From the NCBI GenBank assembly GCA_000182565.2, contig KQ257452.1: 64,000 bases of DNA. The stretch is one strand, 5' to 3'. The notes under the pieces are model-generated. The model was not told the DNA's origin. It was given only the letters and a program-made list of their open reading frames with translations, and searched no databases. This document shows positions 1 to 64,000 of the stretch, in pieces. Both the position numbers and the translations under genes were made by a program. Positions within the stretch are counted from its first letter, which is position 1. Each line of letters starts with the position of its first letter. This stretch comes from Spizellomyces punctatus DAOM BR117 (lineage: Eukaryota).

Positions 1-1090
1 CTGAAAAATCATTGTCATGACGTGGGCCCTCTGGACGCAAATCACCAGGCCCAGGACCTGATGATCTCTGATCTCCTGCAGATGCAAGTGTTCCTCTGCT
101 ACCCATGCCTGCTTGTCGATGTAACCAGTCAGAAGTTCCTTGTTCAGCTGTAGCTAAGTTCTCTTCAGGCTCCAGAAGGATGTTACCAATGTTCTGCAGC
201 AAATGTGACGGAGAGAAAGCATGAATAAATAATCAAAGGGACAAGGCTCATGACGTTTTCGCAAACCAGACCTTTAGCAATTTTTTAATTTCGCTTTTCG
301 CTTGGTGATACTCATCTGATGATGGTGACTTCTGTTGCCAACCATTCCAAAGATCCTTCAGCTTCCCATACCAGTCCCTGTACCGGGCGTTCACCTGAGC
401 GTCTGTGTCCACGCAGAGGGATTTGTTGAAGACCCTGATCACAACCAGTATGGCTTCTGTCCAATGAGCTGGAATATACGTGGTCGGTATATCACGCTCT
501 TGAATCCTTCCAATGTCCAAGTAGTGATCCGCCATCGAGCCCCTTTGCATCAGATCGTGTAGACACTGTAAGATGCGGTAGATGAAGTTGCCCCGTTCAT
601 CCTGGAAGAGGCAAGTGTAGATGCTCCGCAAGGCTTTATGATAGATATCGGGAAAGCTGATCACCAATCCAAGAAGGGGAAGAATCACCCGTTGGAAGGA
701 CACTGGCAACGAGCGAATGCCGGCGTCCACGGTCATCGGCCGACTTACAAGGTCCTTCAACAGCTTTACACCATTGCCTGCATCGTCCGAAAGTATAAGC
801 AGAACCTCTTCTGGCTGCCCTGACTGAAGAGCTGACACAACGAATCGCCTCATGTCATGCTGGTGAAGAAATTCACCCTTCCGGACAAAGCAACGAAATT
901 GGTGAAGTGCTTCTTGACTTGCATTTTTGGGCGGGGTCGACCGTTCCTTGGAGTGAAGTGTGTTTTGACCACCGTGGGAAGGGCCTCCCTGGCTGCTAGT
1001 CGGCTTGCTTCTCCAATCTTCTTTCAACTTGGGGGTGCGGTCCCTCCCATGCTCGGACTTGTACTTGAGCTTCCGTTGGGAGTTCATCAT
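1..1090 (-). CDS. 5' part of a fungal NFX1-type zinc-finger (ZNFX1-like) SF1 helicase; continues beyond the left window edge
   Basis: ORF 248..1090 (VSFQRVILPLL) appears to splice at AAG|GTCTGG to a second exon of about 1-197. That exon reads ...GPGPGDLRPEGPRHDNDFS, the motif that precedes the helicase core in fungal ZNFX1-like proteins. The helicase motifs themselves lie outside the window. Confidence 0.7.
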
Positions 1091-1928
1091 GTTGCTGCTG
1101 TCACTAAGTCGGTTTTTCTTGAAGTGGGGAACACCTTCTATGGTGCTTGTGCAGCTTCAGCATGCTGTCAAGTCCCATGTGTGGCCAAAATAGGGGCTTC
1201 TGCGGAGGCCAAGGGGGTTCCGATAGCGCGTGAACATGACAAAAGAGCGAAATAGATGGACCCGCCCCCATTGACATGCAAAAGCCCTATAATAACCTAG
1301 TTTGACAGGAGTGCAACCACAATGAAAACAGTCGAAGAAGTTACCAATCCCAACGTCGTTTATGTACATTTGAATTCAAACCGCTGATATGCTTGGGCCA
1401 GGTGGATACTCGATATGAGCAGCTATGAAGCTGTTGGGCTGTCAAATGTCCACCTCAACCAAGCGTTCTCTTCGCATGACGGGAAAGCAATACCGAAAAA
1501 CCCTAACGTTTTGGGGCTGGCCAGAATTGAAAATGATAAAAGCTGAACAAAGGTCCCAGAGAAAATCCAGGTTACCTGGTTGTCTTTTGGCATATTTATA
1601 GGGCTCGGCCCTTCTTATTCTGCCCGATAGAGTCGTGCATATTCACTGCGTCGATCTGTGTTTAACCTCCTCGATAGCATCCCTTGAAATTGACACCCGA
1701 ATTGTGGATGAGATTTGATTCACGCAAGGGCATCGGCGGTGATTTTTGCTGGTAAAGAAGCATTTAAGAAAACGCCATAAGCGGCAGCTGTAGCAGACGA
1801 CAGACGACAATGATTATTGCCATTGGTCCTTGTACGGGCTACGAATGGCTCTCTTGTGGTCAAAAGAGCATGTCACTCAGAACTGGTTCTGTACAGCGTC
1901 TGAATATCCTCGGCAGACATGATTCCCC

Positions 1929-2185
1929 CATGATACTAGGTAGTTTTCATTTCTAGCAGACTGCCTACAAATTGCCAAAGCAAGCAAGCTTCGAGTTTCG
2001 AGACAGTGTGAAGCAGATCAAAATAGCAATATTCCGCAATTCTTGCTTTCTTGTTCCCGAAGACACTATAGGGTCCTTCATCTTGCAAGAATCGTAGGGC
2101 GAGATATGCTGTACCCCACAGTAGAGTCCTGGTCATTGCGCCGGTTCATCTGAAGCAAGATTGATATATTGGCTGCCTCATACAC
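1929..2185 (-). repeat. Dispersed repeat copy A (about 260 bp), a degenerate coding fragment
   Basis: Colinear with 9860-10138 (shared ctagcagactgcctaca, gcaagcaagcttcgag, gagacagtgtgaagcaga, caagattgatatattggctg). The minus frame reads YLALRFLQD...KKARIAEYC in both copies. Confidence 0.85.
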
Positions 2186-2733
2186 GATGATCATATCCAC
2201 AGGAAACCAAGAAAGCTGTCAGATGTGTGCGGCCCGGTGACATTGACCGTCCCAGCTTTCAGCAAGCACCGAAGATCATAGCACGTCTGGAAAGATTCTG
2301 GCAAGCTGTAACGCAAGTTCATTTCCATTGTGAATAACCCTGAAGACCAGAGCCGTCACCGCAAAGCCGTTTTGAATAAGAGTCAGTTACAAAGATTGGA
2401 TAAGCATTGGACGAATTAGAGTTTATTTAGAAGATCCTAACAATCGTCTCCGCCTTTTTCCCGGAATACGAGACGGTCCCCATCAGTGCGTTATTACCGC
2501 ATCTTGCTTTCAAACATTCAAGCTCTGGGTTGTTTCCAAAAATAGACGCTTGGAATGACATTTACCATGACGCAATCACAAATGAATGGGGCCTCTCGTC
2601 AATGTCTTCGGTGTGGCAGACGGCATTCGTCATTATTCAAATACCGACCATTGAAACGATATATGTAAGGTGAGGCATTTTCTACTGTCCTCGATTCCTG
2701 GTCTCTCCACCATCATTAGTGTAGCCGACATAA

Positions 2734-4261
2734 ATGATTGCCGAACTTCCTGCCGACCACCCATCGTGCCGGTAAGGCCTTCCTCATCTCTTGCACACGT
2801 TACAAACACCCCCTCATCTGTTCGCCATTTCCATTTTCCATAGATGGCACGTCCTAGTGTGGAGATGCACAGATTCCCACTATTTTGTCCTCCAGACGCT
2901 CATTACAGCCGCTATAGGATTCCTCGTCTTCGCGCTCGGAACGGGTACGCTTATCTATCGCTATGTCTATAAAGGCCAGAGAATATGGAAAGGGGGATTG
3001 ACGACGTTGGATTCGTATATTGCGCTTATGACGGCTTTTGGGCTGGGTAAGCATATCTGTGCGTCAGGACAGAGAGCATTTACTTATCGACTACGTGGGT
3101 TTGTGTTGTAGGGCGAGGAATTCAATGTCTATTGCTGGGACTGGATAAAATCCCTTCGATGACCGCTTCACAACTCATGCACGATATCCCGCAAACATGC
3201 GGGAGAATCGCCGCTTGGATATATGTTCTGTCAGTGTACGTACTGTTATCTGCATTATCCTCTCATAAATAGTACCCCAGGCTCACACCACCATCAGCGT
3301 CCAGGCAACTCCGCGACATTATAATGACTCGACCTTCCGGTTGCCAACGGCCACACAACTCCGGTATCTCCGCATCGGCTATATCCTGGCCGAAACACTC
3401 GTCGTTATCCCGCTTGGAACCGCGGCGGGATACGCATATGACACGGGACACTTCGACCGATACGTTACCTTAACAACGGTATTGTATGCTATGGTGGGAT
3501 TCTATTGTGTCATCATTGGCTTGGCGTATGGATTTTTTGGAAGACAATTAGTGAGTGCCGACTTGGTGAGCAGTAGGGCCGTGGATGAGTTTATTAATGC
3601 TTCTGTGTTGGCAGGTCCAAATAGCAGTGAAAATAGCCAGCGACCTCAATTCAAACGTCCGGAGCACTGTTCCATCCAACTTGGAATCGGAGAACGCGGC
3701 TCCAGCTGAAGGTCCGGTGGATGCGAAGATGATGAAAACCATTACCAAAGTACGTGCACAGATACGGGATGAAACCAATGCGCATATCTTATTTACGCCT
3801 CTTATTCCCGATGCCTTTTAGATGAAAATGGTGAACAGTACTCTCATGTCCATCGGCATCTATTATGGTATCATCCTTGTTATTTTCGCTGGTTTGCAGA
3901 ATAAGGTATGTTGCTAGCTGAACCCTTCACAAATCAGAACCGCATTAACGGAAGATCTCACCTTTGACAGATCTTCGCGCTTACGTGGTGGTCCAAAATT
4001 CAAGCCGTCGGAAGCAACGTATACCCACTGTCGCTAGTGCTGACCAACTTCGTACGTGTCCAAAGGAAATATCAGTCGTTCATCTCATTATACTCATCTT
4101 CCCGTTTCTTTGATGTACAGTGCTTCATCATTTGGGGAGAATTTAACCCGCCAGATCCTGTCGCGAATCCTCTTACGATCGCGGGGAAAACCGTGAGCGT
4201 AACGCCAGCGACAGAGGGTATTAAGCAGTCTAAGGAGGTGGTTGTTCATCAAAATGCGTAA
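2734..4261 (+). CDS. Multi-exon polytopic (about 7-TM) membrane protein of unknown function
   Basis: ATG at 2734 and canonical GT-AG introns. Successive hydrophobic exons: TAAIGFLVFALGTGTLIY, YILAETLVVIPLGTAAGY, TTVLYAMVGFYCVIIGLAYGFFG, LMSIGIYYGIILVIFAGL. Stop at 4259-4261. Confidence 0.7.
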
Positions 4262-5081
4262 GGAATATAACTCTGGGGTTGTACATAGGAGAGTTATACG
4301 TACGTGAGGACGATCTTTGACCTCGAGGATTTATTTATTCCGTTTCTACTTCGGATGTATCATTTGTTTAATCTGCTTGTGATGCCGACACATAGCACTG
4401 AATGCTTGTTGCGCCATGATGCGGTTTGGTCATTTGTCTATTGCACATGTACTGTCAACCGTGCTAATAAGTGCGAAAATCATGCCTGTCTGAGACCCTG
4501 ATAAGAGCTCTTTGGCTGAATAATCTGTCCGGCGCCAGTTTACCAAATATTCGACTTCGCCCATTGACAGGTGTTAATAGTTAGAGTTTTAACCATGAGC
4601 CTCAATATGAATTCCGTTTGCTAGATGTGTCAGCGTGCCGGGGTGCATGACCCCACAATGCCCCTCTGTAGCATTGTCCCACTCCGACTGTAGGAGCCTG
4701 AGGTTAGAATTATGAGCACTGCCGCTTCAAACAAACGTCAGAGTGAACATGAACATGTTGCCTTTCAACTGTATGAGCATATTTCTGGGCTGCGATGGGT
4801 CTCCGGTGGGCTGAGGTTGCTTACCGGTGACAGTCCCAATCGATATCATCTCTGGTCTCCTCCTTTGCCATAAGTTGGCCGCTTGAAGGGACCTAGTATC
4901 TCCCTTGCCTCCTTCCGAAATCCACACCGCCCAGGAACTCCTGGAGCTCCAACAGCTTCGGTATAAAAACCGGGTGTGATTTGACCTCCGTCCTTCCATA
5001 TCCTCACCAACTACACAATGCCCGCCACAAACCTCAAACACTCAAAATCCTTCCCACTTCAATACCAATACTCAAATCAAG

Positions 5082-5450
5082 ATGACACCCTTCGCTCTCC
5101 TCACCTTCCTCCTCACCACCACATTCGCCGTCTCCACAAACGCCCAATTCTTCACCCCCCAAATCCCTCAAGCCCTCGTCACGCTCGCAGACGGAGACGT
5201 ACAGCTTCTCGGAGACGGCGGCGTCAACATGGAGGGGTGCTTCACCATCATCGACCAAGTCGGCATCGTCAGCGCTGAGGTTACGACTGCGGGTACCGCG
5301 CTGTTCTTTTATACGGCCGAGGAATGTGTCAGGGCCACGAGGATCTTCGTGATGCTTCGGGAGCAAGCGGAGTTTGGGAACCCGCTTTTGGCGAGGAGCG
5401 TCAGGATTGTTAGCCTAGATATGATGGGAGGCATGATGGGCCGTGGATGA
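5082..5450 (+). CDS. Small secreted protein (122 aa) of unknown function
   Basis: Signal-peptide-like N-terminus MTPFALLTFLLTTTFAVSTNA, two cysteines, TATAAAA at about 4962 and a single exon. Confidence 0.7.
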   Translation: MTPFALLTFLLTTTFAVSTNAQFFTPQIPQALVTLADGDVQLLGDGGVNMEGCFTIIDQVGIVSAEVTTAGTALFFYTAEECVRATRIFVMLREQAEFGNPLLARSVRIVSLDMMGGMMGRG

Positions 5451-5491
5451 TGGGCCGTGCAATGATGGGCCGTGGGATGACGGGACGCACT
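5421..5491 (+). repeat. Short tandem repeat, about 15-bp unit ATGATGGGCCGTGGG (MMGRG)
   Basis: Five imperfect units visible across the stop codon of the secreted protein. Confidence 0.8.
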
Positions 5492-6013
5492 ATGCCACTC
5501 CCCTTCTAGGTGTCATAATGTGTTGTCATCTCGATGATGGAGTGGATTTTCAGGTGGTTCGCATAGTGGGAGTGGGTACAATATAATATATAGGCACGGA
5601 GGGATAGGTTTTCAGGTTCTTTGTTGTGTGCTTAATATTTTGGAGTGGTCATGGCAATATCAATATATTGATGGGTTGATTTTACATGGTGGACTTCAAC
5701 ATTAAACCGCTCGAGCAGCCCAAAATGAAAACTGGTAAAATCCTTCTACGAAACGGTCCGACAGTAGCACACCTCATTGTGTGCTGCCTTTCAACTTCGG
5801 ACTTGCAAAGCAGGAGGCTTAGTTAGGCGATTGTTGGTCAGCGTGACATAAACAACACAAGCCACAATCTGTATAAGAATAACTGCCAACTCCGGAGCTA
5901 AAAAGAGCTGCCTGATTCATCTCCACTCCCTGATCGCCTGCTTTCTGTTCCGTGATCTCAGATTTCTGCGTCCTTATACCCCGGTTCGAGAAGCATCCTT
6001 TCTATCAAACAGA

Positions 6014-9000
6014 ATGCTCTTAAACTTCATCGTGGTTCTGTTGGCGGTCGCATCTGCTTTTGCAGGACGTACCGAAGTACATCGCTTTGAAAAGGAGCAC
6101 AATCATACCTCGTCGCAGCATGTCTCCTTTCCAAATCATGCCCAGCAGCCTAAATCCCTCCAGCGCCGTGATCTAACAAATCTGACCTATCTCCAGATCG
6201 GGGTGAGTCGTGGGTCGTAGTGCGAAATGGGTACTGGTGGCTCATCCTGAACCTGTTACTTCCCCAAGGTCCTCTACGAGTTCAACGACCCAGATCCTGA
6301 CTGGCGCGACTATGGGACTATGATCCAATCCATTTGGAACCTCGCGAAAGACGATATCAATGCCGATCCTGCTAAGTGGGGCTTGCCCTCGAACGCCCGT
6401 ATTCGCCTCGACTTCCGCGACTCTATACAATATTTCCATGGGTGGAATATGGAGGGCGCGTACATGGTTTCTGCCATGGATTCGTACAAAGATGGGAGTA
6501 TTGCTATCGTAGGAGGAAGTTCGAGTGACGTTGCAATTGCCATGGCGCAGATGTTGGGTCCATTGATGGTAACGTTCCCTTTTCATCAATGAGCATACAC
6601 AAAGCTTGCCGATAAAGCTGACGTTCGCCATCTCATAGGTGCCAGTTTGCTCTCCTCAAGCTTACTCCTACGTCCTGTCCGACAAAACCAAATACCCTTA
6701 CTTCTTCCGTCCGAATACTCCGGCTGCAAACGACGTAATCGGTGTCATCCCCCTCTTGAAGAACTATGGCTGGACGCGCTTTTCGTTTATTTATCAAGAT
6801 GTTGCCTCTGGAACTGCGTGTGGGTCAATACTGTTCAATGTCATACATGGAGATGTTTTTCAAATGTCCTGTCATTCTTTTGCACAATTAGATGATTCGG
6901 CATTGTCGGAAGCAATGAAGAAGGAGAGTAAGCTGTTCTTAGCCAATAAGTTTACGGACTATTACACGAACGACCCCGGTGAGCTTGCAAATAGGGCGTA
7001 AGTACAGTGCCGTTCTTGGGCACAAGAAAGCTTTGTCTCATTGTACGATTCTTTGGGGTCTATATTATAGCGTCGCAGACGGAACTCGTGTCATTGTCGT
7101 TGCGGGCAATCCTGATTGGGCGGCAAAGTTGTTCTGGGGAGCCTAGTGAGTTGCCTGACGCCTTTTCTTCCGTCTGGGTATGCATGTGCGCGAACATTGA
7201 CAACCGCGCTCTCCTCAAGCAATGCTTCGGTCGTCGGCAACGACTTCGTCTGGATCTTTGTCAATGTATGTTCTCCTCCGTGACCTCTCAATACCCTAGC
7301 CATTTCAACTGGAACCTCATTTATTTCCTTCCAGGACATTCAAGACCGGCTCGCATCCCTCCTGAAAAAGAACTTGGCTGACGAGACCCAAATTCCTGAG
7401 TTGCTAGAAGATATGCTTGTGGGAACCTTATACATGTCTGTTCAACGAGACAGTACTCCCGCGCGAGAGGAGTTTTGGGCTAGGTTGCCTACTCTCAATG
7501 AGTCGTTGTCAGTATCACCTAAATCAGTCAATAATGCGCGGATTTTTGTGCTGATACACCGTGTTTTATTCAAGGGCAGATATCCACTGATAAACTACGG
7601 AGGAGGAGGAGATGAGGCTCCAGCTTATGCATGCATTTCGGCTCTTGCAGCCGGGTGGGGCAAGGCAAGCCCATCGTATTCTTTCAACGAACATATTAAA
7701 CAGGGTAGAAACTAATTAGCACCCTTGCTTACTGTAGCTGCTGCAACAAGCCGCCGCAGACAACAATTCCGACGTCAACCTCGCCGCCCTAGCGTCTGGT
7801 GAACTAGGTTCCTACATGATACCCGATACGTTCAACACTGGGATCGATACACCGGTTGGCTATTTTAACTTGGATCAACATGGTGACTTTAAGGGATAGT
7901 ACGTAAGATGATTCCCCTTCCTTTTCTCAAGCTCGGTTGGTCCTTAACCCTCAAGCATTCCTTTTTATCAGCAATCTACTGGTCGCATTATATGAAAAGG
8001 GACAGCCTACTATCGGTGACGGTGGGACCGAAATAGGCAGTGTCGCAGCGGACCTGTCGGGATTTATTCAACGAGTTGTGCCAGTGTTTCGCGACGGGTC
8101 CAGTAACCCACCGCTTACGACCGTCCCACAACTGCGTATGTACCTACTTTCTCGCTGTGCTTGTGGAGCCTATGTGACTAACGCTCAAGATCCCACTGTG
8201 ATTATTTAACACCGAAGCCGTCAATCCCAGCTATGAGTCTGTATCGGCAGCGGTTATCTTAGCTTTTACAAGCCTTGGGATTTTTGCAACAGCCGTCACC
8301 GCCATGTTATTCGTTGTCTTCATGAAGCATGAGGCTATCAGAAGGACTAGCTTACCATTCTCTTTGGTAAGACCCCCTTCCCAGTCGTTGAGGGAGTTCC
8401 GAGGTATAATCGCTGACCGTCTCGCGCTCGAATATCACTGTAGCTGATCCTCCTTGGCATCACAATATCATACACCACCCTCTTCCCGCACATCGGTATA
8501 CCCACTCCTGCCCATTGCATTGGACAAACTTGGCTTCCTCCCATTGGGTTCTGTTTGTGCTTCAGCAGCATTGCAGGTACCATTTGGATGTGCTCATCTA
8601 CCGGACTCTGCTTTCGCTGACGCATGAACCCATTCTCTGTTTATAGTGAAATCGTGGCGGTTGTACCGTATCTTCAACAATGTTCGCAAAAACTACGCCG
8701 TCAAGACCAGCCAGTTGTTCGCTTATACTGGGGCGATGCTTTCATTAGAAGTCGTGAGTGTCTGACACATTGAACTGTGACTCTTCTTTGTTTCAACGTT
8801 CTCACGATTCCCTCTTCCGCGCGCGCGAAAGCTCATCCTCATAGTCTGGACCGCCTACGACCCTCCACGCCCCATCGTGCTCCCGATCTCCCAGAGACAG
8901 TCCATCTACCTCTGCCGTTCGAGCACCCAATTCCAACAAAACATATTCGAGGGCTTCCTATACGCCATCAACAGCGCCCTTCTTGCTTTCGTCCTCCTCC

Positions 9001-9864
9001 TAACCTGGCTAAACCGTACAGTCGCCACCGAATACAACGAAACGCTCTATATTGGTGCGGCCGTATGGAACTTTGTGGCGCTGATGTCCATCGGGTTGCC
9101 ATTGGTTTACATCCAGTCGTTATACGAGTATCAGTTTGTAATTCGGCAGATCATCGTCTTGCTGGTTACTACCTTCACGCTTTTGGTGCTTTTCGCGCCA
9201 GTTTTGTTGAGGATTGCTGGGGTTAAGACTGAAAAAGTGGACCTGATGAACAGCTTTGCCAACAATGTGTTGAAGTCGGACTTTAATAGTAAATTCGGAT
9301 CAACGTCTACGTCTGAGTCGCTTATCACGAACTCGGTAGGTTGAAAGATGGCCCCATTTTTCTTCATTTACAATATCCAGCTAACATCAGAAATTACAAA
9401 AAGACCATCGTTCCGGCAATCGAGCGCGGCGGCTTGTGGACCTTGCTCAATCGTTGGGAAACCATGCGGGTTTTCGTCATCCCGAAAATGAACACTCTCA
9501 TAGCAGTCCAAGTGAGATACAACTATATCACCTCTGTTGCAGCAGATATTCTGACCGCATAATCCGATCCTTGATCCAGCTCTCAAACGGCCGAGCATTC
9601 ACATACAATCTTGTGGACAGCATAATCTCTGAAGCCAGTAACTCGGGAGACGAATTCAGCGTCGTGGTGACCTTCCCCAAAACAAAGCGGACCTTCTACT
9701 TGTCTTTCAACAGCCACGAACAGCGTACTGCTTGGATGGCCTTGATTGCTTCAGCTGGTGGCTCGCATGCAGGCTCGGCTACTGGCAGCAAGGATCCCAA
9801 TCGCCGGACTTCAGGTTTACAAAGTCCGCCCATCAAATCCGCGGAAGTCTCTAGTGCGCCATGA
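6014..9864 (+). CDS. Class C (GABA-B/mGluR-like) GPCR: signal peptide, Venus-flytrap/ANF-receptor domain, 7TM_3 and a C-terminal PH-like domain
   Basis: Motifs AIVGGSSSDVAIAMAQ, PVCSPQAYSYVLSDKTKYPYFFR and YGWTRFSFIY; TM segments with KSWRLYRIF and EYNETLYIG; about 13 introns. Confidence 0.85.
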
Positions 9865-10600
9865 TACTAGGTGGATGTGTTCATTCTAGCAGACTGCCTA
9901 CAGGTTGCCAAAGCAAGCAAGCTTCGAGCTCCGAGACAGTGTGAAGCAGATTAAAGCAACAATATTCCGCAATTCTGGCTTTCTTGCTCCCGAAGACATG
10001 ATTGGGTCCTACATCTTGCAGGAACCGTAGGGCGAGATATGATGTACCTCATAGCAGCGGCCTCGTCATTGCGTCCGGAAAATTTCCTTGGAGCCGGTCC
10101 ATTTCAAGACAAGATTGATATATTGGCTGGCCCATACAAAGTTATACAATGGTTCTTGACAGCTTACCAATATACCTATCGTGTCTAACTTTGCCCCGTA
10201 ACTCAGTCGGATCAGTTCGAAGGAGATAGGCACGTACGCCCCTGTAGCCGACTGGTTTCCTCAGAACTGATCATATTCACAATAATGCTGTCAGATGCGC
10301 GCGAAGATTTATCCAGGGTATCCGCGCTTTGTACTGTGTAGGAGGTTACGTGCCATGTGTTTCGTTGAGTCCAAAAGTCAAATTTCAAGGTTTAGAGATT
10401 CAGCGCGTGTGTTCAGTTGCTGGTGTTCTTCATCCGATGCAGGAAGCGAAAGAATGAGTGACTCCGTAAAGCCAATGGTCCGTAAGAGGATGTCATCCAT
10501 TTCTCTTCTCGGTATATTCCTATTGTAGAACCCTAATTGCTCGTCACCGGTTGCATCCCCTGACGTTGCTACCTTATATAGGTGGCATTGCAAGCGCGAT
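9860..10600 (-). pseudogene. Degenerate gene remnant containing dispersed repeat copy B (9860-10138)
   Basis: The minus-strand reading frame has several in-frame stops but continues into the segment homologous to 1929-2185. Confidence 0.5.
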
Positions 10601-10804
10601 GAAATAACAGAAAACTATGAATGTATCGCATACACATGCCTCAGCGAGCATTGACCCATTCTAATTGATCACTGAACATTCGACACCGCGACGGACGCAC
10701 CGTCCCTCGGTGAACTGAAATGTCTCGAATATGGTCATACGCCAGTCAACCGTCCCATTGTATACCAAATACATGCAGAAATGTTCTATCTGTAGGAGGA
10801 CAAT

Positions 10805-13800
10805 CTATTTTCGCTGCGAGCTTCTTCGTAGCTCGTCCAATTCAGCCACCAGATCAGTTACCTGCTGTTTGAAGAGCTCTTTCATATCAAGGATATCCGC
10901 TTGCAATTCTTCGACGCGTTCCGTCTTCTCGCCCAGCAACTCCAGCGCAGCTAGATATCTACATCAAGGGATGAGCAACAAAGGACAAGCTCACCATAAC
11001 CATCTGCTCCATTATGTACCTTGTATTAAGATCCTCCTTCTCTTTTGCAAGAGCACGAAGTTCCGCGCAAAGTTTGGTCCTGATATAGAATCTAAGCAAA
11101 CGATCGCATACATTTAGGATAGCCACTAACAGACATACATTTCTTCGTGCTCTGCCGTCAATCTGACCAGCTCCTCGGCTAGCTCATCTGAGGGGGCAAA
11201 TGTATGTAAGGTCAGGTTTTAAGGTCATTTACTTGAAGTCCTACTCACTTCGCCCCTCCTCCGCCAAATGCAATTGTAACTGTAAAGAACCGAGTTGCCC
11301 TTCATAATGTTTGACACTGGCATGGAGGCGATCTATAACCGCAGCTGTATTCATGGAGGCTCCGAGTGATGTGTCACTGGTGCGGAACTGTTTTGCGTAC
11401 ATGGCCAGAAGTGATCAGCTCCACGCTAGAGGAAGGACCTTCACAAACGAAACGTACCTCCCCTCCAATGAACGATGCAGAATTCTGCCTGGGGGTAGAT
11501 ATGCCCGTCTGGGATTGTGGTGGTGGTATCTCTACTCGTAAAGAAGGTCTCTCGTCCTTGATATTCTCCACCTGCTTTTGTTCTAATCGATAGCGCTCTT
11601 CCCATTTTAGTCGCTCCTCCTCCAACCGCTTTCGGAAATTCTCCTAAACGCGATCGTTACACAGTGTGATTTTATACAGACACGAGCGTGTACTGACCTC
11701 CAATTTGGTCGCATCCTGCAAAGATTGCGCATATTTTGCATCTAGCTGGGTACATTTCGTCTCCAGCGACGAAATCTGTGGCTGCAGCTCGCTGATACGC
11801 TTTTCCTTCGCCTAAGCAGAGGATTAGCAAGGGTGGTATTTAAGAGCATTACCTTACCGCGTTATTGATGGTCACGCACACCTACCTCAAGCTGCCTAGA
11901 CAGTCGTGCCGTTTCCTCTATTCCAGATCTCACTTGGCCCTCGAGTTCCTGTATTCTCAAGAGCTGAAACAAGCGCTGATGACTAACGAGTATGCAACAT
12001 CAATGATGAAGCTGTGAATTACCAGCTTGTCGATCCGACTTTGGAAATTGTTTTCCTTCGATGTAGCTGTGTCCCGTTGCTGCTCGGCTTCGTGAATTCG
12101 CATAGTAAGGCTATTCAGGTCCAGAATTTCAGCTGGAATTTCAGCTGTGCGCAAATGGCAGCATGGGTTCAAAACATGACTTACCTTCGCTCCAGTTGTT
12201 CCCATTTCCGAAGAGCAGAATTATGTTGTGATTGTAGTGCATCAATTTGTCGTAGTAGGGGTAGCGTGGCATCCTGGCCGGACGCATAGAACTCATTATT
12301 TCGAGCCTCTGCCGCTTGAAGTTTTTGCTGAAGGATGTCAATATCCCGTCGTAACATATCTGGAAGACGCTGTTAGCATGTCCGGCGTCTTCACTAGGGA
12401 AAGCTTCGAAGCATACCTTCTTTCCATCCCGCATCTTCCTCTCTCTGAGCTAATGTCATCCTTAGATCATGGACCTGTGGGGCGGAAAGCGGTGTCAGTA
12501 TGAGAAGACGACGACACTGTTTCCACTGGTCTCACATCTTTTGTCAGTGACTGCTGAAGCACTTCCGCATCCCGCTTGACAGTTTCAAGTTCGCTACGAA
12601 GATCATTGTTGAGACGGACCTAACAAGAATTTGCTTAGTTAGACTCTTTTTGACATCAAAGCAAGTTATAACCCACCTGTATATCCAGGGCCTGAGATTC
12701 AACAGCAGACGTTGCTTCCCGATGAGCCTTTTGGGCCTCGTCAAACTCTGACTTCACCCGGTCCAGAGCCGATTGCACCTCAGTCTGCTGTTCCCGAGCG
12801 GTCGCGAGCTCCGTTTGGAGGCGCGTGATTTCTTTTGTCTGTCGCTCGTTCACCTCCTTAAGGGAACGTATCATTTCTGTACAGGTTCCATGAGCTGATA
12901 TTAGCAGTTGAGTAACGAGCTGGTCATACCGGTCTGCTTCTTTTCATTATCGGCCTGTTCCGCCAATTTACTCTTCAAGCCGGTAACTTCCAGATTCGTC
13001 TGACCTAACTTGGTGGTGACATCTTTCATCTGCTTTTCAATGTCAATCTTTTCCGTGCGCAGTCGCTTGATTGTAGTGTTGGCCTTGAGCTCTGCTTTCG
13101 ATAATTTCTCACCTAGGAGGATCGTGATGAATCTCTCTGCCAGAGTTGCCCAGCCTCACACACCCTTACGGTTGCATACCTTCCGCCATCAGTTGAGTAA
13201 TCATTTCCTCCTTTTGTTGCAGCTTTAAGAGCGCTTCGTTCACCGATGTCTGAGACGTAGCGCTTTGCTGTCGCTCAAGAGAATTAAGCCTCTCTGTGAG
13301 ATCTCTGATTTTATCATCTGCCGCAGTTGCCTCCACATTGCGCTGAGCTTCGGACTGTTCCAGTTGGGTTTTCAAGCTTGTGAGTGTGTCAGTTAAAGTT
13401 GCGTTCTCCTGCATTGTTTTCATCAGTTGTTGCTCGCGCTGTTCGATAATCGCCCTCAGCCTCGCTAGCTCTTTACTATCATCGGCGGAAGATGGTAAAT
13501 CGGTTCGATTTGATTTGGGGGAAGCAGCGCCAGGTGCGTGGTCCTCTGTCTCATCAGACGGTGAAAGAGGTTCCGATAAAGTGCTCGTAAGGTCAATGGG
13601 AGGAATTACTGATGCAACATCCTCAATTACTGAAGCTGAACAAGTATTTCGGTAAGAGGAGTACAGCCGAAAATGGATCTGTCCTACGTACCAGGCCCTA
13701 TCGTCTCAGTTTGCAGATCGGTATCCTTATGTATTGCCGACTCTTGTATTCGAGGGACAATATTCTCGCTACTTGACGCTAGCTCCTCTGCTACCATGCC

Positions 13801-14503
13801 TTTCCCCTCAGCTGGGTCAGATAGTGGCCCATCCGTCTTATGGCTCGTTGCTACGGTTTCCTTTTCCATAATCAACTTCTGATCTTCCGGTGTTTCTAGT
13901 GCGTCATTCATTGTCGAATCGTTATCCACAACTCCCTCGGTACTTTTATCCGGGTCTTCCCCGAAAGCGATCGTGGTGGGTATCTCACTTTCCATTTGTT
14001 GTGCATTTTCGTCCACAGTAAGGGAAGGCGTCTCCGTGCCTTCTTTCTCCGCTTTGTTCAGGGCCTCTGCAATCTCAGAACTATCTAGTGGAGCCGAGCG
14101 CTGTGCATTGGGGGGTAGCTCTGATGTGGTCGAATGCACAGACGTCTGAGGGGAGGTCTCCGAAGGATGTCGCGAGGAGCGCGGCGTTGAGTCCGCGTTT
14201 ACTGCTTGTAACCCTGTCGTTAAGGAAGCGGAAAGATCTCTGAGAGCTCGGAACCCTGTAGAAGATCTAGGAGAGACTCTTGAGGCATCTGCCAAGACAG
14301 ATGGGCGTCATCTATAAGTTCATTCAGAGAACCAAAACGCTCGGGCACGAACCTGCTTCATGCTGTTGTCGAGTGTTGGCATTCTGGTTGGGACCCTGTG
14401 GAATGTCGAGGACTTGATCAATCTTACTCTCAACATGTGATACTGCCTGCTTGAAAAGAGCAGCTGCGTTCTCCGCAGACGTCAAACTGGAAAGCCAGCT
14501 CAT
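10805..14503 (-). CDS. SGM1: TATA element modulatory factor 1 / Sgm1-like golgin (coiled coil)
   Basis: N-terminus MSWLSS...FKQAVSHVESKIDQVLDI, central LMAEGEKLSKAELKANTTIKRLR, C-terminal ALELLGEKTERVEELQADILDMKELFKQQ. Multi-exon. Confidence 0.85.
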
Positions 14504-14823
14504 GGTCCGGCGAATGCGGCCTCGTTTTGCTGTTAGCAAGCGCCAGCGAGTCGCAAACGCGGTGGTGGCACAGCAACCCGATCAAATCACGTGGATGGTG
14601 GGACCTCCTGTGCCCAGCAAGACCGGTTGTTTTGAGCATCCTGCTTCGCTCGGTGCATTACTTTTTACACATCGACATGAGTCAGGTAGTAGCGTCCTCC
14701 CGTGTTGAGTGCGATGAGATGAAAAGAGCCTAAAATGATAACTGTAACCAGGATTTCGACTGGTATATAAGCCCGGCGGATCGGTTCGCGGCAGGTTCGT
14801 TATTCACAGCACGGTCCACCAGC

Positions 14824-15680
14824 ATGACGTATAATTTATTTATGTTCATTTCTCGCCCACAGAGACACAATTTGCGAAGTATAGTGGAGATGAGGACGAA
14901 GTGGCTCGTATGTTAGCCTTGTTCTCTCACGAACGCACACATAATCTTACCCAATGGCACAGTTAACCAGCTGGAGCCGCTGTTTCAGCTCTCAAGACTT
15001 AGTGTAGAAGAGTTCTCGCAAATATGGTAAGCTGATAATCTTTTCGATAGGCGTGTAATTACTGACATAGGCTCCGATTTTACAGGCAATTAATAGATAT
15101 CAGAATGGCTCAGAAAATAAATAAAGAACAGTTCGTATATTTCGCTCATGTTTTGAACACACGACGCAAGGGCAAGCCTCTACCAATCGGCATTCCGCTG
15201 GACATGAAGGAAGCCTTCCTGAAAGAGGTAACTCCATTGTGGTGTGTGCTTATCCAACATAGCTGACACTTTTCGCAGCCCAAGGAATCAAGCCGCCCGT
15301 ACGTCCGAAACACTACGGACAACATTAGAGATCTGGGAGTTAATAGAAATAAGAGCGCAAAAGAGCTCGAAGAGGAGCTTGAGCAAGTGGAGGCTGATAT
15401 CCGATCTGCGCGGGGAGAAAGTTCTCTAGCGGCGGAACGGCTAGAAGAATTGAAGCAAGCAAAGGATGAGAGCGTCCATCTTGCAGACTACAAACGACGT
15501 CAGTTGGCAGGGTTGCGGGAAGAAGTGTCGCAATTGCGAAGCTCATTGCAAGCTCCGGGGTCGGCTAGCAGCGGCGGGGGTGGACAGAGGATGGAAGAAC
15601 TTCTAAGCAAGTTAGCTGCAGAAAAGCAGCTATTGGAAAACAGAAGAGCGGAAGTGCAACGTTCTCTAAACACATTGTAA
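14824..15680 (+). CDS. EH-domain plus coiled-coil protein (End3-like endocytic protein)
   Basis: Exons read LEPLFQLSRLSVEEFSQIW / QLIDIRMAQKINKEQFVYFAHVLNTRRKGKPLPIGIP (EH fold), followed by a coiled-coil exon ending at 15680. The start codon is tentative. Confidence 0.65.
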
Positions 15681-15797
15681 TTACAATTTCGAAATGGTTG
15701 TGGTGTGTAGGTAATGACCGGTGATTGGACTACGACAAAATATGAAGGATCAAACGATCGAAGTCATGCTCCGAGTGCGTGCTCATCAGAATCCAAA

Positions 15798-17510
15798 CTA
15801 TATCCTCATTCTATCTCGTTTGCTCAGAAGGTGACACAATTCAATAAGGATCTCAGCCGTTTCTTCAGGACTAGTGATCCAAACTGTACAGCATGCAGTA
15901 CGCGTGGAAATATCATTTCCTGTAGAAAGAAACTGATCTCCAACTAGAAAGGGATCAGCAAATGATGACGTTAGCACCAAGACAAGTCTGCAATACTAAT
16001 CCCGGCTGAAGTACCATGAAGGGTTTCGCTTCCTGTTGTGTTTAAAATCTCCTGCAGCATTTGCACACCAATAAGTTTGTTTCCAATATCGACCCAGACA
16101 TCGCTACCGCCATTAAAAGCACAGAACGGTAGGGGACGCTGGCCCTCGCGAATGAGTATTGTATGTTGGTAATTGTTAAGGCGCCTCTGGGTAGAGAGGG
16201 CAAACTCGTCCTTCACGAATGAAAGATTGAGGTTAAATGGTGGCAATCTTCAAATGAGAAGCTACAAACCTACCAGCTGCTCACGCGTCAACGTGATCTG
16301 CTTATCTGAAACCACTCCAATGGCACGATCTTTTCTCAAAATCGAGACTTTTCCGTTCAAGCCCATCTCATTGACCCGCTCCTCTACTGTTTGTTGTGCA
16401 ACATCCAACAGATCGCTAATGCGAGCTGCGTTACCAGCCCATTCTCTTACAGATGGGGGCTGATAGGTCTCCGGCGCAATATATACAAGGTGGTGGGAGT
16501 CGGTGTCATAGCGAAATAAATAGTTGCACTCCCCACCTGGACGTGAAATGTTAATGCCGGTCGAGAGAGAAAGTAGCTGGCTTCTGAGGATTTACCTAGC
16601 ACATAAAATCTCCCCAACGCCTCGGATGACAGGCCAGACATTTTAAACCCGTCCAATAAGCCGGAAAGTCGCTTCTGATACCTCGCGGCATTTCCGGGAT
16701 ATCCTGCTGCGGTCACGATTGCCACATACAGATCATTACGTAGTAGCTCAATGATTAGCTGAACAAGCTGTGAGTCTTTGGCAAAATCCTCTCCGTCCGC
16801 GTATAAAGTCATATCACCGTCACTATTGGAATTGAAATCATCAGCTTGATCAAACAACGCTCGGACAATAAAACAGGCGGGAGTATGCTTACAATGTTAT
16901 CAACTTCACGGTAGAAGCAATCGCTGTGACCTATTTACACCATTGGCACATTATTAATTCACATAATCTGGGGCACAACTATGGCTTCCTAACCTGAGCA
17001 TCATTCAAGATAGCGCGGACATCATTGAAGCTAGGGGGGACGAACCGTCTGGCGGCCATCGATCGCTTGGCATCTTGCTTTATAAAACTTTCCTTCAAAG
17101 GTAGCGGGGTAAAGAATCGTCCAATGGAGGGGACCAGTGTCGACAGGCGAGAAAGTTCTGCAAGTTCTAACCAGGGAAACTGTTTGGCGGACGTTGACAA
17201 GGCCGAGCAGTCAAGTGCTCAAGGACAACCTACTGTTGTCTTGATGTCGAATATGATCCAAAATTAATTCTTCCACACAAAATAGAATCTCAGAATATCT
17301 TTCAACGTTCTTGTCGCCTTCTGGTCCTCCGTCACAATCATCTTTCCGTGCCGAATTGGTGAAATTGCTATCTTCCGGAAGAGCGCCGGTTGCTGACTGG
17401 GGTCGCGTGTGCAAGACAAAGGGCGTCAGCAGTAGGGATTTGATAAATTCAATGAATGCGTCTCGTTTATGCGCCCTAGTATGGTAGTTGATACTGTAGA
17501 GGGAAGTCAT
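15798..17510 (-). CDS. ISN1: IMP-specific 5'-nucleotidase
   Basis: MTSLYSINYHTRAHKRDAFIEFIKSLL, DGDMTLYADG, IVTAAGYPG, FNGGSDVWVDIGNK and VGDQFLSTGND. Confidence 0.95.
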
Positions 17511-17687
17511 TGCACACTATTTGGAAGGAAGGTAAGGCTGATAAGCCCGATCATGGTCCCTCGAAGCTTCATGCATGATGAGGTGACTGTGCCACAGCAA
17601 TACTGGACGCTTACGATCGGACATTTGACAATTCCTAGAGCACTAATTAGATCTGCACGATTTCTGGGTATCGCACAGAGCCACGAA

Positions 17688-19589
17688 ATGGACCAAGAAA
17701 CCGAAAGGATACCGAAGCGTCGAAAATTGGGTAAGTCAGTAAGTGCTGAAGCTTTTTGAACCTGTGAGTTTAACTCATTTGACGCTTCGAGCAGACCGCG
17801 ACGAGCCTCAACCCAACAGTGAGCCGAGCACACTGGATGACTGGGCGGTGTCGTCTAATGATGCCCTCTGCCTGCGACTAGGTACTGCAGTGTCTTTCAC
17901 ATTGATATTCAGTATTTCAAGCTGAGCCAGTTTGCCTTAGTTCGACCTGAAGATATGGACAGTGAAATCGACATCTTCCACCCGCTATTCACATATCCTG
18001 TATTTGGGATGGAGGAGACAATAAATGGTTATCAAAATTTGAAGATCAAAGTAAGTATCTTCCTATATTGTATGACCGTAATGAGCGCATGTAGTTGCTT
18101 ACCAATTGGACAAGTAGTTGTACTATGCAGCCGGATCTCTTGCGACATATGTCGGGATTTCGTACGACAACCGTCGCGAGTCCAATGGCTCGCAACAGCC
18201 CGATGATATAATGGCGCTACTGTCGGAAAAACTGCCACCAGGTAGGCATTCGTCTTCTCTCCCTCGGGTTTGCCTTCTTTTGCTAACGACAAACGTGGAG
18301 GCTTCGCTGTGGATTATGATGAGTTCATGCAGACAGTACAGGAGGACGAAAAAACATTCGTTCCGTTCGGTACGAAAATCCATGAGTTTGACTCGGACGG
18401 AGATGTATCGTATGAAGTCTACAAGGTCGGTCGAGTTCAATGCCGTCAACTATGATTCTGGGGGTGGTTCTAATATGTCTGTCAATTGCGTAGTGCAATT
18501 TCAAAACCCCTGGCTTCAAGGAGTATCATCGAAGACTGCAAGTGTTTCTGCTCTGGTTTATTGAAGGTGCATCATTTCTCGAGGAGAACGATGAGCGATG
18601 GGAGATGGTCCTACTGTAAGGATTTCGGCTATAGTGGCTGAAGATATGTCAGTCTGACGGGCACCGTACGGACAGGTTCGAACGGCAGAAGAAGGATGAA
18701 AAGAACATTTACTCCATCGTCGGATACGCTACATACTATCCCTTTTTCCATTATCCTGACCGGAAAAGAATGAGAATAAGGTGGGAGGAACCCCCAACAG
18801 CCCAATGGGAGCTCCGAATAGCTACTCATGGATTTTTCTTCCCTGCGATTAGTCAATTTATCATATTACCACCATATCAAGCACGAGGGCTCGGAGGTCA
18901 GTGCAGTCACAGTCAGCATCGGCTGGTCATCGACAACTTTTAACATATTTTGACCGCTTCTTGAAACAGAAAGGCTATATAAGGTCTTATATAACGACTT
19001 CTTTCAGCGCAGTGACGTTGCGGAAATGACCGGTGAGCACAGTAAACATCCTGTAAGATCTTTCGTGATGCTGATCGTATTATATGGTCCAAACCAGTGG
19101 AGGATCCCAATGAGGCGTTCCAAGATCTCCGAGACAAATGTGATCTTAGCTGGCTAATTGAGCAGGATGCGTTTGCGGGCTTACAACCTCCAGTGCCTGG
19201 GCCAACGGTGAAGGAGTTGGCGACGCGCTTTAAGCTAAGCAAGGTAGCTCTGTTTTTCAACTATTCCCGTTAACCACGACACTGACTGAACTGGTCGTTC
19301 GGTTTGCCAGCGGCAGCTTGAGCGATGTATGGAAATGGCATTGCTACGGAATCTCAAACTAAAAGATAAGAAAGCGTACCAGGCTTATCGAATGCAAGTG
19401 AAGCGGCGAATATTTCGGCAAAACGAGGTGAGATATCTTCGCGTATACGTATTTTTGGTCCTCGAGTTAATACATGCACGGTAGGAGGCTTTGATGGGAC
19501 TCGAAAAAGAGCTGCGGTTAGAGAAATTGGACGAAACATACGTCGCTGTGGAGGAAGATCACCGTAGAATACTCGAGAGGCTTAAGTGA
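17688..19589 (+). CDS. HAT1: Histone acetyltransferase type B catalytic subunit
   Basis: FHPLFTYPVFGMEETINGYQNLKI, YHRRLQVFLLWFIEGASF, RISQFIILPPYQARGLG and VEDPNEAFQDLRD. Confidence 0.93.
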
Positions 19590-19805
19590 TACATATAAAA
19601 GGATGCGTGGTCGTGGGTTCCTTTCCTCGGATGGACATGCCAAGCCTTTGGCAAAAGAATTGATGCTTGATTTGAATGCATATCCATGCAGCCCTTAACA
19701 GCTCCATATATGATTTCAGAGACATGTGCCGAATGAAGGGTATCCCAATATTAATAAATTACCGCCCGACGAGGACCTTTGTCGGAGCCCCATCACATCT
19801 AAACT

Positions 19806-20766
19806 TTACATTGTTCTTTCCCGGCGGAGAACCTCTGCCGTGTGTATTCGGACGGCCTTTCGTTGATCCCATTGTGCCATAGCCGTAACACTCTCGTGAC
19901 CTGTTTTATACACTGCGGGTCGTGTGAGGCCGCGAGAAAAGTCATTATCGCCTACGATCTACTTACATTCTTTCTCCGTTTCATCTAATGAATATATGAA
20001 CTCAGATCGGTCCGTTCGTAATCGTGATGTCTGGGTATAATCCATAATAAGAGGTAATCGTGCTATAAAAGCCTAAACATAGAGGCGAAATGCCAGATAT
20101 TAACATCAGCAGATGGGTAATTTTCTTAATTCACCAAAGCTCACGTCCGCGAGGATATCGGGTAGCATCGCGTCCACCACCCTAACAATATCCCGTCATA
20201 GACGTTAGTCATGGAACGATATGCCACAATGTAAGCACAGAGCATGCTACATACAAGTTGATGATCTTAACACCAAAGCGATAGTAGTAGGAGCAGAGGC
20301 TACCAAGATTCACAGAGGTAGGAGAGGCATTCAAGTCATTCCGCACGCGATGTCCAAAGCACTTTGGAAGCTCCAAATCAATATAGTCACTAATACAACG
20401 TTAGCCCTGCATTTTCAGTAAGACCAGTGGGCAATACAACGCAAAATCGGAGGTCATGCATACTTTAGGGCTAAGTGCTCAGCAAGCCAGTAAGGAAGTT
20501 CGATACGTGTATTAGCAGCAAGCTAGCAAACAAGAGTATGATAAGTATATGGGTTTAACACCAGATACACAGCTCTTCCTCACGTCAACATCCAAGTTTC
20601 CTTCCAGGAAGCCATAGCCAGGAACGTCCATACGAAAAAAACTAGGGAGTTTCTGCAGTTGGTCTGCTTAGCCAAACAAGACAAAGCTGAAGGCACCTAA
20701 ACCAAAGTGTGATATAACCTGTTGTTCCGCAAGAATTGCATCTAGGTCCCAGTACTCGTCGCCCAT
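19806..20766 (-). CDS. PSF3: GINS complex subunit Psf3
   Basis: Start MGDEYWDLDAILAEQQ; later exons ELPYWLAEHL, PRRFSSRVRNALDADATSV-like and EFIYSLDETEKE. No long ORF because the exons are short. Confidence 0.85.
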
Positions 20767-20920
20767 TTCGGTGATCTAATGCCGGAGCCCACAGAACGAC
20801 GCATCGTGTCCGAACGTTCCCGTCGTCAGATGAGTCATTCTCGCGATCATGGCAACCAAGTTTGTCGTTGAGGGTCTGACGAGCTTTCGCACGGCCATTG
20901 AATTGGGTCTATCAAATACG

Positions 20921-23738
20921 ATGTCCTCCTCCACAAGTCAAGCCGTTGTCACTCGCGGCGGGTCGGTGAATTCGGCAGAGAAGGTTGGAACTCCGTCATG
21001 GAAGACTATTCTTGCGCTCGCAGTTGCGGGAGTCGCGATTGGTGCGGGGGCCTGGTATGTCCTGAACGCATCCGGCACCCCAAAGAAGCCCAAGCGTCCT
21101 TCCACTGGTGGAAAGAAGAGGACCAAAACTAAGAAGGAGGCGCAAGTTGAGGAGGGAAACGAAGCAAAGCGGTCGAGTAAGTGGAAAGCACTGAGGATCT
21201 GTCACTGCCAGAAATTGACACTGGTGCACATTTAGGCGAGAAGACTCTTCCAGCAGAAAGTAAGACGTCCGTTCTCCCCGAATCTGAACCGACGAGTTAT
21301 CCCGAAAACCTCTTTCCCGCAGACGTAGAGTCGCTATCGCAGGGGGTACGGTGTAACAGCATATGAGCAATGTTTGAAAAACGGAGACGGGTAATGCTCA
21401 TACGTTGCTCACATAGGCACGAGCAGAGCTAGCCAAATCGGCAAAGACCCTTGGCAACAAGTACTATGGAGAAAAGAAGTACAAGGAGGCTATTGACCTA
21501 TATACGCAGGCAATCATTCTTCAACCCGACGCAGTGTTTTACAGCAACCGAGCAGCTTGCTACGCAAACTTGGTAATCACCATCTCCCGTGTCGCGCGTG
21601 GAATGCATACTCATGGCGCCTGATTTAGAATGACTACGATAAAGTTGTTGAGGATTGTACAGAAGGTAGGATGGCCCGGTGGCGCTCTCTCGAAGTGTGA
21701 CGAGACAGCTTACACATCTCATCATCAGCGTTGAAATTGGATCCCAACTATATCAAGGCACTCAACCGAAGAGCTCAAGCGTACGAGAACGAAGATCGAT
21801 GGGTGGATGCTCTAAATGGTACGATGAAACGTCCACTTTCACTGGGTGGCGGCAGATACTGACTCATGGAGTGTAAACCAGACTACACTGTTATGTGCGT
21901 TCTTGAGGAATTCAAAAATGACGCAGTTCTTAGCTCTACCGATCGCGTTCTGAAGACATTGGCGCAAAACAAAGCCAAAGAAGCCATAAAGGTAAGCTTC
22001 ATGTTGAACCGTTTGAGGTGCGAACGAGTGGTCATATTCTTTGTCCATAGAGCAAATCCCCCAGGCTCCCGTCGGATACCTTCATCGCTGGTAGGCTTGT
22101 CTTGTTCACTGCAAGCTATAACTATCTGACACTCATCGTTTCTTGTTCAGCATACATGGACTCTTTCAGGCTGAGTACGGAAAAGTCCAGAGTTGGTAAT
22201 GTTTTTTAATTTAGGAAAACTTATCCTTTTTATCTTGCAGCCAGTAAAGGAACCGGAGCTGTCGTTTCCCAAGCGGTTATCGAAGAGGGTGATGCGCACT
22301 TGCAGCGGGCATTCCAAGCTATAGGCGACCGAAAATGGGACGTGGCTTATGAGGCCAGTACCGCTAGTGTCGAATCCGGAAAATTGAGCTCCTTCTTTGA
22401 ACCGCTTGCGTACAACTTACGGGCCACCTTCGCTTTCCTTCGGGGAGACGGTAATACATACCATCTTCAGTAACCTGGAAGGGAAATTTAACAGTCTAAT
22501 TTGTATGATATTCTTCAGTTGAATCTGCCCTGGCGGATCTGGAGAAATCACTGGAACTAGATCCGAAGAACGTGAATACTATCATCAAGCGTGCGTCGCT
22601 TTTCATGGAACGCGCCGAAGTAGAGCAAGCCATCAAAGAATACAATCGAGCTATCGAGATTGACCCCAAAGATCCAGATGTGTACTATCACAGGTGAGAG
22701 GATACTTCGTGTTGTGTTACTCTGTGCTTGCGACTCACCTACCCACGTTTACCAGGGGTGAGTGACTGGTGTCGTGGCTGGTTCCCGTCACATTAGGCTA
22801 AGTTGCAGTACAGGTCAGATCCGTGTGTTGACACAAGATAACTACGGAGCAATTGAGGATTATAAGAAGAGCATTTCGCTCGATGACACCTTCGTATATG
22901 CCCATATTCAGCTTGGAGTAGCGCAATATAAGCTGGGAGACATTTCTACCGCGGTTACCACTTTTGAAAAGGCCGCACGAAAGTTCAAATCTAGTGGGGA
23001 GGTGTTTAACTATCATGGAGAGATCCTTTTGGATACGCAAAGATTTGACGAAGGTAACAACCTTGCTCTTGCGTACTGAGCTGTGTTGAGAGAACTAATT
23101 CGGTAACTCTAAAAGCCCTGGCAAACTTCGATAAAGCCATTGAAATGATGCCCAATTCTCCCTTGCCGTACATAAACAAAGGTACGACTTTGAGGAACGA
23201 AGGACATCCGCTGACATGCGCTAATTGCTCGGCGGTTTGCTGCAGCTATACTATACCTTCAATGGAAACAGGATGCAAGCACTGCAGAGGCAGAATGCCG
23301 AAAGGTAGGGGAGCATCAACCCACATTATTGCCAAATTCCGTCACGTGCTAAGGCTTGGCCACTCTCGGTTTTGTTGTAATCAGGCGATTGGAGTGGATC
23401 CACTCTGTGATATGGCGTACGCACAATTGGCACAACTCCTTCTCCACCAGGGCAAATTCGAAGAATCGCTCGATGCATATGACAAAGCGGTGAGTGGAAA
23501 ACATATATTTGGGGTCTATTATGATAATCTAAAACGGGCTTCATCTTAGGCTGATCTCGCGAGGACGGAACCGGAGCTTGCGAACGCTATTGCATTGCGT
23601 GAGGTATGCTCTGCAAATGGGTATCGCCAATATCCCCTTACTGACTGCTTTCTTTTCGCCATATAGGCTGCGGCGGCGCAATTGTACGTAGCAAGGAATT
23701 ACCCCGCTGTGATGGCAAGACTAAGAGGGGGCATGTAG
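20921..23738 (+). CDS. TOM70: Mitochondrial import receptor Tom70 (TPR)
   Basis: N-terminal anchor [19 protein letters not shown] followed by a basic stretch. TPRs [36 protein letters not shown] and [14 protein letters not shown]. Confidence 0.93.
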
Positions 23739-23857
23739 ATTAGAGACTAGCAGATTGGATAGCAGTGTGGTAATTGGTTGCATTAGTCCTTAGAGTAGGA
23801 TGGGGTAAGTTGCATGTATTTCCGCATATCACGTTATTGTAAGTTACAATGCCGGCC

Positions 23858-25416
23858 CTATGGTGCGCGGCTCCGACCAGCAATGAATTTTGCCAGCTTG
23901 TTCTTCGCATATACAAATGCCCGACCGAGCCCAGCCGTAAACACTCCTTTGATCGACTGGGTGATTGCCGGACGTCTTACAATGTCTGCCAAACCTACAA
24001 GATACCACACCTTTGTGAGAAACAAGCTGTTGCTATATTGTACGGAATAAACAACATACTTTTTTCTATATATCGGGGCAATTCGGGCGATGAGACTACA
24101 GAGGCAGACAGCTCTGGCTCTTGTATGTCTAGCTGCCTTATTTTCTCCGTACGGGAAATGTACCACCGGTGATAATTCTGCACCAATGCATTCATGTGCT
24201 TGGGTAGTTTCTGAACCAGCGACGCCCGTAGTCTCACGTTGTAGTCTTGCTATATCGTATCGAGAGTCGTTCGTCAGCTCCAAACCTCGATCTAGACCTT
24301 AACTAGCATAAACACCTACCTCTATGGTTCCATCAGGTAGGTAGTTCGCATTTGGCAGATCCTCTACAATGGGCTTGTATATCTCTCGAAAAGCGTCCAT
24401 CTGAGTGTATACTATGTTGTAAATTTTATGAGGGTTCTCCCCAAAGCGCATACGGAAATCCCCTGCAGCAGCCGTATTCAATGTGTGAAGAAGACGGGAC
24501 TGTAAATATCACCGATTACCTTTATATGACAGTCCTGCAATCGTGGTAAATAGTTCTTCTTCAGTAAAGTGCTGGGGGAGAAGCAGCAAAGCTGTGCGCA
24601 CGGCCGTTCGAAGGTTTTTACGATTTGCGAGGCTGACTCGGGCATCATCTCGCAATACTTTGACCTTTTGCAGGCTCGCTCTTCAGTAAGAGTATCGGTG
24701 GCAAGCGTTCTAGATACAGACAATATACGTACGGGTTTCTGCAGACGTCCAGCCAGATACAAGGTTTCCCATTCCATTAAATCTCGGATGAGGCGATCCA
24801 TTGATACTACACCATACTTGATCCTCTGCAATAATCAGAGCGCCAGATAAGTAACCTGAGAAACCACAAAAGGACCCGCATTACCCACCATCCCTCCCAC
24901 ATGTACGTCTGGATTAAAATACACGCCGGCTCCTACTCGCTCCTGCACCTTCGATACAACATTGCTCCCCAGGTATGCTAACGCAGAATAATGGTGACGA
25001 TTTTGTCGAATATTTAGCGAATGCCAGTGCTCCGGATGAGTGACACCGAATATAAAATCAACCATTGGTGCATCCTGCTCATCGTGAGTGGACGTCTTCA
25101 AAAGCTACGAGGCTGCAGCTCCTACCTTCGCGCCCACACTGGTCTGCTTGTATCCTTTCTGCCGAAAGACGCCTGAGCCATAAGCAACCGCGTATCTCAC
25201 TGGTGCATTAAAGTCTGCTAGAACTGCGTGTAGTTTTTCATCAAGTTCAGGATGGGAGGCCGTGCTGGTTTCTCGGAGTACATGACTTGCGTGATATCGC
25301 CTCGATGCAATTATAAGACATGAGCAACGTCCGCGTGCAGTAGTGCCGTGTGACAATCCCTGCAAAAGGTCCCGTTTCACTCCAGCAACAGTCGACTTTC
25401 TACAGAAGACGTTCAT
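23858..25416 (-). CDS. TAM41: Mitochondrial phosphatidate cytidylyltransferase Tam41/Mmp37
   Basis: VRYAVAYGSGVFRQ, MVDFIFGVTHPEHWHSLN, IKYGVVS...WETLYLAGRLQKPV, GDFRMRFGENPHKIYNIV and QSIKGVFTAG. Confidence 0.95.
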
Positions 25417-26147
25417 GTTTCCGCGATGACACTCTGCTTGAACACTGTGGGGTCGTCATTCCATTCTCACAGCCTGTCACATGACATATCACGTGGTGGG
25501 CATATTCATCTCAGGTCTAGCGTATATTAACCTACTTTGGCAAAATGTTTGGTAGTAACATCAACACCCGGCGTGGCTTTACAACCAGGGTGAAATCAAG
25601 GCTACGCCTTCTCCATGCAGGATGAACTAGATGCAGATCATGGAATGAGTTTCTTTTCCGAACCTCGTCAGGGCAATGATTTGTTCTTGACGAGCGTGAT
25701 ATTTTTGACCCGACACTAGGTAGAAATGTAGAATAGCGGTCAGGATGACGCGTAAGTAGTACATAGCTTCTGCTGTTTTCCATTTTCATTCCACAAAGCC
25801 CGTCCTATATGAACTTGGTCGGCTTTTGAAACCGACTTGCGAGTTTCAATGCCTGACTTGAGAAGCCTTCCAACCTTCACACGGGGCATGCATATCGCTC
25901 CTCAGCGTTTATGTGTGAAGATAGAGGCCAATTGCGGTAAAGGGCATTTATTCCAAACAGAAAAGCTACGGTGCCTCATCAAGAGCCCTGGCATTCTTTT
26001 GTGTACACCAAGATCATAGAAGCGTAGGTACCGTAATAAGTCCATGCTGAAAATAGGCGTATGAGCCAATCAAAATGTATTCTCGTCGGCAAAGCAATCC
26101 ACAGATTCTAAATTAAGTTAAACCCAATATCCGTAAGCTCCGACATA

Positions 26148-26854
26148 GTGTGGAGGTGCTTGAAAATGGCACTAAGACCCATTATTATCCGGATAATCCG
26201 GTTAATCATATCGCATAATCAGCACCCCCATCTATTGCTCAAAGTGGTGTGGCATGCATATAATGTTTTTTTTTTTAAACTGCAGTGAGGCACATGCCAA
26301 AGGTCTATAAAAGGGGGCCTTTTGCTGTCTCTCCCCTTCCTCACCAGCTCCTCGACTCTCAAACCATCTGCGCAACACTCATCACGACCCACATTGCGAC
26401 TCAGTCAACCATGAGAATGCAGATGTGGTGGTGCCGAGGACCTCGCCCTCCTGACTACAACCAACTGGAACCAGCAGCAACCACTCGGAACCAACAAAGC
26501 TGCTATTATACTGCCACATTAGTTGAGCTTGGTTGGTATGTACCAACAGCATTTCTTTTCATTCTGTCATTCATCTTGCTGACATGCAGTTTTTTATAGT
26601 CTCCAAGCCTTGTCACTGAAGATCCTCCAGCTTGTGAGTCTCCCCAATGTTGCGAAGACTCTGGCTTCAATGCCATCAAGAGTTCTGGATCAAGGCCTAA
26701 GGGATCGCGTGTGGTAGTGGGCAATTATCCGGTTAGAACCAATTGTTACTGTATAATTGCCCAGTAGTAGTTAGTTAGTTAGCTTTTCCGAACCGGTTGT
26801 CGCCAGTTTATTCCCTGGTGTAGTAGCTAGTGCCAGTTTCTGTCACCTCTACTC
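26148..26854 (+). mobile_element. Non-autonomous TIR element (707 bp), Fanzor 'ghost'-type locus, copy 1
   Basis: Imperfect 27-bp TIRs (GTGTGGAGGTGCTTGAAAATGGCACTA versus reverse-complemented GAGTAGAGGTGACAGAAACTGGCACTA). Preceded by CATA (26144-26147) and followed by TA (26855-26856). Homologous in inverted orientation to 30708-31467. Confidence 0.85.
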
Positions 26855-26871
26855 TATAAATGTCTCCCATG
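26782..26871 (+). ncRNA. Putative Fanzor omegaRNA: 75-nt scaffold 26782-26856 plus about 15-nt flank-derived guide TAAATGTCTCCCATG
   Basis: Scaffold is 73/75 identical to copy 2, overlaps the 3' TIR and has hairpin potential. It resembles the S. punctatus Fanzor1 omegaRNA as I recall it (TTTTCCGA.CCGGTTGTCGC...TCCCTGGTG....GCTAGTGCCA...CACTA). The guide length is assumed from the published system. Confidence 0.75.
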
Positions 26872-27920
26872 ACGCGTAGGTATAATTCCAAGATCTTTAA
26901 TTTTGCAAATGGAAAGTTCCAAACGTGCTGATTGTCTGCTACAGAAGCCTCGTTTGACTTTCTGGCAATGCCACAGCTAGCGACCATTGCAAGTAAACAG
27001 CAGTCTACACAGAACACAATACCTCACGCCGCGTTTATGTTGCCACTGATGCCACAATTCCTTGCGTCCCGGCTATAGGAAGTCCTTGATATGCAATTGG
27101 GTCTCTTCGCAGTTGAGGGCCGGAGAATAGGGTACCGTCAAGTTGCGACTGTTACTTCGGCTGGTCTAGGTATGGGAGTATACCATTCGTCTACCCCTAC
27201 TTACGCCCCGTTATGATACTTACGCAACACCCATCAATATACTGTTCCGCTAGTCATGAGCGAGTGCCCTCGCCGTTATATATGAGTCCCTCATAGGTTA
27301 CCAGTGTCGCGACCGACTCGTCCCGCTCTGCATGCAATTTCCCAAGTCTCTTAACTCTCTGTGGAAACTCCTAATTACTTGAACTGTCCCCTATGCTAAT
27401 CAGCTTCCTTTCGTGCAATAAAGGTCTCCAACTCTTAGATTCGGAAAGTGGCATATTATTTCATTTTCTTCGAGTATGGAACAGGTTTAAGTGATAGTAA
27501 TTCCGACTATATTAGTGTGCAGGACATGGATAATGTCACCTGGTTTTAGTGGTTTAAATGAAAGGAATAAATGCGATTAACCACCCCGACTGCGCATTGA
27601 TTACGTAGTCATGTAATTGCTGCTACTATGGCAACATCGGACGCAATTGGAGAGTCTGTCATAAGGTCATTCATTGCACACCGAGTTCCCTGGACGAAGG
27701 GACGACTAAATGCAACAAAATCTTGAGCCTGCCGACATAGTGCCGCGCCTCACGTCTACGGATTTACCTGACTTGTTATACTGTGGTGAAAGGTCGTTAT
27801 CTTGGCTGTGCGAAGGCACAAGCGAGTTGAACACAATCTTGCGCTCGTTGTTGAAGTAAGAGCTTTTGACTTGCGTCTGTGACGTTCAAAACTTATTCCA
27901 ATCAATTGTAGCACTCGTCA

Positions 27921-29246
27921 ATGTTACCTTCCAAACCCCAGGGAATACTATCAGCAACCGTTCCGGCCACGTCTTCTTTAGACCGTTTACGACGTGATAG
28001 CAGCATTGTTCCCGAGCCTTCTATCGCAACTCGCATTGCTGAACCTAGCGCTCCTGGAAACCCATGTGGTACCTCTCTTGACGGCGGTATTTCAGGTGGC
28101 GGAGTCTACGATTTTCGGGCCTATCCTTCATCCCAGACACATTTACCTCCCGAAAACGTTTACGATTCTAGTTTGGTGCACGGGACAACGTTCAATGCGA
28201 TAGCATTCGGGGCTTCCTTGGTAGCCGCGGTTCCGCGACGGGAGAGGGCGATATTACAGAACCAATTGGCCACCGCGCGACTCATGTATCATCGGGAGCT
28301 CTACCCCCGAATGTTCACCCAAGAGAGGCACATCCTCTAGCCAACTGTGCGGAAGTTCTGGCAGTGGCAGCAACGTGCCACCCAGCATCTCGTCTTTTTC
28401 TCAAAACTTGGATCAGAAACTCCCGACGTCGCAGACCGGTACCGCATTACATTCCCAAGGAGTTCTGTCGGGATTGCCATCAGATGTGCCATCACCTCGT
28501 GTGGCAGGGTCCAGTTGCGGAGATCTGGGACAGGTCCATTTTTCGCTCATGGAGGCGTTCGCAAATGAGGCTCCTGGCATGACCTTTCGTTCCTGGGAAA
28601 GGGATGATTTCGAAGATATCTACGAAGACATACCGTTCCTTCGTCGTCATTGTATTATCCCGCTCCCATCGACGGATGATTGTCTGTTATTGCTAGACGA
28701 GAGTGGTCGGTTTTTGATGTATATCCTTGATATGTCGGTAGTGTATCTAGTTGGGAACAATCTGGAGGAAGGGTGGCGAAGGTTCCTCGAAGGTTCGCAG
28801 GGAAGATGGTCTTTGGTTCTCAACCGAATGGATTCGGACACTGGCTGTCTCTTGAACGACGCCGCCGGCATGAACGTAGGGATAACAACCCTGGTTTTAA
28901 CTCCCAGTCATTATCCAACGGATGCCGAGGTTATGGCTCACGTGGCAGAAAGCATCCAGGAAATGCCCTTCGTTTCCGAAAAAACGATTGCCACCCAGAA
29001 AGCATGTGCCCTTCTGGAGTCCGTCAACCTCCGAGATTATGTTACCATTTCTCTCGCCGTCTCAAACACAGGGTGCGTATTTCATGCCATGCAATCTGGT
29101 CGTGTCTGACTGACTTTTCTCTTCGGTCTTCGAGCAGGTTAGTCGAGATTTCGGGACTGTGGAAGAAAACAAATGATGAAGAACAGGTGCAGAAGCTCTT
29201 GCAAACGTATGGGCAAAATCGGTTAGGGCTAGTGGGATTAGAGTAG
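27921..29246 (+). CDS. Transposon cargo gene: Ser-rich N-terminus, SUKH/US22-like domain and short alpha/beta C-terminal domain; 5' structure uncertain
   Basis: Main ORF 28375-29109 contains LLLLDESGRFLMYILDMSVVYLVGNNLEEGWRRFLEG. A clean intron at 29073-29137 (GTGCGT...CTGAC...CAG) joins in frame to LVEISGLWKKTNDEEQVQKLLQTY...*. The link to upstream ORF 27921-28340 is unresolved. Confidence 0.55.
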
Positions 29247-29316
29247 ATTTATTCCCAATAAAGTCACCGTCAACGAAGGTTCATAAACGCTACGGCAGCT
29301 AATATATAGGAATACA

Positions 29317-30384
29317 CTACAAACTGATATGTGGATACACTGCTCTGAAAGCCCTCTCAGTGCCTCGCTCTCGAAAATAACCTTCAAATTGTTCACGACC
29401 TATCCTACTAGCAGCAGATTGCAAGTCTCTGATCAATTCGGCCTCCGTTCGGGGACGTTGTTCCGAGCAAGCTACACTCGTAGTGTACAGATTCCGCAGA
29501 TGCGTCTTCAGAGTTCCAAATACCAGTTCGACCGGATTATACATTTCTCCTCGTGGGGGTAAGAAGACAACTTGGCATCCTTTGTCTTCTATAAGTCGTC
29601 GAACGCCAGGATTGAAGTGCTGCTTTGAAGGGTTCACACAACGTCCCGCTTTACCCGAACGATCCCAGATGACCACTTCATTCGGGCGTAAATTCGGAAC
29701 CAAATTTTGCCATACATAATGGTAGAAGTTTAGGTCATTAGCCGCTTCTGCGTCAACGATCGGTGGATGAACCAATCCGTCTTCCCTGATCGCAAGATAT
29801 ATTGTCCATCGCTTTCCATGCCTGGAACGCTCCCGTGATATAGGGCATCCCTGTACGCTACGACCTCGTCCCGGAGCCTCGTTGTCATATATAAAGCTCT
29901 CATCCATGTAGACTCGCCGCGACATTGGGATGGTTCTCATTAATGCGCAATAATCCTTGACAAGCTGGAAGGATTCCTCCGAAGAATAGGTCTCTTGTTC
30001 GTCACTGAATAACTTGCGCGTGAACTTCGCTCTTTTCAAGTACTGTGAAACAGTCCTTGGACTGATCCTGTTGTCGAACAAACGAGCAGCTTGCAGGTTT
30101 GTCAATCCAGGATTCTTTCTAAACTCTGATAGAAGACGAAGTTGATCGTCTTCGGTAAGCTTGAAGTCAGGTCCCTTCTTCTTCAGTGGACGAAGGTCGT
30201 GGGTTTCTTCCCATTGTTTTTTCCACCGAAATAGAGTTCTACGGTTGACTTTAAAAGTGGAACATACTGCAGCAGCTGTTGAGTTTCTGAGAGCTTTAAC
30301 AGCAGAGATGCGGGTCTCTAGGCTCCTATGCTTATTGCGAGTATGCTGGATAAGTTCTTTCGAAAGTGAACTGTTTTCGACCAT
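29317..30384 (-). CDS. IS630/Tc1-like DDE transposase (about 355 aa from MVENSS), uninterrupted
   Basis: Two HTH regions (VNRRTLFRWKKQW, ISPRTVSQYLKR) and catalytic VYMDES, VIWDR and FLPPRGEMYNPVELVFGTLK. Confidence 0.93.
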   Translation of the reverse strand: MVENSSLSKELIQHTRNKHRSLETRISAVKALRNSTAAAVCSTFKVNRRTLFRWKKQWEETHDLRPLKKKGPDFKLTEDDQLRLLSEFRKNPGLTNLQAARLFDNRISPRTVSQYLKRAKFTRKLFSDEQETYSSEESFQLVKDYCALMRTIPMSRRVYMDESFIYDNEAPGRGRSVQGCPISRERSRHGKRWTIYLAIREDGLVHPPIVDAEAANDLNFYHYVWQNLVPNLRPNEVVIWDRSGKAGRCVNPSKQHFNPGVRRLIEDKGCQVVFLPPRGEMYNPVELVFGTLKTHLRNLYTTSVACSEQRPRTEAELIRDLQSAASRIGREQFEGYFRERGTERAFRAVYPHISL

Positions 30385-30537
30385 CGAGACGGGAAAGAAA
30401 ATGAATCTCCTCAATTGTGACTCGAAGTGGATGGGGAGTTCATAGACTAAATGTGAAAGTGCCACTTTCAGCATTCCGAAACAATTGAACCATTGAGGTT
30501 GGATACAACCAGTGACATTATCCATATCCTGCACACT

Positions 30538-30685
30538 TATTATTTAATTAAAAATGAGCACACCTCTAGGTACGGCGTTACTTACTGCATCTCAAACAAG
30601 GAAGCAGAGACTATCCTTTCCAAATTCAAGGAATTCAAGGCATGGATCGAACGCACCACGGACAAGAAAATACGCATTAAAAATG
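30538..30685 (+). pseudogene. Ty1/copia integrase (rve) fragment
   Basis: YYLIKNEHTSRYGVTYCISNKEAETILSKFKEFKAWIERTTDKKIRI matches the copia integrase segment that precedes the RSDNGGE motif, which is missing here. Confidence 0.7.
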
Positions 30686-30690
30686 AGTTT

Positions 30691-30780
30691 GCGTTCTTGG
30701 CTTGTTAGTGTAGAGGTGACAGAAACTGGCACTAGCTACTACACCAGGGAATAAACCGGCGACAACCGGTTCGGAAAAGC
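30691..30780 (-). ncRNA. Putative Fanzor omegaRNA: 75-nt scaffold 30780-30706 plus about 15-nt flank-derived guide ACAAGCCAAGAACGC
   Basis: Scaffold GCTTTTCCGAACCGGTTGTCGCCGGTTTATTCCCTGGTGTAGTAGCTAGTGCCAGTTTCTGTCACCTCTACACTA has perfect AACCGG/CCGGTT and GTGTAG/CTACAC pairings. Confidence 0.78.
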
Positions 30781-31467
30781 TAAGCTACTACTAGGCAATT
30801 ATACACGCAATACGTAACAGTTGGTTCTAACCGGATAATTGCCCACCACCACACGCGGTCCCTACTAGGCCTTGATCTGGAACTCTTGATGGCATTGAAG
30901 CCACACTCTTGCATCCAGGAGCGAATCGACTGGGCAGCGTCACAAGCTGGGGGATGTTCAGTGACAAGGCTTGGAGACTAGAGAAAAAAACTGCATGTCA
31001 GAAGATGACCCGATGACAAGAAATGCAAGAAATGCCATTGATACATACCAACCAAGCTCAACTAATGTGGCAGCATAATAGTAGGTTTTGGTATCGGATC
31101 CGATCGGTTGCCGCTGGTTCTGATCACGGTTGCTGTCGGGCGGTCGAGGTCCTCGACACCACCACATCGGCGTTCTCATGGTTGACCGAGTCACGATGAG
31201 GTTGCAATGTGGGTCGCTATGAGGTTGCAACGTGGGTCGCAATGAGCGTTGCGCAGATGCTTGTGAGTTGAGGGATAAAGAGGAAAGAGGGAAGAGGGAG
31301 CAGGTCCCCTTTTATAGACCTTCGGCATGTGCCTCACCGCAGTTTAAAAAAAAAAACATTACAATACATGCCACACTGCTTTGAGCAATAGATGGGGGTG
31401 CGATATGATTAACCGGATTAATCCGGATAATAATGGGTCCTAGTGCCATTTTCACTCGCCTCCACAC
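30708..31467 (-). mobile_element. Non-autonomous TIR element (760 bp), Fanzor 'ghost'-type locus, copy 2
   Basis: 28-bp TIRs with 23/28 match. TA at 30706-30707 and TATG (reverse complement CATA) at 31468-31471. Internal 23-bp tandem duplication at about 31195-31240 that is absent from copy 1. Confidence 0.87.
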
Positions 31468-31966
31468 TATGTGCTCTGAGGTAAGTACGGGTACGCATGA
31501 AATATTTACGGTCGTTAAACAGACGTGCTACGAATTTCTAACCCGAGTTTCTTTAATATCGCAATAGCTTGCATTCGGGTTTCCAACGTAGTTTGCTTCT
31601 TCTTCAGGATATTACAATTTGAGGAGACAGCTTGTGTTTGTAACAAAAATGCCAGGCATTATGGTCAGGCAATCAGCGCTTCAAAACTGCAAGATGGTTG
31701 GAAGGGCATATAAATTATTAAGGATCGTGTCTGCCGCTATGCACTGGATGTAGATCGGCAGAAGTATCGGACAAAACAATGGGTACCAAGTCGGCTATTA
31801 GTCACGTGATATTGTAGTGGCTGGCATCTTGATATGTGCTCCCGCCCGCCCACACCATTATGCCTAATGATCTTGCCCGCTAAAAAACAGTTCCTGTGTC
31901 CCAACTCTGTGTGCTCTACTGCCGCACCGTCAATTCAGGTGCGGAGATTGTCAAATTTCGATAGTC

Positions 31967-33811
31967 ATGGTGAGCTTTTCTGGTGAGTTGTAAGACGCAT
32001 TCTGATGCTATGTACTGGTGGACTCTTCTCACTCTGGTTGCAGCGCCAGGTGCGCTACCACACTCTTCCCTTGCGAAAACTGTTTGGCTCTGGTGTGCAA
32101 GACTCTTTCATTGGTGAAAGATGCTAGTGGGGAAGATCTGGCGACGCGTAGTTCAATCTTGAATGAGCGGAAAACGAGTTTGGAAAGTGTAGGCACAAGG
32201 TGTAAATCTTGTGGGTTCTTCAATGTCACGGATGCCAAGGCCAGGCAAATATGCGGTCTCCCTGTCCACCCGGCCAAAATCGATGGCTCAGAAATGGTAC
32301 GACCCCCTGTACTTATCTGATATTGAGCCAAAGTGGCATCTAACCATGAACAAGTTGGCATTCGAAAAAGAGATTGATGACCGAGGATATGTGGCCAACC
32401 AGATCAGTCTATGCCACGAAATCAAGCACATTCTAGCGACAAGAGGTGATTTTACTCCCTTCCGTGAAAAAGCTCAAGGGACAGGCGGCTAATCCGATGC
32501 GGTAGGAAATGCGCTGCATGAGGGAATCCTTGAACCACTTGGCCCAGAAGCAACCGAAATGCCAGTGGAACCTTCCGACAAAGACCCGGAACGGATTCCG
32601 ATGGCCCCAGCTCCTTCTCTTAGTGCGAGTGGGCTCGCCAGGGCAACCTCTCACACTGAGAGTGAATGTTGTCAGACCAATGTTGTCTCGTCCATACTGT
32701 CCAGTACCGACCTGAAGCATGCTGGAAATCAAGCATCATTACAGCTGTCTGTAGCTCCCCAACCCACAGGCAGAAAGAAAAATCGCAGACGGAAACGGGT
32801 TGCCAAAAACGCCAAACAGGCCACTGTAGACCAGAGTGGTGCTGCTCCCTGTCAACCGGACCATACTGAATGCCGAGCTCCGGGTATGTGTCAAAAAATT
32901 CAAGCTCAGCCAACGTGCCCTTCTTCCGATGCTACAACAGAACTGGCATCACATGCCCTCTCTCGAAAGCGTACATCACATGAGTATGACGAGACAGATG
33001 GTCCTAAGTCCAAAAGAGCAAAACTCAACAATACAGTGCCCCAGCCAGACGTGACCTCGGGAACTTCCTCACAACCAGTGCGTGCAACTAGCGTTCCTCT
33101 CACAAGCTCAGCTGGTCTCCGCATGGCGACGATGTCAGATCGAGAACTGGAAAAGCGGCTCTTCGAGTGCAGAAATCATCTCACTTGGCTACACAAAAGA
33201 CTAGATGTGGTTGCAGCAACGCGGAGAAACTGGGGCGAGCGGGCGTTTACACGATGGGATTATGAGGTGACCTCAAAAGTTCAATTATTTAATAGCCGGA
33301 AGTGCCTCTCACCAATATCTCGAAACTAGCTACTAGAGTTATCTTATAAGCATAGTAACAGCCCTATTTCCAGAAATGCGAAGGTGAAGCAAGGCTCCCC
33401 ATATCCTCTCCGGCTATGTGCGGTTGTCTAATTTTAATCACATCCATCCAGGCTCTGCTTTTGCTTGCTCGTTCACTAACGGGCTCACCGCACCCAATCT
33501 GTGGTTCACGGGAGGAGATGCTCTGTGCGGGAATGAGTCTCGAACAAACGACCAACAGTGTGGAACCAGTTGCCATAATTCTGAATACAGCGTATCGGTC
33601 TTCCGTCAACACCTTCAAAAAGGATTCTTTACCGTTTATGCGAGGACTAGGGATTTTGAACGAAGAGCTGAATGAAGTCTATGACTCACTCTTGTTCGAA
33701 GCACATGAGGTCATTGACCGATATAGCACTCCTTCGGATGAGCCAAAACAACTTTCATTCACAAATTTCAGTGACCGCGCAAATCGGCCTTCATTGAATA
33801 TGCAGTGGTGA
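31967..33811 (+). pseudogene. Uncharacterised, probably degenerate gene (Cys-rich N-terminus, low-complexity middle, helical C-terminus)
   Basis: Successive + ORFs 32018-32320, 32211-32492, 32559-33329 and 33416-33811 are joined only through a frame change and an in-frame TAA (32490-32492). No recognisable family. Confidence 0.35.
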
Positions 33812-34070
33812 GATATTGTTAGACTTTGATGTTCCGCATGCGAAAAGTAGTGACTTGTGTGCTAATATGGGGTGAAAGGTTGAAGCCCGGAACTCAAATC
33901 GACCGGCACATCCAGAACGCCAGGGAATCAGAACAAGCAGCCACACATGCAAAGCTGTGTGATCGGCTGATGTACTTGAGAAGATTCTACGCTTTTTTGT
34001 CCAAACTTCTGTTGATATCATAAATTTAAATATTTCATGGCTAAATCGCAATACTATTTACATTGAGAAA

Positions 34071-35152
34071 TCACGTTGTCCTCTGTGTGTTGTTGGAACA
34101 GAAGAATCGAAGAAGAATGCAGTCTCGCAATTAACACACGTCAGCAAAGTCTACGCTGCAATTTGCTGCGAAAACTTAATTGTAAGCCAGCTGTTGGGGC
34201 CCGCAATGAAATCAATCCTACAAACCATCTCGTCTTGTTCGTCACTGCCATCATCATCAATCATCCGTTTGAGTTTTCCTTGTTGTAAAATCTGCTCATG
34301 GGTATATTTTTTGATGAATTCGTCATCGCTGGCTCTCCAGATTGGCTCAAATTCCTATGACACCACTGTTGGCCACAGATATATACAGACTTCCAACATA
34401 GATCTCTACTGACCTTCAACTGATATTTGAATCCTTCGTTAGGGTTCATGCAAAATCTTTTATTTTGAACGAATGTGAAAGATTCTTGGAAGCCCCATCG
34501 CTGCGACATCATGACGTAGGCGACAACGAATGAAGGTGATCGAGATATGCCGCTATTACAATGGACAAGAACACGGCCTCCCTGTTCTAGTGCATAGTCG
34601 ATGAATTGCTTCGCGTCGGGAAAGTATGGTATTAGGTTTTGCATGGGGGATTCGGACACCTCTCTGATAGAAAATCAAGAAACAACAAAGGAGGTCAGAT
34701 ATCTTCTCATCTTCCTACCATCGGACATGGAAACACGACTGATATCATACATGACATGATAGACAAAGTCATCTGGGAAAGTGGTTTTGACGACATGTCG
34801 CTCGTTTGAATCTCGTATGCATAGTACATGCGTTATGCCCTTTGACTTTAGTAGCTCCTTATTCTTTGAACACTGATATGGGCCGAGCCAAAGACCAGGA
34901 AGGATCTCCTGCATCTCTCGTCGCATTTCATATCTCCAGTCGTGTACATCCATTCTGAAAAAGTCCTGCATAAGGCAAAGAAATACAGGCAGCTATTAGT
35001 GAAAGAGCCGTGAATCGGCAGCGACCCCCAAGTGCCAGATATGAGGGCGGCGGGCCAGCCTGTTTAGCGGCTGGCTTGGCCAGTCTCGCTCGCCATTTGA
35101 CTTGCAGGCCGGAGCAATCTATCTGTACCTGTGAATTTCCTTGTGCCATCAT
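34071..35152 (-). CDS. STYX: STYX-like dual-specificity phosphatase
   Basis: WRYEMRREMQEILPGLWLGPY, GITHVLCIR, GGRVLVHCNSGISRS and VQNKRFCMNPNEGF closely follow metazoan STYX. Terminal exons are tentative. Confidence 0.85.
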
Positions 35153-35486
35153 CGCGCACTTGTGCACTATGGAACCGCGCAATAGATGGTCGTAAAGCCT
35201 ATCATACAATCCTGCCAGAAGTGCAAGACGGTCAACGGGACAAGAGCTTACCGAAGCGACGTATCACGTGCTCTATATGACCCATGCAAACAACTTTACG
35301 TACTTGATACTATACTTATCATTGACGCCTCGCCAATACATTTCTCGCCGGCTTTCCTGCGCACCTTTCGTACCTTGGATGATGACAATTACAAGATAAA
35401 TGCCAAAGGACGATTATATACACGGTTTGGTGTTTGAGGAAGTCAGTATAAGATATATGATCTTCAGGATTCCGCCAAATGCATCG

Positions 35487-35558
35487 GGGCCTATGGTCTA
35501 GTGGTACGATTCCCGCTTTGGGTGCGGGAGGTCCTGGGTTCGAACCCCAGTAGGCCCC
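35487..35558 (+). tRNA. tRNA-Pro (UGG)
   Basis: Acceptor stem GGGCCTA/TAGGCCC, D-loop TGGTCTAGTGG, anticodon arm CCCGC-TTTGGGT-GCGGG, T-loop GGTTCGAACC and a downstream T-run. Confidence 0.97.
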
Positions 35559-35707
35559 TTTGAATAGCTTCCAGTAGTGTTTTTTAATTCAACTTTTGGG
35601 TATGCGCGAATATTGCCCATCTTACTTGCACGTGAGGAATAGTGGAGTGTCAGCTCACACGACGATATCGGACGGGCAGCTTGTCCTTTGCTCACCTTCC
35701 GCTTCGA

Positions 35708-38369
35708 ATGAACGACAAGGACCTGGAAGCTACTCAACCTGCTGGGGAGACGCTGGATACGTTCTCACCAGCGGTGAATGAAGAGGAAGAAAGTCCGTCA
35801 GTTTGGGGTGTTTTAAGATCCCTGAACCCGGACTATGACGACTTTTTATTGTCCAAAGCCCTTGCCAGTCATGAACAGAACTCTGCTGCGCCAAGCAGAG
35901 CCGGCTATCTACTGGGACGTCATCTAGAGTGTGATATCAGATTCACCAACCCACAAATTTCCAACAGACATTGTCTGATATATAAGGTAGCGTCAAGGTC
36001 ACCTTTGGTATGTTCCACCTGTGTGTTGTTTATTCAACCTATTTGTAGGAGAATTGCTGGAATGACCACTTGAATTGCATGGAGGAATGCGTCTTCATAG
36101 AAGACCTAAGGTTGGCTACTTGATTTTCCTGGGGTATGGTCTGGCAAGGTATCCTTAACAACTGTCCTGCTTCGATAGCACCAACGGGACGTTTATCAAC
36201 GGTAAACACCTCGGCCGTAACAAGCAATACCGTCTTCAACATGGGGATGAGATACAGCTGGCTATATCTGATCCACAAAAGACAAATCGAGAGCCTTTTG
36301 ATGATCGATGTGGGTAGCTTGTGCATTGATCGCCTGTAATTTCCAGCCGGTTAACGAGTTCAAGTCCAGTTTACATGTTTCAACTTCCACGACGAATGAG
36401 GAAATCTCACGCCAGTGGAGATGTGAGTCTTTGGATGCGCTTTAAGCTACGATCAGCACACGGTACTTACAATTATTCGCCCGGAAGAGTATCCATGACA
36501 AGTACCTGATCACGAAATCTATCGGAAGGTAGACACTCCCATTTCTTGAAACTTACATTCTCGGCGATTCGCTCAATCTTATGTTTGCAGTGGCAATTTC
36601 GCTACCGTGAAGCTTGCAGTTGATAGAGAGACCGGAGAAAAAGTCGCCATTAAGGTGGTCCTGAAAAGTAGAATACGGGCAAAGCCAAAGTTTATAGAAA
36701 ACCTGCGCCAGGAAATAGCCATTCTTATGGGTCTTAGACACGTATGTTCCCGTGCAAGTGCTGGATGCGGATACCATACTAACTTTTTATACCCCAAAGC
36801 CAAATATCGTCTCAATTAACGGCGTTTATGACGAAGCTCAATATGTATACATTGTGCTGGAACTGTTAGTGAGCAGAAGTTCACCTCACCTTTTATATTC
36901 GCGACTTCGCCTCTAACTATACTAATCTATTTGTAGGGTGCAAGGGGGCGAGCTTTTTGACGCAATAGTGGAACATAGGAAATTCTCGGAAAGTGTAGCG
37001 AGAAAGGTCATGTTTCAATTGTTTTCAGCCCTGAAGGTTTGTCCAGGAGATTCTTTTGCATTCGCGAGTGATGACTTATGTCCTCCTCACTGTAGTATTT
37101 GCATGACCGTGGGATAACACACCGAGGTAAGACCATTCCCGTGTTTGCTTGGCAAGCAGCATGACTTGTACGGCCTCTCTGCTGACATGACCGGCCCCCA
37201 GATTTGAAGCCAGAAAATATACTTCTCGTCTCGAGGGATCTTGCAGACTTGCGGATAAAGATATCGGATTTTGGACTTGCAAAGTTAGCCGGGGAAGATT
37301 CATTTTATGGGACATTATGTGGTACGTGGAATGGAAAGTCACACTTACGGGCACTTGTCCGTTTGGCCGTATGGAATCTAATTTAGCCAGCTTTAAAGGG
37401 ACTCCAAATTACGTTGCACCAGAGGTTTTGGCTCCTAGCACCGGGCGCGCGTATACGAAGGCTGTAGACCTTTGGAGCTGCGGCGTTATTTTGTATATAT
37501 GGTGGGTTCACGTTCTGTTGCTAGATGCCTATTTTAGCTATTGTGAACCAATGGGATGCAGTTTGTGCGGGTTTCCTCCTTTTTCCGAAGAGCTCAGTCC
37601 TCCGGGTATGCCAGACCAGATCCGACAAGGGATATACAAGTTCCAATCGCCATGGTGGGACCGTGTATCCCCAGAAGGTATGCTAGTTGCAGTTCGGCAG
37701 CTGGCTACAGGCTCTGTTCATTTATGACTTATTTTTCTCAGCTATTGATCTGATAAAGGGCCTTCTCACTGTGGACCCTGAGAAGCGGCTTACTGTTGAT
37801 CAGGCCCTTGATCACCCCTGGATGAAGGTTGGTTCACCAGTTCCCGAAATACACCCTCTGTTATTGACTGACCCCGCCCTTGCAAGAAATCACAAGCTTC
37901 CAATGGGTCACCTCTGTCAATGGCACCTGATACAGTCGATCCCATACCTCAGTTCATACGCGGCGACACGTTGTTATCACCGGCAAAGAAAAACCGGAAA
38001 CGAGAGTCTACCCCTCCATTGCCGCGAACTCCGAAGAAAACGAAAATGCATTCAAACTTTGATGACAGTCCTGCGACAGCAAATATCTCCCCTGTGAGCA
38101 CACCCGGGGCGCCAACACATGCCCCTGCGGCCGAAAACTCTCGCCTTAATTCAAATGCGGATAGTGTTATGACGGATGTGAATACTGAAGGGGATAGAAG
38201 GAGTAGTACTGGGTCCGTTCATTATCAGGAGGATGACAAAGGAAGTGGTAAAAAAGGTCGGCGTACTTCTGGAGGGCGCCGGAAGAGGGACACCACCCCT
38301 GAGTTGACCACGTCGCCAAGAAATGTAAGAAGATCGGCGAGACTACAAGGACGTAAAACTACACAGTAA
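35708..38369 (+). CDS. FHA-domain Ser/Thr checkpoint kinase (Chk2/Cds1/Dun1/Rad53 family)
   Basis: FHA motifs [13 protein letters not shown] and STNGTFING; kinase motifs [29 protein letters not shown] and [11 protein letters not shown]. Confidence 0.92.
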
Positions 38370-38644
38370 TTTCCCTAGATATAACTGATATATATACCCG
38401 TCGATATTTTGCATGTTAAAGCTAATATGAATCTTACACATTTTGGATGGTACCTGGATTCCACTTCATTGGTCCATTTATAGATGTCCCACACCAAGTT
38501 TGGTTGGAGTCTATTCTATGTTATTCTCAAAGCATTTACGATCTAGAGTAATGCACATCTACGCCCTTTGCCAGACAGAGAAGCAGTTGAATGGGCAACC
38601 CATTTTTCAAATGCTCCAACCCCCCTTCGGATGGACATTTTGAA

Positions 38645-39811
38645 TCAATCTATGTAGTTGATCTTTTTGTCGCCCAAACCTTTTGATGTTTCAACAATTT
38701 TATAAACACCAATCTCATCCTTTGGCAGCGTGACGGAGCAGATCGACTCCACCTGACCTTCCTCCCCGACGACACTTTCAGTCCTTCCAAGCGTCACGTC
38801 CCATTTGCTCGCAGTCACTACTTGGCCGCTAATGGTAGCTCCATTCTGCAGCTCCACCTCCACAATCTCAGACTGCGGAGGAACTGTTCCGCACTCTCCC
38901 ACTGTAAACTTCCGCGTTAGCACTTGTACAGCATCCTCAGCTGAAATCGCAACCCCTGTTTCCGTCCGCTTCTCCAAGTAATCTAATAGGCGATCGAGCC
39001 AGGAGGCAGTGAGCGGATAGGTTTCTGTCCATGTGGAACGAAGAGAAGGCACAGAGCGAGCCAAAAGAGCTGTGGATCCCAGCATAAGGTCGGTCATGTG
39101 CGGATGGGTGGTCGATCTGTGGATGCCGTGCCATTGAGTTGACTCTGGCGATTCACTTTGATCCACGATGAAAGATCGATTGGACGTAAAGTCATTTGTG
39201 GACATCGGAGTGGATTCAGTTAGCATGGATTCAACAGTTTGGAGATGAAAGTGGACGGGATGAGCTTGGGCGACTGGGTATCGAGGATTGGTGTGGAGAG
39301 GAACGAGAGCGGGTCGGAATACTTTATCGCACCAACTCGTAAGGGCGGCAGAGAGACCTTCGTGGTGCCGAGTATGTGTTTGTGACCCAGCGGCTGCAAC
39401 GGGACCGGAATAGAGTGTAGGGTACGGAAATCTATGTAGAAACTAAGTTCCTCCTATCATCCTGAGAAAAACAACGAGCCTGACTCACCTCCGCTCCAAA
39501 GCTCTCATAACGCTTCCTACTCCCCAGTACATGTCCTTTCCTATCTGCACAATAGGCACAGGGATCTTTCCAAGTCTTGTCCCAGCAACTCGATGCACCG
39601 CTCCCCCATCCAGTCCTGGACATTCATACCAATCCAGGTCCTTCAACCTTAACGCCCACCGAATTCTTTGTAGATCATTATCGTGAAATATATCCGCAGC
39701 TGGCTTTTTTGTATCTAAAGAGGGTCTGGAGTGCAAGATAATTGGTGGTACATTGGGTGGGTGAGAGCCAAGTGCCAGGCGAGCCTGAAATCTTGCAATG
39801 ATGTTGGGCAT
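38645..39811 (-). CDS. Glutathione S-transferase-like (thioredoxin-fold N-domain) protein
   Basis: QRIRWALRLKDLDWYEC...KIPVPIVQIGKDMYWGVGSVMRALERR resembles a fungal GST N-domain. One intron, then a long second exon. Confidence 0.6.
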
Positions 39812-39946
39812 GGTGGGCGGTGATCTGTCGTTTGAAAATCGGAGGTGTGTGTCATCCGTGCCACGTGAAGGCATCAAAGGAGTGCTTCATTGAGGCTGAA
39901 GACTTTGGCTTTCAACAATTCCGCCCATGGCCATCTCCCGTTGACC

Positions 39947-41559
39947 ATGAACCTTCCCGAGCCGCAACCGACTACCGACTATTATGCAGTATGTGGTATA
40001 CCTGCTGCGCGTCGTCTGATGCAGATAACTGAGACATGAATAACCGCATGATATAGATACTTGGGGTGGAGAGATCGGCAACTCCCGACGAAATAAAAAA
40101 GGTACTTGCGTCTCACTAATTCTTTATACCGTGGTTTACTTTGTCTAAGATTATGCACTACTTGTAGGCTTATCGTCGACTGGCGCTCCGTTACCACCCA
40201 GATAAAACCGGTCAGGATCCGAATGCCACTGAAGTCTTTCAAGGAATTGTCAAAGCGTATGAAGTGTTGAGTGACGAAAAAAAGAGAAAGATTTATGATC
40301 AATATGTGAGTTCGTCTCTTCTGAATTTGTTACCTGTACATCTCCTTTGCCTGTATATTTAATAATGCGTCCAGGGCGAAAATGGCATCAACGTGTTGTC
40401 GCAAATGGCCGGTACACCTTTTGCTGACCCGGACCTCCTCCTCGCCCTCAATTCCTTCTTTATATTTGGATCCATCCTTTTTGCCATCCTAATCCTATTT
40501 CCGACTTTCGTGTCCCTTCGCGCTGATCACAAAGTGGCATGGTCTTGGGGTGTAGTTGCAATCCCACTTTTTATTGTCGACGCCATTGTAGTGCTGGGCG
40601 TCCTGACTGCGCCAGCAGGTGACGAAGATGGTTATGTTGAGCTGGATGATGTGGAAGATGACACCGGAAATTACAGCGGAGGTTTCAATGAAGATCGATC
40701 AGAAAGGATTTTGAGAAGAGAGGAGATGAAAGCAAGGAGACGGAAGCAAGGGGCATGGAGGAAGTTGGTGAGACTAGCAGTAGTGGGCTTGGTCATTGCC
40801 TTCCAGATTTTGGTAGTCTTGAGACTTGATGGAAAGCTTTCTTGGAGCTGGGCTGCAGTCTTCGCCTCCTGGTTTGCGGTCGAAGTATGCAACTTGGTCA
40901 TGGTCTCGTACGACCTTGCGTCGTGGCTTCGAAAGGGTGTGCCCGTTACACCCTTTGCTCCAAACAGTGATCCCGAATCACAGCAATTTACACCCACACG
41001 TCCACTATCCTCAGAAGAGAAGATACTCCTTGCGGTGGATGCTTACGATCTGTCCGTTCTGCGAATTTTGCAATGCGTCCTACTCGTACTCAAACTCGAC
41101 GACATCATCGCCTGGGATTGGCGCATTGTCTTCCTACCAACTTGGATCTGGGGAATCTTGCAGCTCACACTTCTTATCTTTGATTATATCCGCATCCGCC
41201 GTCTCGCAGCAACTGAACTGAGTGTTCGTCCCGAGCTTCGAGCAGCATTCTATGCTCGCCTCGTCGGATTCTGTATACTTGCGGCGGTATTCTACTCTGG
41301 CATAGGGTTGCTGGTAGTAAGGCTGCAAAACGAATGGCAGGGTGTGCACGGCATTCCACCTGCGGCTGTGGTGCTTATACCAGTATTTGTGGTCCTATCT
41401 TTGGCATTATGTTGCTTGGGATGTTGTATGCCATGTGCGGTTACTGCTCTGAAGGATGGCCTATATAGAAACGGACCCGGGTCGCCATTTGGGGATTTTG
41501 CTACGAACCGGGCGTCCAACGGACAAGAACCTCCTAGCGATGGTTCAAGCAGCTCTTGA
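39947..41559 (+). CDS. DnaJ-domain protein fused to a TMEM185/TMEM203-like multi-pass membrane domain
   Basis: Short exons [34 protein letters not shown]...[16 protein letters not shown]. Repeated L(R/K)xD-xxx-WSW-xV-xP motifs in the large exon. Confidence 0.85.
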
Positions 41560-41860
41560 CCGGGCAGTAAGATCGGCTGTTTGTACATGTATAGTATGGC
41601 AGACATCTAATTTTCAGCTGCTGATGTTTGTACCTTATATTTGAATTGTAAATTTGTGCTTTTGTACGCTATGATGCTATGATGAATAATTTGACTAGTC
41701 TATGAGTGAATTCGACCCTGGTCGCTGCCGCTGGACGGCGGCCCCTCGAGCAGCTGGCATTTGATTAACCAGCCGACCGCAAGGAACAGCATGAGAGGTG
41801 TTCTGAAGAAGACTCCTTTACGATCATATACATGTATACAAAGAAACTTGATTTTCGTCG

Positions 41861-41932
41861 GGGCCTATGGTCTAGTGGTACGATTCCCGCTTTGGGTGCG
41901 GGAGGTCCTGGGTTCGAACCCCAGTAGGCCCC
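41861..41932 (+). tRNA. tRNA-Pro (UGG), identical to 35487-35558
   Basis: Same 72-nt cloverleaf sequence. Confidence 0.97.
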
Positions 41933-42557
41933 TTCTTACAGGGAGACATACATTTTTGGTATCCTTGCTCGGATCTCGCGCGATGGATGGATTTACCAAT
42001 CTTCTTGGGGCCAGAATGTAATTCGATGTGCCTGGAAATCCGTGCTGGGGTAGGGGACCTTATTTTACGGTGGCATATGCTGAGAACAGACATACATTTA
42101 ATCTCTGGGTTTCTTGACGACAATATGATCATTACGTTATGAACAAAAACCTCTGCCTTTCGAAAAGTACTATCATGCAGCTCGCATTGTACATGGCATG
42201 GTGCAGTCAGTGGTATGCAACACATGGTATTGAAGATAACATGTGGCCATTCGATAGGCCTACACGGCACACGTTCTTTCCTTCTGCCTTTCTGCTTCCT
42301 TTTCTTTTCGCTAGTTTTGCTGGTAGTGATGCAGTAAGAAGTTCCTCCTTGAATTCACATCTAGTGAACCTGGAAACAGCATTTCCGTTGAGAATGCCCT
42401 CCAACCTGTGTATCGTTTGAATGTCAGCAATGGATAAGCAACAGACCCAACAACTGATCGACATTGTCGCGTGTGTCACGTGTTAATACCAGGGCTAGCA
42501 GTGACAGCGCACAACGATCAGAGCCATCCGCAACACACAAAAGTGCAATCAGCCGCC

Positions 42558-43736
42558 ATGAACTCTGCAGAAGCTGCACGAAGCCGTATGTATCGAGTGT
42601 AAAGAGTCAGTCAGATTGGTCTGTGTGCAATTATTGAAAAGAGATTTCAGCCTCATCAGACAGTGACGAGGAGGAGGAAGAGTACTCGGACAGCTCCGGT
42701 ACAGGATCGTCTGTAATCTCTTGGATCAGTTGGTTTTGTTCTCTTCCAGGTTAGTAAGGTCAGTCTATTTGTGCTACCCGCAGACATATCTGATGTATAT
42801 TACAGGCCATGAATTCTTTGCCGAAGTTCCCGATGACTTTGTAGAAGATGATTTTAATTTAACGGGCCTGCCGAGCAATGTCTCTTACTATAACGAAGCT
42901 CTGGACCTCATACTGGATCTGGAACCGGAGGACACAACCCATGCTCCTCAAATGACTGTTGTTGAAAGCTCGGCAGAGTTGTTGTATGGGCTGATTCATG
43001 CTCGGTATATTTTGACAAAACAGGGGTTGCAGGCCATGGGGGACAAGTATCAGAATGATCTCTTTGGTCATTGTCCGAGAGTATTGTGTGGGGGATGTAG
43101 TGTGCTGCCTTGTGGGAGATCGGATCAGCCAGGGATTGATACCGTCAAGATGCTGTGTCCGAGATGCGGGGATTTATATCATCCTAAGGAGGTTTGTCAT
43201 TTCCGGGTATTGTGCTGCATCAGCCCCGCCGCTCATCAAACTTCAAATCCTCTTGTATCTAGCCGAAATATCAAAATATCGACGGCGCTTTCTTTGGCAC
43301 AACATTCGCCAACATGCTTTTTCTAAACTACCCCGACCTTGTTCCACCTGTGATTACCCGTCCTCCTCGTGCGTCAACTATATCGCGACGAAGCCCTCGC
43401 GACGGTGACGATTCTGAAACTGAGGATCCTGCATACGACGATAATGATTTCCTTGATGATGATGAGGATGACGAGTACGATGATGACCAAGTGGCTCCAT
43501 TGTCAAATTACAGAATCTATACACCAAAGATATTTGGTTTCCGAGTCAGTGAGCGGAGTCGAGTGGGCCCACGTATGCGATGGCTGCGATGGAAGGAAGG
43601 GATTTCAACCGAAGGTCCGGAATGGGGTAACGGGCTTGTGCAGCGGGATGGCAATCGGGGTGGCGGTGGTGGGACAAACTCACAGACAGTGGAGGAGGAT
43701 GGGAGGGTAGATTGGAAAGAAAGGAGCGTACAATAA
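42558..43736 (+). CDS. CKB1: Casein kinase II regulatory (beta) subunit
   Basis: [44 protein letters not shown], zinc site CPRVLC...CPRC, IDGAFFGTTF and YTPKIFGFR. The paralog assignment (CKB1 or CKB2) is uncertain. Confidence 0.92.
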
Positions 43737-43992
43737 CAGTAGTAATGCATTGGCGCACCAGACACTAGTAGAAGCGCATTACTTCAATGGGTAACGCTCT
43801 TTGGCATTGCCTTCTGGCGCACCTTGACCTAGCATTTTGCTTGGACGTCCATAAATAAGCATAAAGAGCAATAAGGTGACCACAGGTGTCCTAAGATTAA
43901 TGCCAAATAACGATACTATACTATATACAAGGTGATATGGGTCCAGATGAGCATGCTATGTACATGGCGATAAGAGAAGCAGGTACGGGTCA

Positions 43993-44810
43993 TCATTTCA
44001 TCCCCTGAATCTTTTCCAATAGGTGCAACACCTGATTTGCCATGACGGGCTGTCCCTTCCTCGTCTTTCGTTGCAGTTTATCCCGGACGTCGTTTCGCTG
44101 GTCAATCATCAAATGTTAGTAGCATTTCAACTGGTGACTTTGGTCAAGCCCTCACCTTTGCATAATACTCTTTCCGTTTCTGATTCTGTTCTTCTTTCAG
44201 CCGCTTGGATTCTTCTATTGCTGCTTGTCGTTCCGCCTTTTTGCGCTCTGCTTCCACAATGAGCTTGCCAAATGGATTTGGCTTTGCAGGTCTAAATACA
44301 TTATTTTCAATGAAAAGTTTCCGGCTGGGATGTATGCCAGCAGCGACCTGACCGTTTACTCTTCTTTTCCCTCTTTTGACTCTGCCTTGTCTTTCCCAAT
44401 GACTTGGGGACGTCTGCTTTATCAATTTTTTCAGAGTCACTTTCTGATGTGTCATTTGCGGATTCGTAGAGTTTTTCTTTCTGATCCGACGAATATCCCT
44501 CCAGTGCATCATGGGTTCGTTCTTCAGTTTGACTTGAAAATATATCCGCCTTCTGAGAAAGAAGAGAGGGAGCATCCCTTAGCAATGAGACCCATGCTCC
44601 TCCAAAACAGTGAATCTCTCAGCCCCTCACCTCCTCCAATTGCGATTCATTTTGACCCAGTCCTTCCGTTTTCAATAGCTTGTAATACTCTTTTTTGATT
44701 TTCGTACGTCGAATCATTTCCGCCTTCTTGGCAATGCCAGGGTTCCGCTGCTTTGCCAGTGGCTTTCGGAATTTGGAGTTTGCATCCTTGAGATACTTTC
44801 GGCCAGTCAT
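43993..44810 (-). CDS. rRNA-processing protein Fyv7/TAP26-like
   Basis: KIKKEYYKLLK at the N-terminus; C-terminal KLQRKTRKGQPVMANQVLHLLEKI. Confidence 0.75.
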
Positions 44811-45366
44811 GGTTTGAGGTCTCTTTGTGATCCACAGAGAGGTTTGCAAAACTGAAGATCTTGGCTGCTGCCTCAAAGCCGGTGGTCACGTGTTTTTCGT
44901 AAGCAGTTCACCTCATGAGGGCTGGTCAACAGCAAACCTGCCCTCTACGCAAAACATTCACTCTCGCCTCTTGGCGGAGTTGCAGAAAAGACCAATTGAG
45001 GAGGGAGCCGCTGCTGCGATGTGATGCGATCTGAGCAACGGTTTAATCGAATTATCATTTGGCCCTTGCCATCACCTTGCAGAATTCAGCGCCAATCACC
45101 TTGCAGTAGAACGATGATTTCTTTGGATTTTCTCATGCTTTTCACAGTCTTGACAGTCTTGAATTGCGTCAATTGCGTCCGCTCAATATCATAAAGCCAG
45201 TCATCCTCCTATTAACAATTGATGTGTTCAATTAACAATCCCAAAAAGCTTTGAAATAGTCACTGCTTACATAATCTATCACATGTGCAGGGCTATAAGG
45301 CCAAGTTGCGTTCGCTTGCGTTCTCTCTTGTTCTTGTTCGTCGTTTGAAGAGAAGTGCAAGCAGTC

Positions 45367-46540
45367 ATGACACAGCTGGCTTCCCAACAACCGGCGACCA
45401 AAGCACCATTCGCAGACCTGAACTTGCGGCTCATTTGCCAAGACTGTCAAGACCCAGTACCAAACATTGTGGAGGACTTTGCTGCTGGCGACTTGATTTG
45501 TGGCAACTGTGGTATTTATTGCTCGCATGTCCTTTGTGCCGTGTGCTCACTGAATTACCTGTTTAACCATGACTTCTATTTGCTTGACACTGCTTGTCAC
45601 TTCAAGGTCTAGTGCTGGGAAACCGTATCATTGACACTCGGTCCGAATGGAGAACCTTCTCGAACTCGGACGACAACACTGATGACCCATCTCGTGTAGG
45701 AGCAGCTGGGGACCCTCTCCTCGGCGGGATGAACCACATCGACTCTACCGTCATCTCTCAGAGGGATGGAGGTAGCGGTGCAGCTCGCGATTTGAGTCGG
45801 GTACACGGCAAAGCGACAAATCAAAAGAGCGAAAAGAACCTGATGACAGCGTTCAAGGAAATCCAGACCATGTGTGAACGGATTGGTTTATCGAAGCTAG
45901 TATCTGATTCCGCCAAGCAAATGTTCAAAAGAGCAGAAGATCAAAAGGTTCTGAGAGGGAAACCTCCCGTAGCGATCATGGCCGCGTGCATATATATTGG
46001 GTGTCGTGAAAATGGAAACACCCGTACTTTCAAGGAGATTTGTGCCCTCACCAAGGTGTCCAAAAAGGATATTGGCCGAATCTACAAAGTCCTGCAACCC
46101 CTCCTGGATAAGCCCTCCCAAGAAATCTCTTTAGACTCCTATGTCATCCGTTTTTCTTCTGCGTTGGACGTTGGTCAAGATGTCATAAGAGCTACTAGTG
46201 AGGTAAGGCATTGCGTTTATTGTCCTTTGCCCATGGGATGGTTGTATCAAATGATGCTACCATCCTTATATTTGCATGTACAACAAAGGTGTTGAAACGG
46301 GCCCAACATCTCGGTACCCTCGCTGGCAAAAGCCCCATCTCCATTGTTGCTGGATGCCTCTATTTTGTCAGCTGTCTTTCCAAAGATGATGAAATGAAGT
46401 CTGCAAGGGATATTGCAAATGTGGCGGGATGTACCGAGGCGACGTTGAAGAATGCGTACAAACTCCTGTATGATGCCAGGGAAGAGTTGGGCAAGGACCT
46501 GAGGATGGCAAAGGAACTCAAGGCTTTACCGGTGCCTTGA
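45367..46540 (+). CDS. SUA7: Transcription initiation factor TFIIB
   Basis: Zn ribbon CQDC...GDLICGNCG, B-reader IDTRSEWRTFSN...DPSRVG, cyclin repeats RTFKEI and GKSPISI. Confidence 0.96.
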
Positions 46541-47152
46541 AGTGTGTCTGGGTTAGTTTTTGAGGAGACATTTTCCCTTAGTTAAGTATCTAACGCGGAC
46601 GTCCCTCATCAAGATATTTTTGATAGCATTGTTTTTTCAGATAGAATTATCAGCATGGTAAAATGTGTTGTTGGCATCAAGTGTAAATATTTAGAACCAC
46701 GGTGGACGGTCGAGATTTTCTTTTGGTTTTGCGCATATTGTGCCGCATTGCGTGTTCTGTTACGAAAATTGTTGACAATATAATGTTGCTCGACATTACC
46801 GCTTAGCTGTGTGTTTGACTGAAAGTGGCCTCATAATTTAAGCCTGGAATTTGTAGGGTTCAGAGGCCCAACATCCTTTGTTCTTTGTAGGTAAATATTT
46901 CAGGGCCGAACACGCAGAGAATCCTATGCACATTTACACAACAAATAATGTACCCCACATGATGACTAGGCCGTCATCCTTCTATAGCGTGAAGAAAGTT
47001 TTTTGCAATCACTCGTCGTTGCTATAGGCGACAGGGTAACATGTCCGAGAGAGACAATATTTGATGCTTGTCCAGGCGCTACTCGTCGCTATGGATACTC
47101 CTCAGTTTCCGTTTGACAGCCACCGTTTGGTATTCCATATATACCTGTATCG

Positions 47153-48583
47153 CTATCCCCCAGCATGGTTGCCTACAAGCCGTTTAAATGATATGTCTTC
47201 CATTCGATCCCGGGTTGCGTCTGCGTCTACATATGACCATAATGAGTGTCCAGCATGCAGAAAAAGTGATATACATGTCGACATACCATCCCCTGCAATC
47301 CCCTCTTCGTCCTCATCTTCTGCATGAGACTCGTCCACTATTGAGGAATGATGAGAATCCATGGTTGCGGTATAAGTGACTGATATGCGTACCTTTGGGA
47401 TCAAGATTCACTTCCCGTCCTTTCTCCAGTGACAGATCATGCATTAGCTTATCAAGATTTTCGTCTCGTTGTTTTTGCTGACGTTCCTGTTTCTCGCGGA
47501 GGATTCTCTCAATTTCCGGTCTATACTCACTACAATGACGTCCAGAAGGTCAGCAACCGAGGCATCTCAAGTCAAAAGCAAAGCGTATGTCCTACATACG
47601 TCTCATATTCCTTCCGCGCCTCATCAAAGGCTGTGAACAGCTCATCCATCCCCGCACCAGTCACAGCCGATACACCCGCAACCCGAATTCCTTTGTAAAA
47701 TTCTTCCAAGACCAAGCACATGGAGCTAACCAATCCACCCATATATGACGTATCTTCCTCCAGGGCAGCCTGGAAGGCCTCAAAATCCGTCATCCACTCG
47801 ACAGCAAATTCATGGGACACGACATCCGTCTTATTGAAGACCAGGACGAAAGGAAGTTTTGTTTTGTAGAGTATGGAGCAGGCGTAAAGCATGTTGGACA
47901 TGAAGGTTGCGGGACTTGTTGAGCGAGGGGTGTCGATAATGTAGGCGACCACGGTTGGGTACGTTGCGGCTAATGTGTCTGTTATGATGGCACCGGAGGC
48001 GGACCAGGTGAAGATTTCAATTTGTCCTGGAGTATCGAGGAGAACGTAGCTGAAATGGTGTGTGGGTGGCCAGGTCCGTAACGCGCCAGTCGACAACAAA
48101 AACTTACTCTAATGTTGGGGCTCGTTTATCGATCAAGTTGAGTACTTGATCAAATTTTGTTGTGAATAGATTCAGAGCAGTCAAGATTCCCCCGTTTGGA
48201 CCAAGGTTGTATCTGCATATCAATTGGTCAAACTCCATCCTGACCCTCACCCAGCTCGGCACTCAACATACTGCTTCATAACTTCTTTGTAGTTCACTGT
48301 ATCCCGAATGTCAATATTAGCTCCAAATGGGAGCTGTCCCACCGCCGGATCAAGATTAACGACGTATCCAGGTTTCTTGAGAGTGTGAATGTGTGAATTG
48401 ATGCGCTAAAAGAGAAAAGAGCTGGTAAATGGGGAGATCACAATGGTTCAACTTAGGAAAATAAAAACGACATACCTGCATGAATGTTGTCTTTCCTGAC
48501 CCAGCCATACCTATACAGATAATAACGGTAGGCTGGTGTCCTTCTGCCTGACCGGCAGACGGTGAAGAGTCTTGCAAACTCAT
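47153..48583 (-). CDS. GPN1: GPN-loop GTPase 1 (Npa3)
   Basis: [51 protein letters not shown] and FNKTD. The 3' end is tentative. Confidence 0.95.
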
Positions 48584-48781
48584 TGTATTATGCTTTGTAA
48601 AAAACAAAAACTCGAAGTGATAGCTTGATTTGAAGGTGACATACACTGTTGCCATGACACTGAAATCAGGCGTGTCGTTGACTCACGCTGACCCCTCTGT
48701 GTCATCACGTTCAAAAGCCTCGTCTCGCTTTTGCTTTTCGTTCACTCATCTACATTTTGACGTTTGCAAGTATATTTCAGT

Positions 48782-49607
48782 ATGTCAACTCAAACGGATA
48801 GCGTGTAAGGAGTTGATACCATGTTATTGGCGGTTCAAACACACCCATCTTACTCTCCCGGGATAGATATAAAATACTCGTAGCTGCGAATAACACACCC
48901 GCCTCCTACAAGGCTCTCGAATATGCTGTAGACCTGTGCCGAAAGCTTAAAGTCGAGTACAAGCTGCTGATTGTGTATTTTGTGGCTTTGAACCCGAAGC
49001 AGAGTTTACCTTACATGTGAGTTTTGTTAGTAGATGTTGTATAGAGTTGATCGCTCTAACATTCAAAGATTATAGTGATCATTTGGAGAAAGCGTATAAC
49101 ATGGAAATCCAATCCAATGCGGAAAAAGATGTAGCGGAATGTAAGAGTTATCTAACAAAGAACTATGCGGGCAAAGTAGGTCACTCGCGCCTCTTCTTCC
49201 ATGGGTCACCTGTCTCACCATCTATCATGTGTTGGCAGGTCAACTATGAATTTGTTGAAGTGGAAGGTGAAGGCGAAACAGGCCCGTTGATTGAAGAGGT
49301 ATGGCCAATACCAAAGATGTTCCTCTCCCTGCCAGGATTCTAAAAAGCCCGACGCTCTTCTGATCAGTACATTAATGAAACACATCCCGATTTGGGCCTC
49401 TTTGTTGTGGGGACACGAAATCTGGGCAGTCTGAAAAGGTAACTGTCGAGTTTATACTGCTCTGCACTGCTCTTTCGGGGCCATTCTGATCATTGTCATC
49501 TCGATAGATGGGCACTCGGTTCCGTAAGTGACTACTGTCTTCATCACTTGCATTGTCCTGTTACTGTCGTCAAAGACTTGGATTCGCATGTTGAGGATGG
49601 TTCTTGA
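48782..49607 (+). CDS. Universal stress protein (UspA domain)
   Basis: KILVAANNTPASYKALEYAV and VVGTRNLGSLKRWALGSVSDYCLHHLHCPVTVVK. Confidence 0.9.
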
Positions 49608-49737
49608 TTGTTTAAAATAACGATATAAAATAAACTTTCTACATTATTGAGGCGGAGGCTACTAAGCACGCGTCACAAAGTGTTCTAAAGCCCCAAGCAA
49701 CCCGCAGCTCACCAGTGATCTAATTTCTACTTGCACC

Positions 49738-51323
<1,586 letters not shown>

Positions 51324-51493
51324 TTGATATTGTACAGAGTATGCTGGCAGGGTGTAACGCAGAGAAGAAACGGACAGCAGCTCGCATAGGTAATACTTGT
51401 AACAGGATAAGAATAATGATTATGATCATGCCCATGAACACCACCCCATGCTCTATACACCATCCACCATCTATGCCCAATCACAGCACCACT

Positions 51494-52856
51494 TTAAACC
51501 CTTCTTTTGATTCCACCAATCGTTCGAATCTTTTTGGCAGCCTCTAAAGCAGTCTCCTCCCTTTTCTTCCTCTCCTCAGCCGCCTGTTTAACCATCTTCA
51601 TGGACTCAGCGAAACTCAGCTTCTGAATCTGTGCCATTCCCTGGTGCTGGACAGCCCTGGCGACTGGGTTCAACGCAGGAATGTTACACAAGCGTCGGAA
51701 GGACGGGTTCTTGAGAGCAAACGTTTGCAAGAGTGTGAACGCGTTTGTGGAGATCCAGTACATGAAAATTGCCTGAGATTGAAAGAGTTATATTAAATTA
51801 TGGTTCGGGCACTCAAGATATTAGGATGAAGGGCCTCACCGATGGAAGTTGAGCTGTGAAAGGTATGGATCCAATCAAGGCTATACGCAAAACGTTTTTA
51901 AAGGTCGCTGTTTGGGCATTGTTGACTTGAGTTCCCATTTCTGCCCCAAGCTACAAAAGATACCAAAAATATGAGCATCCACATCAATAAGTGACAGGGA
52001 CCTTCATGTTGAGATTTTCACAACATACCTCCATGACAGCCAACATTCCCAAACTCGCCACAATCGGTAACACATAGGTCGGGTCGGGGATGGACAAATT
52101 CGCAAACCACGCCAATCCCCCCGTCTCAAACCCAGGCACAGGCAGCTCAGCCATTCCCTTAAGGCCAAAGAAAAACGAAATGAACACTGGGGCTTGAACA
52201 AGAGCAATTAACCCTCCCAAGGGGTTAACACCCGCGTTCTTGTATTCTTCCCTCAATTTCTGCAGGGCCTTTTGTGCTCCGACCATATCGCCTTCAGCTC
52301 TCAGACGGGTCATTTCGTCCTGGAGTGGTTTGGTCTTGTGGCTGATGTTATTCATCTTTGCCGAACTGCGCTGAACGCGGAGGATGAGAGGGGTCAAAGC
52401 CACTCGGATCAAGAGGGTGGTCGCCATGATGGTAGCCCACCATGGTAGACCTGTGGTGACATAAACAGCTTCAATAAGGGACTGGGCTAATCCTGCGGGA
52501 GTGGAGTTGCAGAGGCCAAGAGTTTTCAGGTCCCCCAGGTGGGATATGGATGTTAGCGCTGGTTGGAGGGTTGCGTCCAGAAGGGTGGGATCAGAGAGAA
52601 AGGATGGGGTTGTGCTTGTCGTGGTTGTGATTGCGTCGGTAGGTGGTACTGGAGGTGAAATAGCGTCTGTGGAGCTCGGTGGGGTCGGTACGGCACTGGT
52701 CTGTGCAGCGGTAGCTACAGGTTCCTCCACCTCCTTGGTCTTGGAGGACCAGAAATTCCGTCGCGTTTGGGCAATTGGCGCTGTCCATGGAACAGAAAGA
52801 CGAGTCGCTCTCTGACTTAGGGTGCGAAATGCGGGAGTTGCAATGGGTCGAAACAA
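51494..52856 (-). CDS. OXA1: Mitochondrial inner-membrane insertase Oxa1
   Basis: Presequence-like N-terminus, TGLPWWATIMATTLLIR, QAPVFISFFFGL, GGLAWFANLSIPDPTYVLP and MYWISTN. Confidence 0.95.
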
Positions 52857-53219
52857 TGCATTGGTGCACTTTCCTACTGGCGGCCTGCACGAAATTCGTA
52901 GATCACACGTCAGTCAATCTAAACGCTTATCCATACCTAATGATTTCAAATAGGGCATACCTATGTTGACTTCCCCATATCTGGTTCAACGTTCTCGTCC
53001 GCACCGTCAGTGCAGAAAGTGACCTTATGCCTGACATTTTTTGCCCCAAACTCTTCCTCCAAATTCAAACTGCTTGGAAGAACGCAGCTCTTGGGCGAAA
53101 TGTCCGATATGTTGTCATGACAACGTCTGATCTCGTGACTTCTGGACATTGGGAACTGGACTAGTCGCACAGCGTAAGCGCAGAGCGTGTCTTGTTTGTT
53201 CTTCTGCCTTCCTCTCGAC

Positions 53220-53863
53220 ATGTGTAAGTTACTCGAATTTCCTGCACGGCTTTCGACGTAGACATTGCTGATACATTTCATCCCACAGGTAAACATATTC
53301 TAAACGCACAGGTAAACTCTTATTGCTCTCCGGGTCCCCAATTACGTTCTAAGCAACTCCAAGGTCTCCATTCGAGCACCATGCTGCCAAAAGTGGTACG
53401 ACTGTCCCGAGTGCCATCAGGAAGTATCGGATCATAACCTACGGTAAGTTCTCAATTCTGGCGCACAGAAGAAGCGTGTATTGATAGATATCCTAGAAAA
53501 ACCGTGGAAATGGTGATGGCGTGTAAAAAGTGCAAAAAGGTATTTCGGAAAGATATGAGGTGGGTAAACGGCCGCGTGTTCTTTGGAGTTTTTGAATGTG
53601 ATTCTCATCATAACTATAGCAATTATGAGGAAGAGGACGAGTATTGCCCAAATTGTGATAATCACTACGTGATCGAGGCGAAAACACCTCAAATGGTTCG
53701 TATTTCGGCCAGCGTCGTCTCATATTTTTGCGCAGAATCTCATCTTGCGCTTTGTGCATAGGGAATTGGAATTGAAGGCGATGATCCACGATTGGTCAAG
53801 GATTTTAGAAAGAAGCAGGCGCAGATAGTTGAGGAAGATTTCATGTCGGATCGGTTGGGATGA
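53220..53863 (+). CDS. CHY-type zinc-finger protein
   Basis: Spliced reading MCKHILNAQVSIRAPCCQKWYDCPECHQEVSDHNLRKTVEMVMACKKCKKVFRKDMSNYEEEDEYCPNCDNHYVIEAKTP. Confidence 0.88.
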
Positions 53864-54016
53864 GACTGGTCTGGGGGGTATTGGATTTGGCGGTACGGGT
53901 AGTGCTGGCACTTGCGGTATGCCGATATTGGTTACATAAAGTACAAAAACAATAGTAATACTAAGAACACATTCAGTGAAAGCTTATTCCGCCTCACATT
54001 CGGGTGACAGTGGACT

Positions 54017-55239
54017 CTATGTATTGCGATCCTGTTCTTCCAGATACTGCCGAATAGCAGTAGAACTAATCTTCAACCTCATGTTATCGCGATCAACGTT
54101 GGCAGATTTGGGCGATATTACATTAATTGTATAAATATCGAGTGGATTTAAACCTTGCTCCTTTCTCAAAGTATTCACTATGGTAGAGAGATTAACATCA
54201 GAACAAAACCACTACGAGAATGGAATAAATAGCCCATACCAGCTTCACATCCTTTAAGGGTCTCGGCGGATCCCACAATCGCCTGCAAAGTGGCATCATA
54301 GCGCGTAGGACCATACTCATCCGAAATGGGTACGACATCATAAGCAATCTTGGTTCCTCGAATGCGATTTAGAAAGGCTCGTACATTGGCGAGGCGAAAT
54401 TCGAGGGGTTCCATTTTACTCGATGCTTTTTTGCGGGACAGGCGGTCGGGGCTCAAGTCTTTTGATCGCATTAGTGTCTCGCTCGTCACGTCTATAGCAA
54501 AACTTAATCCTTACCCATGACACCGCATACCAATCTCGTTCTAGTCAACCAGGCTGCAGCCGTCAGCAAAATCTTGTGTCCACTATGAAGGTGATCAAAT
54601 GTACCTCCCAGTGCTACATGATCGTAAGCGGCTGGCCTGTCTCCCGCCGTCGTCGATGATAGTGGCGGCGATGGATTAGAGATGGGTTCATCGATATCTG
54701 CAATGTCTGGCTCAGGAATCTCAATTAGATGAAGGTGCTGAAGGTTATCTTTCCCTCTTCGAACGTTGACAGTCGCCAGAAGGACTTGATCTACAAGAGT
54801 CGTTAGTGACTCTATTCTTCAAGAATGGCAAGGCACCACACGCATTACCTTCAGGGTATCCAACAAACCCATCCACATCCTCCGCGAGCCACGGGTCATA
54901 CCCACACCATCCTTCAAATATAATATCAACGTTTACCAGAGGGACATGCAATCCGTAAGCCGTGTTCGACGCGGCTGTATAGAGCTTGCACAAGAGCGAT
55001 TGGATTTCTCCCCATTTTTGGACCGGAGTGTGTGTTGTGGAGGTTAGGTCTGGGCTGGAGAGTATAATTGTCAACTGCGGTGGTGAAGTGGGCTTGGGGA
55101 TGCAGAGTTGGGTTATTGAGGCGGTTATAAGGTTGAGGCTGCGGGTGAGCGTAGAGGAGAGGGTTGGGAGAGAGAGTGGTAAGAGGAGGGAGTGTGGACG
55201 CCGTTGGTCTTGTTCGCTTTGGGGTAGTGGTGATGGCAT
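54017..55239 (-). CDS. CAB4: Phosphopantetheine adenylyltransferase (Cab4-like cytidylyltransferase family)
   Basis: [39 protein letters not shown] and KISSTAIR. Confidence 0.88.
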
Positions 55240-55995
55240 GATTGGAATGCAAATGTAGTGTTCTGACAAGAAACGGTCGTCTGATGATACGCGTTCATTT
55301 TCTTTAGTTTCATAGTTTGTTAAGTTGTAGGAACGTTCAGATTCTCGAGGACCTTTGGAGACTCTTCGGGGAAGCAAAAGAGAGTCTGCTTGGTCTTGTC
55401 ATTCAAATATCACCTTAAGTTGGTGTGTGGTTTGCAGGCGGCGGAAGAGGTCACTCTGATACCAACACATCGAATGAGTCGGCAACTTCCATGACCCCGA
55501 AGTGCACCTTATTCATCTCGATATGCTGAGGATGCATGCAAGCGGGGTGCCACGATCCATTGATATCATTGATATCACATATCTGATATGGGCAACATGC
55601 TCGGACATACTCCAGTCAACCCTACCAGGATACAGCTGTGTCCCGTAGGTTACGTTGCTGCATTCCGAATAAAATAAAAATAAACTTGTGGCAGCTCATG
55701 CGGCGAGAAGTTGCATTGATGGTGTAATTGCTCACATAGCCCTGTTTTTCATCTAGTATGGGGATAGCATGCCAATCCATCGACATTATACAGATGTTTG
55801 AATCTTGATGGTTGTTCACACTATCCATCAGAGTCATATATATCTCCAAACGATTACCTGGAATAACGCAGAGTATTTCCCCACGTCCTGATTTGTGAAG
55901 GATGGAATCTGGCAGAATCTGAATCCACTCGACCCACCCACTTGTCATGCCGTTGTTGAAGCTGGGCTGGATATCGGTTCAGAAAGCGCTGCTGG

Positions 55996-56012
55996 GGTTA
56001 GGGTTAGGGTTA
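55996..56012 (+). repeat. Interstitial telomere-like (TTAGGG)~3 tract
   Basis: ggggttagggttagggtta about 110 bp upstream of the EXO70 start. Confidence 0.7.
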
Positions 56013-56118
56013 CTCGCCTCATCACATGATTGTTCGTGGCTGGGAGAGGCAAGCGCTTGCTGACTCACACACCTCCGACTTATCCTGCAAGAAGGGCATC
56101 TCAGATCCGTATTACACC

Positions 56119-58810
56119 ATGGTTTACATTGAAAGGTAAATATTCACACTCCCGTGTTTTTCATCCGTATTCACGCAAGTGTGTAGCCATACAGACACGC
56201 ACTTGGAGCGGAGGAGGGAATTGGAGAGGGTTTTGTATCAGGTATAGTACTGAGCTGCCGAAACCTCGTTTCCACCCGGTCACGAATAGAAGCCTATGTT
56301 TAGGACATTCAAGAGCTGGAACTCCTCCAAGAAAGCCTAAGCAAAACTTCTGTACTCTCCGAGCGTATTGTATGTCAATTGACGAAATGGATTACTTGAA
56401 GACGCGTGATTTCATATCGCTTTTGTTTGCAGGAGACAATGCTGAACTCCTTTGATGTGCGACTGGGCAAACTTGAGACGTCGATACTACCTATACATCG
56501 GAGTACGCAAAAGCTCACAAAACTTTATGACCGTAAGCTTAATATTGCTTGAGCCAGGATGTTGCGGGTAGTTGATGCTTTTACTTTAACTGCTAGATAT
56601 CAGTTCGTCGTTGGATCAGGTTCAAATTGTGGTAGATTATTTTGATATTGGGACAAAGGAGGAACCGTTTATTGCCAAAGGGTATGTCTTGCTGATTGGT
56701 TGTGCTATTGCAGATTCAAATGTAGCAGATTGATTTATGTTGCGCACATAGGCCACAGGAGGAGGACATGGCACCTTTCTTGAAATCGGTTGAGTCGCTC
56801 AAAGATGCGTTGACTTATTTACAAAAGACGAAATACAAGGCTTCCGACCGGGCCATTATTCATTTGGTATGCATCACATTCTCGACGGAAAGGCAAACGC
56901 CAACTTTTTCTAATAAAACGTCAAAGAAATATATGCTCACGAAAGCCCTCGGTCAACTCAATAACCTCTTTCGAAAATGGCTCACAACCGCCAGTACACC
57001 CCATGATCCCCAAGCAAACCCAGATCCTCCCCAGATTCCGGAACCAACACTCAAAAACATACAAAAACTCGCCACGGAGCTCCAAACGTCCAGTATAGGC
57101 GACCTGGATTTTCCACCAGTCTATCTCAAGATCTACGAAGAAGTTCGCACGCAGTTCTTGGTTAGGTGCTTGGCGTCCCTTGTTGCAACTGCGAGGGAAC
57201 AGGAGAAAGTAGATCGAAAGGCATATCAGAAGGGCACATGTGCATTCGTTCCGCTTGTTGGATGGTTGTTGAAACTACTCAAGGTAGGTGTGCTTCATGT
57301 TACCTTGTCCCTGGTGGCGTATATGAATTTTTTTGAATGCAGGCCGAAAAAGACCTTGTAAACAAACTCCTGCCCAAATCATCCGCACCCACAATTTTCC
57401 AAACCACCATTGCTGCCCCGATTGATACGGTCGTTGAAATCGGGGAAGCCATGTGTGCGCGTGTCAAGAGGAATGTTGCCAAGAGAGAGTATGCGGATGT
57501 GTTTCTTTTGGTAGACGTTGTGGAAGGCTTATTGGGATATTTGAAAGAGTTTGAGGGTGTTATTGCGGTAAGGTGCACTAGAGGGAGGATGTTGCTAAGC
57601 ATTTCCGAGGTGCTGATTGTGTATCTTCGTGCATTTGGCGCAGTATGCTGGAGCAAAGGGGAACGACATCGTCGAGCTGGCAGGGAATTGCAAAGCGGTT
57701 GTCGTTCAGGCTCTCGGACAGTTTTGCGAGGATGTCAAGGTACGTTGTTTTCAAATTTTGTCCATGACCACATTTCCCCTCACCGCCTGACCTTGTTGTA
57801 CAGAACGATACAAATAAGGGATCAGTAGCTGCTGACGGGACAGTGCACGAGTTGACCAGTACGGTAGGATTGACCTTTTGGGGGCTATATCCTAAAAAGC
57901 TACTTATACAAGGACCGTAGACGCTCAACACCCTTCGACGATTGGTCGACTATCACACCGCCATTGACCTGATCATCTCTGATGCAGCAGTAATTATCTC
58001 ACATTCGACTTGTCACATAGGAATAGTTACTTACGATTTTTTACATAGCCCCCACTCACATCCCAACGATTCACATCCCTCCTCTCAACCGTCCTCTCAG
58101 CACTGTACACAACCATCGACCAAAAATCTAAATCATACAAGAAACCCACATTGGCGTCCATTTTCTTAATGAACAATTACCATTACGTTTATAAGAATTT
58201 ACGGGCAAGTCGACTTGCGGATGTTGCTGAGTCTGATGATGTGGAGAGGGTTGAAAAACTTTGGGGAAGACAGAGGGAGGTATACAGAGATAGGTAATAG
58301 GTCTGAGGTATGCGATATCCTGTTTCTCTTATTCAAGTGTTTTCTCTTGTAGCTGGAAACCGGTCATTGAGGCCATAACTGATAAGGGCCTAGCGATCGC
58401 CCCTAATACAAAGACCTTAACCAAATCGCAGAAGGAAACAATCAAGGATAAATTCAAGGTATTGAACTACGTATTTTTCCAGCCTCACTGGAGCTAACCC
58501 TTCGAAACCTTTCTCAGTCATTCAACAATGAGTTCGACGAAACTTATAAGCAACAGAAAACCTACTCGATACCCGACCCTGAACTCCGCGCTGTAGTCAT
58601 CAAAGACGTAAAAGCGATTTTATTACCTTTCTACAGAGGGTTTCATGACAAGTAAGTATTGAGCATTAATTGTTCTTTCAACTGGCATTGATTTGGTTTT
58701 CAAGGTTTATTGGAATGGAGTTTACGAAGAATCTCGATAAATACGTTCGATACTCGCCAAAAACTCTCGAATTGGCTATCGAAAAGTTCTTCGATACTGG
58801 TGCTTTGTAG
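56119..58810 (+). CDS. EXO70: Exocyst subunit Exo70
   Basis: MLNSFDVRLGKLETSILPI, DGTVHELTS, IFLMNNYHYV, IKDKFKSFNNEFDE, YSIPDPELR, FYRGFHDK and FTKNLDKYVRY. Confidence 0.93.
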
Positions 58811-59109
58811 AATGATTTTCGGTTTCGTACTATATCCACCGGTAGTTCTGCCCATAGATGTAGTTTTAAAAGATTTGTTAGCATGGATTTGTTTCAATGC
58901 ATTTATTTAAGTGAAAAGGATCGGAGACGATGATAAGTAAAAGTTTTGGATCTGGCAATGTAAGGATAAAAGAAGTACATTTACAAGTCGGAGAATAATG
59001 ATTACGTAAGCTATTGATCGGGCGGGATGGGTGCAGTGGTTGGTTTCGTTATTTTTTGGATGTTTGTTTTTGGGTCTTGTTTAGTATCATTTCTTTTGCA
59101 TTTGGCGAG

Positions 59110-61128
59110 ATGAATCAGGTATGTGCTGATAGGTTTTATTTGATATACCTTATATCATTGTTGTTGGGCGCATAATGTCGAAAAATGTGGTTGCTCGTCC
59201 TCTTACGTCGATCATTCTTTCTTATAGCAGGGAGGTATCGCTATTGCCAGTCGATCACACAGACACAGACGAAATGGAGGGGAGGTTAGTGCGTCTCTGG
59301 TCGTATCATACGCTGGTCAGAACCGACACCTTCCACATAGAATATAACCGTCATCACCCGCGATAATATCCGGACACTTCGCCCGCATCCGCGGGACATG
59401 CCCCGTGAGCTGGGACCGCCCGGGCAAGTCGGATGGCGGGAAAAGGTGTTGGTTGGTTGGGAGGAATTGGAGAGGGTCAAGGTGTGTGGTGTTTGTTGGT
59501 AATGGAAGAGTTGTTTTTGACAGCATGTGTGCAGAGGCAGGCAAGAGTGATGAGCAAAGAAGAGTTGAATAAACAGAGCGCGGACATGAATCGTATTAGG
59601 ATTGAGGCCGCTGAGGCTGCAAAGGAACGCAAGGTATAATTGGATCTGTGGGATTCTTTGTCAGGAAGAGGTGCAACATTACCCATACTATTCTTTCCGA
59701 TATCAGACCAAAATGGAGGCTTACGACCATACACGAACGCAAAACGCCCACCTAACGACCCTCGAAGCGGAAGCCAAAGCCAAGTCCAACTACCTTCTCT
59801 CCAAAGCGCAACTTCAACTCGAAGAACAAGAAGACGAGATCAAGCACATGAATGAGCTGATGCTGTATGCAAAGTGTGTAGCGATTCGGGACCGACAGGT
59901 CGATGAGAAGAAAATGATTGAGAAAGAGAGGAAACAAGAGGAGAGGAGGCTAGATGCTATCATGGAGGCTGAAAGGGTGCAGGAGTTGAAAAAATTGGAG
60001 GAGAGAGAGCGGAAAAGGGCTGAAGGTTGGTTTTTTACGTTATGTACAAGGGAGAAAAAATGACAGCCCCGAGAGCTTATGCGGGATGCTTTTATCAGAA
60101 ATGCGTAAAGGAGCTGCCACAATCCGCGCCCAAATAGCCGAACGTCGCGAAGCTGCACTTTTAGACGATGAAAAACGAGACCAAGAAACGAAAGGCATCC
60201 TCGCACAAATTGCCCAACAAAATGCTCAAGAAGTCCAAGAAAAAGCAGCAAAAATCAATCTCCAAAAGCAACTCCGTCTCCAGGTTGTCAAAGCCAACCA
60301 AGAATCCGCAGAACGAAAGAAGCTTGCGAAAGAAAAGGAGGAGGAAGAGGACCGTAAAGTCCTAGAATACATTCTCGAAAAGGAGAAACGCGAAATTGAG
60401 AACGATCGCATCCAAAAAGAAAAGAAGGCCGAGCGAGAAAAAGAACTTGCCCGTCTTCGCGCTGCTCAAGAGAAAATGTCTGATAAACAAGCACAACAAG
60501 ATGCACTACGAGCCCAACGAGCATACGAAGCGCATGAGCGAGAGTACCGCCAGAAACTCCTCGTACAAGCGCAAAAGAATGCTGCCAATGAAAAGGAACT
60601 GCGCGAATCGCGAGCAATGCAGCAGCATGCACGTCAGCACGCAATTGCTGTGGAAGCGCATAAAATGCGACAAGAGTTTATGGAGAACCTACAAAGACAA
60701 AAGGAAACAGAGGAGAAGATGAAGAGAGAGGAGTGGGAGCGTAACGAGCGGAACAGGCAGTACGCGCGCCAAGTGCAGGCAAGTTCCCATCTTCTTAAGA
60801 GGACTAGTCTAGATATAACTAAAACCGCATTGTACAGGCACAAATTGCAGAAAAGGAAGCGTTGCGACGCAAGCAACGTGAAGAGTTTTTCATGGAGGGT
60901 GTGAGACTTGCCAAAGAGCGAGCGGAGAAGGTCAACAAGATTGAGCATATCAAAGAGCGCAAACTTCAGGTAGGGCAATCCAAATCCTTTAACAATTTGT
61001 ATAAACAAAACCACTCATAAATAACATAGGAGCTCGTATCTGTTGGCGTTCCTGAAAAGTATTGCAAGGAAGTTGAGCGGAAAGTCCACACAAACCATCA
61101 TAACGTAATGATATCTGTACGCAAATAG
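59110..61128 (+). CDS. CFAP45: Cilia- and flagella-associated protein 45 (CCDC19, TPH domain)
   Basis: EEQEDEIKHMNELMLYAKCVAIRDRQV, EKELARLRAAQEK..DKQAQQDALRAQRAYE and GVPEKYC. Confidence 0.92.
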
Positions 61129-61526
61129 AATTGTGTTGTGAATAGAAGTCGTCGTATACTTTCAACTTGTAAAAGTTGTCTAGCTAGTATCTGGTACAAA
61201 AGTACGACTGGACGAGAGCAAAGGTTCATACGACGGCACAAGGCCTTGCCATGCCGCTCAAACACTTGAAGGCGGAATTACCAACCATTTCACATGGGGA
61301 TATCCTTGGGGAAGAGTACACTTCAAAGTGAAATCTCCTAAAGAAGGCGATGAGGGTTGGGCATCGTTGGGAAGGTGTGCAATCTGACCTGGAATGTAGC
61401 ATGACTGTGCAATTAGTAATACAATTTAACCATATTTGTCAATTCAAGATTGTTGGATTTGCGACGAAGTCGTTTCTGCTTCCTTTTGGCACTTTACTTG
61501 CTTGAATTTACTGTCGAACTATCATC

Positions 61527-62954
61527 ATGTCTCGTCAAGGGTATGCGGTATTGTATACTACCACTGGCATCACTCTTGTTATTAACACATTTGCATTGGA
61601 TACAGATGGGAGGACTCTGACTTTCCTATATTGGTAAGTGCCAGCAGACTTGTCCATAGAGAGATCTGCCGTTGTCTTACTCATGTTCTTGTTGTCCCAT
61701 GTGCTGGCGATAGTGTGAGACATGTCTGGGGCCGAACCCGTACGTGCGCATGACACGACAGGGATATGGAAAAGAATGCAAGATTTGTGGGCGGCCATTT
61801 ACGATATTCAAGTGGAATCCAGGTCAAGGCATGCGAAACAAGAAGACCGAAGTCTGTCAGACCTGTGCTAAAGTGAAGAATGTCTGCCAAACATGCGTTT
61901 TGGATTTGGAGTATGGTGTGTATTAGGGTGTGCCTCTGATGCTTGGACTGTGTGCACTGAGCTCATCGCAGACAACGTTCTCACTTGTTAGGGTTACCCG
62001 TGCAAGTCAGAGATTCCGTTCTTCAAGTCCAGGACGACATTCCGCACTCAGACGTCAATAGAGAATTCTTCATAGCTAGTGTAGAAGGGAAGCTCGGCAA
62101 CGACTCGCTAATCAACTACGCAAAAGCCGATTCGTCTGCTCGCGACCAACTGAAAAAGATGTCGCGCCCGGAGCCTTACTACAAGCGCAATCGCCCCCAC
62201 ATCTGCTCGTTTTATGTGAAGGGGGAGTGTAAGCGGGGAGACGAGTGTCCATTTCGTCACGAGGTACCTGTGGAGAATGACTTGTCCCATCAAAACATCA
62301 GAGATCGGTACTATGGAAAGGACGATCCCGTTGCCAAAAGAATGTGTACGTTTCACTTATACGCATTGTAAACCTGTCTGTGGAGACTGAACACTGCTTC
62401 ATTTTTTTTGCAGTAAATCGAACTGATAAGGCGTCTAAGTTGTCCAACCCCGAAGACACCTCCATCACATCTCTGTTCATCACCGGCATCGACGAAGAAA
62501 TCAACGAACAAGACTTGCGGTAAGGGCTATGTTGTACTTCAGTTCTTTGAGTACTCGTGTCTTACTCTTGTCCGGCTTTTTCAGCGACTACTTTTATGCT
62601 TTTGGAGAAGTAAAATCCATTGTCGTGATTCAGAAATCAAAATGTGCCTTTGTCAATTACGCCACGCGAGCAGCCGCTGAGCTCGCCGTTGATAAATCCT
62701 ACAACAACCTCAATATTAAGGGAAAAGTCTTGCGAGTCCAGTGGGGGAAAGCAAGACCTCAGGGACCCAAAGGCGACGTGCAGACGGAGGTTGGGACGGT
62801 GGTGCCAACACCTCAGCCCGCAAAACAGGGGACAACGTTGGATCAGCTGCTGAATATGCCACCAGCTCCACCACCTCCGGGTGCGGGACCGTCATTTTAT
62901 CCTTCTCAGGATCCAAATATGCTTGGGACGTCGAATAGGGAGTTTAGGGCTTGA
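61527..62954 (+). CDS. RBM22: Pre-mRNA splicing factor RBM22/Slt11 (Ecm2/Cwf5)
   Basis: [54 protein letters not shown] finger [22 protein letters not shown] and RRM CAFVNY. Confidence 0.96.
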
Positions 62955-63075
62955 GATGCGCGGTTGTATAGAAAACGGGTATCCTTGTACGAGTCGTTTC
63001 TTTTTTTGTTTAATATCGTAAAATTATGGCAACGAGTGCGTAGTGTTTCCCAGTTGCGTGGGATTTCCACTGCTG

Positions 63076-63750
63076 TCAATCCTGTCCAAACCCAATTGCA
63101 CTGACTCGTTGTAACTCGGCGCACAGAACAGAAAGCTTGTCCTTGGCGGTCCACTTCCTCCTGTACATCGGTGGAGCAGATATCGACCTCGTTAGATTTT
63201 GTGACCTATTCCTTGATCCCCTAGTGGGTAGTGTACCAGCCCTCCTTATTCTTCGGATGCTCGGCAAACTTTTGACGGATATCCATTCCTCTGCATAAAG
63301 ATCATGCCATGTTACTGGCTCATCCTCTCTACCTCCTTCCTCATCTCTTCCACCTTCCAATCCAGCTGCTTCCCATTCATTAAGCCCCTCACTAGCACTA
63401 TCAATCATCTCAGTCTCCGCAATCCGACGCATCCTCGCGCTCTTTGAATGAGACCTCGGCGGCGGAACTGGCACGGTCGACTCAAAGGATCTCCTTCCCC
63501 TTTCTGTTTCTTCGGCCTCGGTTTGGGAGAGGTAAGGGAGAGACGGGAGTATCGAATGCGTCGAGAGGCGAAGGGGGTTGAGCTGGTAGTTTGGGGATAC
63601 GGATCGGGTGGGGAGGATGGGGGAAGTATGATGGGTGCGACGGCGGTGACGACGACGACGGCGAGTTAAAATGTAGAGTAGCAAAGTGAGGAAAGCGAGG
63701 ATAAGAACACCGAGGGCGGGTATAAGAATGATCAACCATAAGGGAAGCAT
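63076..63750 (-). CDS. Hypothetical single-pass membrane protein (224 aa)
   Basis: Intronless ORF with an N-terminal hydrophobic helix, a poly-Arg stop-transfer stretch and a disordered tail. Confidence 0.65.
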   Translation of the reverse strand: MLPLWLIILIPALGVLILAFLTLLLYILTRRRRRHRRRTHHTSPILPTRSVSPNYQLNPLRLSTHSILPSLPYLSQTEAEETERGRRSFESTVPVPPPRSHSKSARMRRIAETEMIDSASEGLNEWEAAGLEGGRDEEGGREDEPVTWHDLYAEEWISVKSLPSIRRIRRAGTLPTRGSRNRSQNLTRSISAPPMYRRKWTAKDKLSVLCAELQRVSAIGFGQD

Positions 63751-64000
63751 TGTATTTTCGTTATTTTATCCCCTTTGGCTTGATTATGAAGGTCGACGGT
63801 TTACCGTCCTTGCATGGGGAATTATGAAAAGAAAATATGCTCGCTTCGAACTTTGACACTTTTGACATCAAGTTTCCCCACATGTAATGAGTTGTCTCAT
63901 AGTCGCGCATGTGAACTTCTTGCTTGTTGCATCACTGTGGCAATGGAAATCAGTGGAGAGGGGTAGGGTAGCATTGGACCTCCAACACTTTTGACTGGCA

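Follow-up and report, generated by a model that had tools for sequence, protein, structure and literature searches.

Two ghost Spu-1 elements with Fanzor omegaRNA scaffolds flank a Tc1/mariner-type transposon in Spizellomyces punctatus

Introduction

A window of 64,000 nucleotides from Spizellomyces punctatus DAOM BR117 (scaffold NW_015971539) contains two short inverted elements, here denoted copy A and copy B, on either side of a transposon with related ends, an arrangement that raises the question of what these elements are and whether the three act together. The original prediction, made from the sequence alone, held that the two elements are guide-only OMEGA loci loading a Fanzor nuclease encoded elsewhere and that, jointly with the transposon between them, they might form a complete mobilisation and guide module. 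The principal background comes from Saito et al. (2023; PMC10432273), who reported 134 ghost loci in S. punctatus with 30-nt repeats, the 5′ one preceded by a conserved CA, an omegaRNA composed of a 75-nt scaffold and a 14-15-nt guide, the target-adjacent motif CATA, and activity of SpuFz1 in HEK293FT human cells with scaffolds from ghost copies other than A and B. The same authors found no transposase inside the Spu-1 repeats.

Identity and anatomy of the two elements

Both elements coincide to the base with entries in the ghost Spu-1 list of the supplement of Saito et al. (2023), where supplementary file 7 contains records named ‘NW_015971539.83 - ghost’. The end features given there (530173-530201/530854-530883 for copy A and 534733-534762/535467-535496 for copy B) have the same spacing as window positions 26146-26856 and 30706-31469; the copy A record carries the window's own flank, and one record quotes the window sequence from position 27297 on. 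The element class and both loci are already in print, and nothing about them is new in kind; because the background knowledge behind the original prediction stems from the same paper, what we report is recognition rather than discovery. The coordinates are collected in Table 1.

Table 1. Features of the locus, with positions numbered from the first base of the window
Feature	Position	Strand	Evidence
CATA 5′ of copy A (CA + flanking TA)	26144..26147	+	Sequence; equals SpuFz1 target-adjacent motif
Ghost Spu-1 element, copy A, 711 nt including TA at each end	26146..26856	+	Alignment and file 7 record; = NW_015971539:530173-530883
Left inverted repeat of copy A	26146..26175	+	Repeat search; published end feature 530173-530201
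TATA box TATAAAAG, conserved in both copies	26306..26313	+	Sequence and A/B alignment
Ghost-transcript intron, copy A, 64 nt (GTATGT...TATAG)	26536..26599	+	Spliced RNA reads
OmegaRNA scaffold of copy A, 74 nt, overlapping right inverted repeat 26827-26856	26783..26856	+	Published scaffolds
Predicted 15-nt flank-derived guide of copy A	26857..26871	+	Position inferred from the omegaRNA description in Saito et al., 2023
Tc1/mariner-IS630-type transposon between the ghosts	27513..30540	-	Terminal repeats 27513-27540, 30512-30540
Spliced passenger gene SPPG_01875	27682..29246	+	Introns 27856-27911, 29073-29137; X5 contig of 2609 nt, two GT..AG joints
Transposase ORF, 355 aa, HTH_23 + DDE_3	29317..30384	-	Pfam; Met aligned with relatives' starts
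Predicted 15-nt guide of copy B	30691..30705	-	Sequence
OmegaRNA scaffold of copy B, 74 nt	30706..30779	-	Published scaffolds, fold
Ghost Spu-1 element, copy B, 764 nt including TA at each end	30706..31469	-	File 7 end features and alignment; = NW_015971539:534733-535496
Intron of copy B, 71 nt	30978..31048	-	Spliced RNA reads
CATA 5′ of copy B (TATG on + strand)	31468..31471	-	Sequence

The anatomy of the two elements agrees throughout with the initial description. Without the TA at both ends they are 707 and 760 nt long, as originally given; each is bounded by ghost-type terminal inverted repeats of about 30 nt (the 30 nt of copy B are 83% complementary), has TA at both sides and is preceded on its 5′ side by ACATA, which includes the predicted CATA. 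The diverged interiors are likewise apparent from the alignment, in which 598 of 693 ungapped columns are identical (86%; 598/782 with gaps counted) and indels are numerous, with higher identity at the edges (45 of the first 50 columns and 31 of the last 32). The 3′-terminal segment is identical at 72/74 positions, or at the predicted 73/75 when one more common base is added. In the window, a 25-mer taken from the right end is found at exactly two places, compared to zero expected occurrences (100 shuffles), and a blastn search of the 64 kb found only copies A and B.

No Fanzor gene was found in the window, as had been noted. No Fanzor/TnpB domain (RuvC/OrfB zinc-ribbon) was detected in 150 of the 161 six-frame ORFs of at least 90 aa, nor in two of the remaining 11 that were also scanned, and the ORFs inside copies A and B gave no Pfam match; moreover, stop-to-stop frames in the window reach 408 aa at most, so that the 638-aa SpuFz1 cannot fit. 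The features shared with the published ghost Spu-1 elements comprise the 30-nt ghost-type repeats, the CA 5′ of the left repeat, the conserved interior, the 74-nt scaffold at the right end and the lack of a Fanzor ORF; what the present loci add to the published description are a TATA box, a spliced intron and the private scaffold changes of copy A. The Fanzor-bearing Spu-1 elements (Bao and Jurka, 2013, PMC3627910; Saito et al., 2023) have in common with the ghosts the TA flanks, repeats of about 30-33 nt starting with TAGTG, the right-end omegaRNA scaffold and the CA+TA on the left, but are about 2.1 kb long and encode a Fanzor of 633-638 aa that the ghosts lack; the ghost-type and Fanzor-type repeats differ at seven positions, and the second scaffold stem is also different (Saito et al., 2023).

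Taken with the published records, these observations leave us with little doubt that copies A and B are two independent insertions of the non-autonomous ghost Spu-1 transposon, carrying the SpuFz1 omegaRNA scaffold, and, given that they are only 86% alike, fairly old ones. The proposed reading of both elements as guide-only loci serving a Fanzor encoded elsewhere is supported by their place in the published ghost list, by scaffolds that differ from the published Ghost4, which was active with SpuFz1 in human cells, by one (B) and three (A) nucleotides, by the CATA motif, and by the lack of a Fanzor ORF among the frames scanned.

Scaffolds and transcription

Compared by eye with the Ghost1-4 scaffolds in the supplement of Saito et al. 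(2023), the comparison that the original prediction had proposed for its 75-nt segments, the scaffold of copy B matches Ghost4 at 73/74 positions and is identical to that of another ghost locus in file 7, whereas copy A matches Ghost4 at 71/74 positions, with private changes at 26805 and 26853 (scaffold positions 23 and 71). The copy B scaffold is predicted to form two hairpins (-23.4 kcal/mol, z -3.5); the predicted minimum-energy fold of copy A (-16.3 kcal/mol, z -1.9) is without the first of these, and copy A may accordingly be impaired through changes that disturb this predicted hairpin. An Rfam search matched 0 families and was uninformative, and for neither of the two predicted guides does the window contain a further match above the level expected by chance.

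Sense RNA reads cover both copies, with a bin depth of up to 595 over copy A and 22163 over copy B in RNA run X22. Around the TATA box of copy A, sense depth rises from 0-3 at 26284/26292 to 105-355 by 26419-26505. Splicing is directly observed: the joint 26534->26599 (cut +1) of copy A is represented by 171 raw RNA reads (X22) and two contigs (X5), and the joint 30977->31049 of copy B, which reads CT..AC on the + strand, by 225 reads (X22) and one contig (X24). For the family as a whole, these reads show the ghost interior to be transcribed as a unit of its own, in which a TATA box is followed by a first exon, a short intron that is spliced out and a second exon. Given that reads were accepted at a likeness of at least 95% and that other letters occur at many positions, most of the ghost depth comes from other ghost copies and is not provably that of A or B. 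At the 3′ end, depth drops steeply across the copy B scaffold, from 22163 to 1408 in the next bin; a discrete RNA of 88-90 nt is absent from the read table, which derives from a library of 60-nt reads of 3′-biased RNA, not a small-RNA library.

These data bear on whether one or both copies are inert relics, that is, decayed miniature transposons that yield no usable guide RNA. Such decay would be compatible with the two private scaffold changes of copy A and its predicted loss of the first hairpin, with the presence of copy A's base at 26159 in 0 of 114 reads, and with the 14% divergence between A and B. On the other hand, the scaffold of copy B is that of another published ghost locus and lies one nucleotide from a tested one, the private bases of copy A are present in some reads (171/939 at 26805 and 34/138 at 26853), and 164 of the 266 sense reads that run through into the first base of the B guide (30705) have the window's base. 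We consider decay of this kind unlikely, and retain the reading of both copies as ghost Spu-1 insertions that carry the scaffold.

The transposon between the ghosts

The inner element has 29-nt terminal repeats that are 93% complementary, with TA directly before its left end; the right end reads TT, or TA with one extra base. In the DNA run it is at single-copy depth (X1 contig depth 2-4.5 inside compared to 2.6-2.9 in the unique flanks). Its transposase ORF matches DDE_3 (E 1.6e-12) and, in the N-terminal part, HTH_23 (E 4e-9), and an alignment of 10 sequences places D161, D241 and E286 in invariant or near-invariant motifs. Sense depth at the 3′ end of the gene is 103-141, and an X5 contig spans the ORF. 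The element thus encodes an intact-looking, transcribed and apparently unannotated transposase of the Tc1/mariner-IS630 type. It also carries a spliced passenger gene (coding sequence 28549-29072 + 29138-29246, 210 aa) whose product has a single database match, SPPG_01875 of S. punctatus DAOM BR117 (210 aa, 100% identity); no relatives were found, and the protein is an orphan.

The ends of the inner element match the ghost inverted repeat at 20/28 positions on both sides and, after the four ghost ends, are the best ghost-repeat matches among the 127,944 positions of the window. In the main text of Saito et al. (2023), we found no mention of this relatedness, of the inner-element transposase, or of the TATA box and intron of the ghost interior. 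With an intact-looking, transcribed ORF and element ends that, after the ghosts themselves, match the ghost repeats best in the window, the inner DDE_3 gene is a candidate for the missing transposase, and it is possible, although we hold this only tentatively, that the 355-aa protein acts in trans as the mover of the whole Spu-1 family, Fanzor-bearing and ghost alike. Precedent for such a partnership exists in rice, where Stowaway miniature transposons are moved in trans by the related Tc1/mariner transposase of Osmar. Stowaway-type elements are short, non-autonomous and flanked by TA, and their ends, but not their interiors, resemble those of a transposase-bearing element. The present case differs in that the ghost cargo is a guide-RNA cassette and that the partnership is inferred from the 20/28 end identity alone.

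We lean towards the alternative that the DDE_3 transposon is a distant cousin and that Spu-1 and its ghosts are moved by another transposase, or by none that is still alive. Eight of the 28 end positions differ, there is no similarity to the ghosts beyond the ends, and the single-copy element is without a near-identical paralogue; the end-match ranking spans the 64-kb window only. Furthermore, the terminal TAGTG is also found at ends adjoining transposase relatives of only 40-61% identity, and hence is the mark of a broad family and does not single out a specific partner. Against this stand the rank of the inner ends next to the four ghost ends, the full-length transposase with conserved D, D and E motifs, and the observation that, among the 40 relatives listed, none of the five named by organism is from S. 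punctatus. Moreover, the Fanzor-type and ghost-type repeats of the published elements, with seven differing positions, presumably still depend on one transposase.

The boldest possibility is that the 5.3-kb unit of ghost A, transposase element and ghost B is a functional module, a two-cut homing cassette in which the central transposase would move Spu-1 while the inward guides would cut empty sites on both sides, with repair copying the segment. Both outer ends are inverted left repeats with TA and CATA (52 nt, 92%), the two guides are directed inwards, towards the central segment, and the central element brings related ends and an intact-looking, transcribed transposase. In addition, the only transposon copy visible at 95% likeness sits 656 and 165 nt from the ghosts, a closeness that is unlikely under uniform placement by a rough arithmetic using the 176 Spu-1 loci of Saito et al. 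(2023). However, the divergence of 14% of ungapped aligned positions and the many indels indicate that the ghosts do not form a matched pair of recent origin. The arrangement exists only once, a 21-mer from the inner end occurring a single time among all searchable supplements, in the record of copy A, and the depth of the inner element being that of a single copy. Furthermore, with at least 11 ghost records on the 1.9-Mb scaffold, our own arithmetic predicts that chance alone would place about 0.3-0.5 pairs within 5 kb of each other, and transposons commonly accumulate in the same intergenic gaps. We regard such a module as highly improbable, and homing of the segment with the transposase gene by the two inward-pointing guides, a much less likely extension of the idea that this transposase moves Spu-1, as even harder to credit. 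Of the module originally proposed, the relatedness of the transposon ends stands; joint action is without direct support. We return to the reading of A and B as separate ghost Spu-1 insertions.

Proposed mechanism and implications

We propose that transcription through the right end of a ghost would append a guide of 14-15 nt taken from the flank, that SpuFz1 encoded by one of the Fanzor-bearing Spu-1 elements at other genomic sites would bind the ghost RNA, and that the complex would cut DNA reading CATA followed by the guide. Because CA+TA precedes the left end, CATA plus guide corresponds to the same site without the element, whereas the occupied site would escape cutting since there the guide sequence is preceded by ACTA (B) or TCTA (A). 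Copies A and B would, under this scheme, yield loaded RNPs, cutting of empty sites would help the element persist, and movement would be carried out in trans by a TA-targeting DDE transposase, for which the neighbouring DDE_3 gene is a candidate.

A parallel is offered by the bacterial IS200/IS605 elements, for which TnpB-driven homing and guide-RNA-only derivatives were reportedly described by Meers and colleagues in 2023. In such derivatives the guide is read from the flank, the motif is rebuilt at the empty site and the nuclease comes from another copy, all of which the ghosts would share. Unlike the single-strand HUH elements of bacteria, the ghosts belong to a eukaryotic transposon of the cut-and-paste, TA-targeting kind; a TATA box and an intron are further features that set the ghost unit apart.

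The lack of a transposase linked to Spu-1 has been one obstacle to understanding what Fanzor does in biology; a transposase candidate with related ends, conserved catalytic motifs and evidence of transcription could be useful here. The TATA box and spliced intron upstream of the guide RNA suggest how protein-less copies, in their hundreds, keep supplying guides, and the ghost unit provides a native expression cassette for study.

Identity and anatomy of the two ghost elements

The two inverted elements in the window, designated copy A and copy B (see table), have both already been catalogued in the literature, as indicated by the agreement of published records with the window in coordinates, lengths, spacing and quoted flank; the present finding correctly recognizes a known element at loci that are already in print. 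Saito et al. (2023; PMC10432273) count 42 Fanzor loci in Spizellomyces punctatus DAOM BR117, alongside 134 loci of the 'ghost Spu-1' type. In the latter, inverted repeats of 30 nt bound a conserved interior of ~550 nt, a conserved CA precedes the left repeat, and the right end resembles the omegaRNA of the S. punctatus Fanzor, SpuFz1, which consists of a 75-nt scaffold and a 14-15-nt flank-derived guide. The same source gives CATA as the target-adjacent motif and reports that 75-nt ghost scaffolds from four loci produced indels with SpuFz1 in human cells (PMC10432273).

A search of the PMC10432273 supplements matched window strings to the omegaRNA sequence sheet and to the ghost-locus file. 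The latter holds two records on NW_015971539, with ends at 530173-530201/530854-530883 and 534733-534762/535467-535496; in length (711 and 764) and in spacing they agree exactly with copies A and B, and the trimmed flank quoted in one of them is the window sequence that starts at 27297. The guide string of copy A had no match in these supplements, probably because of line breaks, and its locus was placed by flank and coordinates instead. The likeness to published SpuFz omegaRNAs that had been proposed as a check was found: in a comparison by eye with the four ghost scaffolds in print, the copy B scaffold differs from 'Ghost4' at a single base and is identical to that of another published ghost locus, and the copy A scaffold differs from Ghost4 at 3 bases. 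An Rfam E-value scan of 25000-32500 returned no hits, either to the scaffold or to anything else there, and is uninformative. Thus, with records matching both loci and scaffolds close to Ghost4, the original prediction of guide-only OMEGA loci serving a Fanzor from elsewhere is right, and is published knowledge.

The anatomy of the pair also proved to be as originally described: the inverted copies measure 707 and 760 nt when TA is excluded, each is bounded by a separate pair of ~30-nt inverted repeats with TA at either side, and ACATA (hence the expected CATA) precedes the left end. Identical bases occupy 598 of the 693 ungapped aligned columns (86%), or 598 of 782 when indels are counted, and the ends are the best-kept parts (left end, 45/50; last block, 31/32; 3'-terminal 74 nt, 72/74). 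For a 25-mer from the ghost right end, exactly two occurrences were counted in the window and none in 100 shuffles, and no third copy was found by blastn within the 64 kb. The flanking genes are ordinary, with Tam41 ending at about 25455, which places the ghost elements within one intergenic gap. Elsewhere in the window, we note two tRNA-Pro(TGG) genes.

Moreover, as originally noted, no Fanzor RuvC ORF was found in the window: Pfam detected no TnpB/Fanzor domain in 150 of its 161 six-frame ORFs of at least 90 aa, nor did a separate scan in two of the other 11, and the longest stop-to-stop frame is 408 aa, compared with 638 aa for SpuFz1. The guides of copies A and B have no target in the window beyond their own loci, 3-mismatch matches being at chance level.

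Features of the window discussed in the text (X5 and X24, RNA evidence runs)
Feature	Position	Strand	Remarks
Copy A, ghost element	26146-26856	+	711 nt with both TA, 707 nt without
Conserved TATA box TATAAAAG, copy A	26306-26313	+	Sequence
Ghost intron, copy A	26536-26599	+	64 nt, GT..AG; spliced in 171 reads and 2 X5 contigs
Predicted guide, copy A	26857-26871	+
Inner element terminal repeats	within 27513-30540		29 nt, 93% complementary
Passenger gene SPPG_01875	27682-29246	+	210 aa, two transcript introns; inside terminal repeats of inner element
Inner-element transposase ORF	29317-30384	-	HTH_23 + DDE_3 (Pfam)
Predicted guide, copy B	30691-30705	-
Copy B, ghost element	30706-31469	-	764 nt with both TA, 760 nt without
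Ghost intron, copy B	30978-31048	-	71 nt, counterpart of copy A intron; spliced in 225 reads and 1 X24 contig
Conserved TATA box, copy B	31309-31316	-	Sequence
tRNA-Pro(TGG)	35486-35559	+
tRNA-Pro(TGG)	41860-41933	+	6.4 kb from the preceding tRNA gene

Transcription and splicing of the ghost elements

Four runs were mapped on 25900-31700, and the RNA evidence for the ghost region comes from X22, X24 and X5. X22 consists of raw 60-nt RNA reads and is sense-stranded and 3'-biased; SPPG_01875, on the + strand, is covered solely by X22 reads with the first mate on +. Both ghosts are covered in the sense (omegaRNA) direction, with a maximum bin depth of 595 in copy A and 22163 in copy B. The many alternative letters in these reads indicate that most of them derive from other family members; the private bases of copy A were seen in 171 of 939 reads at 26805, in 34 of 138 at 26853 and in none of 114 at 26159.

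The sense depth in copy A jumps from 0-3 at 26284/26292 to 105-355 across 26419-26505, which points to a transcription start downstream of the conserved TATA box TATAAAAG. At the other end, 164 of the 266 reads that reach the first guide position of copy B (30705) carry the window base, so that some copy B transcripts pass the right repeat into the flank. The conservation of the TATA box together with the splicing of the intron implies that the element's own promoter drives a transcript whose 3' end holds the guide RNA. No discrete 88-90-nt RNA is visible as a pile-up of molecule starts or ends, in a library type unsuited to showing one. This expression cassette, with its TATA box and intron, appears undescribed in the main text of PMC10432273, where the words 'intron' and 'TATA' have no occurrences, and full-text literature searches, along with passages of related papers, yielded no paper describing either feature in a ghost element.

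Sense reads also cover copy A over its first ~120 nt (26150-26276), with a depth of 67-150 at the listed positions, and stop before a run of 11 T (26266-26276), where the sense depth is 0-3; the 114 reads at 26159 all derive from other copies. It appears that the left end of the ghost family gives rise to a short transcript of its own.

The spliced ghost transcripts contain ORFs of 80 aa (copy A) and 94 aa (copy B). A conserved protein is an unlikely product and was rejected given that, in a comparison by eye of copy A exon 2 with a third published copy, 4 changes alter the amino acid and 1 is silent, and that the copy A ORF has a frameshift near its end.

With respect to the scaffolds, copy B keeps the family consensus and is predicted to form two hairpins (-23.4 kcal/mol, z -3.5); the best fold predicted for copy A is without the first of these (-16.3 kcal/mol, z -1.9). 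The private changes of copy A are a G-to-A in the first stem (26805) and an A-to-T near the end (26853), and one copy A change disturbs the predicted first hairpin. Judging from these folds, copy A may be impaired.

The inner transposon and a candidate transposase for Spu-1

Between the two ghosts, at 27513-30540, lies a Tc1/mariner-IS630-type transposon whose transposase ORF looks intact and is transcribed. Read from the Met at 30384, it encodes 355 aa that align end to end with nine relatives (43-70% identity), with conservation of the motifs YMDESF, IWDR and NP(I/V)E, which hold D161, D241 and E286; the X22 sense depth at its 3' end is 103-141, and a 2609-nt X5 contig spans most of it. The relatives pointed to chytrid fungi. 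Among the 40 matches listed, only 5 bear an organism name and none of these is S. punctatus, so that the transposase seems absent from the reference annotation. In X1, a DNA-like run, contig depth over the inner element (2-4.5) equals that of the unique flanks (2.6-2.9), indicating a single copy at 95% likeness; the ghost parts are at 14-139.

The passenger gene of this transposon, which is convergent with the transposase gene, matches SPPG_01875 of S. punctatus DAOM BR117 at 100% identity. No relatives of it were found, the one database match being its own record, and Pfam gives only a sub-threshold SUKH-3 match. It also shows no similarity to the ORF that follows the closest metagenomic transposase (E 3.1), and a conserved second gene was rejected on these grounds.

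When the 28-nt ghost left end was slid over all 127,944 window positions, the four ghost ends scored 22-28, followed by both inner-element ends at 20/28, with all other positions at 19 or less. The distance between the inner-element and ghost ends is of the same order as that between Fanzor-type and ghost-type repeats, which differ at 7 positions (PMC10432273).

Furthermore, 50 metagenomic loci holding relatives of the transposase were fetched, and 8 longer ones (L001-L007 and L009) were examined. Clear terminal repeats starting TAGTGT are present in one element, seen twice (L005 and L006); in L001, L002, L007 and L009 the sole feature is a TAGTG motif that resembles the left end and precedes the ORF, with 21/28 between L001 and the inner end, and neither terminal repeats nor the motif was seen in L003 and L004. 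The repeats and motifs in L001, L002, L005-L007 and L009 indicate that the TAGTG start marks this transposase clade, a pattern that the Spu-1 repeats fit. None of the ORFs noted in L001 and L005 resembled a Fanzor.

Two of these loci are of separate note. The L005 element (1150-4856; the same element in L006) spans 3.7 kb in an AT-rich organism, has terminal repeats starting TAGTGTTGGGG, and encodes a 44%-identical transposase along with opposite-strand ORFs resembling membrane proteins, so that relatives of the inner transposon also bear passenger genes. On the metagenome contig of L002, a 61%-identical transposase is followed after ~800 nt by a 1.3-kb element (4400-5716) whose 40-nt terminal repeats start with TAGTGG. 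This element may represent a non-autonomous relative; inspection by eye showed no scaffold-like 3' end in it.

According to PMC10432273, no transposase flanked by Spu-1 repeats was found, and no later assignment of a transposase to Spu-1 was found in the literature consulted. Given these two points and the related ends, the neighboring transposase gene, in the inner element, is a reasonable, if rather doubtful, candidate for the trans-acting transposase of Spu-1. Against this candidate, mismatches make up a quarter of the end positions and, in a comparison confined to the window, no similarity extends past the ends.

Is the trio a module?

The original prediction joined the two ghosts and the inner element into a possible complete mobilisation and guide module. 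The relationship between inner and ghost ends, the best in the window after the ghosts themselves, stands; a trio acting as one functional unit has no direct support. The sole visible copy of the related transposon does lie 656 and 165 nt from the two ghosts, which is less expected under uniform placement, but this closeness would be explained by a shared preference for TA sites or by pile-up in a tolerant intergenic gap. Moreover, the ghosts are old and unlike, with 14% substitutions plus indels, and the arrangement is not repeated, a 21-mer from the inner end occurring once in all searchable supplements of PMC10432273. With at least 11 ghost records on this 1.9-Mb scaffold, rough arithmetic makes a ghost pair within 5 kb unsurprising. 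A two-cut homing cassette is conceivable but highly improbable.

Proposed mechanism

Retention through cutting of the empty site has been proposed for TnpB. Building on the demonstrated identity, anatomy, transcription and splicing of the ghost family, and on the absence of a Fanzor from the window, we hypothesize a similar scheme for the ghosts, scaffolds of other copies of which guide SpuFz1 to CATA-flanked targets (PMC10432273). The guide of each locus would match its own empty site, which would read CA+TA+flank; the occupied site would show ACTA or TCTA and hence would be spared. Cutting of the empty site would thereby favor retention of the element, and the element would be moved in trans by a TA-targeting DDE transposase.

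The present analysis thus offers two modest new leads on the ghost Spu-1 family, namely an expression cassette with an intron and a named candidate transposase.

Follow-up and report, generated by a model that had tools for sequence, protein, structure and literature searches.

A mariner-type transposon between two ghost elements

In Spizellomyces punctatus DAOM BR117, the 3022 bp at 27515-30536 form a transposon of autonomous type that belongs to the Tc1/mariner (IS630-Tc1-mariner) superfamily. This element is bounded at both ends by 28-bp terminal inverted repeats and lies in a nest of transposons between genes, in the 64,000-nt stretch of DNA analysed here (the window). The left repeat (27515-27542, + strand) was located by a repeat search and carries the 11-position signature described below, and the right repeat (30509-30536, - strand), the exact location of the repeat quoted in the initial annotation, was recovered by the repeat search, by 28-mer scoring and by the signature scan. 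Aligned without gaps the two repeats differ by three mismatches (25/28), one of which is an inserted C, against a chance expectation of 0, and the inverted-repeat pairing of the element ends extends over 29 nt at 93%. Read directly, the left flank is TA (27513-27514) or TTA (27512-27514), a putative target-site duplication, and the right flank is TTA (30537-30539). From this one copy the duplication can be read either as a 3-bp TTA, perfect at both flanks, or as TA, in which case the right end carries one T more; neither flank of the element (ATTA and TTA) is CATA. A BLAST search of the element against the window found one copy. In the DNA-like run X1 word depth, which is not equal to copy number, was 0-3.0 across the bins of the element and mostly 2.1-3.0, approximately that of unique neighbour DNA (2.8); summed word depth over the ghost elements in the same run was 50-200. 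The element appears to be single copy, with no sign of recent proliferation.

The element stands between two inverted ghost Spu-1 elements, which belong to the protein-less Fanzor guide-RNA elements described in the available text of Saito et al. (2023, PMC10432273). The left-hand ghost (L) occupies 26148-26854 (+ strand, 707 bp), with its 5′ end at CATA, a TATA box, an intron at 26535-26598 (+) defined by spliced reads, and mutations in its 3′ end and in guide-RNA stem 1. The right-hand ghost (R) occupies 30708-31467 (- strand, 760 bp), and its 5′ end is likewise at CATA, the SpuFz1 motif; the two 5′ flanks read gaCATA and caCATA, and TA lies beside all four ghost ends. Use of TA sites by both kinds of element, as initially annotated, thus holds for the four ghost ends and for the left flank of the transposon, but not cleanly for its right flank, which is TTA. 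Since ghosts L and R are only 78.7% identical, they are considered old. The 3′ 75 nt of ghost R (30706-30780, flanking TA included) match published ghost guide-RNA scaffolds, with one difference, as compared by eye, from the ‘Ghost4’ scaffold in the table of Saito et al.; the scaffold has a two-stem fold (z -2.29), and its guide would be 30691-30705. The ghost repeat quoted in the initial annotation has one exact occurrence, at 31440-31467 (-).

The same annotation held that the ghosts encode no transposase, and none was found in their 707 and 760 bp, nor any long ORF or Fanzor ORF. Across the window, TnpB/Fanzor families matched 0 of 129 ORFs of at least 100 aa at E 0.001 or better, the 17 unexplained ORFs matched no Fanzor family at E 1 or better, and Rfam identified two tRNAs only and no guide-RNA family. 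A composite transposon, with the ghosts as long repeats around the element, was considered and rejected, since a separate pair of ends, with separate TA flanks, bounds each ghost.

The transposase and the passenger gene

The transposase CDS (29317-30384, - strand; 355 aa plus stop) is taken from the start codon conserved among homologues, and an ATG that falls within the repeat, at 30525, would extend the same open frame to 402 aa. Judged from its sequence, the protein is a full-length transposase with predicted paired helix-turn-helix domains and a DDE catalytic core. Pfam DDE_3 matched at 1.6e-12 (47.9 bits, cutoff 28.6) and HTH_23 at 4e-9 (36.5 bits, cutoff 24.6); HTH_28 and HTH_Tnp_IS630 were under their Pfam cutoffs. 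The catalytic residues D161, D241 and E286 are present, at spacings of 79 and 44, and align with invariant columns. The protein aligned end to end with 12 homologues and retained 88 of the 91 clade-conserved columns, confirming the initial annotation of an intact enzyme. One non-conservative change, L290S, gives it S where 12/12 homologues have L, two residues past the second catalytic D. The predicted model had a pLDDT of 70.9, its weak part being mainly residues 1-66, which precede the conserved start; helices were predicted at 53-165, with pLDDT 87-92 across most of 71-170. The top matches in a fold search were the Mos1 transpososome (4u7b_A, E 2e-9), Sleeping Beauty (5cr4_B, 2.5e-6) and Metnase (3k9k_B, 6.8e-6), and the sequence profile of the clade matched none of the solved structures at E 0.01 or better.

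Named Tc1/mariner families are distinguished by catalytic spacing, as in DD34E Tc1 and DD34D mariner, both of which have 34 residues between the second D and the E or D. The 44-residue spacing found here falls outside the named spacings compared (DD34E Tc1, DD34D mariner and DD37E), and the enzyme is a member of a clade of chytrid and environmental sequences whose D(79)D(44)E arrangement is unusual. The transposase is missing from the annotated S. punctatus proteome because a gene on the opposite strand, the passenger, was annotated in its place. The 30 + 10 transposase homologues found included no S. punctatus protein, and no other DDE_3-type transposase from this fungus was among them. The enzyme of this element is the only candidate seen so far; paralogues that are unannotated and less than 90% alike would be missed by all of the checks made, and Repbase may list S. 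punctatus mariner families.

The passenger transcription unit, SPPG_01875 (27682-29390, + strand, outer limits approximate), is convergent with the transposase. Its introns at 27856-27911 and 29072-29136 (+) were placed by a spliced contig and by a GT..AG joint, and its annotated CDS (28549-29071 + 29137-29246, +) encodes 210 aa. Two ORFs in other frames lie upstream of the CDS on the same strand, at 27710-27978 (spliced) and 27921-28340. Its protein matches SPPG_01875 of S. punctatus DAOM BR117 at 100% identity and had no further match; tblastx of the passenger region against 47 loci of relatives found none either. No family could be assigned, all SMI1/KNR4 and SUKH-3 leads being below thresholds (SUKH-3, 20.9 and 19.3 bits against a Pfam cutoff of 23). 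The passenger is an orphan gene and not a Fanzor.

Both the transposase and the passenger are transcribed. For the passenger, a spliced 2609-nt contig was recovered from run X4, and the GT..AG joint was covered by sense-strand reads in run X22. The run X4 contig spans 29137-30410 unbroken, and in run X22 the 3′ end of the transposase reached depths of 149 and 107 on the - strand (bins 29198-29585). Run X22 is stranded, with the first mate on the sense strand as calibrated on the ghost introns. None of the listed runs is on record as RNA, and X4 and X11 are labelled ‘DNA?’; these two were taken as transcript-derived because they are without introns and have zero depth over unique flanks.

Likeness of the ends

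The initial annotation had matched the repeat of the element to that of the ghosts at 20/28 positions. When every 28-mer of the window was scored on both strands against the right-end repeat (~128,000 positions), this match, at 31467 (-), was the best non-self score, followed by 19/28 at 26148 (+); these two positions are the 5′ ends of the ghosts, whose 3′ ends scored 18/28 (30708, +) and 17/28 (26854, -). Scores of at least 17/28 occurred at 23 positions, comprising the element's own two ends, the four ghost ends and 17 background positions (~1 per 7,500). An 11-position signature, GTG....G...A.....A.TG.CAC, combines the GTG terminus with an A.TG.CAC core at positions 18-25 and occurs four times in the window, against 0.06 expected. 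As compared by eye it is common to all five S. punctatus end types, including the published SPu-1 and SPu-3 ends, and it is also present at the transposase of an environmental relative.

Scored over 25 positions, the element ends agree with the ghost 5′ ends at 18, with the ghost 3′ ends at 15-16, with SPu-1 at 17 and with SPu-3 at 16, and a candidate end upstream of a 61%-identical environmental transposase (L001) agrees with the element end at 18-19. Since the element's ends are thus about equidistant from ghosts, SPu-1, SPu-3 and L001, the likeness is read as marking a transposase clade rather than one enzyme. L001 is the closest of the relatives for which a candidate end was seen; the first 12 nt of its candidate end are identical to the element and its core differs, a pattern that the ghosts reverse. 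The SPu-3 end, from Additional file 2 of Bao & Jurka (2013), is 20/25 identical to a candidate end at L009, an environmental relative with 40% amino acid identity; this candidate is TA-flanked and lies where the transposase ORF begins. For L001, L002 and L009, candidate ends were called on likeness and position, with no right-hand inverted partner in the available DNA, and that of L002 was dropped. Relative L005/L006 has TA on both sides. Among the relatives, none of 33 selected flanking ORFs (from 112 ORFs of at least 110 aa at ten loci, with transposase-overlapping and nested frames left out) was a Fanzor.

The element differs at 8/28 positions from the ghost 5′ end and at 10-11/28 from the ghost 3′ end, which is loose for an autonomous/non-autonomous pair; the near-identical ends expected of an autonomous partner were not found between the element and the ghosts or Spu-1. 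The two ends of one ghost agree with each other at only 19-20/25, close to the 18/25 between the element and the ghost 5′ ends, so any ghost mobiliser must accept about such divergence. By BLAST against the window and motif scan, subterminal similarity to the ghosts was absent beyond the ends except for a 13-nt inner motif, TGAAAGTGGCACT (30458-30470, -). It is located in the leader of the transposase, 53 nt inward of the repeat core, and is oriented as the core is. By eye it is closer to the ghost end core (12/15) than to the element's own core (9/15); a scan for A.TG[GT]CAC gave 22 matches on both strands of the window, seven of them within 26100-31500. The motif is possibly a second transposase-binding site.

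A candidate mobiliser for Spu-1 and ghost elements

Saito et al. (PMC10432273) found no transposase inside the Spu-1 ends, and Additional file 1 of Bao & Jurka (PMC3627910) leaves the transposase column blank for SPu-1, SPu-2 and SPu-3; the literature found names no transposase for Spu-1 or the ghosts. We suggest that a transposase of the clade described here moves ghost, Spu-1 and SPu-3 elements in trans, with the present enzyme as the candidate, a proposal to which the protein and the ends give about an even chance. By the most likely mechanism, such a transposase would bind the shared core through its helix-turn-helix domains, cut at the GTG termini and move the three kinds of element in trans into TA sites. 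Binding and excision, and the choice of this copy rather than an unseen paralogue as the source of the enzyme, are what we infer, and trans-mobilisation of the ghosts by the element's enzyme is an unproven, putative role. A more specific version is offered tentatively and is rather unlikely as it stands: the enzyme would be the missing transposase of the SpuFz1 system, excising and inserting Spu-1, SPu-3-type and ghost elements at TA, after which SpuFz1 with the guide RNA of a copy would cut the emptied CATA-plus-flank site and repair would restore the element.

Resemblance of the ends by chance or low complexity can be set aside as effectively refuted. The best matches reach only 20/28, and 18/28 is also reached at four unrelated places in the window, but the four ghost termini score 17-20 in exact terminal register with TA adjacent, 0 of 100 shuffles reach the four occurrences of the signature against 0.06 expected, and the same signature recurs at the transposase of a relative and at the published SPu-1 and SPu-3 ends. 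With four termini in exact register, the likeness is not due to chance. A more serious alternative, which we consider quite plausible though short of an even chance, is shared ancestry only, in which the ghost, Spu-1 and SPu-3 ends and the element derive from one ancestral mariner-type family and the present enzyme no longer recognises those ends. The mover would then be an unannotated paralogue elsewhere, or an extinct one that left the ghosts as immobile fossils kept for their guide RNAs. Consistent with this are the equidistance of the element ends from three non-autonomous end types (15-18/25) and a foreign relative (18-19/25), the want of subterminal similarity, the age of the two ghosts at 78.7% identity and the ~92% identity of SPu-1 copies to their consensus given in the available text of Bao & Jurka (PMC3627910). 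The apparently single copy also fits, as does the absence of excision joints, none of the joints listed (15 of 29) skipping the element or a ghost. Against it, no second DDE_3-type transposase of S. punctatus was among the 40 homologues found, and Saito et al. (PMC10432273) found none either; the mismatch between the two ends of one ghost is almost as large as that between ghost and element; the enzyme is intact and transcribed; and the 134 ghost loci and 42 Fanzor loci counted in S. punctatus imply much past mobility by some such enzyme.

The apparently single copy and its transcription would also suit a domesticated or immobilised host gene whose repeats are relics without a present role in transposition, as would the L290S change near a catalytic residue and a right flank without a clean TA. 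This account is improbable, however, as the 28-bp repeats are still nearly identical (25/28 ungapped, one inserted base), the catalytic triad and 88/91 conserved columns are intact, the element is located among transposons in an intergenic gap rather than in a conserved host context, and the transposase carries no annotation as a host gene. Taken together, these data indicate that the element is real and is a lead on the missing enzyme. The reading of this enzyme as the mobiliser is only partly supported, with the likeness apparently at the level of the clade; of the initially annotated claim, that this enzyme or a close relative is a plausible mobiliser or ancestor, the weaker part, a close relative or an ancestor, agrees with the data. 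The ends belong to one repeat family with the ghost and Spu-1 ends, and the 20/28 match is not specific to this enzyme.

Among Fanzors, SpuFz1 serves as the reference: it was the first of its kind proven to be an RNA-guided nuclease, its structure has been solved, and versions engineered for genome editing exist. In Saito et al. (PMC10432273) its natural role is still given as unknown. The candidate makes the questions of what moves Spu-1 and 134 ghosts, and what Fanzor is for, testable at the bench with defined parts, namely the enzyme, four end types, the nuclease and guide RNAs. If the more specific version above is true, this would be the first eukaryotic pair of a cut-and-paste transposase and an RNA-guided nuclease in which the natural cooperation of the two could be reconstituted from defined components; if the link fails, it would still be useful to learn that the only visible mariner-type enzyme of this fungus does not serve the Spu-1 and ghost elements.

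Among known transposases, Mos1, Sleeping Beauty and Metnase/SETMAR share the helix-turn-helix plus RNase-H-like DDE/D architecture of the predicted model, but the sequence identity of the S. punctatus enzyme to Mos1, Sleeping Beauty and Metnase is 12-16% and its second-D-to-E spacing is 44. A parallel to the proposed relationship is that of the rice Stowaway MITEs, which are TA-flanked and are moved in trans by Osmar transposases with similar, non-identical ends. Stowaway/Osmar cross-mobilisation was shown experimentally, whereas cross-mobilisation in S. punctatus is a prediction. Spu-1 and the ghosts (Bao & Jurka 2013, PMC3627910; Saito et al. 2023, PMC10432273), are TA-flanked inverted-repeat elements of the same genome and have the GTG...A.TG.CAC signature in common with the element. 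Spu-1 carries a Fanzor nuclease, SpuFz1, only and the ghosts a guide-RNA end only, whereas the element carries a transposase without Fanzor or guide-RNA scaffold, and its ends differ from theirs at 7-10/25 positions.

Mariner/Tc1 elements that carry both a transposase and Fanzor1 are described in the available text of Bao & Jurka (PMC3627910) as PGv-1, PUl-1, ROr-1, ROr-2 and MCi-1, together with PUl-4, a Fanzor-only element whose ends are identical to those of a confirmed Mariner. They follow the logic proposed here, in which TA-flanked elements with Fanzor1 are served by a transposase of the mariner type, and the present element likewise holds a passenger inside its repeats. The ends of PUl-4 are reported to be identical to those of its partner, whereas those of the S. 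punctatus element are only 64-72% alike, and its passenger is an orphan rather than a Fanzor. The transposase motif of the clade had 0 matches in the available supplements to that paper (PMC3627910), files that seemingly hold Fanzor proteins only. The IS200/IS605 elements, with TnpA, TnpB and a guide RNA, offer a further parallel according to the available text of PMC10432273 and PMC13565253: a transposase is combined with an RNA-guided nuclease, the recognition motif is the target site, and the guide reads the flank. TnpA is a HUH single-strand transposase encoded in cis, whereas the gene for the S. punctatus candidate, a DDE cut-and-paste enzyme, lies outside the elements that it would move, and excision by this type of enzyme normally leaves a footprint.

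The element and its two convergent genes

The element is 3022 bp long (window 27515-30536) and is bounded by 28-bp inverted repeats, with a single substitution and an inserted C separating the left copy from the right; the repeat string given in the initial annotation is exactly that of the right end. A long open reading frame on the minus strand (29317-30525, 402 aa) scores 47.9 bits for Pfam DDE_3, above the cutoff of 28.6, and 36.5 bits for HTH_23, above 24.6. A search of 5.8 billion proteins returned 30 homologues with up to 70% identity; three of them carry an organism name, in each case that of a chytrid fungus (Phlyctochytrium, Lobulomyces and Clydaea). The transposase is missing from the annotated proteins of S. 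punctatus, none of which appeared among these 30 near-length homologues or among 10 shorter ones. Since the homologues begin at window Met48, the product is likely to be 355 aa long (30384 down to 29317, minus strand) rather than 402 aa; the stretch upstream of Met48 extends into the terminal repeat and has a model pLDDT of about 31. In an alignment with 12 of the homologues, the catalytic residues are D161, D241 and E286 (spacings 79 and 44), and the window protein agrees with the homologues in 88 of the 91 columns where their conservation is 90% or more. It departs from them at L290S, two residues past the second aspartate, and at two sites with conservative replacements. Comparison of the sequence profile with solved structures gave no match. 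In a comparison based on the predicted fold, the mariner transpososome of Mos1 ranks first (E 2e-9), ahead of the catalytic domains of Sleeping Beauty and Metnase. The enzyme belongs to a divergent clade of Tc1/mariner-superfamily transposases.

Public sequencing runs were mapped on 25900-31700. A 2609-nt contig from run X4 spans 27682-30410 and has two plus-strand GT..AG introns (27856-27911 and 29072-29136) spliced out. This run is labelled 'DNA?'; because the introns are absent and depth on the unique flanks is zero, the contig is read as transcript-derived. The spliced message closes with a 210-aa passenger ORF that is 100% identical to its sole database match, SPPG_01875 ('uncharacterized protein', S. 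punctatus DAOM BR117), and every SUKH-type hint for this protein fell under threshold. It is preceded on the plus strand, in other frames, by ORFs of 71 aa (spliced) and 139 aa within 27710-28340. These two ORFs point either to a long leader or to a longer gene that has decayed. The three frames jointly cover about 470 codons and look as if a longer gene had taken two frameshifts. Calibration on the ghost introns identified the first mate in the stranded RNA run X22 as the sense strand. Plus-strand depths were 4.6-36.9 at the passenger 3′ end and minus-strand depths were 149 and 107 at the transposase 3′ end; since coverage falls on each gene's own strand, both genes are transcribed, as convergent messages. 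These overlap at about 29200-29390, by roughly 100-200 nt of their 3′ ends, and could form dsRNA there.

Neighbouring ghost elements and other repeats

The element is flanked by two inverted-orientation copies of a ~0.7 kb repeat, ghost L (26148-26854, plus strand) and ghost R (30708-31467, minus strand), which share 78.7% identity and each have their own pair of ends with TA at both sides. For S. punctatus, Saito et al. 2023 (PMC10432273) describe 42 Fanzor (Spu-1) loci and 134 'ghost Spu-1 elements', the latter with a ~550-nt conserved region within 30-nt inverted repeats, a conserved CA preceding the 5′ end and a 75-nt guide-RNA scaffold overlying the 3′ end; the nuclease recognition motif is CATA. 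CATA directly precedes both window ghosts, and the final 75 nt of ghost R, compared by eye, differ from a published ghost scaffold at one position and fold into the two stems. In the ghost L scaffold (26782-26856), a G-to-A change breaks stem 1 and the 3′ end reads GAGT in place of GTGT. Judged by sequence, ghost L looks decayed and ghost R intact. The 'Fanzor/ghost family' of the initial annotation is thus real and correctly named, its CATA flanks and scaffold agreeing with the published ghosts. No Fanzor gene was found in the 64,000-nt window.

Besides its ends and guide RNA, each ghost has a TATA-like box, a short ORF and a GT..AG intron that is spliced out (26535-26598, plus strand, in ghost L; 30978-31048, minus strand, in ghost R). 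Sense-strand X22 depth reached about 1,900 over ghost L and 29,900 over ghost R; most of the matching reads bear fixed differences and therefore derive from other copies. Together these features suggest transcription of the guide-RNA end from a Pol II unit. Thousands of X22 reads, together with two contigs from run X11, match ghost R inward of 30740 and carry a different outward end (consensus GTATTGGCAATAACAAATGTCAC...), which by eye is close to the published end of SPu-3, another transposase-less S. punctatus element type. Ghost-like transcripts whose ends are of SPu-3 type are thus present, and in abundance.

Two further repeats were observed in the window. A 77-nt stretch carrying a tRNA-Pro(UGG) gene occurs twice in direct orientation, 6.4 kb apart and 100% identical (35484-35560 and 41858-41934). 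A direct repeat family at 1906-2231 and 9837-10303, spaced by about 7.9 kb, comprises 190 nt at 88% identity plus shorter flanking matches and adjoins a family-3 GPCR gene.

Shared terminal signature and its specificity

All 28-mers on both strands (~128,000 positions) were scored against the right repeat of the element. The best non-self scores were those of the ghost 5′ ends (20 and 19), with the ghost 3′ ends at 18 and 17; just 17 unrelated positions reached 17. The ends of the element, the two ghost end types and the ends published for SPu-1 and SPu-3 share 11 invariant positions, a signature found at four places in the window where 0.06 would be expected. The previously noted resemblance between element and ghost ends is therefore real. 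It is not particular to this enzyme. Over the first 25 nt, the element end is identical to the ghost 5′ ends at 18 positions, to the ghost 3′ ends at 15-16, to SPu-1 at 17 and to SPu-3 at 16, and it agrees at 18-19 with a TA-flanked candidate end upstream of an environmental relative of the transposase (L001, 61% aa identity). The SPu-3 end in turn agrees at 20/25 with a candidate end at the ORF start of a more distant relative (L009, 40% aa identity); among 47 loci, the signature is present in L009 alone. Both candidate ends are one-sided, no inverted partner having been found at either locus. Given these scores, the GTG...A.TG.CAC signature is a marker of the transposase clade together with Fanzor-bearing and ghost elements, and is not a private match.

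A specific relationship nevertheless stays in play. The two ends of one ghost agree at a mere 19-20/25, the 3′ end being additionally constrained by guide RNA stem 2, so any ghost mobiliser must tolerate about as much divergence as separates element from ghost. In addition, an inner motif in the transposase leader (30458-30470) matches the ghost core at 12/15 positions and the core of the element itself at 9/15; should this motif serve as a second binding site, the enzyme would already read a ghost-type core. A possible alternative source is an unannotated paralogue elsewhere in the genome with ends closer to those of the ghosts. The window holds one copy of the element, and contigs of run X1, which looks like DNA in that they keep both introns and cover unique flanks, span both junctions (27065-28043 and 29780-30632). 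X1 word depth, which is not a copy number, was 0-3.0 in element bins (mostly 2.1-3.0), about the level of unique neighbouring DNA (2.8), and summed to 50-200 for the ghosts.

Relatives of the transposase and a proposed route of mobilization

The relative L005/L006 carries a clear 65-bp repeat pair beginning GTGTTGGGG, with TA at both sides, and also convergent passenger ORFs. At L001:5120-6109, L002:3791-5543, L007:2119-2610 and L005:2857-4778, convergent, conflict-system-flavoured genes follow transposase relatives; these genes comprise DUF3990 (below cutoff), LRAT and Fic/DOC, GNAT acetyltransferase and membrane-like ORFs, and were demonstrated within repeats in L005 only. The clade may habitually carry passengers. 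L003 and L004 (45% identity relatives) are GC-rich contigs with an adjoining family-B DNA polymerase ORF, a setting that may be viral or another mobile context.

A general association of Fanzor1 with Mariner/Tc1 elements is already known (Bao & Jurka 2013, PMC3627910; Jiang et al. 2023). The transposase column is blank for SPu-1, SPu-2 and SPu-3 in the table of Bao & Jurka, and Saito et al. report finding none within Spu-1 ends (PMC10432273). Among the matches listed by full-text literature searches, and in passages of a 2026 review (PMC13565253), no such S. punctatus transposase is named. The fungus is described in the literature as transformable. The transposase described here is a useful, testable lead.

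The anatomy of the element, the integrity of its enzyme, transcription and the kinship of the ends are shown by the data, and the functional steps that follow are inferred. In the proposed mechanism, the helix-turn-helix of a clade transposase would bind the ends of Spu-1, ghost and SPu-3-type elements at their conserved core (positions 18-25), the DDE domain would cleave at the GTG termini, and the element would insert at TA. The 3022-bp element itself is flanked by ATTA and TTA and lacks the CATA that surrounds the ghosts; that CATA would then reflect the needs of the nuclease and not those of the transposase. An emptied site would then consist of CATA and a guide-matching flank, that is, a target for SpuFz1, the Fanzor nuclease of Spu-1. 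The scheme proposed for SpuFz1 is modelled, by analogy, on that of TnpA and TnpB as summarised in PMC10432273 and in the 2026 review (PMC13565253).
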